A stretch of DNA of 64,000 nt, from positions 21,712 through 85,711 of the forward strand of contig CATZRD010000006.1 in assembly GCA_958423465.1 (NCBI GenBank), in the 5' to 3' direction. Under the pieces are notes generated by a model. That model saw only the letters and a program-made list of their open reading frames with translations, did not search any database and was not told where the DNA came from. The stretch's first letter is position 1; each line of letters opens with the position of its first letter. Shown here piece by piece: positions 1 to 64,000 of this stretch. Origin of the DNA: an uncultured Oscillospiraceae bacterium (GTDB lineage Bacteria > Bacillota > Clostridia > Oscillospirales > Oscillospiraceae). A program made the position numbers and the translations under genes.

Positions 1-266
1 GGAAAAACGGTTCTCGCCTTCGTCTCGTCAGTGTGTTGTCGGAGTGATCTCCGCGTGGATAAAGATATCCGGGCTGCTTACGCTGGTGAGGGACGCCTTA
101 CCGGCCAGGGTGCTGGGAACAGAGGAACAGCGGGAATGGTGCCGCGGACCCCCAGGGGCGTGTTCAGGTATCCTGTGGGTCAGGCTGACCTGTACATGGG
201 ACCGTACCTCCTTGGCAGATTTCCGGGGTTGATACTTCCATCTATCTCCTTTGGTTCCGTGACTAA

Positions 267-295
267 ACTATACAATACTTTTTAAAAATTGTCAA
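267..295 (-). promoter_or_regulatory. SigA-type promoter facing the window start (-35 TTGACA at comp 290-295, 17-nt spacer, -10 TATAGT at comp 267-272)
   Basis: Near-consensus hexamers with exact 17-nt spacing read on minus strand; no ORF with coding-like GC3 downstream (1-260). Confidence 0.5.
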
Positions 296-321
296 GGGAT
301 TTTATCATTTCTTCCAAAAAA

Positions 322-1386
322 TTATCGCCAAAGCCGCACCACTCCCGCGTCGGACAGCTGCTTGACCAGCAGAAGCAGAATGGGCATGAGCAGCATCCCG
401 CCGATTCCCATGAGGCGGAAGCCTACATACATGGCCAAAAGGGCGGAGAGGGGCGGCAGCCCCGCCTGTCCCGCCAGGAGCCTGGGCTCCAGCAGGGAGT
501 GGGACAGGGTGGCCACGGCGTACAGGGCCAGCAGGCCCAGTCCCCGGCCGGTGTCCCCCAGAAGCAGCAGCGCCGCCGCCCAGGGGATCAGCACCGTGCC
601 CGTGCCCAGCACCGGCAGGGCGTCCACCAGGGCGGTGAAGGCCGCCGCCAGCAGAGCGTAGTCCATGCCCATCAGCAGGAACCCCGCCAGCAGGATGACA
701 AAGGTCACCGTCAGCAGAATGGCCTCGGACCGCAGCCACTTGAGCATGGTGGATCGGAAGCACTGAGCGGCGGCGCGGCACCGCCCCTGCCAGGCGGCGG
801 GGAGCTGGCGCTTCAGAAAGGCCAGGATCTCCGGGTAGCCCAGGCTGGTGAAATAGACCGCCAGCACTGTGGTGATGAGAAAAAGCCCCAGGTCCGGCAG
901 CTTGCCCACCAGAAGGGAGGCGGTCTCCATGAGCCAGCTCCCCGCCCGGCCGGCCAGGGTGGGCGCGGCCTGGGCCAAATGCTCCGCCGCGTGGTCCAGG
1001 GCCGTCCGCACCGCCTGGGGGCAGGCGGCATACCAGCCCTCCACCCGGTCCAGCAGGCTGTTCCACAGCTGAGGAAAGCGCGCCGCCGTCTCCGGGATCC
1101 GGTCCATCCAGCCGGCCAGCTCCATCCCCAGCCGCGCCGCCAGCAGAAGCAGCGTTCCCCCCGCCACCACCAGCACGCCGGTGGTCACCGCGGCGGCAGC
1201 GAAGCTCCGGCGGACGTGGAGCCGGCGGCGGAAGCGCTGCACCAGCGGCTCCGCCATAGCGGCCAGGCCCAGGGCCAGCAGAAAGGGCAGCAGGGGAGCC
1301 AGCAGCCACCGGAAGAACACATATCCGCCCCCTGCCCACAGGGCGGCGGCGACCGTACGCTGCACAAGAACATTTATATCTGACAT
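322..1386 (-). CDS. ytvI: AI-2E family transporter / sporulation integral membrane protein YtvI-like
   Basis: Multi-TM hydrophobic protein; ATG at comp 1384-1386 preceded by GGAG RBS; longer track ORF to 1728 is an unsupported N-terminal extension. Confidence 0.7.
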   Translation of the reverse strand: MSDINVLVQRTVAAALWAGGGYVFFRWLLAPLLPFLLALGLAAMAEPLVQRFRRRLHVRRSFAAAAVTTGVLVVAGGTLLLLAARLGMELAGWMDRIPETAARFPQLWNSLLDRVEGWYAACPQAVRTALDHAAEHLAQAAPTLAGRAGSWLMETASLLVGKLPDLGLFLITTVLAVYFTSLGYPEILAFLKRQLPAAWQGRCRAAAQCFRSTMLKWLRSEAILLTVTFVILLAGFLLMGMDYALLAAAFTALVDALPVLGTGTVLIPWAAALLLLGDTGRGLGLLALYAVATLSHSLLEPRLLAGQAGLPPLSALLAMYVGFRLMGIGGMLLMPILLLLVKQLSDAGVVRLWR

Positions 1387-1456
1387 ATAGACGAACTGCA
1401 CTCCTTTTTCGGCGGCGCGCCGCGAATTTTTGGTAAAAAAGGCAGGGACGTATTGG

Positions 1457-1485
1457 TTGCCAGGACAGGGACGGTATGATACAAT
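1457..1485 (+). promoter_or_regulatory. SigA promoter for ACT-hom-lysC operon (-35 TTGCCA, 17 nt, extended -10 TGaTACAAT)
   Basis: Hexamers at 1457-1462 and 1480-1485. Confidence 0.5.
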
Positions 1486-1524
1486 ATTACAATACAGGGA
1501 CAAGTGACCATGGAGGAAAAACAA

Positions 1525-1965
1525 ATGGGTGCAAAAACGAAATTCTACATCGTCGCGGCAGACGCGCTGCCGGAGATCTTCACCAAGGTGGCGGAGGCCA
1601 AACGGATGCTGCTGGCCGGAGAGGCCGGCACGGTGGGAGAGGCCACCCGGCATGTAGGGATCAGCCGCAGCGCCTTCTATAAGTACAAGGACGCGGTGCA
1701 GCCCTTCAACAACATGAAATCGGGGCATATCATCACCTTCTACGCCATGCTGAAGGACAACCCCGGTGTTTTGAGCAATGTCCTTGCTATTTTTGCCGGG
1801 ACGGGGGCAAATATACTGACCATCAACCAGTCCATTCCCACCAACGGCTGCGCGGCGGTGACCATCTCGGCGGAGACCAGCGAGATGGAGCAGAACCTGG
1901 AGGAGCTGCTGGCCGCGGCGGCGGCGGTGGAGGGCGTGCTGAAATTTGAGATCCTGGCCGGCTGA
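1525..1965 (+). CDS. ACT domain-containing protein (UPF0735 family)
   Basis: Small ACT-fold-like protein; ATG at 1525 has GGAGGA RBS 7 nt upstream (preferred over track start 1504). Confidence 0.7.
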   Translation: MGAKTKFYIVAADALPEIFTKVAEAKRMLLAGEAGTVGEATRHVGISRSAFYKYKDAVQPFNNMKSGHIITFYAMLKDNPGVLSNVLAIFAGTGANILTINQSIPTNGCAAVTISAETSEMEQNLEELLAAAAAVEGVLKFEILAG

Positions 1966-1985
1966 GCCAGGGGAAAGGAGCCGTT

Positions 1986-3155
1986 ATGGCAAAGATCGCG
2001 ATCATGGGCTTCGGCACCGTGGGCGGCGGCGTGGCGGAGGTGCTGCGCCGCAACGGTGAGGAGATTCGCGCCCGCCTGGGCGAGAGCGTGGAGCTGAAGT
2101 ATATCCTGGACGTCCGGGATCTCTCCGCCACGCCCTACGCGGACAAGGCGGTGAAGGACTTCTCCGTGCTGGAGAACGACCCGGAGCTGGACCTGGTGGT
2201 GGAGTCCATCGGGGGCGCCAGGGTGGCGCTGGAGTTCACCCGCCGGGCGCTTATGGCGGGCAAGCATGTGGTTACCTCCAACAAGGAGCTGGTGGCCTCC
2301 CACGGCCGGGAGCTGCTGGACATCGCCCGGGAGAAAAACGTCAACTACCTCTTTGAGGCCAGCGTAGGCGGCGGCATCCCGGTGCTGCGGCCCCTGACCT
2401 GGTGCCTGGCGGGCAACCAGATCCAGGAGATCGCGGGGATCCTCAACGGTACCACCAACTATATCCTGACCCGGATGGTCAAGGGGGGCGTCTCCTTTGA
2501 CGCGGCGCTGAAGGAGGCGCAGGCCAGGGGCTACGCCGAGGCCGACCCCACCGCCGACGTGGAGGGCCTGGACGCGGGGCGGAAGATCTGCATCCTCTCC
2601 GACCTGGCCTGGGGCCGGGAGGTGCGCCCGGAGGCCATCTCCGTGCGGGGGATCTCCGGCGTGGACCTGAAGGACGTGGCCATCGCCAGCGGCGCGGGCT
2701 ACCGGGTGAAGCTGCTGGGCCGGGCCATGCGCCTGGCCGGCGGGCGGCAGGCCGCCTTCGTCTCTCCCCATCTGGTGCCGGAGAGCTGCCCTCTGGCGGG
2801 GGTGGACGACGTATTCAACGCCATCATGATCCGGGGCAACGCCGTGGGCGACGTGATGTTCTACGGACGGGGAGCGGGGGACCTTCCCACCGCCTCCGCC
2901 GTGGTGGGGGACGTGGTGGACGCCCTGCTCCACCGGCACAGCCGCCGGGCCATCGGCTGGGGCGAGGCGGCGGAGCTGGCGGACTTCGAGACGGAGCTGC
3001 CCCTCTACTGGTATCTCCGGGGCGGTTTTACCGCGCCGCCCAGCAGCGAGACCCTGTCCGACGGGGCTGTTATCGTGGGACCGGTGCCCTTCCGGGAGGC
3101 CCGGGCTCTGGCCGCCCGGGTAGGGGCCCAGGCCCTGCTGCCCGTTCTGCGCTGA
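1986..3155 (+). CDS. hom: homoserine dehydrogenase
   Basis: N-terminal Rossmann MGFGTVGGG, conserved Hom core and C-terminal ACT region; AAAGGAG RBS. Confidence 0.9.
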   Translation: MAKIAIMGFGTVGGGVAEVLRRNGEEIRARLGESVELKYILDVRDLSATPYADKAVKDFSVLENDPELDLVVESIGGARVALEFTRRALMAGKHVVTSNKELVASHGRELLDIAREKNVNYLFEASVGGGIPVLRPLTWCLAGNQIQEIAGILNGTTNYILTRMVKGGVSFDAALKEAQARGYAEADPTADVEGLDAGRKICILSDLAWGREVRPEAISVRGISGVDLKDVAIASGAGYRVKLLGRAMRLAGGRQAAFVSPHLVPESCPLAGVDDVFNAIMIRGNAVGDVMFYGRGAGDLPTASAVVGDVVDALLHRHSRRAIGWGEAAELADFETELPLYWYLRGGFTAPPSSETLSDGAVIVGPVPFREARALAARVGAQALLPVLR

Positions 3156-3243
3156 CCGGGGCGGCGAAGGACCGTGACGCGGCGGCCCGGCCCTGGGTAT
3201 ACTGGGGTGCGGCCACTCCATTCCATAGAAGGGAAGTTGAGAT

Positions 3244-4461
3244 ATGAGTCTGATCGTACAGAAATTTGGCGGCAGCTCCGTCCGGGACGCGGAACGCATC
3301 CGCAACGTGGCGGGCATCATTGCCGATACGTACCGGGCGGGGAACCAGGTGCTGGTGGTCCTCTCCGCCCAGGGAGACACCACCGACGACCTTATCGACA
3401 AGGCGAAGGAGATCAACCCCCGGGCCTCCCGGCGGGAAATGGATATGCTCCTCTCCGCCGGGGAGCAGATCTCCGTGGCCCTGTGCGCCATGGCCCTGGA
3501 GGCCATGGGCCTGCCGGTGGTGAGCCTGCTGGCCTGGCAGGCGGGGATCCAGACCACCAGCGTACACAGCGACGCACGGATCAAGCGCATCGACAAGGAG
3601 CGGATCCAGCAGGAGCTGGATAAGAACAAGATCGTTCTGGTGGCGGGCTTTCAGGGCATCAGCCGCTTCGGCGACGTGACCACCCTGGGCCGGGGCGGCT
3701 CCGACACCAGCGCCGTGGCGCTGGCGGCGGCCTTCAACGCGGAGCTGTGCCAGATCTATACGGATGTGGACGGCGTGTATACCACGGACCCCCGCATCGC
3801 CCCCAACGCCAAAAAGCTCCCGGAGATCACCTACGACGAGATGCTGGAGCTTGCCAGCCAGGGCGCCCAGGTGCTCCACAACCGCAGCGTGGAGCTGGCG
3901 AAAAAGTACCATGTGAACATGGAAGTCGTGTCCAGCCTGGAGCGAAAGCCCGGCACGAAAGTCAAGGAGGTTGTCAAGATGATGGAAAAGACCAATATCG
4001 CCGGCGTGGCGAAGGATACCAGTATCGCCCGGATCGCCCTGGTGGGCCTGGCCAACAACCCCGGCGTGGCCTTCCGGGTGTTCTCCCTGCTGGGAAAGGC
4101 CCGGGTGAACATCGACACCATCATCCAGTCCATTGGCCGCCAGGAGAGCAAGGACATCAGCTTCACCCTGCCCCAGTCCTCGGTGGAGACGGCCTGCCGG
4201 GTGCTGGAGGAGCAGAAGCAGTCCCTGGGCTTCGACCACATCACCGTGGACGACAAGATCGCCAAGGTCTCCATCGTGGGGGCAGGGATGATGACCACTC
4301 CCGGCGTGGCGGCCAAGATGTTCGAGGCCCTCTATGACGCCAATATCAACATCCAGATGATCAATACCAGCGAGATCCGGGTCTCGGTACTCATCGACGA
4401 GAGCGACGCCGCGGCCGCCGTCCGGGCGGTCCACGACAAGTTCTTCGGCGAGGGCGAGTAA
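3244..4461 (+). CDS. lysC: aspartate kinase
   Basis: KFGGSS nucleotide-binding N-terminus, C-terminal tandem ACT domains. Confidence 0.9.
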   Translation: MSLIVQKFGGSSVRDAERIRNVAGIIADTYRAGNQVLVVLSAQGDTTDDLIDKAKEINPRASRREMDMLLSAGEQISVALCAMALEAMGLPVVSLLAWQAGIQTTSVHSDARIKRIDKERIQQELDKNKIVLVAGFQGISRFGDVTTLGRGGSDTSAVALAAAFNAELCQIYTDVDGVYTTDPRIAPNAKKLPEITYDEMLELASQGAQVLHNRSVELAKKYHVNMEVVSSLERKPGTKVKEVVKMMEKTNIAGVAKDTSIARIALVGLANNPGVAFRVFSLLGKARVNIDTIIQSIGRQESKDISFTLPQSSVETACRVLEEQKQSLGFDHITVDDKIAKVSIVGAGMMTTPGVAAKMFEALYDANINIQMINTSEIRVSVLIDESDAAAAVRAVHDKFFGEGE

Positions 4462-4481
4462 GGGAAAACGGACCATCCTCA

Positions 4482-4512
4482 GGCGGGAGCGCTCACTGCG
4501 CTCCCGCCTTTT
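4482..4512 (+). terminator. Rho-independent terminator after lysC
   Basis: 11-bp GC stem GGCGGGAGCGC/GCGCTCCCGCC, 5-nt loop, followed by TTTT. Confidence 0.8.
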
Positions 4513-4578
4513 GCTGTCACGGCGGAGGCTCCCGGCTCATAAACTGGACCAGATCAAAGGACGGAGGAGGCGATAGCG

Positions 4579-4725
4579 ATGCGCGGATGGTGCCGCTGGC
4601 TGGGGACGCTGGCCCTGGCTCTGGGCGCGGGGATCCTGATCGCCGCCATCTTTCCTGTGGGGGCGCTGCTGTTTCTGGTGGCGTTTCTGCTGATCGCCTG
4701 CGGTTTAATGTGTATGCGCCGGTAG
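4579..4725 (+). CDS. small hydrophobic (two predicted TM) protein, 48 aa
   Basis: ATG 7 nt after GGAGGAGG RBS; MRGWCRWLGTLALALGAGILIAAIFPVGALLFLVAFLLIACGLMCMRR; below track size cut-off. Confidence 0.45.
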   Translation: MRGWCRWLGTLALALGAGILIAAIFPVGALLFLVAFLLIACGLMCMRR

Positions 4726-4738
4726 AGAGGAGGTTGCC

Positions 4739-4813
4739 ATGAAAATCGTGGTGGTGAAGTCGCCGAAGTTCCTGGGCGGAATCCTGAAGCGGCTTTTTGG
4801 GATCAAGGAATAA
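4739..4813 (+). CDS. spoVM: stage V sporulation protein M (SpoVM-like amphipathic peptide, 24 aa)
   Basis: MKIVVVKSPKFLGGILKRLFGIKE aligns with B. subtilis SpoVM MKFYTIKLPKFLGGIVRAMLGSFRKD (K-x-PKFLGGI core); GAGGAGG RBS; adjacent to SpoIVA/SipL genes. Confidence 0.7.
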   Translation: MKIVVVKSPKFLGGILKRLFGIKE

Positions 4814-4897
4814 CCCCCGGCGGCCTCTCATACAGTGGGGGTAACGGAGCTTGACTCATGTATCCGCCCCACAGGGGCAAAAGGGAGGACGCCAAGG

Positions 4898-6424
4898 ATG
4901 GAATGTAAGCTGACAAGATCGGGCCACGACTATTACGAGCCCCTGCGCTGGCCCAGCTTTTCCTGTGAGACCATGCGGGAGAGCATCGTGCCGGACAGCT
5001 GCCCGGATATCGCCCGGATCATCGATACGGTGGGCGCCGTCTACCTGACGGGCCGGGAGCTGACCGGCGACGGCCGGTGCAGCGCCAGCGGCAGCGTGGA
5101 TGTGGCGGTGCTGTACATACCGGAGAAGGGGGAGGGGCCCCGGGTCCTCCGCTTCCAGCTTCCGTTTCAGTGCTATGGGGACAGCCTGGGGACCGGGGAG
5201 TGCGACTTTCTGGATATCCGGGGGGAGCTGCGGGGAATCGATACCCGCGCCCTGAACCCCAGAAAGGTGCTGACCCGGGCCAACATCGACCTGTATCCCT
5301 CCGGCTGCCGCCGGGTCCGTCTGGAGCTGTGCGACGGCGCGGAGGAGGAGCAGGAGGATCTTCAGCTGCTGCGGGAGGAGCGTACCTGCCGGGTGGTGGC
5401 CGCCGTCCGGGAGCGGGAATTCACCTTCGTGGAGGAGCTGCCGGTGTCCGCCGGCCGGGCCGGCGGGGAGGAGGCGGTGCAGCTCCGCTGCGACGTGCGC
5501 TCCAACGACGTGAAGCTCATCGGCAGCAAGCTGGTGGTGAAGGGGCTGATCTCCGCCAGCCTGCTCTACCGGGAGGAGGGGGGCCGCCTGGCCCTTTTGC
5601 AGCAGGATCTGCCCTTCTCCCAGATTCTGGACGGCGCGGGGCTGGAGGAGGACTGGGACAGCGAGGCCGCGTTCCGCCTGCTCAGCGCCGAGTGCCGCCT
5701 GGGCAGCGAGAGCGCCCCGGACGACGCCCATGTGTTCACCGTGACGCTGCTGCTGCGGACCCGGGTGACCGTCTGCCGCCAGGAGCGGATGGGCTATATC
5801 GCGGACCTCTACAGCACCGCCGGAGAGATCGACTGTCAGACGGAGACCCTGCGCCTGACGGAGGACGCCCAGCGGGTGGTCCGCCGCCAGAACGTCCGGG
5901 AGCTGCTGGAGACGGGGGTGGGGGTCAAGTCGGTGGTGGACGCCTCCGTGGTCTGCGGCGCCGCCCAGGTGGGCGGCAGCGCCCTGGAGATCCCGGTGAG
6001 CGCCCGGTGCCTGTATCTGGACGAGAACGACGCCCTGCGCTCCGTGACCCGGGAGTTCACCGCCTCCTGTCCGGCGGAGCTGCCGGAGGGCTTTCAGGCG
6101 GAGGGCGAGGCGGTATGCCGGGGGGAGATGATGACCAGCGTTCTGCCGGAGGGGATCGAGCTGCGCTTCCCCCTGGAGTGTACCCTGGAGCTCTGCCGCC
6201 GGACGGAGCGGCTGTGCGTCAGCGCCGGGGAGCGGCGGGAGCGGCCGGAGGACCAGGAGCCGCAGCCCTCCCTGATCCTGCGGAAGTTTTCCGGGGACGA
6301 GACGCTGTGGGCGGTAGCGAAGCAGTACCGCACCACCGCCCAGGCGATCTTGTCGGTGAACGGGGCCGAGAGCGAGGCCCAGCTGCCCAGAGACCGGCTG
6401 CTGCTGGTCCCGCGGGCCCGGTAA
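4898..6424 (+). CDS. sipL: SipL/SpoVID-like sporulation protein (DUF3794-type N-region plus C-terminal LysM)
   Basis: C-terminal LysM motif (FSGDETLWAVAKQY...SVNG); immediately upstream of spoIVA; ATG 4898 after GGGAGG RBS (track start 4835 is an extension). Confidence 0.65.
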   Translation: MECKLTRSGHDYYEPLRWPSFSCETMRESIVPDSCPDIARIIDTVGAVYLTGRELTGDGRCSASGSVDVAVLYIPEKGEGPRVLRFQLPFQCYGDSLGTGECDFLDIRGELRGIDTRALNPRKVLTRANIDLYPSGCRRVRLELCDGAEEEQEDLQLLREERTCRVVAAVREREFTFVEELPVSAGRAGGEEAVQLRCDVRSNDVKLIGSKLVVKGLISASLLYREEGGRLALLQQDLPFSQILDGAGLEEDWDSEAAFRLLSAECRLGSESAPDDAHVFTVTLLLRTRVTVCRQERMGYIADLYSTAGEIDCQTETLRLTEDAQRVVRRQNVRELLETGVGVKSVVDASVVCGAAQVGGSALEIPVSARCLYLDENDALRSVTREFTASCPAELPEGFQAEGEAVCRGEMMTSVLPEGIELRFPLECTLELCRRTERLCVSAGERRERPEDQEPQPSLILRKFSGDETLWAVAKQYRTTAQAILSVNGAESEAQLPRDRLLLVPRAR

Positions 6425-6494
6425 CGGGGCGGCCGCCTGGAGGCGGACAAAAATTTGAGCGGAAGCAAAGCGCCGGAGGGCGCAGGAGGGTACT

Positions 6495-7973
6495 ATGACG
6501 ACCACAGACATCTATCAGGATATCGCCACCCGCACCGGCGGCTCCCTGTTCGTGGGAGTGCTGGGTCCGGTGCGCACCGGAAAGTCCACCTTTATCAAGC
6601 GGTTCATGGAGACCTGCGTGATCCCCAATATCGAGAACGTCTACCGGCGGGAGCGGGCCATCGACGAGCTGCCTCAGTCCGGCAGCGGACGGACCATCAT
6701 GACGGCGGAGCCGAAGTTCGTGCCGGAGGAGGCGGTGACCGTCACCCTGGAGGGGGGCGTCACCTTCGCCGTGCGGCTCATCGACTCCGTGGGCTACATG
6801 GTCCGGGGGGCCATGGGCCAGACCGAGGACGGCGCGCCCCGAATGGTCATGACCCCCTGGTCGGATCAGGAGCTGCCCATGGCCCAGGCGGCGGAGATCG
6901 GCACCCGGAAGGTCATCTGCGAGCACTCCACCGTGGGCATCGTCATCACCACCGACGGCACCGTCACCGACATCCCCCGGGAGGACTATCTGGAGCCGGA
7001 GGAGCGGGTGATCCGGGAGCTGCAGGAGCTGGGCAAGCCCTTCGTGGTTCTGCTGAACTCCGCCCAGCCCCACGCCCAGCGTGCCCTGTCCATCGCCCGG
7101 GACATCGAGAGCAAATTCTCCGTCCGCTGCCTGCCGGTGAACTGTCTGGAGCTGGGGGAGGAGGCCATCTTCGATATCATCAAGAGCATCCTCTATGAGT
7201 TCCCCCTGCGGGAGCTGCGGATGTTCCTGCCCGCCTGGGTGGACGCCCTGCCCATGGACCACCCCATCAGGCAGTCGGTCTACGGGGCCATCCGGGACCG
7301 GGGGGAGACCCTGGCCCACATCCGGGAGGTGGAGCCGGTGATCCAGGCCATGGGGGAGGAGGAGAACATCTCCCTGGCCCGGGTGACGGCCATCGATCTG
7401 GGCCGGGGCGTGGCCTCGGCGGAGGTGCAGCTCCCCAGAGAGCTGTTCTACCAGACCCTCAGCACCCAGTCCGGCTTCCAGGTGTCCGACGACGGAGACC
7501 TGATGGACCTGCTGACAGCCCTGGCCAAGGTGAAATCCAGCTACGACAAGGTAGCCTCCGCCCTGGACAACGTCTACGAGACGGGCTACGGCATCGTCAT
7601 GCCCACCATGGATGAGCTGAAGCTGGAGGAGCCGGAGGTCATGCGCCAGGGCGGGCGCTACGGCATCCGCCTGAAGGCCAGCGCCCCCTCCGTCCACATG
7701 TTCAAGGTGGACATTGAGTCCACCGTCAGCCCCATTGTGGGCAACGAGAAGCAGAGCGAGGACATGGTCAACTACCTGATGGAGAAGTTCGCCTCGGACC
7801 CGGCCAAGATCTGGGAGTCCAATATCTTCGGCCGCAGCTTCCACGAGCTGGTGAACGAGGACCTGCAGGCAAAGCTGTACCGGATGCCCATGGACGCAAG
7901 GCTGAAGTTCCAGGAGACCCTCCAGCGCATCGTCAACGAGGGCAGCGGCGGCCTCATCTGCATCATTCTGTGA
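6495..7973 (+). CDS. spoIVA: stage IV sporulation protein A (coat morphogenetic ATPase)
   Basis: N-terminal Walker A GPVRTGKSTF and full-length SpoIVA-like sequence. Confidence 0.9.
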   Translation: MTTTDIYQDIATRTGGSLFVGVLGPVRTGKSTFIKRFMETCVIPNIENVYRRERAIDELPQSGSGRTIMTAEPKFVPEEAVTVTLEGGVTFAVRLIDSVGYMVRGAMGQTEDGAPRMVMTPWSDQELPMAQAAEIGTRKVICEHSTVGIVITTDGTVTDIPREDYLEPEERVIRELQELGKPFVVLLNSAQPHAQRALSIARDIESKFSVRCLPVNCLELGEEAIFDIIKSILYEFPLRELRMFLPAWVDALPMDHPIRQSVYGAIRDRGETLAHIREVEPVIQAMGEEENISLARVTAIDLGRGVASAEVQLPRELFYQTLSTQSGFQVSDDGDLMDLLTALAKVKSSYDKVASALDNVYETGYGIVMPTMDELKLEEPEVMRQGGRYGIRLKASAPSVHMFKVDIESTVSPIVGNEKQSEDMVNYLMEKFASDPAKIWESNIFGRSFHELVNEDLQAKLYRMPMDARLKFQETLQRIVNEGSGGLICIIL

Positions 7974-7985
7974 CTGAGATTGCCC

Positions 7986-8020
7986 AGGAGGGGCGTCCGC
8001 TGCCGGCGGACGCCCCTCCT
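7986..8020 (+). terminator. GC-rich hairpin after spoIVA (no clear U tract)
   Basis: 15-bp stem AGGAGGGGCGTCCGC/GCGGACGCCCCTCCT with 4-nt loop. Confidence 0.45.
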
Positions 8021-8146
8021 GCAATGTCCCGCGGAGCAGTTGCCTCTTGCTATTTTGCAAAAACTATAGTACAATACCCCTGTGGAATCCTGTTGGATAG
8101 TCACAAAATATACAGAATACGCGGTGAAGAAACCGAAAGGAGCAAG

Positions 8147-9424
8147 ATGGAGATGGAATATACCCGCATGACCCCCGCCCAGCTGGCTGCGGAGAAGGAG
8201 ATCGTCTCCCGCCGGTTCGAGGAGCTGAAGGCCAGGGGCCTGAAGCTGGATATGTCCCGGGGCAAGCCCGGCAAGGTCCAGCTGGATCTGGTCAGCGACA
8301 TCCTGACGGTGCTCAACGATCCCGCCCAGTGCCAGGTGGAGGGCCTGGATGTGCGCAACTACGGCGAGCTGACCGGTCTGCCCGCCGCCAAGCGGCTCTT
8401 TGCCGAGATCCTGGGCTGCAGGCCGGAGGAGTGCTTCATTGGCGGCAACGCCAGCCTGACGCTGATGTACGACACCATTGCCAAGGCCTATACCCACGGC
8501 CTTCTCCACAGCGAGAAGCCCTGGGCCAGGCTGGACAAGGTGAAGTTCCTCTGTCCCGCCCCGGGCTATGACCGGCACTTCAAGATCAGCCAGTCCTTCG
8601 GTATGGAGCTGATCACCATTGAGATGACCTCCACCGGCCCGGACATGGACGCCGTGGAGGCCTATGTGAAGGACCCCGCCGTGAAGGGCATCTGGTGCGT
8701 GCCTAAGTATTCCAACCCGGAGGGCGTCATCTACAGCGAGGAGACCATCCGCCGCATCGCCCATCTGAAGCCCGCCGCGCCGGACTTCATTGTCATGTGG
8801 GACAACGCCTACTGCATCCACGAGTTCGACGGCGACTATGTGCCCTTCCCGGACATCCTCAGCCTCTGCCGGGAGGCGGGAAATCCGGATCTGGTGTTCG
8901 AGTACGCCTCCACCTCCAAGGTGACGCTGCCCGGCGCGGGCGTCTCCGTCATGGCTGCCAGCGTGGACAATATCAAGTATATGGTGGGACTGCTGGGCAT
9001 CCAGACCATCAGCTACGACAAGGTGAACCAGCTGCGCCATGTGCTGTACTTAAAGGACAAGGCCCACACCCTGGAACTGATGAAGCGCCACGCCGCCATC
9101 ATGAAGCCCAAGTTCGACGCGGTGGTGAAGGCTCTGGACCAGCAGATCGCCCCCCTGGGCATCGCCCAGTTCAAGCGGCCCAAGGGCGGCTATTTCGTCA
9201 GCGTGGACACCATGGACGGTCTGGCCAAGCGCACCCTGGCCCTGTGTAAGGAGGCCGGCGTGGTGATGACCGCCGCCGGGGCCACCTTCCCCTACGGGGT
9301 GGACCCCCGGGACCGGAACATCCGAATCGCCCCCAGTCTGCCCCCGGTGGAGGAGCTGGAGGTGGCTATCGACGTGTTCTGCACCTGCCTGAAGCTGGCG
9401 GCCCTGGAGAAGCTGACAGCCTAA
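8147..9424 (+). CDS. PLP-dependent aminotransferase (class I/II fold)
   Basis: ~425 aa aminotransferase-like sequence; GAAAGGAG RBS; upstream TTGCTA-17-TACAAT promoter. Confidence 0.7.
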   Translation: MEMEYTRMTPAQLAAEKEIVSRRFEELKARGLKLDMSRGKPGKVQLDLVSDILTVLNDPAQCQVEGLDVRNYGELTGLPAAKRLFAEILGCRPEECFIGGNASLTLMYDTIAKAYTHGLLHSEKPWARLDKVKFLCPAPGYDRHFKISQSFGMELITIEMTSTGPDMDAVEAYVKDPAVKGIWCVPKYSNPEGVIYSEETIRRIAHLKPAAPDFIVMWDNAYCIHEFDGDYVPFPDILSLCREAGNPDLVFEYASTSKVTLPGAGVSVMAASVDNIKYMVGLLGIQTISYDKVNQLRHVLYLKDKAHTLELMKRHAAIMKPKFDAVVKALDQQIAPLGIAQFKRPKGGYFVSVDTMDGLAKRTLALCKEAGVVMTAAGATFPYGVDPRDRNIRIAPSLPPVEELEVAIDVFCTCLKLAALEKLTA

Positions 9425-9441
9425 AAGAAAACAAGAAATCA

Positions 9442-9477
9442 GGGAGACGCCCGGAACTTCCGGGCGTCTCCCTTTCT
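9442..9477. terminator. bidirectional intrinsic terminator between convergent genes
   Basis: 13-bp stem GGGAGACGCCCGG/CCGGGCGTCTCCC flanked by A-run (left) and T-run (right). Confidence 0.8.
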
Positions 9478-9499
9478 ATAGCTGTATGGCGAAGCCACT

Positions 9500-9868
9500 T
9501 TACACTTTTCTCACATCCGCAGCAGCGACGAGAGCCGCGCCGGTGCCGCATAGGTCGGGGAGAAGCACCTGCCCGGCGGCCACGGGGGCCGGGACGGTCA
9601 GGTCCCGGAGAGCCCGGACGCAGTCCATGAGCCGGGCTTTGGGCACCTCGCCCCGGGTGCGGACCGGGACCACCGGCGCGGCGCCGCCGGACACCCGCAC
9701 CGTGGTGGTCAGCACCCGGGTGGGGGCGGTGACCTCCCGCCGGGCATAGGCGTCCCCCCGTTTGCAGGTGTTGCCGCTGACGGATGTGACGAGGCCGTTT
9801 TCCAGCGTCACCGTCATGGGGCAGCCCATGGGGCAGCCGATGCAGATGAGATCTCTTGTTTCGCTCAT
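9500..9868 (-). CDS. DUF1667 domain protein (Cys-rich, partner of GlpA/GlpB-like dehydrogenase)
   Basis: ICIGCPMGCPM Cys motif; ATG at comp 9866-9868 with GGAGGTG RBS; 4-nt overlap with upstream gene. Confidence 0.7.
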   Translation of the reverse strand: MSETRDLICIGCPMGCPMTVTLENGLVTSVSGNTCKRGDAYARREVTAPTRVLTTTVRVSGGAAPVVPVRTRGEVPKARLMDCVRALRDLTVPAPVAAGQVLLPDLCGTGAALVAAADVRKV

Positions 9869-11133
9869 GGCGTCACCTCCAGAGAAATGGCGATCTCTTT
9901 CAGGTCCTCCCGCTCCAGCAGATCCGCCCGCTTCAGGCGGACCTCCTCCATCTCGCCGGGGGCCAGGATCATCCGTTTCCGTCTCCACAGGATCTCGCCG
10001 CTGTCCGCCGTGACCAGGACGGCGGCGTTTTTGTACACGTCCGACACCCGGAACCGGACCGTCAGCTCATCGTCCATCCGCTCCGGGTCGATGACCGCGG
10101 GGACGGTGTACCGCACGCCTCTGCCGGCGGCGAGGCGGACGGTCCGCCCGCCCCGGCGGGTTTCCCGCCTCAGATACCGGGCGGCGGCGCGCCCGGCGTG
10201 GGCGGCCTCCTGGGATACGAAATCCACCAGGTCGTGGACGTGGAGCACGTTGCCGCAGGCGAACACGCCGGGGACGCTGGTCTCCAGACTTTCGTCCACC
10301 ACCGGTCCGTTGGTGACGGGGGAGAGGTCCACCCCCGCGCCCCGGCTCAGCTCGTTCTCCGGGACGAGGCCCACGCTGAGCAGCAGGGTGTCGCAGTCGT
10401 AGCGCTTCTCCGTGCCGGGGATGGGGCGGCGGTTCGCGTCCACCTGGGCCAGGGTCACGCCGGAGACCCGCTCCCGGCCCTGGATGTCCACCACCGTATG
10501 GCTGAGGAGCAGGGGGATGCCGAAGTCGTCCAGACACTGGACGATGTTCCGCTTCAGTCCGCCGGAGTAGGGCATCAGCTCCGCCACCGCCTGGACGTGG
10601 GCGCCCTCCAGGGTCATGCGGCGGGCCATGATGAGGCCGATGTCGCCGCTGCCCAGGATCACCACCTCCCGGCCCGGCAGCAGCCCCTCCCGGTTCACCA
10701 GCCGCTGGGCGGTGCCGGCGGAGTAGATGCCGGCGGGACGGAAGCCGGGGATGTTCAGACTGCCTCGGGCCCGCTCCCGGCAGCCCATGGCCAGGATCAC
10801 CGCCCCGGCCTGAAGCTGGAACAGGCCCCGCTCCCGGCTGACGGCGGTGACCACCCGGTCCGCCGACAGCTCCAGCACCATGGTGTCCAGGAGGAAGGGG
10901 ATCCCCAGCTCCCGGACCTGCCGGACGTACCGCCCGGCGTACTCCGGGCCGGTCAGCTCCTCCTGAAAGGTGTGGAGGCCGAAGCCCGCGTGGATGCACT
11001 GATTGAGGATGCCCCCCAGCTCCAGCTCCCGCTCCAGGATCAGGATATCCTCCACGCCCCGCTCCCGGGCGGCCACGGCGGCGGCCAGCCCCGCGGGGCC
11101 TCCGCCGATGATCACCAGCTCACACCGCTCCAT
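9865..11133 (-). CDS. NAD(P)/FAD-dependent oxidoreductase (anaerobic G3P dehydrogenase GlpB-like subunit)
   Basis: N-terminal dinucleotide-binding IIGGGPAGLAAA; second Rossmann motif; operon context. Confidence 0.75.
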   Translation of the reverse strand: MERCELVIIGGGPAGLAAAVAARERGVEDILILERELELGGILNQCIHAGFGLHTFQEELTGPEYAGRYVRQVRELGIPFLLDTMVLELSADRVVTAVSRERGLFQLQAGAVILAMGCRERARGSLNIPGFRPAGIYSAGTAQRLVNREGLLPGREVVILGSGDIGLIMARRMTLEGAHVQAVAELMPYSGGLKRNIVQCLDDFGIPLLLSHTVVDIQGRERVSGVTLAQVDANRRPIPGTEKRYDCDTLLLSVGLVPENELSRGAGVDLSPVTNGPVVDESLETSVPGVFACGNVLHVHDLVDFVSQEAAHAGRAAARYLRRETRRGGRTVRLAAGRGVRYTVPAVIDPERMDDELTVRFRVSDVYKNAAVLVTADSGEILWRRKRMILAPGEMEEVRLKRADLLEREDLKEIAISLEVTP

Positions 11134-12583
11134 GGTCCGCGCCTCCTCTGTAAGAATCTTTGTTGACGCCGGCGATGAGGTAGGAGCCTCCGCCGGATTT
11201 GGTGACGGCCTCCATGGGGACGCCCCGCTCCCGGGCCAGCAGCTCCATCACCCGGCCGGAGCAGAAGCCCCCCTGGCACCGGCCCATGCCCGCCCGGACC
11301 CGGCGCTTCACGCCGTCCAGACTTTTGGCCCCCAGGGGGCGGCGGATGGCGTCCAGAATCTCCCCCTCGCTGACGCCCTCGCACCGGCAGATGATCCGGC
11401 CGTAGGCCGGCTGGCGGGCGATGAGGGCCTGCCGCTCCTCAAAGGAGAGGGAGGCGGGGTTCAGGATGCCCCGGCGGGTGGCCTTGAACTGGGCCTTTCG
11501 CCGCAGCAGCAGCTTGTCCCGCACCAGCTCCGCCATCATCTGCCCGATGGCGGGGGAGGCGGAGAGGCCGGGGGATTCGATGCCCGCGCAGTCGAAGAAG
11601 CCGGGAGCGCCCTCCGCCTCGCCGATGACGAACTCGTGGCCGTCCTCGTGGGCCCGGAGCCCGGCGAAGGAGGTGATGACCTGGCGCAGGGGCGCGTCCT
11701 TTACGATGTCGGAGGCCCGCCGCATCACCTGCTCCAGACCGTCGGCGGTGGTGTTCACCCCGTCCCGGTCCTCTATGTCGATGGCGGTGGGGCCCACGAT
11801 GGTGTTGCCGTGGACCGTGGGGGCCACCAGCACGCCCTTGCCGTATTTCCCGGGCAATTGGAAGATGGTGTGGTTCACATAGCCCCCGGTGGTCCGGTCC
11901 AGCAGGTAGTAGTCTCCCCGGCGGGGGGTAATGTGGAGTTTGCGGGCGCCGACCATGTTGTGGAGCACGTCGGCGTACACCCCGGCGGCGTTGACCACCA
12001 CCCGGGTTTCCAGATCTCCCCGGTCCGTATGGACGGTCCAGCCCCCCGGGGCGGGGGCAAAGCCGGTGACGGCGGTGTCGAACCGGAACTCCACCCCGTT
12101 ATCCGATGCGTTTTCCGCAAAGGCGATGTTCATGCCGAAGGGACAGACGATGCCGCCGGTGGCGGCCTCCAGCCCAGCCACCACGTCCTCCCGGATGTTG
12201 GGCTCCATGGCCAGGACCTCCTCCCGGGTCAGGAGCCGCAGGGCGGCGACGCCGTTTTTCTTCCCCCGCTCATAGAGGGCGTGAAGGGCGGGCAGTCCCT
12301 CCTCGCTCATGCAGACCACCAGAGAGCCGTTGTTCCGGTAGGGGAAGTCCAGGTCCCGGGCAAGCTGGGGAATGAGGTAGCTGCCGGCCACGTCCAGCCG
12401 GGCCATGAGGGTGCCGGGCTGGGCGTCGTAGCCCGCGTGGACGATGGCGCTGTTGGCCTTGCTGGTGCCGCAGCACACGTCCTCGCACCGCTCTACCACG
12501 CAGATCCTGGCGTCGTAGCGGCTCAGCTCCCGGGCCACGGCAGAGCCGGTGACCCCGGCCCCGATGATGACAATGTCGTACAT
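11120..12583 (-). CDS. FAD-dependent glycerol-3-phosphate dehydrogenase-like oxidoreductase with C-terminal BFD-like [2Fe-2S] domain (GlpA-like)
   Basis: N-terminal IVIIGAGVTGSA FAD fold; C-terminal CRCEGVSEGEI...GMGRCQGGFC; AAGGAGGAG RBS. Confidence 0.8.
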   Translation of the reverse strand: MYDIVIIGAGVTGSAVARELSRYDARICVVERCEDVCCGTSKANSAIVHAGYDAQPGTLMARLDVAGSYLIPQLARDLDFPYRNNGSLVVCMSEEGLPALHALYERGKKNGVAALRLLTREEVLAMEPNIREDVVAGLEAATGGIVCPFGMNIAFAENASDNGVEFRFDTAVTGFAPAPGGWTVHTDRGDLETRVVVNAAGVYADVLHNMVGARKLHITPRRGDYYLLDRTTGGYVNHTIFQLPGKYGKGVLVAPTVHGNTIVGPTAIDIEDRDGVNTTADGLEQVMRRASDIVKDAPLRQVITSFAGLRAHEDGHEFVIGEAEGAPGFFDCAGIESPGLSASPAIGQMMAELVRDKLLLRRKAQFKATRRGILNPASLSFEERQALIARQPAYGRIICRCEGVSEGEILDAIRRPLGAKSLDGVKRRVRAGMGRCQGGFCSGRVMELLARERGVPMEAVTKSGGGSYLIAGVNKDSYRGGADHGAV

Positions 12584-12601
12584 ACATCTCCTCCTTTACA
12601 C

Positions 12602-12654
12602 AAAAAAGAGCGGGACGACCAGAGGCCCGGTCAGGGCCTCCCGTCATCTCGCTC
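12602..12654 (-). terminator. leader terminator/attenuator upstream of the GlpA-like gene
   Basis: Minus-strand hairpin GAGCGAGAUGACGGGAGGCCC...GGGCCUCUGGUCGUCCCGCUC (~20-bp stem with G-U/mismatches) followed by UUUUUU, 8 nt before the RBS. Confidence 0.5.
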
Positions 12655-12690
12655 TCAAATCTCGCGAACGCTGTTCGATTTTGTAAGCTC

Positions 12691-12719
12691 AGTGTACCAC
12701 CTTGCCCCGGGGCTGTCAA
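12691..12719 (-). promoter_or_regulatory. SigA promoter of glp-like operon (-35 TTGACA, 17 nt, -10 TACACT)
   Basis: Hexamers at comp 12714-12719 and comp 12691-12696. Confidence 0.55.
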
Positions 12720-12724
12720 GGATT

Positions 12725-13654
12725 TTACGCCTGGGGGGCGGCGGAATTCGGCTCCGGCGGGACAAAGACATCCTCCGGCTCCGCGCCTGCCATTTCGGCG
12801 CAGTAGGCCCATACGTCCTCCATGGTCACGGTATCCCCCTGGGCGGGGACGATCTTATGGATGGAGCCGTCGTAGAGAACGCCGTCCTCCCCCTGAACGA
12901 ACAGGGTGCGGATGCCCTCGGAGAGGGTCAGCTCCGCCAGATCGGCGTAGCAGAACCGGCTGCCGTTACACTCCAGCCAGGCGTCCTCACCGGCGAAGCC
13001 CGCCAGGAACACCGCCTCAGCCCCGGGCTGGAGGTGGTCCGCCCCGCCGGAAATGCTGGTCAAGGCGTGGCACAGCACGTTGTAGATGTCGCCAGTGGCC
13101 AGATCCCCCCGGAGGCAGTCCGTCACCTCCACCGCGAACCGGGAGAAGTAAAAGTCGCTGCCCCCCACGTTGACCGAGTAATACTGCACGTTCCGCACCA
13201 CGCCCCGGAACACGGCGTCGGCTTCGGCGAAGAACTCCTCCGGTTCCAGCCGGACCAAACAGGGTTCTGCCTGGGGAAAGGCGGCGGGATCGCTGAGCTC
13301 CCCGATGGTCACGTCTCCGGTGGAGTATATGGGCTGTGCCGGGGCGTCGGCGCCGCTGTAGTCGCTGCCGTCCGCGCTGGTCCCAATGCCGATGCCGTCG
13401 ATGCCCACGGTATCGTCCGTACCGCCGGGGCCGCCGTCCGGCCGGCTCTGGCTGGCCACATAGTCGGCGATGGGCACCCGGTGGTCCATTTGCTTCCAGG
13501 CCAGCAGACTGCCGCCCACCACCACTGTCAGGGCGGCGGCCAGGGCGGCGGTCCGCCGCCAGCCGGGGGCCTTTGCCCGTCCGCCCGCCTCCGCCTCCAG
13601 CACCAGGTCCTCCCGGACGCAGCCCAGGGCGGTGAACAGTTCTTCCTTTGTCAT
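12725..13654 (-). CDS. putative anti-sigma factor (single TM, large extracytoplasmic domain)
   Basis: ATGA-overlapped with upstream ECF sigma gene; TM segment AALAAALTVVVGGSLLAW after short cytoplasmic N-terminus. Confidence 0.6.
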   Translation of the reverse strand: MTKEELFTALGCVREDLVLEAEAGGRAKAPGWRRTAALAAALTVVVGGSLLAWKQMDHRVPIADYVASQSRPDGGPGGTDDTVGIDGIGIGTSADGSDYSGADAPAQPIYSTGDVTIGELSDPAAFPQAEPCLVRLEPEEFFAEADAVFRGVVRNVQYYSVNVGGSDFYFSRFAVEVTDCLRGDLATGDIYNVLCHALTSISGGADHLQPGAEAVFLAGFAGEDAWLECNGSRFCYADLAELTLSEGIRTLFVQGEDGVLYDGSIHKIVPAQGDTVTMEDVWAYCAEMAGAEPEDVFVPPEPNSAAPQA

Positions 13655-14205
13655 AGGTCGTAGCCCTCCTCGATCAAAGTCCGCTTCAGTTTTTCACGGG
13701 TCCTGCGGAGCATGGATTTCACCTTGGACTCTGTAAAGGAAAAGTCCCTTGCAATGCCCGCCACATCCTGACAGGCCCAGTACCGCCGCAGAAAGACCCG
13801 GCGCTGGACGGCGGGCAATCCCTCCAAAAACCGGCTGATGGCCTCGCCCAGCTCCCGGGCGGTCACCGCCTCCTCCAGAGGCGCGCCGCCCACACACTCC
13901 GCCAGCTCCTCCAGCACTAGGGGAAAGCCCCCGGACCGCTTTCCGGCGGTGAGCCGCCGGTGGATGTCCAGAGCGGCGTTGCGGCAGATGCGGCCCAGCA
14001 GGGGAGAGAGCTTTTGCGGCCGCTGGGGCGGCATGGCGTTCCACGCCCCCAGCCAGGTGTCGCTGAGACATTCCTCACGGTCCTGGGGGTCCGCCAGGAT
14101 GTTTCCGGCGATGGCGGCGCAGTAGCCGCCGTAGGCCCGGCGGGTCTCGTCGATAGCGGTCTCGTCCCGCCGCCAGTACAGCTCCACGATGGCGTGATCG
14201 TCCAC
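13651..14205 (-). CDS. RNA polymerase ECF sigma factor (sigma-70 family)
   Basis: Region 2 (ELYWRRDETAIDE...RxAYG...) and region 4 HTH; GTG start at comp 14203-14205 with GAGGAGGTG RBS (track start 14484 is an extension). Confidence 0.7.
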   Translation of the reverse strand: MDDHAIVELYWRRDETAIDETRRAYGGYCAAIAGNILADPQDREECLSDTWLGAWNAMPPQRPQKLSPLLGRICRNAALDIHRRLTAGKRSGGFPLVLEELAECVGGAPLEEAVTARELGEAISRFLEGLPAVQRRVFLRRYWACQDVAGIARDFSFTESKVKSMLRRTREKLKRTLIEEGYDL

Positions 14206-14482
14206 AGGAGCACCTCCTCGTTTTTGAAAGCTTTCACTCTTATAGACGCAGAAATGTCCGCCGGGTGGCGGGGGAAAAGAAAAAATCTGCCCCGTTTTGG
14301 CGGAGGGAGAGGAAAAACCCTGGGGAACCTGCCTGCGCTTTGGGCTTTTTGCGGTTGTATTTTTTCCGCCGCTGTGGTAGAATGGCAATCGAAACTGACA
14401 AAAACCCATGGATGGAGGCGGACGCGGCGGGATTTCGCGTCCCCTGTCCATCAGGCGAGGAAGGAACACAAGGAGAAGAATC

Positions 14483-15148
14483 ATGGCGGATGAAGATAAG
14501 CTCCGGGCGGAGAAGATAGAAAACGAGGCGGCGGAGAACGCCCCGGCGGCGGGGGAGGGAGAGACCCCTCCCGCCCCGAAGAAGAAGGAGCGGCCGGAGG
14601 AGATGGTCTACAGCTGGGGACAGTCGACGATCATCGCTGTGGTCGCCGTGGTGCTGCTGTTTACCTTCGCGGTGCGGATCGTCTCTGTCAGAGGGCCCTC
14701 CATGCAGGACACGCTGTACACCGGGGACCGGATGCTGGTGGTGAACAGCCTTCTGTGCCGGTACGAGCCGGGGGACGTGGTGGTGATCAACGCCTACAAC
14801 GCGGAGCTGGACGAGACCCTGGTGAAGCGGGTCATCGCCGTAGGCGGTCAGACGGTGGACGTGGATTTCGTCACCGGCACCGTCTATGTGGACGGCCAGC
14901 CTCTGGACGAGCCGTATGTCAAGGAGCCCACCTATACCCCAGAGGGGACCAGCTTTCCGCTGACCCTGGCGGAGGACGAGGTGTTCGTCATGGGGGATAA
15001 CCGCAACCACAGCACCGACAGCCGGGATCCCCGGCTGGGCCCGGTGAACGTGGGCTATATCCAGGGCAAGGCGGTGGCGGTGGTGTTTCCGGGGAAGACC
15101 CCGGGGCTGGACAGCCGCCAGTGGAGCCGCCTGGGCCTCATTCCATAA
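14483..15148 (+). CDS. lepB: signal peptidase I
   Basis: SPase I boxes (GPSM, VKRVIAVGGQ, GDNRNHSTDSR); AAGGAG RBS. Confidence 0.85.
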   Translation: MADEDKLRAEKIENEAAENAPAAGEGETPPAPKKKERPEEMVYSWGQSTIIAVVAVVLLFTFAVRIVSVRGPSMQDTLYTGDRMLVVNSLLCRYEPGDVVVINAYNAELDETLVKRVIAVGGQTVDVDFVTGTVYVDGQPLDEPYVKEPTYTPEGTSFPLTLAEDEVFVMGDNRNHSTDSRDPRLGPVNVGYIQGKAVAVVFPGKTPGLDSRQWSRLGLIP

Positions 15149-15165
15149 AAGACAGGAGTTGCAGT

Positions 15166-16083
15166 ATGCGCCAGGATGACCGGACATCCTCTCAGGAGGG
15201 GATGCAGATCCAGTGGTATCCGGGCCACATGACCAGGACCCGGCGGATGATCGCCGACCAGGTCCGGCTCATGGACGCGGTGTGCGAGATTCTGGACGCC
15301 CGGGTCCCCCTCTCCAGCCGGAACCCGGACGTGGAGGAGCTGACGGCGGGGAAGCCTCGGCTGATCCTTCTCAACCGGGTGGATCTGGCGGACCCGGCGG
15401 CCACCCGGCGGTGGGCCGCCTGGTTCAGACAGCAGGGCTTCGCCGTTCTGGAGATGAACGCCAGGGCGGGCCAGGGCACGGCAAAATTCCCCGCCGCCGT
15501 CCGGGAGCTGCTCCGGGACAAGCTGGCGGCCTACGCGGAGAAGGGGCAGGCGGGACGCACCATCCGGGTGATGGTGCTGGGCATCCCCAACGTGGGGAAA
15601 TCCACCTTTATCAATCAGGTATCCGGACGCCGGACCGCCAGGGCGGAGGACCGGCCCGGGGTCACCCGGGGCAAGCAGTGGGTGCCGGTGGACCGGACGC
15701 TGGAGCTGCTGGACACCCCCGGCATCCTGTGGCCCAAGTTCGAGGACCGGCAGGTGGGCATGAACCTGGCCTACACCGGGGCGGTGCGGGACGAGATCAT
15801 GGACCTGGAGACGTTGGCCTGCCATCTGGCGGCCTATCTGGGCAAACACTATCCCCAGGCCCTGGCCGCCGGCTACAAGCTGTCCGTCCTGCCGGAGCGG
15901 GAGGCGGAGGAAAACGACGCGGCCTGGGGCTACCGGCTGCTGGAGAGCGCCGGGCGGAAGCGGGGCTTCCTCATCTCCGGCGGAGAGGTGGACACGGAGC
16001 GGGCGGCCCGTATCCTGCTGGACGAGTTCCGGGGGGGCCGCCTGGGGCGGTTCACTCTGGAGCTGCCGGAGGAGCAGACCTGA
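15166..16083 (+). CDS. rbgA: ribosome biogenesis GTPase A (YlqF/RbgA)
   Basis: IQWYPGHM motif, circularly permuted GTPase motifs (GIPNVGKST, DTPG). Confidence 0.85.
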   Translation: MRQDDRTSSQEGMQIQWYPGHMTRTRRMIADQVRLMDAVCEILDARVPLSSRNPDVEELTAGKPRLILLNRVDLADPAATRRWAAWFRQQGFAVLEMNARAGQGTAKFPAAVRELLRDKLAAYAEKGQAGRTIRVMVLGIPNVGKSTFINQVSGRRTARAEDRPGVTRGKQWVPVDRTLELLDTPGILWPKFEDRQVGMNLAYTGAVRDEIMDLETLACHLAAYLGKHYPQALAAGYKLSVLPEREAEENDAAWGYRLLESAGRKRGFLISGGEVDTERAARILLDEFRGGRLGRFTLELPEEQT

Positions 16084-16721
16084 TGACGAAACAGACAAGT
16101 ATGGATCTGTGGGAATGGGAGCGGTCCGCCTGGGCGGCGGGCCACACCGCCGTGTGCGGCGTGGACGAGGCCGGGGCCGGCCCCCTGGCGGGGCCGGTAT
16201 ACGCCGCCGCCGTGATTCTGCCCGAGGGGCTGGCGCTTCCCTGGCTGAACGACTCCAAGCAGGTGACGGCCAGACGCCGGGCCATTCTGTTCGACCAGAT
16301 CCGCCAGCGGGCGCTGGCCTGGTCCGTGGCCTCCCTGCCGGCGGAGGAGATCGACCGGCTGGACATCCTCAACGCCCGGATCAGGGCCATGCAGCTGGCC
16401 ATTGACGGCCTCAGCCCGGCGGCGGACTTCGCCCTCATCGACGGCAACCGGGACCACGGCAGCCGCTGCGCCGTCGTTACCCCCCATGTGACCGTGGTCC
16501 GGGGGGACAGCCGCAGCGCCAGCGTGGCCGCCGCCTCCATTCTGGCCAAGGTCAGCCGGGACCGGTACATGGAGGAGATGGCGGCAAAATACCCCCAATA
16601 CGGCTTCGACCGGCACAAGGGCTACGGCACCAGGGACCATTACGCCGCCCTGGACGCCTGGGGCCCCTGCCCCATCCACCGCCGCAGCTTCCTGAAGAAG
16701 TGGGAGGCCGGCCGTGGATGA
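16083..16721 (+). CDS. rnhB: ribonuclease HII
   Basis: GVDEAGAGPLAGPV active-site motif; start overlaps rbgA stop. Confidence 0.85.
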   Translation: MTKQTSMDLWEWERSAWAAGHTAVCGVDEAGAGPLAGPVYAAAVILPEGLALPWLNDSKQVTARRRAILFDQIRQRALAWSVASLPAEEIDRLDILNARIRAMQLAIDGLSPAADFALIDGNRDHGSRCAVVTPHVTVVRGDSRSASVAAASILAKVSRDRYMEEMAAKYPQYGFDRHKGYGTRDHYAALDAWGPCPIHRRSFLKKWEAGRG

Positions 16722-17082
16722 GCGCAGACGCCGTGGGAACGAGGGGGAGGCCGCCGCGGCGGAGTGGCTGCGGGCGCGGGGCTACCGAATCGCGGAGCGG
16801 CAGTTTCGCTGCCGGTTCGGGGAGATCGATCTCGTCGCCTGGAGCCCGGAGGGGGTCTTGTGCTTCGTGGAGGTCAAGACCCGCCGGAGCGCCGCCTTCG
16901 CGGCCCCCAGAGAGGCGGTGACGGCCGCCAAGCGGCGGCGGCTGCGGGCCGCCGCGTCCTGGTATCTGGCCCAGCGGGAGCTGGACTGCCCCTGCCGCTT
17001 CGACGTGGCGGAGGTCTACGCCGCCGCAGACGGCTCCCGGCAGAGGCCGGCGATCCACTACATCATCAGCGCGTTCCAGTGA
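16714..17082 (+). CDS. yraN: YraN family protein (UPF0102 predicted endonuclease)
   Basis: UPF0102 length and GEIDLV core; 8-nt overlap with rnhB. Confidence 0.75.
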   Translation: MDERRRRGNEGEAAAAEWLRARGYRIAERQFRCRFGEIDLVAWSPEGVLCFVEVKTRRSAAFAAPREAVTAAKRRRLRAAASWYLAQRELDCPCRFDVAEVYAAADGSRQRPAIHYIISAFQ

Positions 17083-17105
17083 GCGCGACCCTGGAGGATA
17101 CAGCT

Positions 17106-18593
17106 ATGGAATATTTGAGCACGAGAGACAAAACCCTGCGCCTCACCGCTGCCCAGGCCATCAAGATGGGCCTCAGCCGGGACGGCGGCCTCTTTACCCC
17201 CGTACAGCTCCCCACCATGGGGGCGCTGGAGGTGGAGGCCCTGCGGGGCATGGACTATCAGGGCCGGGCGGCCTATGTGATGGGGATGTTCCTGACGGAG
17301 TTCACCTCCGAGGAGCTGGAGACCTTCGCCCGCCGGGCCTATGGCCGGGAGAAGTTCGACTGCGACGGCGTGGCCCCCCTGCGCCGGGTGGACGAAACGA
17401 CCTGGTGCCTGGAGCTGTGGCACGGCCCCACCAGCGCCTTTAAGGACATGGCTCTGCAAATGCTGCCCCAGCTTCTGTCCGCCAGTCTGGAAAAGACCGG
17501 GGAGGACAAGACAGCCTGCATCCTGGTGGCCACCTCCGGCGACACCGGCAAGGCGGCCATGGAGGGGTTTGCCGACGTGCGCCAGACCAAGATCCTGGTG
17601 TTCTACCCGGAGAACGGGGTCAGCCAGATCCAGAAGCTCCAGATGGTCACCCAGGAGGGGGCCAACGTGGGGGTCTGCGCCGTCCGGGGCAACTTCGACG
17701 ACGCCCAGAACGGCGTCAAGCGCATCTTCTCCGACCCGGCCATTCGGGAGGAGCTGGCGGGCCGGGGATACTTCCTGTCCTCCGCCAACTCCATCAACTT
17801 CGGGCGCATCCTGCCCCAGGTGGTCTACTATATCTCCGCCTACTGCGACCTGCTGAACGCCGGGGCGGTCCGGCTGGGGGACCGGGTGAACTTCTGCGTG
17901 CCCACCGGCAACTTCGGCAACATCCTGGCGGCCTACTACGCGGAGAAGATGGGCGTCCCCGTGGGGAAGCTCATCTGCGCCTCCAACCGCAACGACGTGC
18001 TGACGGACTTTATCCGCACCGGCGTCTATGACCGCAACCGTCCCTTCCACACCACCATGAGTCCCTCCATGGACATTTTGATCTCCAGCAACCTGGAGCG
18101 GCTGCTGTTCGACCTCTCCGGCGGAGACGACGAGCTGGTCCGGCGCTATATGGCGGATCTGGCGGAGACTGGCCGGTATGAGATCTCGGAGGAGATGCGG
18201 GAAAAGCTCCAGAAGCGGTTCTGGGGCGGCTTCTGCTCCGAGGAGGAGACGTCTGCAACCATCGGCCAGCTGTACCGGGAGCGGGGGTATCTCATCGACA
18301 CCCACACCGCCGTGGCGGCCAAGGTGCTGGCCGATTACCGGCGGGAGACCGGCGACGGCGCTCCCGCGGTGTTCGCCTCCACCGCCAGCCCCTACAAGTT
18401 CTGCGATAGCGTGCTCACCGCCATCGGGGAGGTTCCGGTGGCAGACAGCGTGGACCGCATCGCCCAGCTGGAGGCTGTCACCGGCGTGGCCGCCCCGAAG
18501 CGGCTGGCGGCCCTGAAGGGGAAAGCCCGCCGGTTCGGCGGCGTCGCGGACAGGGAGCGGATGGAGGACGTGGTCCTGGACTTTCTGCGGTAA
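17106..18593 (+). CDS. thrC: threonine synthase
   Basis: PLP-binding TSAFKDMA lysine motif; long-form ThrC length. Confidence 0.85.
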   Translation: MEYLSTRDKTLRLTAAQAIKMGLSRDGGLFTPVQLPTMGALEVEALRGMDYQGRAAYVMGMFLTEFTSEELETFARRAYGREKFDCDGVAPLRRVDETTWCLELWHGPTSAFKDMALQMLPQLLSASLEKTGEDKTACILVATSGDTGKAAMEGFADVRQTKILVFYPENGVSQIQKLQMVTQEGANVGVCAVRGNFDDAQNGVKRIFSDPAIREELAGRGYFLSSANSINFGRILPQVVYYISAYCDLLNAGAVRLGDRVNFCVPTGNFGNILAAYYAEKMGVPVGKLICASNRNDVLTDFIRTGVYDRNRPFHTTMSPSMDILISSNLERLLFDLSGGDDELVRRYMADLAETGRYEISEEMREKLQKRFWGGFCSEEETSATIGQLYRERGYLIDTHTAVAAKVLADYRRETGDGAPAVFASTASPYKFCDSVLTAIGEVPVADSVDRIAQLEAVTGVAAPKRLAALKGKARRFGGVADRERMEDVVLDFLR

Positions 18594-18623
18594 CAGGCAA
18601 GAGCGCCCCTGTGGGGCGGGGAG

Positions 18624-19319
18624 GTGACGCGTTTGGCGCTGTACGCCATTGGGGACCTGCATCTGTCCCTGGCCGGGGACAAGCCGATGGACGTGTTCGG
18701 CCCCGGCTGGGCGGACCATGTCCGCCGGCTGGAGGACGCCTTCTCACAACTGAATGACGGGGACGTGACGGTGCTCTGCGGCGACAGCTCCTGGGGGATG
18801 GACCTCAGCCAGAGCCTGGAGGACTTCCGATTTATGGACCGTCTGCCGGGGAAGAAGCTGCTGGTGAAGGGCAACCACGACTACTGGTGGAACACCGCCT
18901 CCAAGATGAAGCGCTTTTTCGCGGAGCATGAGCTGACCACCCTGGACATCCTCCACAACAACTGCTTTTTCTACGGGGATTACGCCCTGTGCGGCACCCG
19001 GGGTTGGTTCTACGAGGAGGAGGCCACCGGCCGCAACGAGAAGATGCGCGCCCGGGAGGTGGGCCGGCTGGAGGCGTCCCTCCGGGCGGCGGGGGACCGG
19101 CCCGTCCTGGCCTTCCTCCACTATCCGCCGCTGTACACCGGCTACCGCTGCCCGGAGATCGTGGAAAAGCTGGAGGAGTACCACGTGGAGCGGTGCTTCT
19201 ACGGCCACCTCCACGGCTATACCCACCGCCGGGCCATCGAGGGGACCGTGGGCACGGTGGCCTACAGCCTGGTGTCTGCGGACTATCTGCGGTTTGTCCC
19301 AAAAAAAATCCTGGATTAA
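18624..19319 (+). CDS. metallophosphoesterase (calcineurin-like)
   Basis: GDLH, GDSSW, GNHDYWW metal-binding motifs; GTG start. Confidence 0.7.
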   Translation: MTRLALYAIGDLHLSLAGDKPMDVFGPGWADHVRRLEDAFSQLNDGDVTVLCGDSSWGMDLSQSLEDFRFMDRLPGKKLLVKGNHDYWWNTASKMKRFFAEHELTTLDILHNNCFFYGDYALCGTRGWFYEEEATGRNEKMRAREVGRLEASLRAAGDRPVLAFLHYPPLYTGYRCPEIVEKLEEYHVERCFYGHLHGYTHRRAIEGTVGTVAYSLVSADYLRFVPKKILD

Positions 19320-19331
19320 GGAAAAAAGGTC

Positions 19332-19360
19332 TGGAAATTTTCAATTTACTATGGTACAAT
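19332..19360 (+). promoter_or_regulatory. promoter of tig (extended -10 TGgTACAAT)
   Basis: TGGTACAAT at 19352-19360 in AT-rich spacer upstream of tig. Confidence 0.45.
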
Positions 19361-19409
19361 ATTAAGCTGGCTGACTGTGAGAGGCCGACAGTAAACGGAG
19401 GATAGTAAA

Positions 19410-20813
19410 ATGAGTGTGAAAAACTGCGAGAAATTAGAGAAGAGCATGGTCGCGCTGACCGTGGAGGTGAGCGCCGCCGATTTTGAGACCGCTATCGAGA
19501 AGGCCTATCGGAAACAGCGCGGCCGGATCCAGATGCCCGGCTTCCGTCCCGGCAAGGCGCCCCGCAAGATGATCGAGTCCATGTACGGCCCCCAGGTCTT
19601 CTATGAGGAGGCCGTCAATATCGCTCTGCCCGACGCCTACGAGGCCGCCGTCAAGGAGCAGGAGCTGAACGTGGTGGGCTATCCCCAGGTGGAGCTGCTG
19701 GATGTGGGCAAGGAGGGCTTCTCCTTCAAGGCCACCGTGGCCGTGTACCCCGAGGTGACCCTGGGCCAGTACAAGGGCCTGGAGATTCCCCGGGCTGAGG
19801 TGAAGGTCTCCGCCGCCGACGTCACCGCCCGCCTGAAGGAGATGGCCGAGCGCAACAGCCGCATGGCCAGCGTGGACCGCCCGGTGGAGAAGGGCGACAC
19901 TGCCAACATCGATTTCGAGGGCTTTGACCACGGCGTGCCCTTCGACGGCGGCAAGGGCGAGGACCACGATCTGGAGATCGGCTCCGGCAGCTTTGTTCCC
20001 GGCTTTGAGGATCAGCTCATCGGTATGTCCGCCGGCGAGGAGAAGGATATCGACATCACCTTCCCCGAGAACTACCACGAGAGCCTGGCCGGCAAGGCCG
20101 TTGTCTTCCATGTGAAGGTCAACGCCGTGAAGGTCAAGGAGGTCCCCGCCATCGACGACGAGTTCGCCAAGGACGTCAGCGAGTTCGACACCCTGGCCGA
20201 GCTGAAGAAGGACGTGAAGGCCAAGCTCACCGCCGAGCGGGAGGAGGCCGCCAAGCAGGCCTTTGAGGATATCGCCATGGAGAAGGTGGCCGAGGGCATC
20301 ACCGCCGACATCCCCGACGCCATGGTGGACGAGCAGGCCGCCGCTCTGGTGGAGAATTTCAAGCGCCAGGTCCAGTCCCAGGGCATCTCCTACGAGCAGT
20401 ACCTGAAGATGACCGGCGTGGACGAGAAGGCCATGGCGGAGCAGGCCCATGAGCCCGCCCTGCGGCAGGTGCGGATGGATCTGGCTCTGGCCGCCGTCAT
20501 CAAGGCCGAGGGCATCGAGGCCGCCGACGAGGACGTGGAGGCGGAGTACGCCAGAATGGCCAAGCAGTACGGCATGGAGGCCGATCAGCTGAAGAAGTAC
20601 ATCGACGCCGGCATGGTCCGCGAGCAGGTGCTGCGGAGCAAGGCCATCGCCGTCGTGGTGGACAGCGCCGTGGCGGTGAAGCCCGCCGAGGACGGAGAGG
20701 AGAAGCCCAAGGCCAAAAAGACCGCCAAGAAGGCCAAGAAGGCTGAGGACGCTGAGACCGCCGAGAACGTCGAGGCTCCCGACGGGGAGACCGCTCCGGA
20801 GGCCCAGGCGTAA
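19410..20813 (+). CDS. tig: trigger factor
   Basis: Full-length trigger factor with GFRPGKAP motif. Confidence 0.9.
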   Translation: MSVKNCEKLEKSMVALTVEVSAADFETAIEKAYRKQRGRIQMPGFRPGKAPRKMIESMYGPQVFYEEAVNIALPDAYEAAVKEQELNVVGYPQVELLDVGKEGFSFKATVAVYPEVTLGQYKGLEIPRAEVKVSAADVTARLKEMAERNSRMASVDRPVEKGDTANIDFEGFDHGVPFDGGKGEDHDLEIGSGSFVPGFEDQLIGMSAGEEKDIDITFPENYHESLAGKAVVFHVKVNAVKVKEVPAIDDEFAKDVSEFDTLAELKKDVKAKLTAEREEAAKQAFEDIAMEKVAEGITADIPDAMVDEQAAALVENFKRQVQSQGISYEQYLKMTGVDEKAMAEQAHEPALRQVRMDLALAAVIKAEGIEAADEDVEAEYARMAKQYGMEADQLKKYIDAGMVREQVLRSKAIAVVVDSAVAVKPAEDGEEKPKAKKTAKKAKKAEDAETAENVEAPDGETAPEAQA

Positions 20814-20950
20814 AAGAGCCGGGAGAAACCGCGCCCAGGTATGAAACAGGCCGGAACCTGGATATGATAGCCGGAGAGGGGCCGAAGGGCCCGTGTGTGG
20901 GTTCCGCCGCGGCGCGGCGGGGGAGAGTTCCTTTATTTCATCAGGAGGTT

Positions 20951-21548
20951 TATGACTATGAGTTTGGTTCCCTATGTTGTGGAGCAGACCAGCCGGGGCG
21001 AGCGTTCCTACGATATTTTTTCCCGGCTGCTCAATGACCGCATCGTCTTTCTGGGAGAAGAGGTGAACTCCGCCTCCGCCAGCATCGTGGTGGCTGAGCT
21101 GCTGTATCTGGAGGCCCAGGACCCGGATAAGGACATCCAGATGTATATCAACAGCCCCGGCGGCTCCATCACCGACGGCATGGCCATCTACGACACCATG
21201 CAGTATATCAAGTGCGACGTGTCCACCATCTGCGTGGGCATGGCGGCCTCCATGGCGTCCTTCCTGCTGGCCGCCGGCGCCAAGGGCAAGCGGCTGGCTC
21301 TGCCCAACAGCGAGATCCTCATCCACCAGCCCCTCATTGGCGGCGGCGGGATCTCCGGCCAGACCACCGACGTGAAGATCCACGCCGACCACCTGGTCTA
21401 TACCCGGGAGAAGATGAACCGCCTGCTGAGCCAGATGACCGGGCAGAGCCTGGAGACCATCCAGCGGGATACGGAGCGGGACAACTATCTGACCGCCCAG
21501 CAGGCCCTGGACTACGGCCTGGTGGACAAGGTGATCGCGAACCGGTAA
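20951..21548 (+). CDS. clpP: ATP-dependent Clp protease proteolytic subunit
   Basis: ClpP catalytic triad context ([10 protein letters not shown]); CAGGAGG RBS. Confidence 0.9.
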
Positions 21549-21574
21549 GCCCGGTAGGAGGACAAGAGGAACTC

Positions 21575-22846
21575 ATGAGCGAAGAAACAAAGCGGACCCT
21601 GCGGTGCAGCTTCTGCGGCCGCCGGGAGAACGAGGTCCATCGGATGTTCAACGGCGGCATGGGCGGCTGTATCTGCGACGAGTGCGTCCAGCTGTGCATG
21701 AGCCTGATGGCCGACGACGCCGACCGCCCCGTGCTCCAGGGGGAGGCCCCGGAGCGTCTGCCCACCCCCCGGGAGATCAAGGAGGTCCTGGATCAGTACG
21801 TCATCGGTCAGGAGAGCGCCAAGGTGGCCCTGAGCGTGTCGGTCTATAACCACTACAAGCGGATCTACTACGGCGGCGGCGAGGATGTGGAGCTGCAGAA
21901 GAGCAATATCCTGATGATCGGCCCCACGGGCAGCGGCAAGACCCTCTTTGCCCAGACCCTGGCCCGGGTGCTTCAGGTGCCCTTTGCCATCGCCGACGCC
22001 ACCACCCTTACCGAGGCGGGCTATGTGGGCGACGACGTGGAGAATATTTTGCTGCGGCTGCTCCAGGCGGCGGACTACGACGTGGACCTGGCGGAGCGGG
22101 GCATCATCTATGTGGACGAGATCGACAAGATCGCCCGCAAGAGCGAGAATACCTCCATCACCCGGGACGTCAGCGGCGAGGGCGTGCAGCAGGCCCTGCT
22201 GAAGATCCTGGAGGGCACGGTGGCCAATGTTCCCCCCCAGGGCGGCCGCAAGCACCCCCACCAGGAGTTCATTCAGATCAATACCCGGAACATTCTGTTT
22301 ATCTGCGGCGGCGCCTTCGACGGCATCGACAAGATCATCGAGCGGCGCACCGACAAGCGGGGCATCGGCTTTGATTCCCAGCTCCAGTCCAAGAAGGAGC
22401 GGGATCTGGGCGCCATCCTCAAGGAGGTGCAGCCCCACGACCTGCTGAAATTCGGCATCATCCCCGAGCTGGTGGGCCGCCTGCCGGTGATCGCGCCCCT
22501 GGACTCCCTGAAGCGGGAGGATCTGGTGCGGATCCTGACCGAGCCGAAAAACGCCCTGGTGCGGCAGTATGAGAAGCTCTTCAGCTACGATCATGTGGAG
22601 CTGGAGTTTGCCGCGGGCGCGCTGGAGGCGGTGGCGGACAAGGCCGTGGAGCGCAACATCGGCGCCCGGGGCCTCCGGGCTGTCATGGAGGGCATCCTGA
22701 CGGAGATCATGTTCGATATCCCCTCCGATCCCACCGTGGAGAAGGTGGTGGTGACGCCCGCCTGCGTCCGGGGAGAGCGGGGGCCGGACATCGTTCGGGG
22801 CCAGAGCCGGGAGCAGCGCCTCCCCAACCGGGGCACCGCCTCCTGA
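21575..22846 (+). CDS. clpX: ATP-dependent Clp protease ATP-binding subunit ClpX
   Basis: N-terminal Zn finger CSFCG...CDEC; Walker A GPTGSGKT. Confidence 0.9.
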
Positions 22847-22917
22847 CGGCTTCAAAAAGGTAACACGGAAAGGGGGGCGTGCCGCGTCCCCCTTTCCTGA
22901 TGAAGGAGACCCAAGCT

Positions 22918-25317
22918 ATGGAACATACCAATCAGAATTTACCCATCCTGGCGCTGCGGGGACTGACTATCTTCCCCGGCTGTATCCTCAGCTTTGACGT
23001 GGAGCGGGAGATATCCATCCGCGCTCTGGAGCGGGCCATGGAGTCCGACCAGCGGATCTTCCTGGTGGCCCAGCGGGAGGCCGGGGTCCAGATCCCCGGG
23101 GAGGACGACCTGTACGCTGTGGGCACCGTATCCGTGGTGCGTCAGATCCTGCGGGTCAGCGAGACCGCCGTCCGGGTGATGATGGAGGGCCGCGCCCGGG
23201 CCCGGCTGCGCCGGCTGTGGCAGTCGGAGCCGTACCTTCAGGGCAACGTGGAGCTGCTGGCGGAGGGCGGGACCCATGTGGCGGAGAACCACCTGGAGGC
23301 CCTGCTGCGCCAGACCTATACCAATTTCAACGAGTACGCATCCCAGGCCCCCCGGATGAACGGCGACGTGGTCTCCGCGGTGCTGGAGGACCGGGACCCG
23401 GGACATCTGGCGGACTTTATCGCCCAGAACATCCCCCTGCGCCATCAGGACAAGCAGGCCGTTCTGGAGGAGCTGCGCCCCGTCATCCGCCTCAGAAAGG
23501 TCAACGAGCTGCTGGCCCGGGAGGCGGAGGTCCTCTCCTGTGAGCAGGAGCTGGAGGGCAAGATCCGCCGCCAGCTGGGCCAGGTCCAGCGGGACCATAT
23601 CATCCGGGAGCAGATCCGCCTGCTCCAGCAGGAGCTGGGGGAGGACGAGAACAGCGAGCTGGACGAGTACCGGGACCGGATCGGCCAGCTGAAGCTCACC
23701 GAGGAGGTCCGCGGCAAGCTCCTCAAAGAGGTGGACCGGCTGGCCAAGCAGCCCTTCGCCAGCGCCGAGGCGTCGGTGATCCGCAACTATCTGGACGTGT
23801 GCCTGGAGATGCCCTGGGGCGTGGAGACCCGGGAGCGGGCCAGCGTGGCCGCCGCCAAAAAGATCCTGGACCGGGACCACTTCGGCCTTGAGAAGGTGAA
23901 GGAGCGCATCCTGGAGTTCATCGCCGTGCGCCAGCGGAACCCGGAGGCCAAAGGCCAGATCATCTGTCTGGTGGGACCTCCCGGCGTGGGCAAGACCTCC
24001 GTGGCCATTTCCGTGGCCAGGGCGCTGAACCGGAAGCTGGCCCGGCTGAGTCTGGGCGGCGTCCGGGACGAGGCGGACATCCGGGGCCACCGCAAGACCT
24101 ATGTGGGGGCCATGCCCGGCCGCATCGTCACCGCCATTGCCCAGAGCGGTACGATGAACCCCCTGCTGCTGCTGGATGAGATCGACAAAATGGGCAGCGA
24201 CTACCGGGGGGACCCCTCCGCCGCTATGCTGGAGGTGCTGGACAGCGAGCAGAACTACGCCTTCCGGGACCATTTCCTGGAGATCCCCCTGGACCTGCGG
24301 AAGGTGCTGTTCATCACCACCGCCAACACCACCTCCACCATTCCCCGGCCTCTGCTGGATCGGATGGAGGTCATTGAGCTGGGCAGCTACACCGATGAGG
24401 AAAAGCTGGCCATCGCCAAACAGTACCTGCTGCCCAAGCAGATGAAGGAGCACGGCCTGACCCGGAACAGCCTGCGGGTCAGCGACGAGGCCATCCGGGC
24501 CGTGATCTCCGGCTATACCCGGGAGTCCGGGGTCCGCTCCCTGGAGCGGCAGATGGCCGCCCTGTGCCGCAAGGCGGATATGCGTCTGGTGACAGGACCT
24601 GTAAAGCGAATTACCGTTACAGAGAATGATCTGGAGGACTTTCTGGGTGTCCGGCGGTTTCTGCCTCCGGCGCTGGAGAGGGACCCGGTGGGCGTGGTCA
24701 ACGGCCTGGCCTGGACCGAGGTGGGCGGCGAGCTGCTGGAGGTGGAGGTCAATGTGATGGACGGCTCCGGCAAGCTGGAGCTCACCGGGAACCTGGGGGA
24801 TGTGATGAAGGAGTCCGCCCACGCCGCCATCAGCTGCATCCGCAGCCGGGCGGGCCAGCTGGGGATAGACCCGGACTTCTATAAGACCCGGGACATCCAC
24901 ATCCACTTCCCGGAGGGAGCGGTGCCCAAGGACGGACCCTCCGCCGGAATTGCCATCACCACCGCCGTGGTCTCCGCTCTCACAGACCGGCGGGTCCGCT
25001 CCGACGTGGCCATGACCGGCGAGGTGACCCTTCGGGGCCGGGTGCTGGCCATCGGCGGCCTGAAGGAAAAGACCATGGCGGCCAAGCGCAGCGGCATCCG
25101 CACGGTGATCCTTCCCCGGGAAAACCAGCGGGATCTGGCGGACATCGACCCGGTGGTCCGACAGAGCCTGCGCTTCGTGCCGGTGGACGATGTGGGCGCC
25201 GTGCTGGCGGAGGCCCTGTGTCCCGTCCAGGCCCAGCCGCCCCAGAAAGAGGAGACGCAGGCCGTCCCATTCCTTGTTTCATCTGGGACTGTAAAGGAAA
25301 ATCCCTTGTGTCAGTAA
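22918..25317 (+). CDS. lon: ATP-dependent protease Lon
   Basis: Walker [10 protein letters not shown], Ser-Lys dyad region [10 protein letters not shown]; ATG 22918 after GAAGGAGA RBS. Confidence 0.9.
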
Positions 25318-25371
25318 GACTACATAACCGCCGCCGGCGGTCCGCTGCCGCGGGAGAAAGGAGACCCGCTT

Positions 25372-25962
25372 ATGGCGATCAACTTTCAAAAGACTGACTT
25401 TGTGCTCTCCGCCGCCGGGCCGGAGGCGTTTCTCCGGGACGGACGGCCCCAGATCGCCTTTGCCGGCCGGTCCAATGTGGGGAAAAGCTCGGTCATCAAC
25501 CGCCTGGTGAATCGAAAGAACTTCGCCCGGGTGGGGGCCTCCCCGGGAAAGACCGCCCAGATCAACTACTTCCGGGTGGACGGCGCGGCCTATCTGGTGG
25601 ATCTGCCGGGGTACGGCTACGCCAAGGTCTCCAAGGCGGAGCGGGACCGGTGGGGCCGGCTGATGGAGGCGTACTTCGCCTCTGGCCTCATCACGCTGGG
25701 GGTCATGATCGTGGACGCCCGGCACAAGCCCACCGCCGACGACGTGACCATGGCGAATTGGTTCTATGACACCGGCTGCCCGCTGATCGTGGCGGCCAAC
25801 AAGCTGGACAAGCTGAAAAAGCGGGAGATCGAGCCGAATATGGCCCTGATTCGAAAGACCCTCTCCCTGCGGGAGGGGGACGTACTGGTGCCCTTCTCCG
25901 CGGAGACCGGCGACGGCAGGGAGGAGCTGCTGGCTCTGCTGGAGCGGGCGCTGGAGAGCTGA
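25372..25962 (+). CDS. engB: ribosome biogenesis GTP-binding protein YsxC/EngB
   Basis: GRSNVGKSS G1 motif; conserved lon-ysxC neighbourhood. Confidence 0.85.
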   Translation: MAINFQKTDFVLSAAGPEAFLRDGRPQIAFAGRSNVGKSSVINRLVNRKNFARVGASPGKTAQINYFRVDGAAYLVDLPGYGYAKVSKAERDRWGRLMEAYFASGLITLGVMIVDARHKPTADDVTMANWFYDTGCPLIVAANKLDKLKKREIEPNMALIRKTLSLREGDVLVPFSAETGDGREELLALLERALES

Positions 25963-25973
25963 CGGCGGCGCGA

Positions 25974-26004
25974 GGACAGACGGCGGAGGGCCGTCTGTCC
26001 TTTT
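25974..26004 (+). terminator. Rho-independent terminator after engB
   Basis: GGACAGACGGC/GCCGTCTGTCC stem followed by TTTT. Confidence 0.8.
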
Positions 26005-26157
26005 CCTTATGGCGGGGAGCGGGCCATTCGACAGAAGCAGCGAAGAAATTTCCGGTGTTCTGACAAAATTTACAAATACTACTTTTCAAACGCGTCAAAA
26101 TATATTAGAATAGAGGACAGTGCAAAGCCCCAAAACGACGAGCATAGGAGGTCCCCC

Positions 26158-26886
26158 ATGGAGGAACCAAAATATAAGCGGGTGCTGCTGAAGATCAGCG
26201 GCGAGGCCCTGGCCGGGGAGAAGCATTTCGGCCTGGATTTCGAGGTCATCGGCCGGGTGTGCGACGCCATCAAGGAGGCCGTTGCCATGGGCGTCCAGGT
26301 GGGCGTCGTGGTGGGCGGCGGCAACTTCTGGCGGGGCGTCAAGGACGGCGGCGGCCGCATGGAGCGGACCCGGGCCGACCACATGGGCATGATGGCCACG
26401 GTGATGAACGCCCTGGCGGTGGCGGACGTGCTGGAGCAGAAGAACGTCCCCGTCCGGGTCCAGACCGCCGTGGAGATGCGGGCTATGGCGGAGCCCTACA
26501 TCCGGGGCCGGGCCATCAGCCATCTGGAGAAGGGCCGGGTGGTGATCTTCGGCTGCGGCACCGGCAACCCCTACTTTTCCACGGACACGGCTGCGGTGCT
26601 GCGGGCGGCGGAGATCAACGCCGACGTGATCCTGCTGGCCAAGAATGTGGACGGCGTCTACAGCGCCGACCCCAACAAGGACCCCGGCGCTGTGAAATAC
26701 GACGCCATCAGCTACGACGACGTGCTGGCCCAGCATCTGGCGGTGATGGATACCACCGCTACCAGCCTCTCTATGGATAACCACATCCCCGTGCTGCTGT
26801 TCGCGCTGAAGGACCCCTATAATATCATCCGCGCCCTGAAGGGCGAGAAGATCGGGACCATTGTGAAGGAGGACGTGAAGCAATGA
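26158..26886 (+). CDS. pyrH: UMP kinase
   Basis: KISGEAL and GGGNFWRG motifs. Confidence 0.9.
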
Positions 26887-27437
26887 AAAGCGAGTATAAG
26901 GTCTATGAGGACAAAATGAAGAAATCCGTGGAGTCTGTGGCGTCGGACTTTGCCGCCGTCCGGGCCGGCCGGGCCAACGCCGCGGTGCTGGATCGGATCA
27001 CGGTGGACTACTACGGTACGCCTACCCCCATCCATCAGATCGCCTCCATCGGCTCTCCCGACCCCCGCACGCTGACCATCCAGCCCTGGGACGCCAGCGC
27101 GCTGAAGCTGATTAACAAGGCCATCCAGGAGTCCGACCTGGGCATCAATCCCCAGAACGACGGCCGGGTCATCCGCCTGGCTTTCCCACAGCTGACGGAG
27201 GAGCGCCGTAAGGAGCTGGTCAAGCAGGTGGCCAAGTACGCCGAGGGCGGCAAGGTGGCCATCCGCAACATCCGCCGGGACGCGGTGGAGAAGTTCAAGG
27301 CCCAGAAAAAGAACGGCGATATCACCGAGGACGATATGAAGATCGCCGAGAAGGACATCCAGAAGCTCACCGACGATATGTGCAAGGAGATCGACGCCCT
27401 GCAGGAGAAGAAGGAGAAGGAGCTGCTGGCGGTGTGA
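26883..27437 (+). CDS. frr: ribosome recycling factor
   Basis: Full-length Frr; start overlaps pyrH stop. Confidence 0.9.
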
Positions 27438-27455
27438 GCCGGCCTGGAGAAACGG

Positions 27456-28214
27456 ATGAGGTTCGCTTTTTGGAAGAAGGGCGATGATAGGGCGGGGCAG
27501 GTGGATTTCGACCGTCTGCCCCGCCACATCGCTATCATATTGGACGGCAACGGCCGCTGGGCCCAGCGTAAGGCGCTGCCCCGCACCGCGGGACATAAGG
27601 CGGGGGCGGAGACCTTCCGTACCATCGCCACCTACTGCCGGGACATCGGCATCCAGTATCTCACGGTGTACGCCTTTTCCACGGAGAACTGGAAGCGGCC
27701 CGCCGACGAGGTGGAGACCATCATGGCGCTTTTAAAGCGCTATCTGCTGGAGGCCATCGACACCATGGAGCGGGACAATGTGCGCCTGCGCTTCATGGGG
27801 GATATGTCGCCCCTCAGCGGCGAGCTGAAGGGTCTGGTGGACCGGTGCAACGCCATCTCCGACCGCCTTACCGGCTGTCAGTGTAATATCTGCATCAACT
27901 ACGGCGGCAGGGCGGAGATCGTCCACGGGGCCCAGGCTTTTGCCAGAGCCTGCGCCTCGGGGACTGTAAAGCCTGAGGACCTGACGGAGGAAGGGTTCGA
28001 ACGCTACCTCTATTCCGCCGGGATTCCCTCCCCGGAGCTGCTGATCCGCCCCGGCGGAGAGCAGCGGCTGAGCAATTTCCTCCTGTGGCAGTGCGCCTAC
28101 GCGGAGTTTTACTTCACCGACGTGCTGTGGCCCGATTTCACCCGGGAGGAGCTGCTGCGGGCCATTGCCTCCTATCAGCATAGAGACAGAAGATTCGGAG
28201 GAATCAAACGATGA
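27456..28214 (+). CDS. uppS: isoprenyl transferase (undecaprenyl diphosphate synthase)
   Basis: HIAIILDGNGRWA and downstream cis-prenyltransferase motifs. Confidence 0.9.
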   Translation: MRFAFWKKGDDRAGQVDFDRLPRHIAIILDGNGRWAQRKALPRTAGHKAGAETFRTIATYCRDIGIQYLTVYAFSTENWKRPADEVETIMALLKRYLLEAIDTMERDNVRLRFMGDMSPLSGELKGLVDRCNAISDRLTGCQCNICINYGGRAEIVHGAQAFARACASGTVKPEDLTEEGFERYLYSAGIPSPELLIRPGGEQRLSNFLLWQCAYAEFYFTDVLWPDFTREELLRAIASYQHRDRRFGGIKR

Positions 28215-29014
28215 CATCCTTACAGTCCCGGCTGCTGGTATCGGCCATCGGCGTGCCCCTGATCCTGGTGCTCATCCTGTGGGCGCCGCTGTGGGCGCTG
28301 GCGGCTGCCCTGATGGCCCTGGCGGGAATCGCGGCCTGGGAGCTGCTGAACTGCGTGGGCGCCGGGAAGATGGGCTTTCTGCGGAACCTGTCCATCCTGG
28401 GGGCGCTGTACGCGGTGGCCGAAGCCTATCGGAACGACCCGTTCTACATCCTGGCCCTGGCGGTGATCGTTCTGCTGATCTTTGGCTATGCCGTGGTCAG
28501 GGGGGGCGAGGTGAAGTTCCAGCATATCGCCGCCGCGCTGCTGGCCGTTTTTGCCATCCCCTATGCCTTCTCCGCCTTTCTGTGGCTGGACGCGGCGGGG
28601 TATCACCGGGGCTTTCTGCTGCTGCCCCTGATTTTCAGCTTCGGAAGCGACACCTTCGCCTACTTCGCGGGCAACGCCTTGGGCCGGCACAAGCTGGCCC
28701 CCCGGGTCAGCCCCCACAAGACGGTGGAGGGAGCTGTGGGCGGTCTGCTGGGCAACGCCCTGTGCGGCGTCGTGTTCGCTCTGGTCATGAACACCTGGTT
28801 CGACCACACCATCAGCTATGTGGGCATCGCCCTGCTGGGGCTGATTCTCAGCGCCGTGGCCCAGCTGGGGGACCTGAGCTTTTCCCTCATCAAGCGGGAG
28901 TTCGGCGTGAAGGACTACGGCAGGATCTTTCTGGCCCACGGCGGCGTGCTGGACCGGTTTGACAGTGTGATCTTCGTGGCGCCCACCCTGGCGCTGCTGG
29001 TGGCGCTGCTGTGA
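28211..29014 (+). CDS. cdsA: phosphatidate cytidylyltransferase
   Basis: Multi-TM CdsA with C-terminal CDP-DAG synthase signature (FKREFGVKDYG...GGVLDRFDS). Confidence 0.85.
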   Translation: MTSLQSRLLVSAIGVPLILVLILWAPLWALAAALMALAGIAAWELLNCVGAGKMGFLRNLSILGALYAVAEAYRNDPFYILALAVIVLLIFGYAVVRGGEVKFQHIAAALLAVFAIPYAFSAFLWLDAAGYHRGFLLLPLIFSFGSDTFAYFAGNALGRHKLAPRVSPHKTVEGAVGGLLGNALCGVVFALVMNTWFDHTISYVGIALLGLILSAVAQLGDLSFSLIKREFGVKDYGRIFLAHGGVLDRFDSVIFVAPTLALLVALL

Positions 29015-29053
29015 CAGGACAGCGGGCTCCGGACTGCGTGTAAGGAGAACAGA

Positions 29054-30199
29054 ATGACGCGAGGCATATCTCTGCTGGGGTCCACCGGCTCTATCGGCCG
29101 GCAGACCCTGGAGGTTTGCGCGGAGCAGGGGATCCCGGTGATGGCCCTGACGGCAAACCGCAATATTGACCTGTTGGAGCGGCAGACGAGGCAATTCCGG
29201 CCTCGTCTCGCTGTGCTGGCGGATATGGAAGCGGCCCTGGCCTTCGCCCGCCGGGTGGAGGACCTGGATGTGAAGGTAGCCTACGGCATGGAGGGGCTGG
29301 TGGAGGCGGCCGCCCTGCCGGAGAGCGACACGGTGGTCACCGCCGTGGTAGGCATGGTGGGGCTGACGCCCACCCTGGCCGCCGTGGAGCGGGGCAAGCG
29401 GGTGGCCCTGGCCAACAAGGAGACCCTGGTCTGCGGCGGCGATCTGGTGATGGCCGCCGCCCGCCGCCGGGGGGCGGAGATCCTTCCGGTGGACAGCGAG
29501 CACTCCGCCATTTTCCAGTGCCTCCAGGGCTCCCGGAGCCGGGAGGAGGTGCGCCGGGTGATCCTGACCTGCTCCGGCGGCCCCTTTTTCGGCATGTCCC
29601 GGGAGGAGATGGCGGGCAAGACCAGGGCCGACGCCCTGCGCCACCCCAACTGGAGCATGGGGCCGAAGATCACCGTGGACTGCGCCACCCTGATGAACAA
29701 GGGGCTGGAGGTCATCGAGGCCATGCACCTCTTCCAGCTCCCACCGGAGCAGGTGAGCGTGGTCATCCACCGGCAGAGCGTGATCCACTCCATGGTGGAG
29801 TACCGGGACGGGGCGGTGCTGGCCCAATTAGGGACGGCGGATATGCGCCTGCCCATCCGGTACGCCCTGACCTGGCCGGACCGGGGCGCCTCCCGGGCGG
29901 AGCCGCTGGATCTGCTCTCCTGCCCGCCTCTGACCTTCGCGCCGCCGGACCTGGAGGCGTTCCCCTGCTTTGCCATGGCCCTGGCCTGCGCCCGGGAGGG
30001 CGGCACCAGCCGGGCGGTGCTGAACGGCGCCAACGAGGCGGCGGTGGGGCTGTTCCTCCGGGACGAGATCGGCTTCGGACAGATTCCGGAGCTGGTGGCG
30101 GAGGCCCTGGACGCGGTTCCGGTGAAATATGATCCCGACCTGGCGGATATACTGGAAGCGGACCGCCTGGCCAGAGAAGCAGTGCTGGCGGCCCGTTAG
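29054..30199 (+). CDS. dxr: 1-deoxy-D-xylulose 5-phosphate reductoisomerase
   Basis: LGSTGSIG NADPH-binding N-terminus and Dxr core. Confidence 0.9.
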   Translation: MTRGISLLGSTGSIGRQTLEVCAEQGIPVMALTANRNIDLLERQTRQFRPRLAVLADMEAALAFARRVEDLDVKVAYGMEGLVEAAALPESDTVVTAVVGMVGLTPTLAAVERGKRVALANKETLVCGGDLVMAAARRRGAEILPVDSEHSAIFQCLQGSRSREEVRRVILTCSGGPFFGMSREEMAGKTRADALRHPNWSMGPKITVDCATLMNKGLEVIEAMHLFQLPPEQVSVVIHRQSVIHSMVEYRDGAVLAQLGTADMRLPIRYALTWPDRGASRAEPLDLLSCPPLTFAPPDLEAFPCFAMALACAREGGTSRAVLNGANEAAVGLFLRDEIGFGQIPELVAEALDAVPVKYDPDLADILEADRLAREAVLAAR

Positions 30200-30237
30200 G
30201 ACGCCTGCGATCCCAATAGAAAGGAACTTCCGAACGT

Positions 30238-31305
30238 ATGTATATCATCATCGCGATCTTGCTGTTCGGCATTCTCATTGCCGCCCACGAGTGGGGGCAC
30301 TTCATCGCCGCCCGGCTCTGCGGCGTCACGGTAAACGAGTTTTCCCTGGGCATGGGGCCGGTGCTGTGGAAGAAGATGGGGAAGAAGGGGACCCAGTTTT
30401 CCATCCGGGCCCTGCCCATCGGCGGCTTCTGCGCCATGGAGGGGGAGGAAGAGGAGTCCGACGACCCTCACAGCCTCTCCAACCAGGGCTTTTGGGCGAA
30501 GATCGTGGTTTTCGCCGCCGGGGCCTTCATGAATTTTCTGGTGGGCCTGGTGCTGGTGGCCTGCGTGTTCGCCCCCGCCCAGGCCTTCCGCACCGCCGAG
30601 ATCACCGGCTTCGCCCCGGAGTTCGATCTCCGGGGGGAGGACGGCCTCATGGAGGGGGACGTGCTCTACCGGGTGGACGGGGAGCGGATCTACGTCTACA
30701 GCGACGTGACCCTCTTTCTGGGGCAGAACGACGGCCAGGGCTTTGACCTGGTGGTGCTGCGGGACGGGGAAAAGGTAGTTTTGAAGGACTTTCCCATGAC
30801 CTTCCGGGAGTGTACCTCCACTGACGGGGAGACAACATATACCGGCTACGGCATCTACTTCGGCGGCATGGAGGAGGCCACCCTGGGCGTCAAGCTGAGG
30901 ATGATCTGGTACAACACCATCGACTTCGTCCGCATCGTCCGCTACAGCCTCCAGCAGCTCTTTACCGGCGGCTTCGGCGTGAAGGACCTGAGCGGGCCGG
31001 TGGGCATCGTGTCCGCTGTCAACGACGTGGGACAGCAGAGCGCCACGTTCCTGGACGCTATGCTGAACATCGCCTACTTCGGGGCCATGATCGCCGTCAA
31101 CCTGGCCGTCATGAACCTGCTGCCCATCCCCGCGCTGGACGGGGGCCATATCCTGTTCCTGATTGTATCCACCCTGGTCGAGAAGCTGTTCAGGAAGAAG
31201 ATCCCCATGAAGTACGAGGCCGCCGTCAACCTGGTGTTCCTGGTGGCGCTGATGGCGCTGATGGCCTTTGTGACCGTCAACGACGTGATCAAACTGTTTG
31301 AATAG
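30238..31305 (+). CDS. rseP: RIP metalloprotease RseP/RasP (site-2 protease)
   Basis: HEWGHF HExxH zinc motif in TM helix, PDZ region, C-terminal LDGG motif. Confidence 0.85.
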   Translation: MYIIIAILLFGILIAAHEWGHFIAARLCGVTVNEFSLGMGPVLWKKMGKKGTQFSIRALPIGGFCAMEGEEEESDDPHSLSNQGFWAKIVVFAAGAFMNFLVGLVLVACVFAPAQAFRTAEITGFAPEFDLRGEDGLMEGDVLYRVDGERIYVYSDVTLFLGQNDGQGFDLVVLRDGEKVVLKDFPMTFRECTSTDGETTYTGYGIYFGGMEEATLGVKLRMIWYNTIDFVRIVRYSLQQLFTGGFGVKDLSGPVGIVSAVNDVGQQSATFLDAMLNIAYFGAMIAVNLAVMNLLPIPALDGGHILFLIVSTLVEKLFRKKIPMKYEAAVNLVFLVALMALMAFVTVNDVIKLFE

Positions 31306-31316
31306 GGAGGCGCGGC

Positions 31317-32354
31317 ATGACAAAACGGCTGATGGTGGGGACTGTCCCGGTGGGCGGCGGCGCGCCGGTATCCATCCAGTCCATGTGCAATACCAAGACC
31401 GGCGACGTGGAGGCCACCGTGGAGCAGATCCTCCGGCTGGAGGAGGCGGGCTGTGAGATCGTCCGGGTGGCGGTGCCGGATCTGCCGGCGGCCCGGGCCA
31501 TCGGGGCCATCAGGAGCCGAATCCACATCCCTCTGGTGGCGGACATCCACTTCGATTACAGACTGGCATTGGAGTGCGTGGACCGGGGGGTGGATAAGAT
31601 CCGCCTGAACCCGGGGAACATCGGGGGAGAGGACCGGGTGAAGGCGGTGGCGGACGCCTGCCGGAACAACCATGTTCCCATCCGCATCGGCGTCAACGGC
31701 GGTTCCCTGGAGAAGGAGCTGCGGCGGAAGTACGGCGGCGTTACCGCCCAGGCCCTGGTGGAAAGCGCCCTGGGCCACGTTTCGCTGCTGAACAGATTTG
31801 ACTTTGACGACATCTGCATCTCCGTGAAGTGCTCCTCCGTACCGCTGACGGTGGCCGCCTACCGCGCCCTCAGCGAGCGGTGCCAGTATCCGCTGCACCT
31901 GGGGGTGACGGAAGCGGGGACCCCGGAGATGGGTATGGTGAAATCCGCCATGGGCATCGGGGGCCTGCTGTGTCTGGGCATCGGGGACACCCTGCGGGTG
32001 ACTCTCACCGCTGATCCGGTGGAGGAGGTCTACGCCGCCAAGAAGATCCTGCTGGCGGCAGGCCTGCGGCGGGAGGGGCCTGAGCTTATCGCCTGTCCCA
32101 CCTGCGGGCGGACCAACATCGACCTGATCCCCATGGCCCGGGAGGTGGAGCGCCGTCTGGCGGGCTGCAAAAAGCCCATTACCGTGGCGGTGATGGGCTG
32201 CGCGGTGAACGGCCCGGGAGAGGCCGCCGCCGCCGACGTGGGCATTGCCGGCGGCGTTGGAGAGGGGCTGCTGTTCCGCCGGGGACAGGTCCTTCGAAAG
32301 GTCCCCCAGGAGAAGCTAGTGGACGCGCTGATGGAGGAGATCGAGAAGCTGTAA
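31317..32354 (+). CDS. ispG: 4-hydroxy-3-methylbut-2-enyl diphosphate synthase (flavodoxin)
   Basis: IspG/GcpE signature and C-terminal Cys ligands (CPTCGR...GCAVNG). Confidence 0.9.
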   Translation: MTKRLMVGTVPVGGGAPVSIQSMCNTKTGDVEATVEQILRLEEAGCEIVRVAVPDLPAARAIGAIRSRIHIPLVADIHFDYRLALECVDRGVDKIRLNPGNIGGEDRVKAVADACRNNHVPIRIGVNGGSLEKELRRKYGGVTAQALVESALGHVSLLNRFDFDDICISVKCSSVPLTVAAYRALSERCQYPLHLGVTEAGTPEMGMVKSAMGIGGLLCLGIGDTLRVTLTADPVEEVYAAKKILLAAGLRREGPELIACPTCGRTNIDLIPMAREVERRLAGCKKPITVAVMGCAVNGPGEAAAADVGIAGGVGEGLLFRRGQVLRKVPQEKLVDALMEEIEKL

Positions 32355-32399
32355 GCGGCCCGGCCGAACAAGAGACGTACATAGGATCGGAAGAGGACT

Positions 32400-35300
32400 A
32401 TGGCACAGAAGATACCTTTTTTTGAGTTTTTTACAAGTTTACCGCTGTCCTGGAGCCTCCGGGCGGCTTTGGACGGGGCGCAGGTCACGGCCCTGGAGGT
32501 GGACCGGGCCAACCGGACCATGCTCCTGGCCCTCACCGTCCGGGGAGAGCTGGCCGAAGAGGCCCGGGAGGAGCTGACCGGGGCGGTCCGGGAGGCGTAC
32601 CGGCTCAGCGAGGTCCGGCTGCGCCTGACGGCGGAGGCCCCCAGGACCGCCAAGGAGAAGGGCGGCGGCGAGACGGTGCTATTCGGCGGGGCGGTGAAGG
32701 GGGCCGTCCACCCCATGACGGATCTGAACCCTAAGATGGGCAATGTGGTGGTGGCGGGGAAGGTGTTTTTCGCCGACTTCTACGAGACCCGCCGCCCCGG
32801 CGTGTTCTGCCTCACCTTCGACATGACCGACTTCCAGGGCTCGGTGCGGGTGACCAAGTACATGCAGAAGGAGGAGCGCGCCGCCCTGAAGAAGGAGATC
32901 AAGCCCGGCATGTGGCTGAAGGTCCAGGGGTTCGTCAAGCTGAACCGGGATGGCAGCGACGTGCTCCTGGAACCCAGAAATATCGTTACCTACCCCCACG
33001 AGATGCGCCAGGACACCGCCCCGGTGAAGCGGGTGGAGCTGCATCTGCATACCACCTTTTCCAACATGGACGCCCTTTCCCCCCTGAATCCCAAGGCGGG
33101 GCCGGAGGAGAATATCGTCAAGCGGGCGGAGGCCTGGGGCCATCCGGCCATCGCCATCACGGACCACGGCGTGGTCCAGGGCTTTCCCGACGCCTGGCAC
33201 TCCGCCAAGGACATCAAGCTCCTCTATGGCATGGAGGGCTACTTTGTCAACAACTTAGACGACCGCATCGCCGTCCACGGAGGCGGAGACTGGCCCTTCG
33301 ACGGGGAGTATGTGGCCTTCGATATCGAGACTACCGGCCTTCAGGTCACCCGGGAGGCCATCACAGAGATCGGCGCCGTGGTCATCAAAAACGGCGAGGT
33401 GACGGACCGGTTCCAGACCTTTGTGGACCCGGGCCGCCACCTGACGCCGGAGATCATCTCCCTGACGGGCATCACCGACGCCATGCTCCAGGGGGCCCCC
33501 AAGCCCCGGGAGGCCCTGCGGGCTTTTCTGGACTTCGCGGGGGACCGGCCTCTGGCGGCCCACAACGCGGAGTTCGACATCAGCTTCATCCGCGCGGGCT
33601 GCGCCCGGGAGGGCTATGACTTCGACCCGGTATATGTGGATACGCTGATCCTGGCCCAGAACCTGCTGCCGGAGTTGGGGAAGTACAAGCTGGACATCGT
33701 GGCGGAGCATTTGAAGCTCCCCGCCTTCCAGCACCACCGGGCCAGCGACGACGCCGCTACCTGCGGCCTCTTCCTGCCCCACTTCTTTCAGATGCTGGAG
33801 GGCATGGGGGTCCGCTCCCTGGGGGAGATCAACGCCGCCATGCCCTCCCTGCGGAAGAAGGGCCGGGCCAACCGCCGTCCCCGGCATATCATTCTGCTGG
33901 TGAAAAACAAGGTGGGGCTGAAGAACCTGTACCAGCTGGTGTCTGCCTCCAACCTGCAATACTTCAAGCGGGTGCCCATCATCCCCAAGGACGAGCTGAT
34001 CGCCCACCGGGAGGGCCTGATCGTCGGCTCCGCCTGCGAGGCGGGGGAGCTGTTCCAGGCAGTGGCGGATCACAAGGACTGGGCGGAGCTGAAGCGAATC
34101 GCCTCCTTTTACGACTATCTGGAGATCCAGCCTCTGTGCAACAACGCCTTCATGATCCGGGAGGGGAAGGCCAAGGACCAGGAGGAGCTGCGGGAACTGA
34201 ACCGCACCATCGTCCGCCTGGGAGAGGAGCTGGGCAAGCCGGTGTGCGCCACCGGGGACGTCCACTTTATGGACCCGGAGGACGAGATCTACCGGCACAT
34301 TCTGCTGGACACCAAGAAGTTCTCCGACTGCGACCAGAGCCTGCCCATCTACTTCAAGACCACCGACGAGATGCTGGAGGAGTTTTCCTATCTGGGGGAG
34401 GAGAAGGCCATGGAGGTGGTGGTCACCAACCCCCGGGCCATCGCGGACCAGGTGGAGACCTTCGACCTGCTGCCCAAGGGGAAGCTCTTCCCGCCCCGGC
34501 TGGAAAACTCCGAGGAGGACTTGAACCGGCTGGTATGGGACAAGGTCCACGAGCTGTACGGCGAGGACCCGCCCCAGCTCATCGTGGACCGGCTGAACGT
34601 GGAGCTGGGGGGCATTTTGGGCAAGTACGACGTGGTGTATATGTCTGCCCAGAAGCTGGTCCAGCGGTCCCTGGAGAACGGCTATCTGGTGGGCTCCCGG
34701 GGGTCCGTGGGCTCGTCCCTGGTGGCCTATATGTCCGGCATCACCGAGGTCAACGCCCTGCCGCCCCACTACCGCTGCCCCAAGTGCAAAAACAGCGAGT
34801 TTATCACCGACGGCTCCTACGGCTGCGGGGCGGACATGCCGGACAAGGTCTGCCCGGTGTGCGGCGAGAAATATGTGAAGGACGGCTTCGACATCCCCTT
34901 TGAGACCTTTTTGGGCTTCGGCGGCGGCAAGGTGCCTGATATCGACCTGAACTTCTCCGGGGAGTACCAGGCCCGCGCCCACCGCCACGCCATCGAGATG
35001 TTCGGAGAGACCCAGGTGTTCCGGGCGGGGACCATCGGCACCGTGGCGGAAAAGACCGCCTACGGCTATGTGAAGAAGTATCTGGAGGCCCGGGGGCTGG
35101 AGCCGGGCCACGCGGAGGAGAACCGCCTGGCCCTGGGCTGCGTGGGGGTGAAACGTACCACCGGCCAGCACCCCGGCGGCCTGGTGGTGGTGCCCGACGA
35201 CCTGGACGTGGAGGATTTCTGCCCCGTCCAGCACCCCGCCGACGCCGCGGACAGCGACATCATCACCACCCACTTTGAATACCACTGTATGGAGGACAAC

Positions 35301-36371
35301 CTCCTGAAGCTGGATATGCTGGGTCACGATGACCCCACTATGGTCCGGATGCTGGAGGACCTCACCGGGGTGAACGCCCGGGCCATCCCTCTGGACGACC
35401 CGGACACCATGAGCCTGTTCACCTCCAGTAAGGCACTGGGCTTTGAAAACGACGAGATCCTGGGGCCCACCGGGGCCGTGGCCATCCCGGAGTTCAACAC
35501 CAAGTTCACCCGCCAGATGCTCGTGGACACCCAGCCCAGGGACTTCAACACCCTGGTGCGTCTCTCCGGCTTCTCCCACGGTACCGACGTGTGGCTGGGC
35601 AACGCCCGGGAGCTGATCGTGGGCGGCACCGCCTCCGTCTCCGAGACGGTAGGGTGCCGGGACGACATCATGCTCTACCTGATCTCCAAGGGGCTGGAGC
35701 CCAAAATGAGCTTCAAGATCATGGAGTCCGTCCGAAAGGGCAAGGTGAAGAAGGGCGGCTTCGAGGAGGGCTGGGTGGACGCCATGAAGGAGCACGACGT
35801 GCCGGACTGGTATATCGACTCCCTCAGCAAGATCGGCTACCTGTTCCCCAAGGCCCACGCCGTGGCCTACGTCATGATGGCCTTCCGCATCGCCTGGTTC
35901 AAGGTCCACCGGCCCTTGGCCTTCTACGCCGCCTTTTTCTCCATCCGGGCCAAGGCCTTCGACGCGGAGTACTGCTGCGCCGGCCTGGACGCGGTGAAGC
36001 GGAAGTATCTGGAGATCACGAACAACAAGGACGCCTCCGCCGTGGAGCAGGACCTGGCGGTGACATTGGAGGTGTGCTACGAGTTCTACCTCCGGGGCTT
36101 CCGGTTCGAGCCTATCAGCATCTACGAGTCCGAGGCCACCCGGTTCAAGGTCAAGGAGCCGGACGCCCTGATCCCGCCCTTTACCGCCGTCCGGGGTCTG
36201 GGGGAGACGGCGGCGCTGGACACCGTGGAAAAGCGGAAGGGGAAGGAGTTCATCTCCGTGGAAGAGTTCGCGGCCTGCTGCAATAAGCTCTCCAAGACCC
36301 ACATCGACCAGCTGAAGGCCCTTGGGGCCTTCGCCGGCATGGCGGATACCAGCCAGATCACATTGTTCTGA
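32400..36371 (+). CDS. polC: DNA polymerase III PolC-type
   Basis: 1323 aa Gram-positive PolC with PHP, exonuclease (FDIETTG) and polymerase domains. Confidence 0.9.
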   Translation: MAQKIPFFEFFTSLPLSWSLRAALDGAQVTALEVDRANRTMLLALTVRGELAEEAREELTGAVREAYRLSEVRLRLTAEAPRTAKEKGGGETVLFGGAVKGAVHPMTDLNPKMGNVVVAGKVFFADFYETRRPGVFCLTFDMTDFQGSVRVTKYMQKEERAALKKEIKPGMWLKVQGFVKLNRDGSDVLLEPRNIVTYPHEMRQDTAPVKRVELHLHTTFSNMDALSPLNPKAGPEENIVKRAEAWGHPAIAITDHGVVQGFPDAWHSAKDIKLLYGMEGYFVNNLDDRIAVHGGGDWPFDGEYVAFDIETTGLQVTREAITEIGAVVIKNGEVTDRFQTFVDPGRHLTPEIISLTGITDAMLQGAPKPREALRAFLDFAGDRPLAAHNAEFDISFIRAGCAREGYDFDPVYVDTLILAQNLLPELGKYKLDIVAEHLKLPAFQHHRASDDAATCGLFLPHFFQMLEGMGVRSLGEINAAMPSLRKKGRANRRPRHIILLVKNKVGLKNLYQLVSASNLQYFKRVPIIPKDELIAHREGLIVGSACEAGELFQAVADHKDWAELKRIASFYDYLEIQPLCNNAFMIREGKAKDQEELRELNRTIVRLGEELGKPVCATGDVHFMDPEDEIYRHILLDTKKFSDCDQSLPIYFKTTDEMLEEFSYLGEEKAMEVVVTNPRAIADQVETFDLLPKGKLFPPRLENSEEDLNRLVWDKVHELYGEDPPQLIVDRLNVELGGILGKYDVVYMSAQKLVQRSLENGYLVGSRGSVGSSLVAYMSGITEVNALPPHYRCPKCKNSEFITDGSYGCGADMPDKVCPVCGEKYVKDGFDIPFETFLGFGGGKVPDIDLNFSGEYQARAHRHAIEMFGETQVFRAGTIGTVAEKTAYGYVKKYLEARGLEPGHAEENRLALGCVGVKRTTGQHPGGLVVVPDDLDVEDFCPVQHPADAADSDIITTHFEYHCMEDNLLKLDMLGHDDPTMVRMLEDLTGVNARAIPLDDPDTMSLFTSSKALGFENDEILGPTGAVAIPEFNTKFTRQMLVDTQPRDFNTLVRLSGFSHGTDVWLGNARELIVGGTASVSETVGCRDDIMLYLISKGLEPKMSFKIMESVRKGKVKKGGFEEGWVDAMKEHDVPDWYIDSLSKIGYLFPKAHAVAYVMMAFRIAWFKVHRPLAFYAAFFSIRAKAFDAEYCCAGLDAVKRKYLEITNNKDASAVEQDLAVTLEVCYEFYLRGFRFEPISIYESEATRFKVKEPDALIPPFTAVRGLGETAALDTVEKRKGKEFISVEEFAACCNKLSKTHIDQLKALGAFAGMADTSQITLF

Positions 36372-36375
36372 AAAC

Positions 36376-36427
36376 ACCGAAGGGAAGGGACCCGCGCCGC
36401 GGCGCGGGTCCCTTCCCTTCGGTTTTG
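36376..36427. terminator. bidirectional intrinsic terminator between polC and malQ
   Basis: ~22-bp perfect palindromic stem ACCGAAGGGAAGGGACCCGCGCC... flanked by A-run and T-run. Confidence 0.85.
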
Positions 36428-36429
36428 GT

Positions 36430-37926
36430 TCAGTTATGTGCTGATTCCGGCAGGCGCCGGTAGAGCGCGGTCTCGTGGCGGAGACGCCGGGCCAGTTCCG
36501 GGGTAAAATCGCCAGGGAGGGCCCGCCAGGTCCAGTTTTTCCCCAGGGTGGAGGGCTTGTTCATCCGGGCCTCATGCCCCAGGCCCAGCAGGTCCTGAGC
36601 GGTGACGATGGCGGTGTCCGCCGCGGAGGCCAGGGCGCTTCGCATCAGGCCCCAGTGGCAGCCCTCGCCCTCGGTGAGTTTCAGGTAGTCCACGGCGAAG
36701 GCCCGGTCCTCCGGGGAGAGGCTTTCCAGCCAGCCCAGGGCGGTGTCGTTGTCGTGGGTGCCCACATAGCACACGCAGTTTCTGCCGTAGTTATGGGGCA
36801 AATAGTCGCTCTCCACGCCCCGGCTGTCAAAGGCCATCTGCAGGACCTTCATGCCGGGGAAGCCAGTCTCCCGGAGAAGCTGCCGCACCGAGTCGGTAAG
36901 ATAGCCCAGGTCCTCGGCGATGATGGCCTGCTTTCCCAGAGCCCGCTCCACCGCCCGGAAGAGCTTCATCCCGGGCCCCTGCCGCCAGTGGCCGTCCCGG
37001 GCGGTGGCCGCCTGGGGAGGGATGACGTAGTAGGCGTCGAACCCCCGGAAGTGGTCGATCCGCAGCATATCATAGAAGCTCTTCTGCCAGCGGATGCGCT
37101 GGATCCACCAGGCGTAGCCGTCGGCCTCCATCCGCTCCCAGTCGAAGAGGGGGTTGCCCCACAGCTGGCCGTCGGCGGTGAAGCCGTCCGGCGGGACGCC
37201 GGCCACCTCCACGGGCCGCATGTCCCCGTCCAGCTGGAACTGTCCGGGCCGGGCCCACACGTCGGCGGAGTCGCCGGAGACATAGATGGGCAGGTCCCCG
37301 ATAAAGCGGACGCCCCGGCGGTTGGCGTAGTCCTTCAGGGCGGACCACTGGCGGAAGAAGAGGTACTGGACCCCCTGCCAGAAGTCCATCGGGTCCGCCA
37401 GACGGGCCCTGGCGGCGTCCATGGCGGCCGGCTCCCGCCGGCGGAGGGAATCGGGCCACTCCTGCCAGGAGCGGCCGCCGTTTTCCTCTTTCAGCGCCAT
37501 GAAGAGGGCGTAGTCGGGCAGCCAGGACCCGTTGCCGGCGAGGAAGTCCCCGTAGTCCGCCGGGGGCGCCTCCAGCAGCCGCTGGACCGCCCGGCGCAGT
37601 ACGCCGTTCCGCTGGCGGTAGAGGAGGCCGAAGTCCACCTGCCGGGGGTCGTCCCCCCAGGACAGGGAGGCGTACTCCTCCCGCTTCAGCAGGCCGTCCG
37701 CCGCCAGATCGTCCAGATCGATGAGGTAGGGATTGCCCGCGAAGGTGGAAAAGCTCTGATAGGGAGAGTCGCCGAAGCTGGTAGGCCCGATGGGCAGGAT
37801 CTGCCACCAGGTCTGTCCCGCCGCGGCGAGAAAGTCCGCGAAATCTCTGGCCGCCTGCCCCATGGTCCCCACGCCATAGGGGGAGGGGAGGCTGGTCAGG
37901 TGCATCAATACGCCGCTGGTCCTCAT
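36430..37926 (-). CDS. malQ: 4-alpha-glucanotransferase (amylomaltase)
   Basis: GH77 N-terminus (GVLMHLTSLPSPYGVG) and full length; start overlaps LacI stop (ATGA). Confidence 0.85.
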   Translation of the reverse strand: MRTSGVLMHLTSLPSPYGVGTMGQAARDFADFLAAAGQTWWQILPIGPTSFGDSPYQSFSTFAGNPYLIDLDDLAADGLLKREEYASLSWGDDPRQVDFGLLYRQRNGVLRRAVQRLLEAPPADYGDFLAGNGSWLPDYALFMALKEENGGRSWQEWPDSLRRREPAAMDAARARLADPMDFWQGVQYLFFRQWSALKDYANRRGVRFIGDLPIYVSGDSADVWARPGQFQLDGDMRPVEVAGVPPDGFTADGQLWGNPLFDWERMEADGYAWWIQRIRWQKSFYDMLRIDHFRGFDAYYVIPPQAATARDGHWRQGPGMKLFRAVERALGKQAIIAEDLGYLTDSVRQLLRETGFPGMKVLQMAFDSRGVESDYLPHNYGRNCVCYVGTHDNDTALGWLESLSPEDRAFAVDYLKLTEGEGCHWGLMRSALASAADTAIVTAQDLLGLGHEARMNKPSTLGKNWTWRALPGDFTPELARRLRHETALYRRLPESAHN

Positions 37927-38966
37927 AGGTCATCCATCCTGCCTTTCATGTGCCGCACGCTTTCGCCCAGGGTCAGGGAAAAGGGGATGATCTCATGGAC
38001 CGCGTCCTGTTCCCCCGCCAGCTGCGCCAGCAGAATTTCCACGCCCCGCCGGGCCATCTGGTCCGCGCCCTGCCGGATGGTGGTCAGCCGGGGGGTGCAG
38101 TAATGGGCCTGCTCGATGCCGTCGTAGCCCATGACAGACACGTCCTCCGGGATTCGCCGGCCCCGGTCCAGGACGGCCCGGATGGCGCCGATGGCCATCA
38201 CGTCCGACATGGCGAAGATGGCGGTCAGCTCCGGCATACGGTCCAACAGGACCCGGGTGCCCTCGTAGCCGCCCTCCATGGAGAAACGGGCCTGGGCGGT
38301 CTGGCTGGCCGGGTCGAAGGGAACGCCCCGCTGGGCGCAGGCCCGGATGCAGCCGGTGAGGCGGAGCTGACTGGTGTTGCAAAGCAGCTCCGGGCTGACC
38401 ACGCAGCTTTCGCCGCCGATGACGCCCACGGCACGGTGTCCCGCGTCCAGCAGAAAGCCCATGGCGCTGGCGGCGCCGTCGATGTCGTCGGTGGCTACGC
38501 TGGAGAGGTTGGGAAAGCCCATGGCGCTGGCCCGGTTGGAGACCAGCACGCAGGGACAGACGATCTGACCGAAACTTTTCAGAAAGTTGCCGCGGTTGCC
38601 GCCCAGAAACAGGATGCCCATGGGCTTCAGCTCCCGGCAGACGCGGACGGCCTGCTCCACCTCGTTGTCATCCTCGTCCAGATAGTAGACCGCGGCGGCC
38701 TTGCCGGCGGCCTTGATGAGGCTCTGCATCGTCTCCAGAATACTGGCGAAGAGCATATTGCCCACACCTTTGACGATGATGGCGATGCTTTCGCTCCTGC
38801 GCTGCTTCAGGTGGCGGGCATTGTCGTTGGGCTGGAAGCCGGTCTCCGCCACCACGGCCAGAACGCGGGACCTGGCTTCGGGGCTGACCCCCGGGGTCCC
38901 GTTCAGGACCCGGGAGACGGTACCCACGGCGTAGCCGGAGCGGCGGGCGATGTCCTTGATGGTCAC
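37923..38966 (-). CDS. LacI family transcriptional regulator
   Basis: N-terminal HTH (TIKDIARRSGYAVGTVSRVLN) plus periplasmic-binding-fold domain; GTG start with GGAGGTG RBS. Confidence 0.85.
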   Translation of the reverse strand: MTIKDIARRSGYAVGTVSRVLNGTPGVSPEARSRVLAVVAETGFQPNDNARHLKQRRSESIAIIVKGVGNMLFASILETMQSLIKAAGKAAAVYYLDEDDNEVEQAVRVCRELKPMGILFLGGNRGNFLKSFGQIVCPCVLVSNRASAMGFPNLSSVATDDIDGAASAMGFLLDAGHRAVGVIGGESCVVSPELLCNTSQLRLTGCIRACAQRGVPFDPASQTAQARFSMEGGYEGTRVLLDRMPELTAIFAMSDVMAIGAIRAVLDRGRRIPEDVSVMGYDGIEQAHYCTPRLTTIRQGADQMARRGVEILLAQLAGEQDAVHEIIPFSLTLGESVRHMKGRMDDL

Positions 38967-38982
38967 AGGGCCGACACCTCCG

Positions 38983-39831
38983 TCAGCCCTTGACCGCGCC
39001 GGCGATCACGCCCTTGATGATGTGCTTCTGGCAGAGGAGATAGACGATGATGATGGGCAGCACCGTCATCATGATGCAGGCCATCATGGGGCCCATTTCC
39101 ACCTTCCCGAAGCTGCCACGGAAATACTGGATCAAAATGGGGATGGTCTGATAGCCCTTGGTGCGGTCCAGCACCAGATAGGGCAGCAGATAGTCGTTCC
39201 ACACCCACATGGTCTCCAGAATCCCTACGGAGATCAGCGTAGGCTTCAGCACGGGCAGCACCACCAGGAAGAAGGTGCGCAGGGGGCCGCAGCCGTCGAT
39301 CATGGCGGCCTCCTCGATCTCCAGAGGGATGGACTTCATGAACCCGCAGAACATGAAGGAGGCCAGCCCCGCGCCGAAGCCCAGATAGATGATGCAGATA
39401 TTGTAGGGGTTGGAGAGCTTCAGCCGGTCCGCCGTGGAACTGAGGGTGAACATGAGCATCTGGAAGGGGACCACCATGGAAAAGACAAAGAGGAAGTAGC
39501 ACAGCTTGCTCCACCAGGTCTGTACCCGGGTGACGAACCACGCGCACATGGAGCAGCAGATCAGAATCAGCACCACAGAGGTGACGGTAATCACCAGAGA
39601 GTACCAAAAGGCGGTGAGGAAGCCCTTGGACTGAAGGGCGTTCACGTAGTTGGCAAGTCCCGCGAAGCTCTCGGCGTTGGGCAGCTGAAAGGCGGTGGAC
39701 GTGGTAATAGCCGTATCCTTCTTCAACGAGTTGAACAGGATCATCACGATGGGATATACCCAGGCCAGACACAGGATCCCCAGAACGACGGAGAGGATGG
39801 CGTCCTTGATCTTAGCTGATTTTGCCATTAC
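38983..39831 (-). CDS. carbohydrate ABC transporter permease (MalG-like)
   Basis: EAA loop motif region (IDGCGPLRTFFLVVLP); ATG at comp 39829-39831 with AAGGAGGTG RBS (track start 39933 is an extension). Confidence 0.8.
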   Translation of the reverse strand, partial: VMAKSAKIKDAILSVVLGILCLAWVYPIVMILFNSLKKDTAITTSTAFQLPNAESFAGLANYVNALQSKGFLTAFWYSLVITVTSVVLILICCSMCAWFVTRVQTWWSKLCYFLFVFSMVVPFQMLMFTLSSTADRLKLSNPYNICIIYLGFGAGLASFMFCGFMKSIPLEIEEAAMIDGCGPLRTFFLVVLPVLKPTLISVGILETMWVWNDYLLPYLVLDRTKGYQTIPILIQYFRGSFGKVEMGPMMACIMMTVLPIIIVYLLCQKHIIKGVIAGAVKG

Positions 39832-40679
39832 TGCTGCACCTCCTTGGAGCGGGTTGCCCGAAGCTGGATGGCGGAAATAGCGATGACCAGCAGGCAGAAG
39901 ATGACCGCCTTGGCCTGGCCGTAGCCCTTCCACTGGGCTCCGGAGCGTCCGTAGAATGTGTTGTAGATATTCAGCGCCAGACCCTCGGTGAGATGCTTCG
40001 GCTCGCCGCCGGTGAGGGCCAGGTTCTGATCGAAGAGCTTAAAGCCGTTGGTCAGGGTCAGGAACAGGCAGATGGTGATGGAGGGCATGACATTGGGGAT
40101 CTTGACCTTCCACAGGGTCTGCCAGCTGTTGGCCCCGTCGATCTTCGCCGCCTCCAGATAGTCCGTGGGGATGGACTGGAGGCCGGCAATATAAATGATC
40201 ATCATGTAGCCGATCTGCTGCCAGCACATCAGGATCACAAGACCCCAGAAGCCGTAGGTAGCGTCCAGACTCAGCAGAGGCTTTTCCAGCAGCGCCAGGG
40301 CACAGTTGAGCAGGATCTGCCAGATGTAGCCCAGCACGATGCCGCCGATGAGGTTGGGCATAAAGTACACGGTACGGAAGACATTGGTCCCCTTGATGTT
40401 CCGCGTCAGTGCCAGGGCGATGGCGAAGGCCGCCACGTTGATGAGCAAGGTGGAAACGACCGTAAAGGCGGCGCTGAAGCCGAAGGCATGGAGAAATTCC
40501 GAGTCCGTCAGAGCGTACGCGTAGTTTTTGATGCCGTTCCAGCTGGCCTTGTCAATGGTGATGAACCGGCAGAAGGACAGGTACAGCCCCTGCAGGAACG
40601 GCCAGACGAAGCCCACCATGAACGCGGCTACGGTAGGCAGGAGAAACACCGGCCACCACTTTTTCAGCGTTCTTTGCAA
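39828..40679 (-). CDS. carbohydrate ABC transporter permease (MalF-like)
   Basis: EAA motif (EAAKIDGANSWQTLWKVKIP); TTG start after AGGAGGG RBS. Confidence 0.75.
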   Translation of the reverse strand: MQRTLKKWWPVFLLPTVAAFMVGFVWPFLQGLYLSFCRFITIDKASWNGIKNYAYALTDSEFLHAFGFSAAFTVVSTLLINVAAFAIALALTRNIKGTNVFRTVYFMPNLIGGIVLGYIWQILLNCALALLEKPLLSLDATYGFWGLVILMCWQQIGYMMIIYIAGLQSIPTDYLEAAKIDGANSWQTLWKVKIPNVMPSITICLFLTLTNGFKLFDQNLALTGGEPKHLTEGLALNIYNTFYGRSGAQWKGYGQAKAVIFCLLVIAISAIQLRATRSKEVQQ

Positions 40680-40785
40680 AATGATCCCTCCTCTTTTTAA
40701 AAAGGGGAGGGCGGGCAGCGCCCACCCTCCCGGTTCCGCCGCTGCGCGGAAACTTGAATCGTGATGCGAAAAGCGGTGCTGGGGA

Positions 40786-42177
40786 TCAGCCCTTCAGAGC
40801 CTCGTACTCGCTGGCCCAGCCGTCCACGAAAGCGGAGACCACGGCGTCCCAGTCGCCGGTACCGGCGGCATAAGCGGTCAGGGCGGAGCCAAGATCGTTC
40901 TTCCAGTTCTCAGAAGGCATGGTGGGGAAGTTCCAGGACACGGGGGTCTTGCCGGCGGCGGTCATCTCCTGATCCTGCTTGACGAACAGGTTGGGGGACT
41001 CCACGGCGGACTTGAAGGGGATGACGAAGCCCATGTCGTTGGCCATGGCCTGGGTGCCCTTATCGGAAGTGACGCACCAGTTCATGAAGTCCAGGGTGGC
41101 CTGGATGTTCTCCTCGGAAGCGGAGTTGTTGACGCACCAGTAGTTCTCGGTGCCGGTGCACAGGCCCTGGTTGGCCTCGTCGCCCACGCCGATGTAGATG
41201 GGGATCATGGCCAGGTCGTCATCCGTGAACTTGCCGTCGCCTACCAGGTTGCCGTACTCCCAGGAACCGTTCTGGAAGAACACGGCCTGGCCGGCCAGGA
41301 ACTCGTTGCGGGAGTCGTCGCCGGTCTTGCCGGCCAGATCCGCGGGGCTGCAGGTGGAGTTGTTGATGTACAGATCAAAGATGTCCTTGTAGTTGTCCAG
41401 ATAGGTGCCCTTGATGGCCTCGGTGGTGCCGATGCCGTCGGCCTGGTACTCAAAGTAGATGGGCAGGTTGGCCAGGTGGGTCTTGAAGCGCCAGTCGGAG
41501 GAACCGTCCATACCGGTGGAGGAGAAGGCGGCGAAGCCCAGCTCGTCCTTGCGGGCGGTGATGTCCTCGGCGACCTTCTTCAGATCGGCGAAGCTCTTGA
41601 TGTCATCCACAGAAGATCGGCGAAGCTCTTGATGTCATCCACAGAGTAGCCGGCCTGCTGGAGCAGGGTCTTGTTGGTGATGAGGCCGTAGGACTCGATG
41701 ACGTAGGCGATGCCCAGCACGGCGTCCTCGTCCTTCAGGGCGAAGTCCTCGCTGGTCAGCTCGCCCAGGATGGCGGAGCCGTTGAGATCCAGGCAGTAGT
41801 CCTTCCAGTTGGCAAGACCCACAGGGCCGTTGACCTGGAAGAGGGTGGGCGGATTGCTCTTGGCGATCTCGCTCATCAGGGTCTCCTCATAGGTGCCGGA
41901 GGCGGCGGTGACCACGGTGACAGGCACGCCGGTCTCCTCGGTGTAGGCCTTGGCCAGGGCCTGCCAGGCGTCGTTCTGCTCAGGCTTGAAGTTCAGGTAG
42001 TAGACCTCGCCCTTGGCGTCCTTGGAGGGCTCGTTGGTCTTGTCGGTGTCAGCGGGCTGGTTGGTGTCGCTGGGGGTGTTGGTGTCGCTGGGTTTGTTGG
42101 CGTTGTTGCCGCAGCCGGCCAGCAGGCCGATGAACAGCGCGGCGACAAGAGTCAGCGCAAGCAGTCTTTTCTTCATT
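40786..42177 (-). pseudogene. extracellular solute-binding protein (family 1 sugar SBP) disrupted by frameshifting 32-bp tandem duplication
   Basis: Lipoprotein signal MKKRLLALTLVAALFIGLLAGC at comp 42175-42177; two consecutive ORFs share the duplicated peptide DDIKSFADL; removing one 32-bp copy restores a single ~455-aa frame. Confidence 0.7.
41582..41645. repeat. perfect 2 x 32-bp tandem direct duplication (AGATCGGCGAAGCTCTTGATGTCATCCACAGA)
   Basis: Identical copies at 41582-41613 and 41614-41645. Confidence 0.9.
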
Positions 42178-42235
42178 TGGTAAGATCCTCCTTCAAAATT
42201 TCGCGATGGTGTTTTGACCATCCCTGGGCCGCCTG

Positions 42236-42264
42236 GAAACGTTTCATTGGAAACGTTTCCAACT
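42236..42264. promoter_or_regulatory. tandem palindromic operators TGGAAACGTTTCA / TTGGAAACGTTTCCAA (LacI-family / cre-like)
   Basis: Two copies of perfect palindrome GAAACGTTTC just downstream of minus-strand promoter (-35 TTGTAC comp 42301-42306, -10 TAGAAT comp 42278-42283). Confidence 0.6.
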
Positions 42265-42455
42265 GGCCATGTCACAATTCTACTCCGCTTTTTCCAAAAG
42301 TACAAGAGGAAAATGCACGAAACCAACAACTTTGTTGAAACTGTGAGAAATAGACCGGTTGGTTTTAGTAAATATGACGGCAAAAGCCGCCGAACATTGG
42401 AAAAAAGTCCAGTGTCCGGCGGCTCTGTACCCCTTGCGGAAGGGGAGGGGGCGGC

Positions 42456-43544
42456 TCAGTCGCCGCTGATGCCCAGCTCCACCCACAGGTCGTTATAGAG
42501 GGTGTTGGTCTCGTCGGGGAGGAGGTGATAGGGCTCGCAGCGGTCCAAAACCTCCTTGGAGGGGGCCATGATGGCGTACAGCTCCGGGTCAAGGGGCTCG
42601 CCGTAGGTCTCCTGATAGTAGGCGGGGTACTGCTCCAGCGCTTCCCGGTTGGGGGAGGCGTACCAGATATAGTCCATGTTCTTCAGGCTGGCCTCGGTGA
42701 AGCAGATGAAGTTGATCCACGCCTCCGCCTCCTCCTTGTGCTCCGCGTCCTTCAGCACGCACATGGCGTCCACGAACCAGTTGCTGCCCTCGTCGGGGAT
42801 CACAAACCGCAGGTCCTGGTTGTTGCTGTACATACTGAGAAAGTCCCCGGCGTAGTAGGCGCAGATGGTGGTCTCCCCGGCCTCCATCTTGTCGTAAAGC
42901 TCATCCATGAAGAAGCCCTGATACACCCCGGCGGCCTTGGCGTCGGCGATGAGCTGGAAGGCCTCCCGGATCTGAGCCTCGTCGGTGGTGTTCACGGAGT
43001 AGCCCAGGCGCATGAGGCCGATGCCGATGGCGTCCCGGGGATTGCGGATCATGGCGATCTGCCCCGTGTACAGCTCGTCAAACATGGCGCCCCAGCTGGA
43101 CAGGGGGTAGTCGCACTTGGCGCTGTTGTAGATCACGCCCAGAGTGCCCCAGGTGTAGGGTACGGTGTACCTGTTCTCCGGGTCGTAGTCCAGATTTTTA
43201 TACTGATCGTCAATGAGATCGAAGTTGGGGATGTTGTCGTAGTTCAGCTCCGCCAGCAGGCCCTCCCGGATCAGCCGGGCGATCATGTAGTCCGAGGGGA
43301 CGATGACGTCGTAATCCCCGCCGCCGCTCTGGATCTGGGAGTACATCATCTCATTGCTTTCCGCTTCCTTGTAGTTGACCTTGATACCAGTTTCTTCCTC
43401 AAACTGCTCAATGAGGTCCGGGTCGATATTCTCGCCCCAGCCGCACACGTTGACCACCCGCTGCTTATCAGAGCCGCCGGAACAGGCGCTGAGCAGGGCC
43501 AGCGCCATGGAAAGGGCCAACATCAAGGCGATTGCTTTTTTCAA
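42456..43544 (-). CDS. potD: spermidine/putrescine ABC transporter substrate-binding protein
   Basis: Lipoprotein signal (LSAC) and PotD-family sequence. Confidence 0.85.
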   Translation of the reverse strand: MKKAIALMLALSMALALLSACSGGSDKQRVVNVCGWGENIDPDLIEQFEEETGIKVNYKEAESNEMMYSQIQSGGGDYDVIVPSDYMIARLIREGLLAELNYDNIPNFDLIDDQYKNLDYDPENRYTVPYTWGTLGVIYNSAKCDYPLSSWGAMFDELYTGQIAMIRNPRDAIGIGLMRLGYSVNTTDEAQIREAFQLIADAKAAGVYQGFFMDELYDKMEAGETTICAYYAGDFLSMYSNNQDLRFVIPDEGSNWFVDAMCVLKDAEHKEEAEAWINFICFTEASLKNMDYIWYASPNREALEQYPAYYQETYGEPLDPELYAIMAPSKEVLDRCEPYHLLPDETNTLYNDLWVELGISGD

Positions 43545-43603
43545 TTGATCATTCCTCCAATTCTGATTTGATGTATTTCACGGGCTTTGCCGTAAAATCC
43601 GCG

Positions 43604-44467
43604 CTACTGCTTCCGCTGGGCCAGGGCCTTCTCCTGCCGGGCCTCCCGGACGTTGACGATGATGAGCAGCACCAGCACCGTCACGAACAGCAGGGAGGAG
43701 ATGGCGTTGATCTTGGGGCTGATGCGCTTTTTGGTCATGCCGTAGACCACCATGGCCAGGGTAGAGGTGGAGGACCCGGCGGTGAAGTAGGAGATGACGA
43801 AGTCGTCCACGCTCATGGTGAAGGCGATGAGGGCCCCGCTGACGATGCCCGGCTTGATCTCCGGCAGCACCACCTTCCAGAAGGCCTGCATCCAGGTGCA
43901 GCCCAGGTCCTGGGCTGCGTCAATGAGGTTTTTGTCCATCTGCCGCAGCTTGGGCATGACGGACAGCAGCACATAGGGGATGTCAAAGGTGATATGGGCG
44001 ATGAGGAGGGTGGCGAAGCCCATGTGGAGCCGGGTGGGCAGGTCCCAGCCGAAGGTCCCGTTGAGCCATCCGGCGAAGGAGGACCAGCCGGAGAAGAACG
44101 CCACGAACAGCAGGCACAGGCTCACGCCGGTGACGATATCCGCGTTGGTCATGGGGATGTTGTTCAGCGTCAGCAGGGGCGCGCGCCACCGCTTTTTCAT
44201 GTTGAAGAAGCCCACGGCGGCAAAGGTCCCCGCCACGGTGGCGATGAGGGTGGCGATGAGGGATACCAGAAGGGTGGTGGTGAGCGCGCTCATGATGGAG
44301 CTGTCCCGCAGCAGCTCCTCGTACCAGTGAAGGGAAAAGCCCTGCCAGACGGTGCGGCTCTTGGAGGAGTTGAAGGAAAAGACCATGAGCACGAAAATGG
44401 GCGCGTAGAGGAACAGGAACACCAGCGCCATAAAGAAGCGATTCAGAGCGGAGCCGGACTTTTTCAT
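43604..44467 (-). CDS. potC: spermidine/putrescine ABC transporter permease
   Basis: 6-TM permease with EAA-like loop (DAAQDLGCTWMQAFWKVVLP). Confidence 0.85.
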   Translation of the reverse strand: MKKSGSALNRFFMALVFLFLYAPIFVLMVFSFNSSKSRTVWQGFSLHWYEELLRDSSIMSALTTTLLVSLIATLIATVAGTFAAVGFFNMKKRWRAPLLTLNNIPMTNADIVTGVSLCLLFVAFFSGWSSFAGWLNGTFGWDLPTRLHMGFATLLIAHITFDIPYVLLSVMPKLRQMDKNLIDAAQDLGCTWMQAFWKVVLPEIKPGIVSGALIAFTMSVDDFVISYFTAGSSTSTLAMVVYGMTKKRISPKINAISSLLFVTVLVLLIIVNVREARQEKALAQRKQ

Positions 44468-45348
44468 AGCATCACCGCCTGTTCCTCGCCCTCACCGAAG
44501 CGATTCATCACCGCCATGCACACCACCACGATGACCATCATCACCAGGGAGATGGCGGAGCCCAGATAGGGGTTGTAGGTAGCGCCCAGAAACTGCTGCT
44601 CGATCAGGTCCCCCAGGAGCAGCTCGTTGCTGCCGCCCAGCAGCTTGGAGATGGCGAAGGTGGACACCGAGGGGACGAACACCATGGTCACGCCGGAGAG
44701 GACCCCGGGCAGGCTCAGGGGCAGGATCACCTTCCGGAACACGCCCACGCTGTTGGCGCCCAGGTCCCGGGCGGCTTCCACCAGGGAATTGTCCAGCTTT
44801 TCGATGACGGAGTAGATGGGGAGGATCATGAAGGGCAGGTAGTTATAGACCATGCCCAGCACCACGGCTCCCTGGGTATTGATCATGTGGAAATACTCGA
44901 TATTTGTGCCGAAGAGCCGGTTGATGAGATCAAACAGCCCGATGGCGGCGAAAAAGCGGTTGAGAAGTCCCGTATTCTCCAGAATGGACATCCAGGAGTA
45001 GGTCCTCAGCAGAAAGTTCATCCACATGGGCAGCATGACGAGCATCATGGCGATCCGCTGGAACCGGGGGCTCTCCCGGGAGATCATATAGGCGATGGGG
45101 TAGCCGATGAGCAGGCAGACGGCCGTGGCAACGATGGCCAGCTTAAAGGAACGGGTGAACACCACCATGTAGCCGCCCATTTTGGAGAAGTTCTCCAGGG
45201 TAAAGCCGCCGGCGGCGGAGGAAAAGGCGTAGATCACCACCAGAACGATGGGAGCCACCACGAAAAGCGCCATCCAGCCCACATAGGGTACGGCGAACAG
45301 GGCGCGCTTATTCTTCACGGCTGCCCTCCCGGGGGGCGTCCTCCTCAT
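44464..45348 (-). CDS. potB: spermidine/putrescine ABC transporter permease
   Basis: Permease with [20 protein letters not shown] loop; 4-nt overlap with potC. Confidence 0.85.
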
Positions 45349-46512
45349 CCGCGTCCAGCATGGTCACGTCGTCCATCCCCTCGTACTCCTCGGAGTAGGA
45401 GCTGTAGTCGCCGAACATGCCGGAATACTGGCTCTTGTGCATGATGTGGATGTCGTCGGGGTTGAGGGTGATGCCGATGACCTCCCCCACCTCATGGCAG
45501 TCCGTGGTCTGGATCAGCCACTTGAAGCCCTTGAAGTCCACGATGGTGTCGTAGTGGACGCCCTTGAAGGTGACGGAGGTGACGGTGCCCTTCAGCTGCC
45601 CCTTTTCCGGGGGGACGATGTCGATGTCCTCGGGACGGATGACCACGTCCACCGGCTCCATGGGGGCGAAGCCCTTGTCCAGACACTTGAACTTCCGGTT
45701 GAAGAACTCCACCACATAGTCCTGGTGCATCACGCCGTCCAGAATATTGCTCTCGCCGATGAAGTCCGCCACAAAGGCGTTCTTCGGCTCGTTGTACACG
45801 TCCTCGGGGGTGCCGATCTGCTGGATCTTTCCCTGGTCCATGACCACGATGGTGTCGCTCATAGCCAGAGCCTCCTCCTGGTCGTGGGTGACGTAGATGA
45901 AGGTGATGCCCAGCTGCTGCTGGATGCGCTTCAGCTCGTTCTGCATGTCCTTGCGCAGGCGCAGGTCCAAAGCCCCCAGCGGCTCGTCCAGCAGCAGCAC
46001 CTTGGGCCGGTTCACCAGGGCCCGGGCGATGGCCACCCGCTGCTGCTGTCCGCCGGACAGCTCGTTGATGCGGCGGTTCTCAAAGCCCTTCAGGCTCACC
46101 ACCTCCAGCATCTCCAGTACCCGCTGGCGGATCTCCGATTCGGGAATCTTCGTCTTTTTCTTTTTGGACCGGCCATTTTCCTCCACCGTCTCCGTCTTGC
46201 CGATGCGCAGGCCGAAGGCCACGTTCTCAAAGACGTTCAGGTGGGGGAAGAGGGCGTACCGCTGGAACACGGTGTTGACCTGCCGCAGATGGGGGGGAAT
46301 ATCATTGATCCTCACCCCGTCGAACAGCACTTCGCCAGAAGTGGGCGTCAAAAAGCCGCCAATGATGCGCAAGGTGGTGGTCTTGCCGCAGCCACTGGGT
46401 CCGAGCAGCGTGAGGAACTCACTGTCATTAAAATATAGATTGATGTGATCGAGAACCAGCTCGCCGTCAAACGCCATGCTGCAGTCAACAAGGCGAATCA
46501 ACTCTTTGGACA
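45308..46512 (-). CDS. potA: spermidine/putrescine ABC transporter ATP-binding protein
   Basis: Walker [10 protein letters not shown], signature LSGGQQQR, Walker B LLLDEP; ATG at comp 46510-46512 with GGAGGA RBS (track start 46678 is an extension). Confidence 0.85.
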
Positions 46513-46636
46513 TGTATCCTCCCCCATTCCTTCTCCATAAATTCAGCCCCAACAAGACCCGGTTCCAGGTGCTGTCAAGGCGTAGAAAATCGCCTGCTTC
46601 CCCTGAGTATTTCTCCCCGGAGAAGCAGGCAAGCAT

Positions 46637-46665
46637 ACTATATCTTCTTTGTGTCGAAATGTCAA
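46637..46665 (-). promoter_or_regulatory. SigA promoter of potABCD (-35 TTGACA, 17 nt, -10 TATAGT)
   Basis: Hexamers at comp 46660-46665 and comp 46637-46642. Confidence 0.55.
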
Positions 46666-46705
46666 TGAAATTGCGCAAAAAAATGGGGAAATTTTTGAGT
46701 TTTTT

Positions 46706-47578
46706 TCAGAGATCGGCTCCTGGAGAAGGAAAGGAGGCCGGCTCCCGCCGGCGGGAGATTCCGGGGGCCGCCCCCGGACCGGATGTTGCCTCCGGCGGGA
46801 CCCTCTCCGGCAGCGGATCAGTCCCCGCCAGAAAATGGTCCTCCTCCTGAAACTCCGTCATGGTGTCCCAGTACCGCCTGGGCATGTGGGTTTGGCGCAG
46901 CTTGGGATTGTGGCGCTCCCGGATCTCGATGGTGTCGTAGAACCGTTTCCAGAGGCGGCGGTACTGGGCCTCCGCCGCCGAGGGGGCCGCCATGCGGAAA
47001 TCCTCCAGCGGGAGGATGGCCCATTTGCCCGGCTGATGGACCAGGGCCTCCCGGTGGGTGCGGTCATAGAGCAGGAAGGTCTCGTTGTACATCCTGGCGC
47101 AGAAGTGGCTCCGCAGAATGGGCAGCACCCGGTTCTTTGGCCGGATCTCCCCGGCCAGGGTGCCCTCGAAGTCGGAGAACCGGGTGAAGCCCTTCAGCAG
47201 ATGGACCTCCCCGTCCAGGTGGCGCACCGCCTTCAGCAGGGGGAGCACCGCGTCGTCGCTGAGCTGGCGCAGCAGAGGCTTTCCCACGTCGTACAGGGCA
47301 TGGATAAAGCGGTAGAGGATCATCTCCCGGTCCTCCGCGCAGGTGAGGAAGCCCTTGACCACCAGCTCCCTGGCCCAGGGGTCGATCTTCTCCAGACTCG
47401 CCAGGATCCGCCGCGCGTGGCGCGGGTCCGTCCCTACCCAGCGGACGGGGAACAGGGTCTGGACCAGATGCGCCTCGTCCTGGAAGGCGGCGGGCGGCTC
47501 TTTGTTTACATAGCTGTCGAACACGCAGCACAGGAACCCCTCAAAGGTCCCGTCGTAGCGGTAGATCATTTCATTCAT
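46706..47578 (-). CDS. TIGR03915-family putative DNA metabolism/repair protein (partner of the DNA-modification radical SAM protein)
   Basis: Recalled family resemblance (~290 aa, N-terminal MNEMIYRYDGTFEGFLCCVF...) and synteny with the radical SAM gene. Confidence 0.55.
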   Translation of the reverse strand: MNEMIYRYDGTFEGFLCCVFDSYVNKEPPAAFQDEAHLVQTLFPVRWVGTDPRHARRILASLEKIDPWARELVVKGFLTCAEDREMILYRFIHALYDVGKPLLRQLSDDAVLPLLKAVRHLDGEVHLLKGFTRFSDFEGTLAGEIRPKNRVLPILRSHFCARMYNETFLLYDRTHREALVHQPGKWAILPLEDFRMAAPSAAEAQYRRLWKRFYDTIEIRERHNPKLRQTHMPRRYWDTMTEFQEEDHFLAGTDPLPERVPPEATSGPGAAPGISRRREPASFPSPGADL

Positions 47579-47595
47579 CGCTGCCAGTCACTCCC

Positions 47596-47982
47596 TCACG
47601 AAAGGGACAGTCCTTTCCGCCAGCCGGGCGCCGGACCGATCTCTCCCCAGTATTCCGTCATCTGAAGGATCTTCCCGTTTCTCCACTGATAAAACGTCAC
47701 CGCCCGGGAGGCGAGACCCTCGGCTGACCATACCCTGGCTACCGAATAGCTGCCGTCTTCCGCGATCCTCTCGACCTGGCCGCTCCACTGTCCCGGGTAG
47801 TCGCAGTTTGCCCGGAGATAACCCGGCAGGTCGAACCGCTCCCCGGAATTCGGCCAAAGAATCTGGGCGTCAACAGTAAAAAACCGGGCCAGCTCGTGGG
47901 CGTCCTGCCTGGCAATGGCCTGCCACAGGTCCAGAATAAAGGCTTCCCGCCTCATGGCGGCGCTTTCCGCTTCACGATCCAT
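47596..47982 (-). CDS. NTF2-like / SnoaL-like small protein
   Basis: 128 aa; GGAAGGAG RBS 8 nt upstream of ATG; lies between the two genes of the radical-SAM pair. Confidence 0.5.
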   Translation of the reverse strand: MDREAESAAMRREAFILDLWQAIARQDAHELARFFTVDAQILWPNSGERFDLPGYLRANCDYPGQWSGQVERIAEDGSYSVARVWSAEGLASRAVTFYQWRNGKILQMTEYWGEIGPAPGWRKGLSLS

Positions 47983-48004
47983 TCTGCATACTCCTTCCCG
48001 TTTT

Positions 48005-49273
48005 CTATCCCACGCTGTCGAACAGGCTCAGCTGCTCCCCCTCCCAGGGGGGCAGGGAGGCCCGCTCCAGGCTGACGAGGCTGCGCAGAACGCTCTCCCG
48101 GCTCAGCCGAAGGCCCTCCAGGATACGGCCCTTGCAGGTGATGAAATACTGGGCCCGCTTCATCACCACCCCCAGCTTTCTAAGATCCTCATGCTCCAGC
48201 TTCCTGGCCCGGCGGGCGTACAGGATGCGCCTGGCGGACACCACCCCGATCCCCGGCACCCGCAGCAGAGCTTCCCGGCCGGCGGTGTTCACCTCCACCG
48301 GGAAAAATTCCGGATGATTGAGGGCCCAGGAGCACTTGGGGTCCACCAGAGGGTTGAAGTTGGGGTTGTCCTCGTCCAGCAGCTCCTCCGCCCGGAAGCC
48401 ATAGAACCGCAGCAGCCAGTCCGCCTGGTACAGCCGGTGCTCCCGCAGCAGGGGCGGCTTGGTGTCCAGAGCGGGGAGCAGGGAGCTTTCCACCACCGGC
48501 ACATAGGCAGAATAGAACACCCGTTTGAGGCCGTATTTGTCGTACAGTCCCTGGGTCAGGCTGAGAATATGCCGGTCCGTGTCCGGCGTGGCCCCCACGA
48601 TCATCTGGGTGCTCTGGCCTGCCGGGGCGAAGCGGGGGGCGTGGCGGTATTTCACCAGCTCCTCCTTGTTCTCCCGGAGGGTGGAGGTAATGAGGCCCAT
48701 GGGGCGGAAGATGGCCTTGCGGGTCTTGTTGGGGGCCAAGGTCTGGAGCCCCTGCTCCGAGGGCAGCTCGATGTTCACGCTGAGCCGGTCCGCCAGGAGG
48801 CCCAGCCGCGTCACCAGCTCCGGGGCGGCCCCGGGGATAGTCTTGGCGTGGATATAGCCGTTGAAGCGGTACTGATTTCGCAGCAGCTCCAGACATCGGA
48901 TCATGCGTTCCATGGTATAGTCCGGGCTGACCAGCACCCCGGAGGAGAGGAACAGTCCCTCGATGTAGTTGCGGCGGTAAAACTGGATGGTCAGGTCCGC
49001 CAGCTCCTCCGGCGTAAACACCACCCGGCGGGTGTCGTTGGAGCAGCGGTTGACGCAGTATTTGCAGTCGTAGACGCAGCAGTTGGTCATCAGCACCTTC
49101 AGCAGCGTGACGCACCGGCCGTCGGCGGAAAAGGTGTGGCAGCAGCCCGCCACAGAGGAGGAGGTGTTGCCGATCCAGCCCGGGCGGCTGCCCCGCCTGG
49201 CCCCGGAGCTGGTGCAGGCGGCGTCATATTTGGCGGCGTCCGTCAGGATCGTCAGCTTTTCCATGACATCCAT
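48005..49273 (-). CDS. putative DNA modification/repair radical SAM protein (TIGR03916-like)
   Basis: CxxxCxxC radical SAM cluster motif (CVYDCKYC) and C-terminal HhH-like region. Confidence 0.7.
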   Translation of the reverse strand: MDVMEKLTILTDAAKYDAACTSSGARRGSRPGWIGNTSSSVAGCCHTFSADGRCVTLLKVLMTNCCVYDCKYCVNRCSNDTRRVVFTPEELADLTIQFYRRNYIEGLFLSSGVLVSPDYTMERMIRCLELLRNQYRFNGYIHAKTIPGAAPELVTRLGLLADRLSVNIELPSEQGLQTLAPNKTRKAIFRPMGLITSTLRENKEELVKYRHAPRFAPAGQSTQMIVGATPDTDRHILSLTQGLYDKYGLKRVFYSAYVPVVESSLLPALDTKPPLLREHRLYQADWLLRFYGFRAEELLDEDNPNFNPLVDPKCSWALNHPEFFPVEVNTAGREALLRVPGIGVVSARRILYARRARKLEHEDLRKLGVVMKRAQYFITCKGRILEGLRLSRESVLRSLVSLERASLPPWEGEQLSLFDSVG

Positions 49274-49359
49274 GTCCCCACCCCCAGTACAAAACATTTG
49301 TTCGATAACAGTATACCGCGGGAGAAGTCCAAAGTCAAGAGAAAGTTTTTCGACTTTTT

Positions 49360-49407
49360 CTTGACAATACGAACGATCGTTAGTATACTGAGACTAACGA
49401 TTGTTCG
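49360..49407 (+). promoter_or_regulatory. SigA promoter (TTGACA-17-TATACT) with overlapping 16-bp inverted-repeat operator (ACGAACGATCGTTAGT ... ACTAACGATTGTTCGT)
   Basis: -35 at 49360-49365, -10 at 49383-49388; IR arms 49368-49383 and 49392-49407 with one mismatch; immediately upstream of TetR gene. Confidence 0.6.
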
Positions 49408-49424
49408 TATTGGAGGAATCAGAG

Positions 49425-50033
49425 ATGGAGACCAAGGAGAGGATTTTGGACGAGGCCCTGACCCTGTTTGCTAAGCGGGGCTGCGGGGCGGTGTCTGTCC
49501 GGGAGATCGCCCGGGCGGTGGGAGTGCGGGAAAGCTCCCTCTACAACCACTTCGCCAACAAACAGGCGATTTTTGACGCTATTGTGGACCGGTGCTTCCA
49601 GCGGGCCCAGGCGTATTTTGAGGAAAACGCCCTGCCCTTCGCGCCGGGGGACGGCGACGCCGTGTTCCGGGGGGTGGGCCTGGAGGAGCTGCAGGCGCTG
49701 GTGGAGCGGATCTTCCGCTATTTCTTCGAGGACCCCTGGAACACCCGGTTCCGGCGGCTGCTGGTCATCAGCCAGTTTGAGGACCACCGCTGCCGGGAGA
49801 TCTACCGGCAGCTCTACCGGGACTACTGCCTCCGGTTCCAGGCCTGCCTGTTTGCCGGGCTGATGGAGGCCGGGGAGCTGCGGGAGGAGGACCCCATGGC
49901 GCTGGCTGTGGAGTTTTACAGCCCCATCTACCTGCTGCTCCACACCTGCGACGGTCTGGAGGAGGCCCGCCCCGCCATGCGGGCCCATGTGGAGCAGTTC
50001 GCGAAAAACTATTGGAAGGAGAAGCGCGCATGA
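49425..50033 (+). CDS. TetR/AcrR family transcriptional regulator
   Basis: N-terminal TetR HTH (ILDEALTLFAKRGCGAVSVREIARAVGVRESSLYNHF). Confidence 0.85.
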   Translation: METKERILDEALTLFAKRGCGAVSVREIARAVGVRESSLYNHFANKQAIFDAIVDRCFQRAQAYFEENALPFAPGDGDAVFRGVGLEELQALVERIFRYFFEDPWNTRFRRLLVISQFEDHRCREIYRQLYRDYCLRFQACLFAGLMEAGELREEDPMALAVEFYSPIYLLLHTCDGLEEARPAMRAHVEQFAKNYWKEKRA

Positions 50034-50545
50034 AGGCGGTCATCATCTATTACAGCAAGACCGGCTTTACCCGGCGGTACGCCCAGTGGCTGGCGGAGGA
50101 CCTGAACTGTCCGGCGGTCCCCTATCAGCGCCGGGGGAGCGTGGCGCTGGGGGATTATGATACGGTCATTCTGATGGGCAGTCTCTGGGCGGGCAGACTC
50201 CTGGGCCTGGACTGGCTGAAAAAGCGCCTGCCGGCGCTGACGGGGAAGCGCCTGGCGGCTTTGGCGGTGGGGGCGGCCCCCATGGACGACCCGGAGCTGC
50301 CGGGAAATATGGCGTCGCTCTTCGGTCCGGTGCCCCAGGTGACGGGGTTCTACGCCCAGGGCGGCATCAACTACGAGCACATGGGGGCGGTGGACCGGGC
50401 CATGATGGCCATGCTCCGGGCGGCGCTGCAAAAACAGCCGGACATGGCGGACCGGCTGGACTATATCAGCCGGTCCTTCGATGCCGCCGACCGGAAATAC
50501 CTGGCGCCCCTGGCGGCCTGGGCCAGGGGAACGACCGGCGAATAG
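50030..50545 (+). CDS. flavodoxin-like protein
   Basis: MKAVIIYYSKTGFTRRYAQ flavodoxin-like N-terminus; ATGA overlap with TetR gene. Confidence 0.65.
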   Translation: MKAVIIYYSKTGFTRRYAQWLAEDLNCPAVPYQRRGSVALGDYDTVILMGSLWAGRLLGLDWLKKRLPALTGKRLAALAVGAAPMDDPELPGNMASLFGPVPQVTGFYAQGGINYEHMGAVDRAMMAMLRAALQKQPDMADRLDYISRSFDAADRKYLAPLAAWARGTTGE

Positions 50546-50549
50546 ACGG

Positions 50550-50580
50550 AAGGGGCCGCCCTCTTGGGCGGCCCCTTGAT
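50550..50580. terminator. bidirectional intrinsic terminator
   Basis: AAGGGGCCGCCC/GGGCGGCCCCTT stem, 4-nt loop, U-rich tail. Confidence 0.8.
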
Positions 50581-50595
50581 TCTTGCTTCTGGCTG

Positions 50596-51456
50596 TTACT
50601 TTTTTCGATAGATGATGCCCACCACGTTGGGGCCGGCGTTGACGGAGATGACGCCGCCGATATAGGAGCCCATGACGCAGGGGTAGCCGAAAGCCTCCTC
50701 ACAGGCCGCCTGCAGCTCCTGATTGTGGGCCTCGTCGGAGCCCAGGATGCACAGATAGGGGGAGCCGGGGATCATCTCCTCCCTGGCCCGGGCGATCTGG
50801 GCGGGGATGACGCTCTTGTCCCCCCGGACCTTAGAAAGAATCCTGGACTCCCCGTTCAGGAAGGTCATAATGGGCTTCATGCCCAGGGCTTCCCCCAGGA
50901 AGGCCGCCGCCGCGCTGATGCGGCCGGACTTTTTGGCGAATTTCAGGTCATAGGTGGCAAAGACCAGGCCCACATGGTCCAGCCAGTCCCGGATCACCGT
51001 CAGGACCTCGTCGATGCCGGCGCCCTCCCGGGCCTTCCGGGCGCCCAGGACCACGCCGTAGCCGTAGCACATGGTATAGGTCCCGCCGTCTAGCACATGG
51101 ATGGCCATGCCGCAGTCCGGATGCTCCTCCAAAAAGGCGGCGCGGGTCATGACGGCGTTTTCATAGGTGCTGGAACCCTTAGCGTTGATGGAGACGTAGA
51201 CCAGATCCGTGACCCCCTCCGCCAGGGCGTCGGTATAGAGCTGCTCGAACACGATGGGGGTGAGCTGGGAGTGGGTGGGGATCTGGGGGGCTGCCAGCAG
51301 CTCCCGGTAAAACTCCGTGGGCTGGAGATCCACGCCGTCCCGATACTCCCGGTCGTTCATCATGATGGAAAAGGGCAGCACCTGGATCCCCAGCTCCCGC
51401 TGGAGCGGAAGGGGGATGTCGGCGGCGGAATCAGTGACAAATTTGATGGTAGACAT
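50596..51456 (-). CDS. DegV family fatty-acid-binding protein
   Basis: DegV N-terminus (IKFVTDSAADIP) and length; GGGAGGA RBS. Confidence 0.8.
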   Translation of the reverse strand: MSTIKFVTDSAADIPLPLQRELGIQVLPFSIMMNDREYRDGVDLQPTEFYRELLAAPQIPTHSQLTPIVFEQLYTDALAEGVTDLVYVSINAKGSSTYENAVMTRAAFLEEHPDCGMAIHVLDGGTYTMCYGYGVVLGARKAREGAGIDEVLTVIRDWLDHVGLVFATYDLKFAKKSGRISAAAAFLGEALGMKPIMTFLNGESRILSKVRGDKSVIPAQIARAREEMIPGSPYLCILGSDEAHNQELQAACEEAFGYPCVMGSYIGGVISVNAGPNVVGIIYRKK

Positions 51457-51505
51457 GGAGTTCCTCCCATAGAGAATAAATGTGGGCGGCGGTCGGGCCG
51501 CTCCG

Positions 51506-51943
51506 TTACAGGTCCGCCGGGGAAAGGCGGCGGGCGATGGCCGTCAGGTCTTTGAGAAGCTGAGCTTCCCCTTCCGGCGGCAGGCACGCCAGGGCGTCCC
51601 GGACCATCTGGTCCAGCAGTCCCCACAGATCCTCCAGAATGGGGCCCGCCTCCTCCGTGAGGGTCAGGTGCTGCAGGCGCCGGTCCTTCAGATCCATGTC
51701 CGCGGTGAGAAGACCCCGGGTGGCCAGCTTCAGCACATTGCCGGACACGGACGCCTTGCTCATGCCGCAGCCGTTGGCCGCGTCGGTGGCGGTGTCCCGG
51801 TCCGGGGAGCCGGACAGGAACAGCAGGATCCGCAGTTCGGAGACGGAGAGCTGCCACTTTCTGGCGGCGCGGTCCAGCAGGATGTCCAGCTGGCGCTGTC
51901 CCAGCTGCAGGGCCCGCAGCAGGACCAGGGTGCTGTCCAGCAA
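51506..51943 (-). CDS. MarR family transcriptional regulator
   Basis: Winged-helix region (LSVSELRILLFL...ASVSGNVLKLATRGLL); probable TTG start with GGAGG RBS; upstream TTGACA-17-TATATA promoter. Confidence 0.65.
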   Translation of the reverse strand: MLDSTLVLLRALQLGQRQLDILLDRAARKWQLSVSELRILLFLSGSPDRDTATDAANGCGMSKASVSGNVLKLATRGLLTADMDLKDRRLQHLTLTEEAGPILEDLWGLLDQMVRDALACLPPEGEAQLLKDLTAIARRLSPADL

Positions 51944-52047
51944 ATGCTTCACCTCCAAACAGTTTGCAAATAAACCGTTTAAATATAAACTAATATAGTA
52001 TATACCACACGCCGCCGCCGCTGTCAAGAGGAAAGTGGAGGCGGGGC

Positions 52048-52593
52048 TTATCGGAACAGCCGCCCCCGGATCCGCTGGCGGTAGAGCTGGGTCATGACCC
52101 CTAATGCCCGGTCAAAGCAGAGGAACGTAAAGCAGCCCAGGATCAGAAGGAGCGCGATGAGCAGAGAGGAGTACTGGGAAAACTCGCTGACCACCGCCTC
52201 CAGGCGGAAGAGATGGAGAATGCACCAGTACATGGCGGCGACAGGGGCCGCAAAGACCCCGCACTTCACGGAGAAGCGAAGGAGCGGCCGCCTGATCTGG
52301 TCCAGCCGGGGCTTGAGGGCGGGATACCAGCCCAGGGCCAGGTAGACCAAGGCCAGCTCCTTGTCCGCCGCCAACAGGACCCCCAGGACCGCCACGCAGA
52401 CATATTGGATCAGGGCCGGTCTGGGACCGAACTCGCACATGGCGGGGACGGCGCAGATCATGGCCAGCAGGGGGCAGACAAAGGTCGCCAGAGGGAACAC
52501 GCTGCCCAGCAGCAGAAAGACCAGCGCCAGCGCCGCCATCAGCCCGCAAAGGGCCATGGCCATGCTGTGCCGCCGGATGGAGCCGTTTGCCAT
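52048..52593 (-). CDS. hypothetical membrane protein (about 4 TM)
   Basis: Hydrophobic ORF, ATG at comp 52591-52593 with GGGAGGTG RBS. Confidence 0.5.
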   Translation of the reverse strand: MANGSIRRHSMAMALCGLMAALALVFLLLGSVFPLATFVCPLLAMICAVPAMCEFGPRPALIQYVCVAVLGVLLAADKELALVYLALGWYPALKPRLDQIRRPLLRFSVKCGVFAAPVAAMYWCILHLFRLEAVVSEFSQYSSLLIALLLILGCFTFLCFDRALGVMTQLYRQRIRGRLFR

Positions 52594-52832
52594 ATCGAGA
52601 AGCACCTCCCATGGGCCGCCCTCCCGGCGGCGTACGCACAGCATATACGATTTTCCGGCGTTTGTCAATCAATTGGAAGGAAACAGGCCCCTGACAGTAA
52701 AATGACCAGAAAATATGAGCGGATATGCCGCTTTTTGTGTATCTTTTCCGGCCCTTCCGCTTGCGAAAACAGGTGGAACGTGTTATAGTTGCCTCTGCAC
52801 AAAAACATAAACTGGGAGAGGGGTATATCAAA

Positions 52833-54134
52833 ATGATCTTATTGATCCATCTGTCCGTCTGTCTCGTCGGCGGGCTGCTGCTGACGCGGCTGACCAACAA
52901 GCTGCGTCTGCCGGATGTGACGGCCTATCTGCTGTCCGGCCTGCTGTTGGGACCCTTCTGTTTGGGACTTCTTCATATTCCAGGCGTGGGCTTCTCCACG
53001 CCTGAGGAGGTCAAGAGCCTGGATCTGATCTGCCAGGTGGCCCTGGGCTTTATCGCCTTCACCATCGGCAACGAGTTCCGCCTGGAGCAGCTGAAGCACA
53101 TGGGCCGGCAGGCTATCACCGTGGGCATTGCCCAGGCGGTGATCACCACCGCTGTGGTGGACGTGCTGCTCATCGCCCTGCACTTCATCGATCCCGCGCT
53201 GATCTCCATTTCCTCCGCCATCACCCTGGGCGCCATTGCCGCCGCCACGGCCCCCGCCGCCACGTTGATGGTGGTGCGCCAGTACAAGGCCGACGGCCCC
53301 CTGACCCGGCTGCTGCTGCTGGTAGTGGCCATCGACGACGCGGTGGGTCTGGTGCTGTTTTCCGCCTCCTACGGGGTGGCCGCGGCCCTGGAGAGCGGGA
53401 CCATCAGCATGATGACCGTGCTGGTGGAGCCGATGATCGAGATCGTGCTGTCCCTGGCCCTGGGGGCGCTGGCCGGGTGGGTGCTGTTCCGGGTGGAGAA
53501 GTACTTCCACTCCCGCAGCAAGCGCCTGAGCATCTCTATCGCCTTCGTGCTGCTGACAGTGGGCATCTCCATGTCAGAATTCACCGTGGGCGGCGTCCAT
53601 GTGGGCTTCTCCCTGCTGCTGGTGTGCATGATGACCGGGACCGTGTTCTGCAACATCTGCGACTTCTCCGAGGAGATCATGAGCAGGATCGACAGCTGGA
53701 CGGCGCCGCTGTTCGTGCTGTTCTTCGTCCTCTCCGGCGCGGAGCTGGATCTGAAGATCCTGTCCAATCCCCTGGTGCTGCTCATCGGCGCGGTGTATAT
53801 CGTGGGCCGCTCTCTGGGCAAGTATTTTGGCGCCTACAGCAGCTGCCGCCTCACCGGATGCAGCGACGAGATCACCAAGCACCTGGGCATCACGCTGCTG
53901 CCCCAGGCCGGGGTGGCCCTGGGCATGGCCCTCACCGCCGCCAATCTGTCCGACGGCGCGGTGGTGCGCAATGTGGTGCTGTTCTCCGTGCTGGTCTACG
54001 AGCTGGTGGGTCCGGCTCTCACCAAGCGGAGCCTGATGGCCGCCGGGGAGATCAAGCCCGAGGGCCGCACCTCCGCCCGGAAGGCCAATACCCCCAAGGC
54101 TCCTGTCAGTCTCAGCGGGAAAAAGGAAAAGTGA
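52833..54134 (+). CDS. cation:proton antiporter (CPA family Na+/H+ exchanger)
   Basis: 12-TM antiporter-like sequence; upstream TTGCGA-17-TATAGT promoter. Confidence 0.8.
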   Translation: MILLIHLSVCLVGGLLLTRLTNKLRLPDVTAYLLSGLLLGPFCLGLLHIPGVGFSTPEEVKSLDLICQVALGFIAFTIGNEFRLEQLKHMGRQAITVGIAQAVITTAVVDVLLIALHFIDPALISISSAITLGAIAAATAPAATLMVVRQYKADGPLTRLLLLVVAIDDAVGLVLFSASYGVAAALESGTISMMTVLVEPMIEIVLSLALGALAGWVLFRVEKYFHSRSKRLSISIAFVLLTVGISMSEFTVGGVHVGFSLLLVCMMTGTVFCNICDFSEEIMSRIDSWTAPLFVLFFVLSGAELDLKILSNPLVLLIGAVYIVGRSLGKYFGAYSSCRLTGCSDEITKHLGITLLPQAGVALGMALTAANLSDGAVVRNVVLFSVLVYELVGPALTKRSLMAAGEIKPEGRTSARKANTPKAPVSLSGKKEK

Positions 54135-54143
54135 TTTTCGCGG

Positions 54144-54181
54144 AAAACCGCGCCCCGGCCACTGGCCGGGGCGCGGTTTTA
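54144..54181. terminator. bidirectional intrinsic terminator
   Basis: AAAACCGCGCCCCGGCC/GGCCGGGGCGCGGTTTT stem. Confidence 0.8.
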
Positions 54182-54192
54182 TTCTGCTTCGG

Positions 54193-55542
54193 TCAGGGAA
54201 GGCCCAGCGCCGCGGCGGCCTCATTCACCGCGGCGAGGTCGCCGCCGCCAAAGAGGAATACCTGGCCGTCCCCCGTCCGCAGCAGCAGCCAGGGGCCGCT
54301 TCCGGGGTCGATGCAGCAGGTGAACCGTCCCCACCCATCGCTGGTCCAGGTCCCGGTTTTGGCTCCGGAAAGGGCGGTTCCCGCCACGCGGCTCATAGGC
54401 GGCAGCTCCTCCAGCAGCTCCGCGCTTTCGATCTCCGACAGCGGTACCGTATAGCGGGAGCCGAAGTGGGAGCCGACAATGGCGGTATCCGTTACCGACA
54501 GCTCCACCGGGGCCTTCTCCATGCCCATGAGCCATACCCCGATCAGGGGGCAGGCCAGCAGCAGCGCCAGGACCAGGGCCGCAATGACCTGAGCGGAGCG
54601 CCGGGCGAAATTGAAGGTGGCGTTCATGCCCACCCGGGCGTTTACCAGCAGGTGGGAGTCGTTGGGATTAAAATAGAGCATCCCCCAGATCCAGTGCTCA
54701 TCCTCGTCAACGAAGAAGTCCCGCCCGCTGCCGGCGGTGAGTTTCTCCTGGAGCCGCCGGACCCGCATCTCGATGCTCAGCACCGCCAGACAGAGGACCA
54801 GGGAGTAGAGCAGGATCACCGCCATGCACAGCCAGACATGGTCCAGGGTCAGCCACAGTCCCAGGCTGAAGGCCCCGGTGGCCCAGGCGCAGATGAGCCA
54901 CGCCTTGCCCCAGTTGTACCGGCGGATTCGGGTGAGGGCGGCGGTGCGCGCTGTATTGGCGTCCACCACCTCCGAGCGGTCCCGGTACAAAAACCGGTAG
55001 CAGACGTAGAAGAGGGCCGTGATCCCGGCGTTCAGCAGCCACAGCCACCACAGCGCCCGCTGGAAAAGCAGGGGGACCAGACTGACCAGAAAAGGCGGCA
55101 GAAACCACAGAGGAGAGATCCACCGGGTTTTCTCCGCGGCGGCCTTCAGGTCGATGACAGCCGGTTCGCCGCCCTGCCGCTTCCAGCCCCGCTCCTCCTT
55201 CAGCCGCGCCAGGGCCCGGTTGCAGCGGACATAGGGGACGGTGGGGACGACACACGCGGCAATGATCCAGATGAACCACAGGGTCATGCTGAGACCGGCG
55301 CTTCGGAGGAACAGGCAGGGGAGAGCGGGGACGGTCAGGAGCCACGCTGCCTGCCGCAGCTGCTTTTGGTACGACGCCAGCAGCTCCTCCACCGCCGGGT
55401 CCGCCTGGGCCTCGTAGGGCAGCGTCACCCCCACGATGATGTTCTTCTTGGGCCTGGCCTCGTTGCCCAGCAGATGGCACATCAGCCAGGGCAGCCAGAT
55501 CAGGCTGCACCAAAGAATCAGATTGGTCCAAAGCCAGCTCAT
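54193..55542 (-). CDS. hypothetical multi-TM membrane protein encoded with a GntR regulator
   Basis: 449 aa, hydrophobic N-region, soluble C-terminal domain; start ATG overlaps GntR stop (ATGA); the 580-aa track ORF wrongly fuses the two. Confidence 0.55.
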   Translation of the reverse strand: MSWLWTNLILWCSLIWLPWLMCHLLGNEARPKKNIIVGVTLPYEAQADPAVEELLASYQKQLRQAAWLLTVPALPCLFLRSAGLSMTLWFIWIIAACVVPTVPYVRCNRALARLKEERGWKRQGGEPAVIDLKAAAEKTRWISPLWFLPPFLVSLVPLLFQRALWWLWLLNAGITALFYVCYRFLYRDRSEVVDANTARTAALTRIRRYNWGKAWLICAWATGAFSLGLWLTLDHVWLCMAVILLYSLVLCLAVLSIEMRVRRLQEKLTAGSGRDFFVDEDEHWIWGMLYFNPNDSHLLVNARVGMNATFNFARRSAQVIAALVLALLLACPLIGVWLMGMEKAPVELSVTDTAIVGSHFGSRYTVPLSEIESAELLEELPPMSRVAGTALSGAKTGTWTSDGWGRFTCCIDPGSGPWLLLRTGDGQVFLFGGGDLAAVNEAAAALGLP

Positions 55543-55916
55543 GTTTCCTCCTCCTCGTCGCACAGCCGCTGGCACAGGGCCAGAATCGCATCCCGGTCCA
55601 GCCCCGCCAGCCGCAGCTCGCACAGCCGCAGCCGCAGGCCCTCCAGAGTCCCGGCGGAAGGGGAGGGGGCAGCGTCCCCTCGGGGCAGCACCACGGCCCC
55701 GCTGCGCCGGTCTGCGGCGATATAGCCCTCCTGCCGGAGGAGCTGATAGGCTTTGCTCACAGTCATCATGTTGATCCCCGCTTCCTCCGCCAGCGCCCGG
55801 ATGGTGGGCAGCCGCTCCCCGGGAGCCAGCCGCCCGGACCCGATGCCCAGAACGATCTGATTGCGGATCTGCTGGTAGATGGGAACGTCGCTGTTGAAAT
55901 CCAGCTGCAGAAGCAT
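55539..55916 (-). CDS. GntR family transcriptional regulator (YhcF-like)
   Basis: N-terminal GntR HTH (PIYQQIRNQIVLGIGSGRLAPGERLPTIRALAEEAGINMMTVSKAY). Confidence 0.8.
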   Translation of the reverse strand: MLLQLDFNSDVPIYQQIRNQIVLGIGSGRLAPGERLPTIRALAEEAGINMMTVSKAYQLLRQEGYIAADRRSGAVVLPRGDAAPSPSAGTLEGLRLRLCELRLAGLDRDAILALCQRLCDEEEET

Positions 55917-55930
55917 ACTGCCGCCTCCTT

Positions 55931-55973
55931 TGCATTATTTAGTATAATGCAACATATGCAAAAAGTCAAGAAG
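55931..55973 (-). promoter_or_regulatory. GntR promoter (TTGACT-17-TATACT) with palindromic operator TGCATTAT-n5-ATAATGCA
   Basis: IR 55931-55938/55944-55951 overlaps -10 (comp 55941-55946); -35 comp 55964-55969. Confidence 0.5.
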
Positions 55974-55988
55974 TTTCGGCGAAACCTC

Positions 55989-56037
55989 TTGACAAATCCG
56001 GATGTTGGCATACAATAAGGCAATGGTGTCAAGACAC
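55989..56037 (+). promoter_or_regulatory. SigA promoter (TTGACA-16-TACAAT) plus downstream 6-2-6 inverted repeat GGTGTCaaGACACC
   Basis: -35 55989-55994, -10 56011-56016, IR 56024-56037 between -10 and RBS. Confidence 0.5.
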
Positions 56038-56067
56038 CTATCCATACTGATAAGAGGGAAGAAAGAG

Positions 56068-57168
56068 ATGGAAAAACTGAAAGCGTTTCTGAAGCGCAAG
56101 AACATTGTCATTTCCGGCAGGCGCTACGGGATCGACGCGATGGGGGCCATGGCCCAGGGACTGTTCTGCTCTCTGCTCATCGGCACCATCGTCAAGACCC
56201 TGGGGGAGCAGCTGGGGCTTCCGTTCCTGGTGGACGTAGGCGGCTACGCCTCCGCCATGAGCGGCGCGGCCATGGCCGTGGCCATCGGCTTTGCTCTGCA
56301 GGCGCCGCCGCTGGTGCTGTTTTCCCTGGCCACGGTGGGCTACGCCGCCAACGCCCTGGGCAGCACCAGCCTCATTGAGGGGCAGGCGGGAGCCGGCGGC
56401 CCCCTGGCGGTGCTGTTTATCGCCATCATCGCCGCGGAGTGCGGCAAGGCCGTCAGCAAGGAGACCAAGGTGGACATCCTGGTGACGCCCCTGGTTACCA
56501 TTCTGGTGGGGGTGGGTCTCTCCGCCTGGTGGGCCCCCGCCATTGGCACCGCCGCCACCGCCGTGGGCAACATCATCATGTGGGCCACGGATCTGCAGCC
56601 CTTCCTCATGGGCATCGTTGTCAGTGTGGTCATCGGCATGGCGCTGACCCTGCCCATCTCCTCCGCCGCCATCTGCGCGGCCTTCGGCCTCACGGGGCTG
56701 GCCGGCGGCGCGGCGGTGGCCGGCTGCTGCGCCCAGATGGTGGGCTTCGCCGTGCTGTCCTTCCGGGAGAACCGCTGGGGCGGTCTGGTGAGCCAGGGAC
56801 TGGGTACCTCCATGCTCCAGATGGGCAACATCGTGAAGAATCCCCGGATCTGGCTGCCCGCCATCCTGACCTCCGCCATCACCGGGCCTATGGCCACCTG
56901 CCTGTTCCATCTGGAGATGAACGGCGCGCCAGTGTCCTCCGGCATGGGCACCTGCGGCCTGGTGGGGCAGATCGGCGTATGGACCGGCTGGCTGGCCCCC
57001 AGTGAGCGTGCCGTCGCCAACGGCGCCGCCGCCATAGTACCCGGCGCCATGGACTGGATCGGCCTGATCCTGATCTCCTTCGTGCTGCCGGCGGTGCTGT
57101 GCTGGGCCTTCGGCCTGTTCTTCCGGAAGATCGGCTGGATCGGGGAAGGGGACCTGAAGCTGGATTAA
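56068..57168 (+). CDS. PTS EIIC-like integral membrane protein of unknown substrate
   Basis: ~10 TM hydrophobic protein with EIIC-family resemblance; GAGGGAAG RBS. Confidence 0.55.
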   Translation: MEKLKAFLKRKNIVISGRRYGIDAMGAMAQGLFCSLLIGTIVKTLGEQLGLPFLVDVGGYASAMSGAAMAVAIGFALQAPPLVLFSLATVGYAANALGSTSLIEGQAGAGGPLAVLFIAIIAAECGKAVSKETKVDILVTPLVTILVGVGLSAWWAPAIGTAATAVGNIIMWATDLQPFLMGIVVSVVIGMALTLPISSAAICAAFGLTGLAGGAAVAGCCAQMVGFAVLSFRENRWGGLVSQGLGTSMLQMGNIVKNPRIWLPAILTSAITGPMATCLFHLEMNGAPVSSGMGTCGLVGQIGVWTGWLAPSERAVANGAAAIVPGAMDWIGLILISFVLPAVLCWAFGLFFRKIGWIGEGDLKLD

Positions 57169-57204
57169 CGCCGGCAAGAAATCAAACGGCATCAAAAAAG
57201 CAGC

Positions 57205-57236
57205 AAAAAGGAAGGGCCGAAGCCCTTCCTTTTTGT
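57205..57236 (+). terminator. Rho-independent terminator
   Basis: AAAAAGGAAGGGC/GCCCTTCCTTTTT stem. Confidence 0.8.
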
Positions 57237-57962
57237 TATTGCTTTAGCAACAGAACACCTGACGCAGTCAGGTGTTCAAGAACCGCCCGCTATGCGGGTG
57301 GGGTTAAAGCTTAAGCAAAGAAACACCCAATCTGGTAAAATGGTGAGTGTTCAAGCCACCAAAAGACAGAAAGGATGTTTCTTATGGCAAACAGTTTAGC
57401 ACATACAAAATGGGTATGCAAGTATCATATCGTATTTACGCCGAAATATCGAAGGAAAATCATCTATCACCAGTTGAGGAGAGATATACAGCAGATTATA
57501 AAAGATTTGTGCAAATGGAAGGGTGTGGAGATAATAGAAGGACATATGATGCCAGACCATGTCCACCTGCTGGTAAGTATTCCCCCGAAATATAGTGTGT
57601 CACAGTTTATGGGATACCTGAAGGGGAAGAGTGCGATGATGATTTTCGAAAGGCACGCAAATCTAAAGTATAAATTCGGGAATCGGAATTTCTGGGCAAC
57701 CGGATATTATGTGAGCACCGTAGGGCTCAATACTGCAACGATACAAAAATATATCCGGGAGCAGGAGAAGCAGGATCAGATTGAAGATAGCCTGAGTAAA
57801 AAGGAGTATACAGACCCTTTTAAGGGTAGCAAGTAGTCATACCACTGTGGCTTGAACGAAGTGAAAGCCAGCGTCTTTTAGGCGCTGGCTCTCCTTACGG
57901 CCTTATAGGCCGCTCGTCATGCCACCCCTCTTAGGGGTGGTCATGACTGTCTGATACTGTGC
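57237..57962 (+). mobile_element. IS200/IS605-family insertion sequence (IS200 group, tnpA only)
   Basis: Low-GC (~40%) ~0.7-kb island with structured subterminal hairpins on both sides of a Y1 HUH transposase gene. Confidence 0.7.
57384..57836 (+). CDS. tnpA: IS200/IS605 family transposase TnpA (Y1 HUH)
   Basis: HUH motif HVHLL and catalytic Tyr region; typical ~150 aa. Confidence 0.85.
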   Translation: MANSLAHTKWVCKYHIVFTPKYRRKIIYHQLRRDIQQIIKDLCKWKGVEIIEGHMMPDHVHLLVSIPPKYSVSQFMGYLKGKSAMMIFERHANLKYKFGNRNFWATGYYVSTVGLNTATIQKYIREQEKQDQIEDSLSKKEYTDPFKGSK

Positions 57963-60230
57963 TTACGCGGCCTTGGTCTCAGTCTCCACAGGAGTCTCAG
58001 TTTCGGCGGGAGCCTCGGTCTCAGCCTCCTGAACGGGGGCCTCGGCGGCGGCCTCAGCGAAGCGCTCCAGGATGGTGATCACCTGGTCGCGGGTGAGAGT
58101 GCCCAGAGGAGCGAAGGTGGTCTCGGCAGTGCCGGTCATCAGCTTCTTGCTGACAGCCCACTGCACGGCCTCGCCGGCGTAAGCGCCGATGGAGGCGGCG
58201 TCGGTGTAGGCGCTGAGATCGCACTCCACAGCCTCGGCCTTGGCGTAACGGAACAGGATGGTAGCCATATCCTGACGGGTCAGGGAAGCGTCGGGCTGGA
58301 AGGTGCCGTCGGGATAGCCCTTGATGACCTCGTTCTGGCTGGCCCAGATCACGGCGCTGGCGCAGGCGGCGTCGGCGGCCACGTCAGAGAAGGGGGCCTC
58401 GCCGGTGACCTCGGGAGAACCGGCCAGCTCGTACAGGGCCACAGCCAGCTCGCCGCGGGTAGCCACGGTGGTGTCGGCGACCTTGACGGTGATGCGGCCG
58501 GCGGGCTCGCCGTACTGCTCGGCGGTGACCTTGCCCTCCAGGACGGTGGTGATGTACTCCATCACGACCTCATCCATGGGGAAGCCCAGGTCATAGTTGG
58601 CGGTGGCGGTGGTGAAGGCGAAGTAGGTGTCGCCGCCGGCGGCCATAAAGTCGTTGGTGGCGATGGTGTAGGTAGCCTCGGGATCAAAGTCCTTGCCGCC
58701 GACCTTGGCGATGGTCACGCGGTTGATGGTCTTGGGCGCGAAGTAGGTGGTAGAGCCGTAAGCCTCGCCCTGGTCATAGGCCTTGGTGGTGTCGATGGTG
58801 AACTCAATACCGGACACCTGGGGGAAGCCGCCGATGGCGTCGGGGGTGCAGAAGGTGGAAGCCTCCAGGACCTCCAGCAGCTCGCTGCCCTTGATCTTGA
58901 TGATGTTCAGGGTGTTGCCGAAGGGCAGAACGGTGTTGACGTCCTTCTTGGTGATGTCGCCCACGGCGATGGCGGCGCGGATGCCGCCGCCGTTGGTGAT
59001 GGCGCCGTCAACAGCCTCGCCCTCCTGGGTGGCCTTCCAGACCAGAGCGTCGGTGATCAGGTCGCCCAGATTGGTCTCCTGGGTGCGGTTGCCGGGGGCC
59101 TTGGCGCCGTTCAGCTCCACCTCGGAGGCGGCGAACACGGTGCCGTAATCGGCGTCGATCTCCGCCTGGATCGCGGCGGCCCGGGCGGCGATGGCGTCGC
59201 CCTCAGCGACCTCGATGGTGTCGGCGGCCACGCACTCGGTGGTGATGACGCCGTCCTTGATGGTGACCACGCCCACGTTGGCGATCTTGGTGCCGGTGGA
59301 GGTCAGAACGGTCTCGCCCACGGTGCGGTTTTCGCTGGTGGCTTCAGCAATGGCCGCCAGTTCACTGTGGGAGTGACCGTCGATGAACACGCTGATGCCG
59401 GTGACCTTCTCCAGCAGATCGATGGAGCGGTTGGCGGTAGCGGCGGTCTCCTTGTCAATGCCCAGGTGGCCCAGAGCGATGACGTAGGTGCAGCCGGCGG
59501 CCTTCAGGGCGTCCACCTGAGCCTGGGCGATCTTGTACATCTCCTCGCCGCCGGCGAAGGACACGCCCTTGATCTTGGCGGGGTTAGCCTTGGAAGCGGT
59601 CTCGGGGGTATCCAGACCGAACACGCCGATCTTGGTGCCGTCAGGAGCCTCGAAGGTGACGTTGTCACCGAAGGCCAGTTTGCCCTCATAGGTGATGTTG
59701 GCGGCCAGGATGGGGAACTCAGCGGCCCCGGCCAGCTTGGTCAGGTTCTCATAGCCATAGTCAAACTCATGGTTGCCGGGAGCGGCCACATCGTAGCCGG
59801 CCATGTTCATCAGCTCGATGGCGGAAGCGCCCTGAGAGACATTCACAGAGGGAGCTCCCTGGCTGAAGTCACCGGCGTCCATCAGCAGGACGTAGGCGCC
59901 CTCGGCCTCGTACTTGGCCTTCAGCGCGGCGACCTTGGCGTAGTTCTCAGTAGCGCCGTGGACGTCGTTGGTGTGCAGGATCACGATGGCGCCGTTAAAG
60001 GCGGGAGTCTCGCTGGCAGAGGGCTCCTCGCCCTCAGCGGGGGTCTCGCCCTCGGCGGGAGCCGCCGTCTCGCCCTCAGCGGGGGTCTCGGCGTCGGTCT
60101 TGGTTTCCTCCGTGGCGGTGGGTTGGCCCTCCGCCGCGGCGTCCTCGCCCTCCGCGAAGGCGACGACCGTGGTGCCGAAGGCCATGATCATTGCCAGCAG
60201 AAGAGCGAGAAGCTTGTTCCACTTTTTCAT
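57963..60230 (-). CDS. bifunctional metallophosphatase/5'-nucleotidase with C-terminal SLH (S-layer homology) repeats
   Basis: Signal peptide, metallophosphatase motifs (HTNDVHG, GNHEFD), 5'-nucleotidase C domain, three SLH-like repeats. Confidence 0.8.
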   Translation of the reverse strand: MKKWNKLLALLLAMIMAFGTTVVAFAEGEDAAAEGQPTATEETKTDAETPAEGETAAPAEGETPAEGEEPSASETPAFNGAIVILHTNDVHGATENYAKVAALKAKYEAEGAYVLLMDAGDFSQGAPSVNVSQGASAIELMNMAGYDVAAPGNHEFDYGYENLTKLAGAAEFPILAANITYEGKLAFGDNVTFEAPDGTKIGVFGLDTPETASKANPAKIKGVSFAGGEEMYKIAQAQVDALKAAGCTYVIALGHLGIDKETAATANRSIDLLEKVTGISVFIDGHSHSELAAIAEATSENRTVGETVLTSTGTKIANVGVVTIKDGVITTECVAADTIEVAEGDAIAARAAAIQAEIDADYGTVFAASEVELNGAKAPGNRTQETNLGDLITDALVWKATQEGEAVDGAITNGGGIRAAIAVGDITKKDVNTVLPFGNTLNIIKIKGSELLEVLEASTFCTPDAIGGFPQVSGIEFTIDTTKAYDQGEAYGSTTYFAPKTINRVTIAKVGGKDFDPEATYTIATNDFMAAGGDTYFAFTTATANYDLGFPMDEVVMEYITTVLEGKVTAEQYGEPAGRITVKVADTTVATRGELAVALYELAGSPEVTGEAPFSDVAADAACASAVIWASQNEVIKGYPDGTFQPDASLTRQDMATILFRYAKAEAVECDLSAYTDAASIGAYAGEAVQWAVSKKLMTGTAETTFAPLGTLTRDQVITILERFAEAAAEAPVQEAETEAPAETETPVETETKAA

Positions 60231-60524
60231 AACAGTTCCTCCTACAAAATTTGACGGGCTGGGCCAGCCGGGCGCAAAAGCCCCCGCCCGGACAGTGGGG
60301 TGCCCAACTGTCCGTCTGATGGTAGGTATTATACTCCATCCCGGTGGATTTGACTAGGGGGTATTTCCAAAAAAACGCATTTTTCCCACGGCTCGGCGAA
60401 CGTATCCGCGGGGCGGGGGCAGAACGGGCAAAATTTGCCGTTCCACTGGAAAATTTCGGACCGGCATGGTATACTGATGGCAAAGCTGAACCAGATGACC
60501 ACCATGTGAAAAGGAGGATGTCCC

Positions 60525-61901
60525 ATGAAGACACTGCTGAAGGGCGGCCGCGTGGCGTCCGGCGGAGGGGTCCGCCGGCTGGACGTGCTGCTGGAGGGGG
60601 AGACCGTGGCCCAGGTGGGGGAGGCGCTCCCTGACGCCGGCGCCCGGGTGGTCGACTGCCGGGGAAAGATCCTGTTTCCCGGCTTTATCGACGGCCACAC
60701 CCACTTTGACCTGCCGGTGGCGGGCACCGTCACCGCCGACGATTTCGCCACCGGGAGCCGGGCGGCGCTCCGGGGAGGCACCACCATGGTGGTGGACTAC
60801 GCCACGCCCAACAAGGGGGAGACCCTGGCCTTCGGCCTGGCGGAGTGGAAAAAGAAGGCGGCGGGCCGATGCGTCTGCGACTACAGCTTCCATATGACCA
60901 TCGACGACTGGAGCCGGGATATCTCCCGGGAGATGGGGGAGATGATGGACCAGGGGATCTCCACCTTTAAGATGTACATGACCTACCCCGCCATGATGAT
61001 CGGGGAGGGCCAGATGTTCCAGGCCCTTCAGCGGCTGCGGGAGCTGGGCGGCCTCAGCGGCGTCCACTGCGAGAACAGCGGCGTCATCGACGAGCTGGTC
61101 CGCCAGGCCAGGGCGGCGGGGAGAACGGGACCTTCCTCCCATCCCCGCACCCGGCCCGCCCCTCTGGAGGCGGAGGCGGTGAGCCATCTGCTGCGCATGG
61201 CCCAGATCGCGGACGTGCCGGTGATCGTGGTCCATCTCTCCACCCGGGAGGCCCTGGAGGAGGTCCGTGCCGCCAGGAGGCGTGGCCAGACCGTGTATGT
61301 GGAGACCTGCCCCCAGTATCTGCTGCTGGAGGACAGCGTCTACGACGCGCCGGAGTATCTGGAAGCGGCGAAGTTCGTCTGCGCGCCGCCTCTCCGCAAG
61401 GCGGAGGACCGGGAGGCCCTGTGGGCGGCCCTGCGGGATGGGGAGATCCAGACCGTGGCCACGGACCACTGCTCCTTCACCCTGGATCAGAAGCTGGCGG
61501 GGAAGGATGATTTCACCAGGATCCCCGGCGGCCTGCCGGGAGTGGAGGATCGGGGAACGCTGCTGTGGTCCGCCGGCGTGGCGGCGGGCCGAATCAGCGA
61601 AGCGGATATGTGCCGGGTCCTCTGCGAGAACCCCGCCAGGCTCTACGGCTGCTGGCCCCGGAAGGGCGTCATCGCCCCAGGCAGCGACGCCGACATCGTG
61701 GTGCTGGACCCGGCGGCGGAGAGCGTCCTCACCGCGGCGGACCATGTGCAGAACGTGGACTATACCCCCTACGAGGGGACGCCCCTCTGCGGCGGCATTG
61801 CCCAGGTCTACCTCCGGGGCCGCCTGGCGGTGGACGGAGGACGTCTCATGGAGGAGCTGCCCGCCGGCGCCTTCATTCCCCGGGGGAAATGCCAGCTTTG
61901 A
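60525..61901 (+). CDS. dihydropyrimidinase / D-hydantoinase (cyclic amidohydrolase)
   Basis: Metal-binding GFIDGHTHFD and carbamylated-Lys region of the DHPase/hydantoinase family. Confidence 0.8.
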   Translation: MKTLLKGGRVASGGGVRRLDVLLEGETVAQVGEALPDAGARVVDCRGKILFPGFIDGHTHFDLPVAGTVTADDFATGSRAALRGGTTMVVDYATPNKGETLAFGLAEWKKKAAGRCVCDYSFHMTIDDWSRDISREMGEMMDQGISTFKMYMTYPAMMIGEGQMFQALQRLRELGGLSGVHCENSGVIDELVRQARAAGRTGPSSHPRTRPAPLEAEAVSHLLRMAQIADVPVIVVHLSTREALEEVRAARRRGQTVYVETCPQYLLLEDSVYDAPEYLEAAKFVCAPPLRKAEDREALWAALRDGEIQTVATDHCSFTLDQKLAGKDDFTRIPGGLPGVEDRGTLLWSAGVAAGRISEADMCRVLCENPARLYGCWPRKGVIAPGSDADIVVLDPAAESVLTAADHVQNVDYTPYEGTPLCGGIAQVYLRGRLAVDGGRLMEELPAGAFIPRGKCQL

Positions 61902-61915
61902 GCCGGCTGGGAGAG

Positions 61916-61961
61916 AATCATGCGCTGTGGCCTGCCGGGAGGCAGGCCACAGCGCATGATT
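61916..61961 (+). terminator. perfect 21-bp stem-loop (GGGA tetraloop) after hydantoinase gene
   Basis: AATCATGCGCTGTGGCCTGCC / GGCAGGCCACAGCGCATGATT; T-poor tail (TTGCATGGTTTT). Confidence 0.5.
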
Positions 61962-62080
61962 TGCATGGTTTTCAACAGCCACAGCGTTTTACAATGTGAA
62001 AATTTGCGATATACTGGTAACAGTTCAAACCCGGCCCGCCGGCGCGCGTTTTACGGGCGGATCGGGAGAAGGGAGGGGCC

Positions 62081-62920
62081 ATGCGGTTTGCCAAAATGAA
62101 CGGCGCGGGCAACGACTTCATCATCCTCAACAATATGGAGGAGCGGATCGACCACAGCCGCTTCCCGGAGCTGGCCAGGACACTGTGCCACAGGCGGCTC
62201 AGCATCGGGGCCGACGGACTGATGGCGGTGGAGCGGCCCCGGCAGGGGGGCGACTACCGGATGCTCTTCTATAACGCCGACGGCTCCGCCGGAGAGATGT
62301 GCGGCAACGGCGCCCGGTGCGTCTGCCGCTACGGCTTTGAAAAGGGCCTGGCGGGGGAGGAGCAGACCGTGGAGACGCCCTCCGGGATCGTCACCGGCCG
62401 CCGGATCGACCGGCGGAATTACCGGATCCGCCTGACGGACCCCAGCGTGATCCGTCTGGACTACCCGGTGGAGGCCCTGGGCCGGAGCCTGGAGTGCTCC
62501 TATGTGGAGCTGGGCGTGCCGGGCCTGCCCCACGCGGCGGTGCCCTGTCCCGGCCTGGGGGAGATGACAGCGGACCAGCTGCGGGAGCTGGGGCGGACCC
62601 TGCGCTGGCACCCCGCCTTCCCCAAGGGGGCCAACGTCAACTTTTACGATATCACCGGCCCGGACCGGCTGGTGGAGCTGACGTACGAGCGGGGAGTGGA
62701 GGATTTCACCTATGCCTGCGGCACCGGCACCGGCTCCGTGGTGCTGGTCCTGACCCTCATGGGCAAGGTCAGCGGCCGGGACGTGGCCGTGTCCGTCCCC
62801 GGCGGGACGCTGCGGGTGAGCGTGGACCGGGAGGGGGAGGCCGTCAAGGCCCTCTGGCTCACGGGACCCACCAACTTCGTCTGCGAGGGCGAGATTTTGG
62901 ACGAGAGCCTGGGGCTGTGA
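62081..62920 (+). CDS. dapF: diaminopimelate epimerase
   Basis: MNGAGNDFII N-terminus and catalytic Cys motifs (GEMCGNG, ACGTGTGS). Confidence 0.9.
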   Translation: MRFAKMNGAGNDFIILNNMEERIDHSRFPELARTLCHRRLSIGADGLMAVERPRQGGDYRMLFYNADGSAGEMCGNGARCVCRYGFEKGLAGEEQTVETPSGIVTGRRIDRRNYRIRLTDPSVIRLDYPVEALGRSLECSYVELGVPGLPHAAVPCPGLGEMTADQLRELGRTLRWHPAFPKGANVNFYDITGPDRLVELTYERGVEDFTYACGTGTGSVVLVLTLMGKVSGRDVAVSVPGGTLRVSVDREGEAVKALWLTGPTNFVCEGEILDESLGL

Positions 62921-62986
62921 CAGACCCAAACCAATCCGTAAAATCGGCCCTAAGGGGCCTACAGAAATTTCAGGAGGAGCGAGCGT

Positions 62987-64000
62987 ATGAACAACAAACT
63001 GGATAAGAAATCGGTGGTAAAGAACTACCGGTTCCTGGCCATCATGCTGGGAGCCATGATCCTGGGCGCTGTGGTGGGCTGGATCTTCCCCAATGTGCGG
63101 GACGCGGAGGGGAACGTGGTGGAGGCCGGGGCCAGCGTGCTCAAGCCTCTGGGCACCGTGTTCATCAACATGATGTTCTGTATCGTGGTGCCTCTGGTGT
63201 TCGCCTCCATCTCCGGCGCCGTGGCTGGGATGAAGAGCCGCAAGCGGGCGGGCAAGATCATGGGCGTCACCGTGCTGACCTTTGTGGTCACCGGCGCTAT
63301 CGCCGCGGTGATCATGTTCGTGCTGATGAAGCTCATTCCCCCTGTTCTGGCCCCCTGGGCGGAGATCCCCCATGAGGAGATGGGCGAATACGCCAGCATG
63401 AGCGATCTGATCGTCAACTTCTTCACCGCCAGCGACTTTGTGGGGCTTTTGAGCCGGAAGGCCATGCTGCCTCTGATCGTGTTCTCCCTGCTCTTCGGCT
63501 TTGCCGTGAACCTGAACGGCGGCAGCGAGACCCCCGTGGGCAAGTGGCTGGAGGACCTCACCAATGTGATGCTGAAGTTCGTGAAGATCGTCACCTATTA
63601 CGCGCCCATCGCTTTCTTCGCCATCTTCGCCGATCTGGTGGCCAACTACGGCTCCCAGGTCATCGAGAACTATGGCCGGGCGCTGCTGGTGTACTATCCC
63701 CTGTGCTTCGTCTACATCTTTACCGCGTGGCCCCTCTTCGCCCGGTTCGGCGGCGGTAAGCAGGGTCCCAGGACCATGTTCCGCCATATCACCAAACCCG
63801 CCGTGGTCTCCCTGGGCACCTGCTCCTCCGTGGCCACTATCCCCACCAACATGGAGGAGGCCGCCGATACCGGCATCTCCAAGGACGTCAGCGACATGGT
63901 GCTGCCCCTGGGCGCTACCATGCACATGGACGGCTCCTGCTTCAGCTGCGTGCTGAAGATCGCCTTCGTGCTGGGTGTGTTCGGCCAGGAGTTCAGCTTC
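62987..64000 (+). CDS. dicarboxylate/amino acid:cation symporter (DAACS family), partial (runs off window end)
   Basis: Continuous frame from ATG 62987 (AGGAGGAG RBS) to window end; family motif VLPLGATMHMDGS. Confidence 0.8.
   Translation, partial: MNNKLDKKSVVKNYRFLAIMLGAMILGAVVGWIFPNVRDAEGNVVEAGASVLKPLGTVFINMMFCIVVPLVFASISGAVAGMKSRKRAGKIMGVTVLTFVVTGAIAAVIMFVLMKLIPPVLAPWAEIPHEEMGEYASMSDLIVNFFTASDFVGLLSRKAMLPLIVFSLLFGFAVNLNGGSETPVGKWLEDLTNVMLKFVKIVTYYAPIAFFAIFADLVANYGSQVIENYGRALLVYYPLCFVYIFTAWPLFARFGGGKQGPRTMFRHITKPAVVSLGTCSSVATIPTNMEEAADTGISKDVSDMVLPLGATMHMDGSCFSCVLKIAFVLGVFGQEFSF

Follow-up and report, generated by a model that had tools for sequence, protein, structure and literature searches.

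A compact spoVM-sipL-spoIVA spore-coat locus in a gut Oscillospiraceae bacterium and the wider reach of the CD25622 family of small membrane proteins

The closest described counterparts of the locus reported here are the spore-coat systems of B. subtilis and C. difficile. In B. subtilis, SpoVM and the SpoIVA ATPase have SpoVID as their encasement partner, and the genes are dispersed, with spoVM between thiN and rpmB and with spoIVA and spoVID elsewhere. We know of no gene upstream of B. subtilis spoVM that resembles orf48, the first gene of our locus. An earlier note on this DNA had given the C. difficile arrangement as spoIVA-sipL with spoVM elsewhere. This was not borne out: C. difficile sipL is CD3567, apart from the CD25622-spoVM-rpmB locus, and with spoIVA presumably being CD2629, all three genes would be dispersed.

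CD25622 encodes a protein of 50 aa, is cotranscribed with spoVM under sigma E and has been described as unique to the Peptostreptococcaceae (Ribis et al. 2017, PMC5607322). In a CD25622::ermB mutant, where the insertion is polar on spoVM, the phenotype was mild and equal to that of a spoVM mutant, and the authors attributed to CD25622 little impact on sporulation (PMC5607322). For C. difficile SipL, Trp475 of the LysM domain has been identified as a SpoIVA-binding residue (Touchette et al. 2019, PMC6436350). A further point of reference is the ancestral gene neighbourhood of spoVM, prkC-rsgA(cpgA)-rpe-thiN-spoVM-rpmB.

A spore-coat assembly locus of four genes

We analysed a window of 64,000 nucleotides from an uncultured Oscillospiraceae bacterium. 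Inspection of ORFs and ribosome-binding sites (RBS) at 4579-7973 bore out the four + strand ORFs of the earlier note, each with a strong RBS:

4579-4725, + strand: orf48, 48 aa, two transmembrane helices; RBS GGAGGAGG at 4563-4570
4739-4813, + strand: spoVM, 24-aa peptide MKIVVVKSPKFLGGILKRLFGIKE; RBS GGAGG at 4729-4733
4898-6424, + strand: sipL-like gene, 508 aa, best start ATG 4898; RBS GGGAGGA at 4883-4889
6495-7973, + strand: spoIVA, 492 aa, coat basement-layer ATPase

These coordinates also confirm that the three sporulation genes are co-localised with sipL before spoIVA. The locus is a genuine compact spore-coat assembly set, spoVM, sipL and spoIVA with orf48, in a gut bacterium whose DNA is high in GC (64%) and which we read as a spore-forming member of the Oscillospiraceae. 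Taken as a whole, it is quite probably a basement-layer morphogenesis locus with two mother-cell transcription units, in which orf48 would be an accessory factor for SpoVM.

The 24-aa peptide was claimed to be SpoVM, and this stood. It matches NCBIfam NF033436 (SpoVM_broad) at 40.7 bits (cutoff 31, E 1.7e-10, residues 1-23 of 24 aligned); by comparison, the experimentally studied SpoVM of C. difficile scores 27.8 on the same model. Pfam PF08183, the profile named in the earlier note, gave 14.5 bits, under its cutoff of 20.6. Among 1182 small ORFs of the window, 4739-4813 is the single SpoVM-like one, scoring 56.7 bits against 7.5 for the runner-up on a home-built SpoVM profile that contains the window sequence itself. 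Like B. subtilis SpoVM, the peptide has K2, P9, I15 and the PKFLGGI core; at position 6, Val conservatively replaces Ile. Pro9 is invariant in SpoVM, and K2, I6 and I15 are functionally important (Fig. 1 legend, PMC5607322). For the SpoVM helix, a simple test of the hydrophobic moment gave no significant result. By analogy, mother-cell expression under sigma E, insertion into the forespore membrane and binding of SpoIVA are candidate properties of this SpoVM.

The description of this SpoVM as "unannotatable" has to be withdrawn, as the peptide passes a curated NCBI model, but gene callers seldom call spoVM. Only 2 contigs (JGI) are on record with the exact peptide, compared with 238 for orf48, 13 nt upstream, and 150 for sipL. 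This agrees with the earlier remark that such tiny genes are usually missed, and spoVM has been reported to be rarely recognised during annotation (Galperin 2012, PMC3533761).

The surroundings of the locus depart from the ancestral neighbourhood. In many related loci rsgA still directly precedes spoVM or orf48-spoVM, distant relatives retain rpmB or rsgA beside spoVM, and two loci (L087 and L088) have the full order prkC-rsgA-rpe-thiN-orf48 homologue-spoVM-rpmB. The upstream neighbours in the window are instead homoserine dehydrogenase and aspartate kinase, and neither rpmB (L28) nor rsgA is among the 20 other genes with Pfam matches at 322-31305. SpoVM thus lacks its typical place next to rpmB here, a contextual trait that does not define the protein. 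The orf48-spoVM unit of the window has moved or its flank has been rearranged.

3244-4461, + strand: aspartate kinase gene, AA_kinase and ACT domains
4481-4513, + strand: intrinsic terminator of the aspartate kinase gene, 12-bp stem with 10 GC pairs, then TTTT

Given this terminator, the sporulation cluster would be shielded from upstream transcription.

orf48, spoVM and the sipL-spoIVA pair

The protein encoded by orf48 starts with MRGWCRW, followed by a first transmembrane segment, the turn FPVG, a second transmembrane segment and a C-terminal CMRR. Hydropathy is evenly high from residue 8 to 45, and AlphaFold predicts helices at 4-24 and 29-47 with the turn at FPVG (pLDDT 73). No Pfam or NCBIfam family matched it, and 949 database clusters do at E<=1. 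Differences among 23 homologues fall at codon positions 1/2/3 in the numbers 3634/2257/6201, and this bias to the third position shows that orf48 is a true coding gene under purifying selection. The earlier note had called it an extra ORF with two transmembrane helices; the ORF and its helices are there, and it is no oddity of this genome, as it belongs to the conserved CD25622 family. We regard its product as a predicted helical-hairpin membrane protein of that unnamed, uncurated family.

It could be argued that orf48 is mainly a leader ORF that sets spoVM expression by translational coupling, its peptide having no function. Very little separates the two genes, 13 nt in the window and 5-50 nt in most loci, and Flavonifractor-type loci have an unrelated small ORF with a 4-nt overlap with the start of spoVM. 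In C. difficile, spoVM expression is 50-100-fold below that of spoIVA and sipL, and the polar CD25622 mutant shows no added phenotype (PMC5607322). However, it is the amino-acid sequence of orf48 that is under purifying selection, and certain Gly and Pro columns are invariant across genomes of 27% to 66% GC, which a pure leader ORF does not need. Further, the homologue of orf48 lies 151 nt from spoVM in L085, and L091 and L093 retain a homologue without spoVM. We therefore consider a leader function unlikely, although it is the best placed of the alternatives, and prefer to read orf48 as encoding a functional membrane protein. Given the little impact of CD25622 on sporulation in C. difficile, its role may be subtle.

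The third gene, described earlier as a 509-aa DUF3794/LysM SipL-like protein, encodes 508 aa; its domains were correctly recognised. PF12673 (SPOCS/DUF3794) matches in two stretches (50.5 bits, cutoff 23.6) and a C-terminal LysM lies at residues 467-494 (22.1 bits, cutoff 20.9). Homologues cover the protein to 100%, and all 310 of them match PF12673 and are annotated as DUF3794 proteins of Oscillospiraceae. The LysM region ...GDETLWAVAKQY... (motif GDETLW) keeps the aromatic Trp after "TL", by motif a candidate counterpart of Trp475. An NCBIfam search of the protein found no family at E<=1, SpoVID included, so a SpoVID identity of the B. subtilis type was dropped and the protein was filed as SipL-type. 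The putative encasement partner of the window has SPOCS and LysM regions in common with the B. subtilis system but is of the SipL type, where B. subtilis has SpoVID.

The next gene is spoIVA, as had been proposed: its product scores 677.6 bits on TIGR02836 (cutoff 459.9, aligned over 1-492 of 492), PF09547, PF20438 and PF20439 all match, together end to end, and the Walker A motif is GPVRTGKST. The C. difficile SipL-SpoIVA complex (PMC6436350) is the nearest model for the pair, with SPOCS/DUF3794 and a C-terminal LysM in a protein of ~500 aa and a Trp at the "TLW" position. It differs in that sipL and spoIVA are adjacent in the window, probably in one operon. By this analogy, the SipL-like protein may bind SpoIVA and act as a coat encasement factor.

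SPOCS/DUF3794 has also diversified into the lattice proteins CsxA, CsxC and CdeC (bioRxiv 10.64898/2026.09.03.749163), and the 508-aa protein might be another coat or exosporium structural protein of this family that happens to lie near spoIVA, rather than a functional SipL. Its lack of an NCBIfam match and a LysM score barely over the cutoff would be in keeping with this. The architecture of SPOCS plus C-terminal LysM and the length of ~500 aa are nevertheless those of SipL, the Trp of the "TLW" motif is retained, the translation judged by eye is unlike the cysteine-rich structural class, and the linkage of sipL to spoIVA is tight, kept and often operonic (36 loci, many with gaps of 10-30 nt). 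A structural role of this kind seems improbable, and a SipL-type protein is the better description.

The linkage was surveyed in 80 Oscillospiraceae spoIVA loci, 70 of which had enough upstream flank. Upstream of spoIVA, sipL was found in 50 of the 70, contiguous in 36 and separated by an insertion of 0.6-3.9 kb in 14, and spoVM directly precedes it in 47 of these 50, so that the small ORF is kept at its position in related Oscillospiraceae; the refuting outcome named in the earlier note, a missing SpoVM profile match and a small ORF not kept in relatives, did not arise. In L001 and L004, the nearest relatives when ranked by SpoIVA identity, the 6 kb upstream of spoIVA contain no sipL; in L003 and L005, also close by this measure, the upstream flank is too short to judge. 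The order spoVM-sipL-spoIVA is a family-wide feature of the Oscillospiraceae rather than something particular to this DNA, and the cluster itself is ordinary.

The CD25622 family beside spoVM

The modest novelty lies in the spread of the family to which orf48 belongs. We located CD25622 in the C. difficile locus L083 through the primer 2149 site of Ribis, the TargeTron target at ~nt 38, the length of 50 aa and the presence of spoVM and rpmB beside it; database proteins of C. difficile match it at 98-100%. Comparison of the orf48 family with the CD25622 family by hhalign gave a probability of 96.1% (E 3.1e-9, 43 columns), and hmmsearch gave 34.5 bits, whereas none of 2000 shuffles exceeded 11.9 and the reversed sequence scored 5.5. 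As a negative control, the similar hairpin family of the Flavonifractor-type loci reached just 7.6% and 0.9% by hhalign. A joint profile of orf48 and CD25622 retrieves 142 clusters.

Outside the window, spoVM is immediately downstream of the orf48 homologue in 36 of 38 contexts, including Caldicellulosiruptor and C. difficile. Every Oscillospiraceae locus with an orf48-family match (25/25) has it adjoining SpoVM. In 13 further contexts, from 27-66% GC, a SpoVM ORF follows 6-150 nt downstream of the homologue in 11, among them L083 of C. difficile, L084 of Caldicellulosiruptor morganii and those with the full order of L087 and L088; in the two exceptions, L091 and L093, sipL comes straight after the homologue, with no intervening spoVM. 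The family is present in Oscillospiraceae, Caldicellulosiruptor and other Eubacteriales as well as in C. difficile. These data show that a small membrane-protein family beside spoVM spans several distantly related clostridial groups and reaches beyond the Peptostreptococcaceae, which is what is new here. The family is missing from 20 Oscillospiraceae spoVM-sipL-spoIVA loci, and orf48 is thus dispensable for the cluster.

Short hydrophobic hairpins may come to resemble each other by composition or convergence, and the position upstream of spoVM could have been acquired independently. Both orf48 and CD25622 are ~50 aa and rich in L, I, V, A and G, the two groups are only 27-33% identical, and transmembrane profiles easily pick up spurious matches; the first-ranked protein of the large search is a repetitive one of 2822 aa. 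Against this, the orf48/CD25622 score lies ~17 SD over composition-matched shuffles, the alignment is in register over 43 of 48 columns with G9, G16, P26, L38 and G42 common to both groups, the control hairpin family is compositionally similar and occupies the equal genomic position, and members of intermediate divergence found with the joint profile likewise lie upstream of spoVM. Convergence is accordingly quite improbable, and we retain homology. That the 24-codon ORF or orf48 is an unexpressed chance ORF, as GC-rich DNA yields in numbers and as the overlapping 51-codon ORF in another frame (4587-4742) might suggest, is scarcely credible given the independent curated HMM on spoVM, the strong RBSs of both genes, their retention in dozens of genomes and a substitution pattern that matches the orf48 frame.

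The pair most resembles the C. difficile CD25622-spoVM bicistron, where a homologous gene of ~50 aa with two transmembrane segments directly precedes spoVM in the same orientation. Unlike that bicistron, which adjoins rpmB with sipL elsewhere, the pair of the window is joined to sipL-spoIVA with no rpmB nearby.

Proposed transcription units and a possible assembly pathway

The following elements lie within and around the locus:

4516-4545, + strand: promoter-like element of orf48-spoVM, GTCAC (-35-like "AC"), 17 nt, CATAAACT (-10-like, 4538-4545)
4810-4836, + strand: sigma-E-like promoter of sipL, probably of spoIVA too, ATA (-35), 16 nt, CATACAGT (-10, 4829-4836)
6425-6494, + strand: sipL-spoIVA spacer, two small hairpins within 6433-6483, just 5' of the spoIVA RBS
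6433-6446, + strand: spacer hairpin 1, CCGCC-TGGA-GGCGG
6470-6483, + strand: spacer hairpin 2, GCGCC-GGAG-GGCGC
7990-8016, + strand: GC-rich hairpin, possible transcript end, stem of 10 bp, 17 nt beyond the spoIVA stop codon
8047-8075: sigma-70-like promoter of the next gene, from a promoter scan

A -10-like sequence (C/G)(A/T)ATA-N3-T, mostly GTATATACT, occurs 20-45 nt 5' of orf48 homologues in Oscillospiraceae loci and in most distant loci, and the octamer of the window is identical 5' of CD25622 in L083. The element at 4516-4545 is therefore a putative promoter. Its "AC"-type -35 does not separate sigma E from sigma K. A terminator scan found none between orf48 and spoVM, and the motif matches suggest that the two genes may be cotranscribed under sigma E.

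The -35 ATA of the sipL promoter overlaps the spoVM stop codon. ATA-N16-CATA-N3-T is found in 34 of 45 spoVM-sipL spacers, compared with a mean of 0.28 and a maximum of 3 in 200 shuffles. We take this motif to match the B. subtilis sigma E consensus, which makes sigma E the probable factor for sipL. The sipL-spoIVA spacer of the window has no CATA-type promoter. Relatives with a stand-alone spoIVA have a promoter of their own (GCATATT-N-CATAGAGT), which the window lacks, and spoIVA is thus probably co-transcribed with sipL. Hairpins equivalent to those of the spacer lie 5' of spoIVA in L001-L004 and L019.

We propose two mother-cell transcription units, each able to read into the other, with protein roles taken by homology from the B. 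subtilis and C. difficile systems. The first would be the bicistron orf48-spoVM and the second sipL-spoIVA. SpoVM, a short membrane-embedding helix kinked at Pro9, would enter the outer forespore membrane and tether SpoIVA, which would polymerise using ATP; the C-terminal LysM of SipL would then bind SpoIVA so that the coat encases the forespore. The orf48 hairpin, both of whose basic termini are predicted to face the mother-cell cytoplasm, would be made together with SpoVM in the same membrane and may serve it as an accessory factor, for instance by helping SpoVM to insert, keeping it stable or setting its spacing.

Downstream of spoIVA, the hairpin at 7990-8016 has no U-tract and was not called by the terminator scan; the promoter of the next gene follows at 8047.

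Gene content and identity of the cluster

The earlier note, made from sequence alone, had described a spoVM - sipL-like - spoIVA cluster with a 48-aa ORF in front of it. We located all of these ORFs in the claimed arrangement, with profile matches for the three named genes, and the interpretation given there holds in part.

The cluster and its immediate surroundings in the window
3244-4461, aspartate kinase gene, upstream neighbour of the four-ORF cluster
4481-4513, clean intrinsic terminator of the aspartate kinase gene
4579-4725, + strand, orf48, 48 aa, strong Shine-Dalgarno sequence
4739-4813, + strand, spoVM, 24 aa, strong Shine-Dalgarno sequence
4810-4812 and 4829-4836, putative sigma-E-like motif in the spoVM-sipL spacer: -35 ATA (overlapping the spoVM stop codon) and -10 CATACAGT
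4898-6424, + strand, SPOCS+LysM (sipL-type) gene, 508 aa, strong Shine-Dalgarno sequence
6495-7973, + strand, spoIVA, 492 aa, strong Shine-Dalgarno sequence
8147-9424, aspartate aminotransferase gene, downstream neighbour of the cluster

By its profile matches the last ORF is unambiguously spoIVA (TIGR02836, 677.6 bits; three of three Pfam domains; a Walker A motif). The 508-aa protein, whose homologues matched over 100% of their length when translation started at ATG 4898, carries PF12673 (SipL/SPOCS, 50.5 bits) and a C-terminal LysM domain (22.1 bits), and an NCBIfam scan of it at E<=1 matched no family, SpoVID models included. The 24-aa peptide MKIVVVKSPKFLGGILKRLFGIKE had been called unannotatable, but it passes the NCBI model SpoVM_broad (NF033436; 40.7 bits, E 1.7e-10, cutoff 31) while falling under the Pfam cutoff (PF08183; 14.5 bits, cutoff 20.6). 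It was the one SpoVM-like sequence among the 1182 small ORFs of the window, and it keeps K2, P9 and I15, which are among the functionally important SpoVM residues (Ribis et al. 2017, PMC5607322), with Val at position 6. The hydrophobic moment of its helix did not significantly exceed that of shuffles (p about 0.26), a measure for which the peptide is too short to be informative.

The NF033436 cutoff would itself miss genuine SpoVMs, since the experimentally studied C. difficile protein (comparison locus L083:9246-9326) scored 27.8 bits, that of Caldicellulosiruptor 26.0 and that of a Pseudoflavonifractor-type locus 29.3. The suggestion that so tiny a gene is seldom called was borne out, as the exact SpoVM peptide was recorded from 2 contigs versus 238 for the exact orf48 sequence. 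Under-calling of spoVM in annotation has been described previously (Galperin et al. 2012, PMC3533761), and these data point to a systematic effect in metagenome annotation.

The cluster lies in ordinary core chromosome, with hom-ask upstream and lepB, thrC, tig-clpP-clpX-lon and pyrH-frr-uppS-cdsA-dxr-rseP downstream; the window has 64% GC, and an Rfam scan of it returned no RNA families. Aspartate-family genes for homoserine dehydrogenase, aspartate kinase, aspartate aminotransferase and threonine synthase flank the cluster (1986-4461, 8147-9424, 16764-18593). Synthesis of dipicolinate and of diaminopimelate draws on the aspartate pathway.

Gene order and putative promoters in the Oscillospiraceae

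We fetched 80 Oscillospiraceae loci with SpoIVA as the anchor and classified them by tblastn and HMM scans.

Arrangement of the 80 Oscillospiraceae loci
sipL contiguous with spoIVA: 36 loci; SpoVM before sipL in 33; orf48-family gene in 13
sipL upstream, 0.6-3.9 kb insertion ahead of spoIVA: 14 loci; SpoVM before sipL in 14; orf48-family gene in 12
no sipL in at least 4 kb upstream of spoIVA: 20 loci
upstream flank too short to classify: 10 loci

Given these counts, the spoVM-sipL-spoIVA order is a family-wide trait, found in Oscillibacter, Dysosmobacter, Flavonifractor, Pseudoflavonifractor and Lawsonibacter, rather than a peculiarity of the window. Among the closest species, L001 and L004 (SpoIVA identity 84-85%) have no sipL in the 6 kb upstream of spoIVA, L019 (84%) has a 3.9-kb insertion between the two genes, and the upstream flanks of L003 and L005 (81-86%) are too short to judge. 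The loci with other genes between sipL and spoIVA are L006-L010, L012-L014, L019, L023, L033, L040, L047 and L057.

The cluster itself is a known kind of sporulation locus and ordinary biology, and it confirms that the SpoVM-SipL-SpoIVA set for coat anchoring is complete in this abundant Oscillospiraceae lineage of the gut. The literature searched held no description of a spoVM-sipL-spoIVA cluster, although earlier sipL-spoIVA linkage may be found in Delerue et al. 2022 (Dev Cell 57:344), which reportedly defined the SPOCS domain and may include gene-neighbourhood data. The earlier note gave the C. difficile order as spoIVA-sipL with spoVM elsewhere, which was not supported: in that species sipL (CD3567) lies apart from the CD25622-spoVM-rpmB locus, and with spoIVA presumably being CD2629 all three genes would be dispersed.

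In many loci rsgA, a cpgA/yloQ-type GTPase gene, lies directly upstream of (orf48)-spoVM, at about 100-400 nt from spoVM in L006-L014, L021, L024, L029, L032, L045, L049, L051, L056, L058, L060, L066 and L071, and also in the further loci L087, L088, L090 and L092-L094. In the window its place is occupied by hom-ask. Loci L087 and L088 have the order prkC-rsgA-rpe-thiN-orf48 homologue-spoVM-rpmB which, the orf48 homologue aside, corresponds to the B. subtilis spoVM neighbourhood. It therefore seems that spoVM stands at its ancestral site and that sipL-spoIVA joined it there within the Oscillospiraceae.

The motif ATA-N16-CATA-N3-T occurs in 34 of 45 spoVM-sipL spacers versus 0.28 expected from shuffles, and this putative promoter matches the B. 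subtilis sigma-E consensus (-35 ATA, -10 CATACA-T). Ahead of orf48 the conserved -10-like element reads GTATATACT or CATAAACT and is paired with a -35 of the 'AC' type, and the window octamer CATAAACT (4538-4545) is identical to that upstream of C. difficile CD25622. The terminator scan called nothing between orf48, spoVM and sipL. Where spoIVA stands alone in relatives it has its own GCATATT-N-CATAGAGT promoter motif, and in the loci with an insertion whose upstream sequences were read it usually has its own sigma-E-like GTCATA-N-CATAGAGT. The 70-nt sipL-spoIVA spacer of the window holds no such motif, only two small hairpins, so that spoIVA probably shares a transcript with sipL here. Together with the conserved sigma-E-like motif, the compact orf48-spoVM-sipL-spoIVA order is useful for recognising, from genomes, which uncultured Oscillospiraceae have the capacity to sporulate.

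The two small GC hairpins before the spoIVA ribosome-binding site (6433-6483) recur in L001-L004 and L019 (about 5920-5990), and the second (GCGC-loop-GCGC) abuts the spoIVA Shine-Dalgarno sequence. They could serve to stabilise the 5' UTR or to control translation; their stems are invariant in the clade of the window, so covariation is uninformative. A further GC-rich hairpin with a 10-bp stem (7990-8016), 17 nt past the spoIVA stop, has no U-tract and was not called by the terminator scan, and may be a non-canonical transcript end.

A small membrane-protein family linked to spoVM

The pattern of conservation marks orf48 as a genuine gene. In 25 of the Oscillospiraceae loci a homologue sits 5-50 nt ahead of spoVM, and substitutions among 23 homologues fall on codon positions 1/2/3 as 3634/2257/6201. 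An alignment-based search returned 949 clusters at E<=1; the 120 matches listed had no Pfam domains, and every source name shown among them was 'hypothetical protein' except one JGI 'fucose permease'. Pfam and NCBIfam scans of family members gave sub-threshold matches only (DUF6249 at best, E 0.008; SepX/GlpR, E 0.04). AlphaFold predicts two helices, residues 4-24 and 29-47, that form a hairpin with an F-P-V-G turn (pLDDT 73), and both termini of the protein are basic. A lipobox-like L38-x-x-C41 (LIAC, LIGC) raised the idea of a lipoprotein, which we rejected because many members have V, F, L or I at position -1 and several divergent ones lack the Cys.

In C. difficile, spoVM lies downstream of, and is cotranscribed with, CD25622, whose 50-aa product was described as 'unique to the Peptostreptococcaceae' (Ribis et al. 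2017, PMC5607322). We retrieved this locus (L083) from metagenome contigs by the site of Ribis primer 2149; the forward primer 2148 had no match in JGI metagenomes or viral contigs, and L083 differs from it at a few bases. The locus encodes CD25622 (MRNNKSKVLLGILCLATGMAVILSMLLPGWIWSALTALILIGCGALLFFC, 50 aa; matching C. difficile database proteins at 98-100%, with the TargeTron target site at about nt 38 of the ORF), followed by SpoVM (MKVVTIKLPKWISSIILKFMRKSKND) and by an oppositely oriented rpmB. When a profile of 13 orf48 sequences from Oscillospiraceae was compared with one of 4 Clostridioides sequences, the probability was 96.1% (E 3.1e-9, 43 columns), and the orf48 HMM scored CD25622 at 34.5 bits versus 11.9 for the best of 2000 shuffles and 5.5 for the reversed sequence. 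The small hairpin ORF found at the same genomic position in Flavonifractor/Pseudoflavonifractor-type loci, used solely as a negative control, was rejected as a homologue (hhalign 7.6% and 0.9%).

These Flavonifractor/Pseudoflavonifractor-type loci have no orf48 homologue and instead carry this different hydrophobic ORF of 52-61 aa, with the motif AAGAxLLFxPGS...G.A.GYxG and a charged tail. A 4-nt overlap with the spoVM start is seen in L022:3957-4142, L043:3933-4166, L046:4010-4180 and L062:4142-4312, and in L025:117-275 the ORF ends 11 nt before spoVM. It may be an analogous replacement of orf48.

Searched against 1.84 billion representative proteins, a joint orf48/CD25622 profile matched 142 clusters at E<=1e-3 and 68 at E<=1e-10. 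Members are mostly 45-60 aa, longer ones resulting from gene calls extended upstream or from frameshifts that fuse them to SpoVM, and named sources are Clostridioides, Paeniclostridium/[Eubacterium] tenue, Oscillospiraceae, 'Eubacteriales bacterium' and Caldicellulosiruptor morganii. In 11 of 13 contexts outside the 80 loci (27-66% GC) a SpoVM ORF lies 6-150 nt downstream of the family member. The pair is followed by rpmB in C. difficile, Caldicellulosiruptor and L097, by sipL-yebC in L085 and L096 and by sipL-spoIVA in L089 and L090, and is preceded by rsgA-thiN in L092 and L094. In two divergent lineages (L091:156-376, L093:1935-2209) the family gene directly precedes sipL with a 56-62 nt gap and no SpoVM-like ORF occurs throughout the fetched loci, so that a link of the family to sipL does not require spoVM.

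The C. difficile small membrane protein whose gene is cotranscribed with spoVM is no Peptostreptococcaceae oddity; it belongs to a conserved family, linked to spoVM, that reaches from 27% to 66% GC and includes Caldicellulosiruptor. In the literature searched, which did not cover Delerue et al. 2022, CD25622 is mentioned in no paper besides Ribis 2017, and a family beyond the Peptostreptococcaceae with a near-constant link to spoVM does not appear.

Several database proteins of the family (P0265, P0267, P0330, P0411) bear the NCBI name '2-oxoglutarate translocator', probably a propagated mis-annotation given how implausible the name is for a 50-aa hairpin. Other gene calls join an orf48-family N-terminus to a SpoVM C-terminus (P0280, P0325, P0337, P0361, P0364, P0382). 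Errors of assembly or frameshifts probably explain most of them, and P0280 looks like an in-frame read-through of the family gene into spoVM; a natural fusion could still account for such calls.

Possible roles in coat anchoring

The locus is the coat basement-layer module. By analogy with B. subtilis and C. difficile, SpoVM would anchor SpoIVA at the outer forespore membrane, while the LysM domain of SipL would bind SpoIVA, with SipL promoting encasement. On sequence grounds, orf48 is assigned to a conserved, uncurated small membrane-protein family genetically tied to spoVM, and we propose that it serves SpoVM as an accessory factor, located in that same membrane. Two observations counsel caution: a polar CD25622 mutant of C. 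difficile was no worse than a spoVM mutant (PMC5607322), and 20 Oscillospiraceae clusters have no orf48-family gene. The family offers a concrete, testable candidate for such a factor in clostridia, whose SpoVM is, oddly, not essential.

We tentatively propose, giving the idea rather less than even credence, that orf48/CD25622 is a fourth clostridial coat-anchoring component: a widely conserved helical hairpin of ~50 aa, made in the mother cell with SpoVM and placed in the outer forespore membrane, that would physically partner SpoVM (or SipL/SpoIVA) and position or stabilise the basement layer. Such a component would have been overlooked because of the missing curated family, the '2-oxoglutarate translocator' label and the supposed restriction to Peptostreptococcaceae. 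The family merits a curated model, and the translocator name should be corrected.

In one low-GC lineage (L095:3001-5441) the orf48 homologue and spoVM are convergent with ftsH (AAA + Peptidase_M41). SpoVM of B. subtilis has been reported to interact with FtsH.

Follow-up and report, generated by a model that had tools for sequence, protein, structure and literature searches.

By the window we mean the whole stretch of DNA that was analysed, 64,000 nucleotides in length and with a G+C content of 64%, which is core chromosome and carries hom, lysC, sipL, spoIVA, tig, clpX, lon, pyrH, frr, uppS, dxr, rseP, ispG and polC. Its host is a human-gut, spore-forming Clostridia species of Oscillospiraceae-like character, and the named species nearest to the substrate-binding protein (SBP) studied here are Oscillibacter, Pseudoflavonifractor and Dysosmobacter, with 83-87% amino-acid identity. 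SipL, with its SPOCS domain, adjoins SpoIVA (window 4835-7973), and the adjacency of sipL and spoIVA marks the organism as an endospore former. Elsewhere in the window, a 755-aa protein (57963-60230, minus strand) combines a 5'-nucleotidase/metallophosphoesterase with S-layer homology (SLH) domains, an architecture that implies a cell-wall-anchored nucleotidase.

The locus of interest is a sugar operon in which the initial annotation had placed an ABC substrate-binding gene together with malQ, LacI and permease genes. This layout is correct, the permeases being two in number and all of the genes lying on the minus strand:

36377..36422, no strand assigned: bidirectional terminator with a 20-bp stem between the convergent polC and malQ, forming the operon end
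36430..37926, minus strand: MalQ, 4-alpha-glucanotransferase of family GH77, 498 aa, Pfam PF02446 with E 1e-177, intact
37923..38966, minus strand: LacI-family transcription regulator, 347 aa, intact
38983..39828, minus strand: ABC permease 2, 281 aa, BPD_transp_1, intact, with an ATG that shares 1 nt with the stop of permease 1
39828..40679, minus strand: ABC permease 1, 283 aa, BPD_transp_1, intact
40705..40731, minus strand: strong terminator-like hairpin with 12 pairs (10 G-C) and a CTTTTT tail, located between the genes for the SBP and permease 1
40786..42176, minus strand: gene for a CUT1-type carbohydrate ABC substrate-binding lipoprotein, disrupted; 452 aa with one copy of the duplication removed
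42234..42259, no strand assigned: two copies, 14 bp apart, of the direct repeat TGGAAACGTTTC, with the palindrome GAAACGTTTC inside each, from a repeat search

Maltose/maltodextrin CUT1 importers of Firmicutes and E. coli comprise MalEFG or MdxEFG, the LacI-family regulator MalR, MalQ and a shared MsmX/MalK ATPase. The operon resembles these systems in its gene content, with a lipoprotein SBP, a pair of MalF/MalG-type permeases, a regulator of the LacI family and a GH77 4-alpha-glucanotransferase, and, like the MsmX-sharing systems, it is devoid of an ATPase gene. The two adjacent MalF/MalG-type permease genes of a CUT1 system are recognised here by their BPD_transp_1 matches, while both proteins score weakly, under the cut-offs, with the MalF, MalG and UgpA/E models; MalQ reaches 665 bits against NCBIfam NF011080 (cut-off 477). 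The operon differs from the MalEFG type in that the matches to the MalF/MalG and MalI models lie far under the equivalog cut-offs, in that the SBP, by its sequence, does not qualify as an orthologue of MalE, and in that the ATPase partner of the sugar operon is not encoded within the 64-kb window, whose only ABC_tran protein (45308-46678) belongs to a neighbouring Pot-like operon. This neighbour lies directly upstream (42456-46678, minus strand) and makes up a complete ABC system of the Pot-like type: an ATPase bearing a TOBE_2 domain, two permeases and an SBP lipoprotein, for which public gene calls place the start differently (350 aa vs 362 aa). The linkage of SBP, permease, permease and MalQ extends to other Clostridia species, where 67 of 80 related loci have malQ in the same orientation.

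The hairpin between the SBP and permease 1 genes is probably a partial terminator or attenuator that keeps SBP mRNA above permease mRNA, and the direct repeats at 42234-42259 are probably operators for the operon's own LacI-family regulator. A sigma-70 promoter scan upstream of the SBP gene found nothing. By eye, a promoter candidate TTGTAC-17 nt-TAGAAT can be read at 42305-42277 on the minus strand, which fails the scan criteria, and the repeats sit between this candidate and the SBP start.

As had been noted from the first inspection of the sequence, the SBP gene is split into two ORFs by a tandem duplication, and translation bears this out with products of 198 aa and 274 aa. The elements of the disrupted gene are:

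42111..42176, minus strand: lipoprotein signal peptide, MKKRLLALTLVAALFIGLLAGC, with lipobox cysteine C22, from translation
41580..42176, minus strand: N-terminal fragment ORF, 198 aa, from translation; signal peptide and lipobox, native for 188 residues and then out of frame for 10
41614..41645, minus strand: copy of the 32-bp unit, first in gene orientation, encoding native S178-L188 (SVDDIKSFADL); TRF, exact-repeat scan and translation
41582..41613, minus strand: copy of the 32-bp unit, AGATCGGCGAAGCTCTTGATGTCATCCACAGA on the plus strand, second in gene orientation; TRF, exact-repeat scan and translation
40786..41610, minus strand: C-terminal fragment ORF, 274 aa, with a GTG start at 41610 and beginning (M)DDIKSFADLKKV

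The gene reads on the minus strand from an ATG at 42174-42176, preceded by a GGAGGA ribosome-binding site, to a stop at 40786-40788; the feature end of 42177 given originally lies one base too far, as the ATG ends at 42176. Deletion of one copy restores a single lipoprotein ORF, as had been anticipated, although its length is 452 aa and not the estimated 455 aa or so. The repaired protein matches Pfam SBP_bac_8 (PF13416) over residues 73-395 with an E-value of 2e-44 and 152.8 bits (cut-off 27). It carries a lipobox (MKKRLLALTLVAALFIGLLAG-C22, LLAGC), whose cysteine C22 is invariant across 23 homologues in the alignment. AlphaFold, given an alignment of 23 sequences, yielded a poor model of the repaired SBP (mean pLDDT 48.5). 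An imperfect 18-bp tandem repeat at 42060-42100 (2.3 copies, 91% matches) encodes PSDTNTPSDTN in a low-complexity linker, which, lying directly after the lipobox cysteine, is the typical length-variable tether region of lipoprotein SBPs.

Both ORFs encode the peptide DDIKSFADL, as had been pointed out and as translation confirms. In the 198-aa ORF the native SVDDIKSFADL, encoded by the first copy, is followed by the second copy read out of frame as LWMTSRASPI and by a stop at 41580-41582. The 274-aa ORF, when its sequence is read directly, has neither a signal peptide nor a Shine-Dalgarno sequence, and for this reason the C-terminal fragment is not expected to be made or exported. Two ways in which the split gene might still yield a working protein were considered and rejected, as the intact single-ORF allele predominates: programmed ribosomal frameshifting, for which a slippery or stimulatory signal is absent, and a functional split gene, for which the C-terminal fragment lacks a signal peptide or ribosome-binding site.

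Regarding its substrate, the sole significant relative of the SBP in the PDB is 9xor (E 1.7e-20 with the single sequence, 6.5e-24 with the profile), which is PsMBP, an alpha-glucosaccharide-binding SBP of Paenibacillus sp. FPU-7 that binds maltose, trehalose, maltotriose and maltotetraose (PMC13311272). Like the window SBP, PsMBP adjoins permease genes, although the identity between the two proteins is only about 25-30%. We mapped the ligand contacts of PsMBP (PMC13311272) via a HMMER alignment, the residue number in the paper being the chain index + 51, an offset confirmed by the SVGGGA loop and eleven named residues, and we located F63 and K64 by extending the alignment without gaps. Nine of the 11 mapped residues contacting Glc1 and Glc2 are identical in the window SBP. 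Phe61, Lys62, Glu64, Glu162, His216, Trp291 and Trp398, which contact Glc1 in PsMBP, correspond to F63, K64, E66, E161, H223, W295 and W404, and Trp211 and Glu407, which contact Glc2, correspond to W218 and E412. In contrast, F406 stands in place of Trp400 and T222 in place of Asn215, TAASG takes the position of the flexible SVGGGA loop, and the Glc3 contacts Trp210, located in a PsMBP insertion, and Phe401 (P407 here) have no counterpart. No NCBIfam equivalog model was matched at cut-off by the SBP. An alpha-glucoside of the maltose/maltodextrin type is thus a well-supported prediction for the substrate, founded on homology at about 25-30% to one characterised protein and on gene context. The maltodextrin uptake named in the initial annotation is plausible but slightly over-specific, given that the nearest characterised relative binds several alpha-glucosides.

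The duplication itself is sharply defined. TRF run on the window reports 41582-41645 as a repeat of period 32 with 2.0 copies, 100% matches and no indels, and an exhaustive scan of the whole 64-kb window for exact tandem duplications with periods of 8-399 likewise recovered the two identical copies claimed at this position. It is the only exact tandem duplication in the window with a period above 12, and the chance expectation for such a duplication in 64 kb is ~3.5e-15. At the junction between the copies, CATCCACAGA is followed directly by AGATCGGCG. The array is bordered by a c before its opening AGA and by a g after its closing AGA; since these flanking bases differ from the matching repeat ends, no sliding is possible and the array is exactly two times 32 bp, without microhomology.

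Untrimmed k-mer overlaps at contig joins are a known class of assembly artefact that leaves duplications behind, and a k of 33 is in common use for assembly. If contigs or graph edges overlapping by 32 bp (k-1 for k=33) had been joined untrimmed, the genome would be single-copy and the gene intact. The repeat resembles this class in being a perfect direct repeat without microhomology and with a length near a common k, indeed exactly k-1 for k=33; moreover, the source resembles a draft or MAG contig, and one copy is found in every other long contig of the species examined. However, SPAdes-type graphs overlap by k (21/33/55) and not by k-1, the window contains no Ns and neither a gap nor a contig end at the site, and the 64-kb window is free of any further perfect duplication of this kind, as would be left by other untrimmed joins.

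A comparison with sister strains had also been suggested as a check. The repaired 452-aa protein is 100% identical to P0001, which is found on 49 public contigs (NCBI and ENA), and one amino acid off P0002 (32 contigs). Over 13.4 kb the window shares 99.5-99.9% identity with six syntenic contigs from human-gut metagenomes (L001-L006); all of these carry a single copy, and over this distance the 32 bp are the sole indel between them and the window, which is a further point against faulty assembly. The copies and the rest of the SBP gene show no extra decay, and the event is therefore recent.

The junction was also sighted a second time. The N-terminal fragment has a public entry of its own in the protein table, P0122, recorded by NCBI and ENA from one contig (86,098 bp), and its 90% cluster has a second member, P0123, which is encoded on L088, a metaSPAdes contig of 625 bp and coverage 2.0 (ERZ18534046 NODE_117348). 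In L088 the identical junction recurs, both copies lying inside the contig, whose 625 bp show one mismatch to the window. As the junction is interior to a contig of a separate assembly, the reads must carry it, in the form of junction-spanning k-mers. This observation speaks strongly against an untrimmed-overlap artefact, which we now regard as very unlikely. Nevertheless, L088 and the window could share a host or study, so that the support they lend each other would be independent with respect to the reads but not as evidence for a second origin. When L088 is compared with the window and seven other strains, only 5 variable sites are found in about 1.57 kb, and since the SBP gene region is almost invariant among strains, descent and recurrence of the duplication are inseparable.

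A MAG consensus might alternatively have followed a minority or chimeric allele, in which case the sample would be mostly single-copy and the duplication a low-frequency variant or a library chimera. Metagenome assemblies do collapse strain mixtures, and the rarity of the duplication across samples would be in keeping with this idea. Against it, an assembler keeps to the path with better coverage and normally removes a minority bubble, retaining the major allele, and the presence of the same junction in a second dataset excludes a one-off library chimera. We therefore consider such an explanation highly improbable.

The duplication allele is rare. Among 23 long contigs with an identical downstream permease, about 20 have an intact 452-aa SBP gene, two (both from ENA assembly ERZ28565124) have a different frameshift, and in one the SBP gene runs off the contig end. 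The 32-nt junction had no match in the GTDB species representatives, where the best amino-acid identity to the SBP is <=87%, nor in the JGI metagenome contigs, which also lack the single-copy 45-mer; because the single-copy sequence is missing from both collections as well, these two null results are uninformative.

Taken together, we judge it likely that the duplication is a real, rare and recent loss-of-function allele of the SBP gene of an alpha-glucoside CUT1 importer. Between the two options that the initial annotation had offered, a genuine mutation or an assembly artefact, it is the former that is favoured by the L088 junction and by the lack of any other indel relative to the six strains.

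As to how the allele arose, a 32-bp segment of the SBP gene would have been duplicated head to tail in one lineage. The slipped-strand origin that had been put forward is not specifically supported, as an exact-repeat scan found no microhomology at the duplication borders. Folding of both strands around the site gave no hairpin, being no better than for shuffled sequence (z +1.05 and +0.74). Without microhomology or a hairpin, simple slippage between pre-existing repeats is unsupported, as is the hairpin model; an accident of replication or repair would be the default reading and the better fit. On the other hand, the two perfect copies that now exist are an ideal substrate for the precise loss of one of them, and the allele could thus revert.

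With regard to the consequence, the duplication causes a +2 frameshift beyond residue 188, with a stop 10 codons further on. The frameshift point falls in the middle of the SBP_bac_8 domain (73-395). The 198-aa stub retains four of the nine conserved contacts (F63, K64, E66 and E161), while W218, H223, W295, W404 and E412, together with F406, fall in the 274-aa ORF. As the contact residues are separated and the C-terminal part lacks an export signal, binding-protein-dependent uptake via this importer should be abolished, to judge from the translated sequence. No functional binding protein would form, the two intact permeases could then not import the substrate with high affinity, and MalQ and the LacI-family regulator would be left without imported substrate or inducer. 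In addition, the mutation may have polar effects on the genes for the permeases, the regulator and MalQ.

Given that the duplication could be undone precisely, we also considered whether it might represent more than an isolated accident, namely a reversible OFF state of a contingency-type switch or one case of recurrent adaptive SBP knockout, selected by phage or antibody escape or in a diet-dependent manner, with precise reversion by slippage or recombination. There is a precedent for such behaviour in the pneumococcal genes cap3A, cap8E and tts, in which spontaneous intragenic tandem duplications are reported to switch the capsule off, many different ones arising in the same gene, and in which cultures served to measure ON/OFF switching (Waite et al. 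2001, 2003, cited in PMC11163986 and PMC4243769). The allele in the window is alike in being a perfect head-to-tail duplication of tens of bases within a gene that brings about a frameshift knockout of a surface-related function, and in that loss of one copy would in principle give precise reversion. It is unlike the pneumococcal case in that one duplication allele is found here and the other null alleles are single-base deletions.

These other alleles emerged from a census in which the SBP N-terminal fragment was used as the query and truncated variants were then examined at the DNA level. Three clean single-base deletions were found in other metagenomes: a G deletion in L007/L090 (ERZ28565124 scaffold_16), which changes KDEDAV to KDRTPC, an A deletion on the P0002 haplotype in L089 (Logan ERR13448289), and a C deletion close to the 3' end of the gene in L091 (ERZ28563714 scaffold_1041). 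A fourth sequence, L100 (Logan SRR31481602), adds a messy double deletion, closely spaced and amid mismatches, which may be sequencing error. In L099 (ERZ27244735 k141_19000), G insertions and T-to-G and A-to-G changes cluster in the signal-peptide region and rewrite the N-terminus to P0004, MSPPLGVVAVLAGC...; this looks like a poly-G sequencing artefact in a MEGAHIT contig and not a real allele. The operon neighbours are intact in L007/L090 and L091, whose contigs reach beyond the SBP gene. With respect to duplications, the census yielded a single allele (P0122, P0123) and no second, different duplication of the SBP gene, so that the perfect intragenic tandem duplication with frameshift of the cap3A type is present among the truncated alleles, whereas several different duplications in the same gene are not.

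A reading in terms of recurrence would count at least 4 clean independent frameshift events in one 1.36-kb gene with intact operon neighbours, and it can draw on the three deletion alleles, on the additional double deletion, on the occurrence of the same junction in two assemblies and on the two adjacent perfect copies, which would serve as the substrate for precise excision. Several observations weigh against it. The wild-type sequence offers no repeat tract, microhomology or hairpin that would favour repeated duplication, the other null alleles are 1-bp deletions, and the L099 insertions and the L100 double deletion resemble sequencing error. Furthermore, in a gene this invariant among strains, the two sightings of the duplication do not distinguish recurrence from descent, and ON and OFF alleles were not observed side by side within a sample. 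Finally, one frameshift allele, P0245, also came up when the first 199 residues of MalQ were used as a control query. With similar target sizes, the N-terminal regions of the SBP and MalQ thus show 4 vs 1 frameshift events, a difference that is not significant, comes from numbers that are too small and is biased by the manner in which the alleles were discovered; an enrichment of frameshifts in the SBP gene is unproven and suggestive at most. Overall, we find it unlikely that the duplication belongs to a reversible switch or to a series of adaptive knockouts, and the fuller proposition that the SBP is a recurrent target of inactivation in the gut, with the duplication as a precisely reversible, cap3A-like OFF state, seems somewhat less likely still.

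Should that proposition hold true, a commensal Firmicute would be using a contingency switch that is not programmed, either for the uptake of nutrients or for exposure to phage or antibodies, and if SBP knockouts were enriched, selection by diet, phage or IgA would be indicated, although the present data only hint at this. With the duplication regarded instead as a rare and recent loss of function, which is the reading we prefer, the allele is new, while the type of mutation and the type of transporter are both well known. There is also a lesson for annotation, as the public 198-aa and 274-aa ORFs are the halves of one well-conserved gene, and the strain or MAG should accordingly be scored as lacking this alpha-glucoside importer. 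The knockout of the SBP is very recent, and its precise reversion would be possible. The locus is a clean example of strain-level polymorphism in carbohydrate uptake in a poorly studied, spore-forming species of gut Clostridia.
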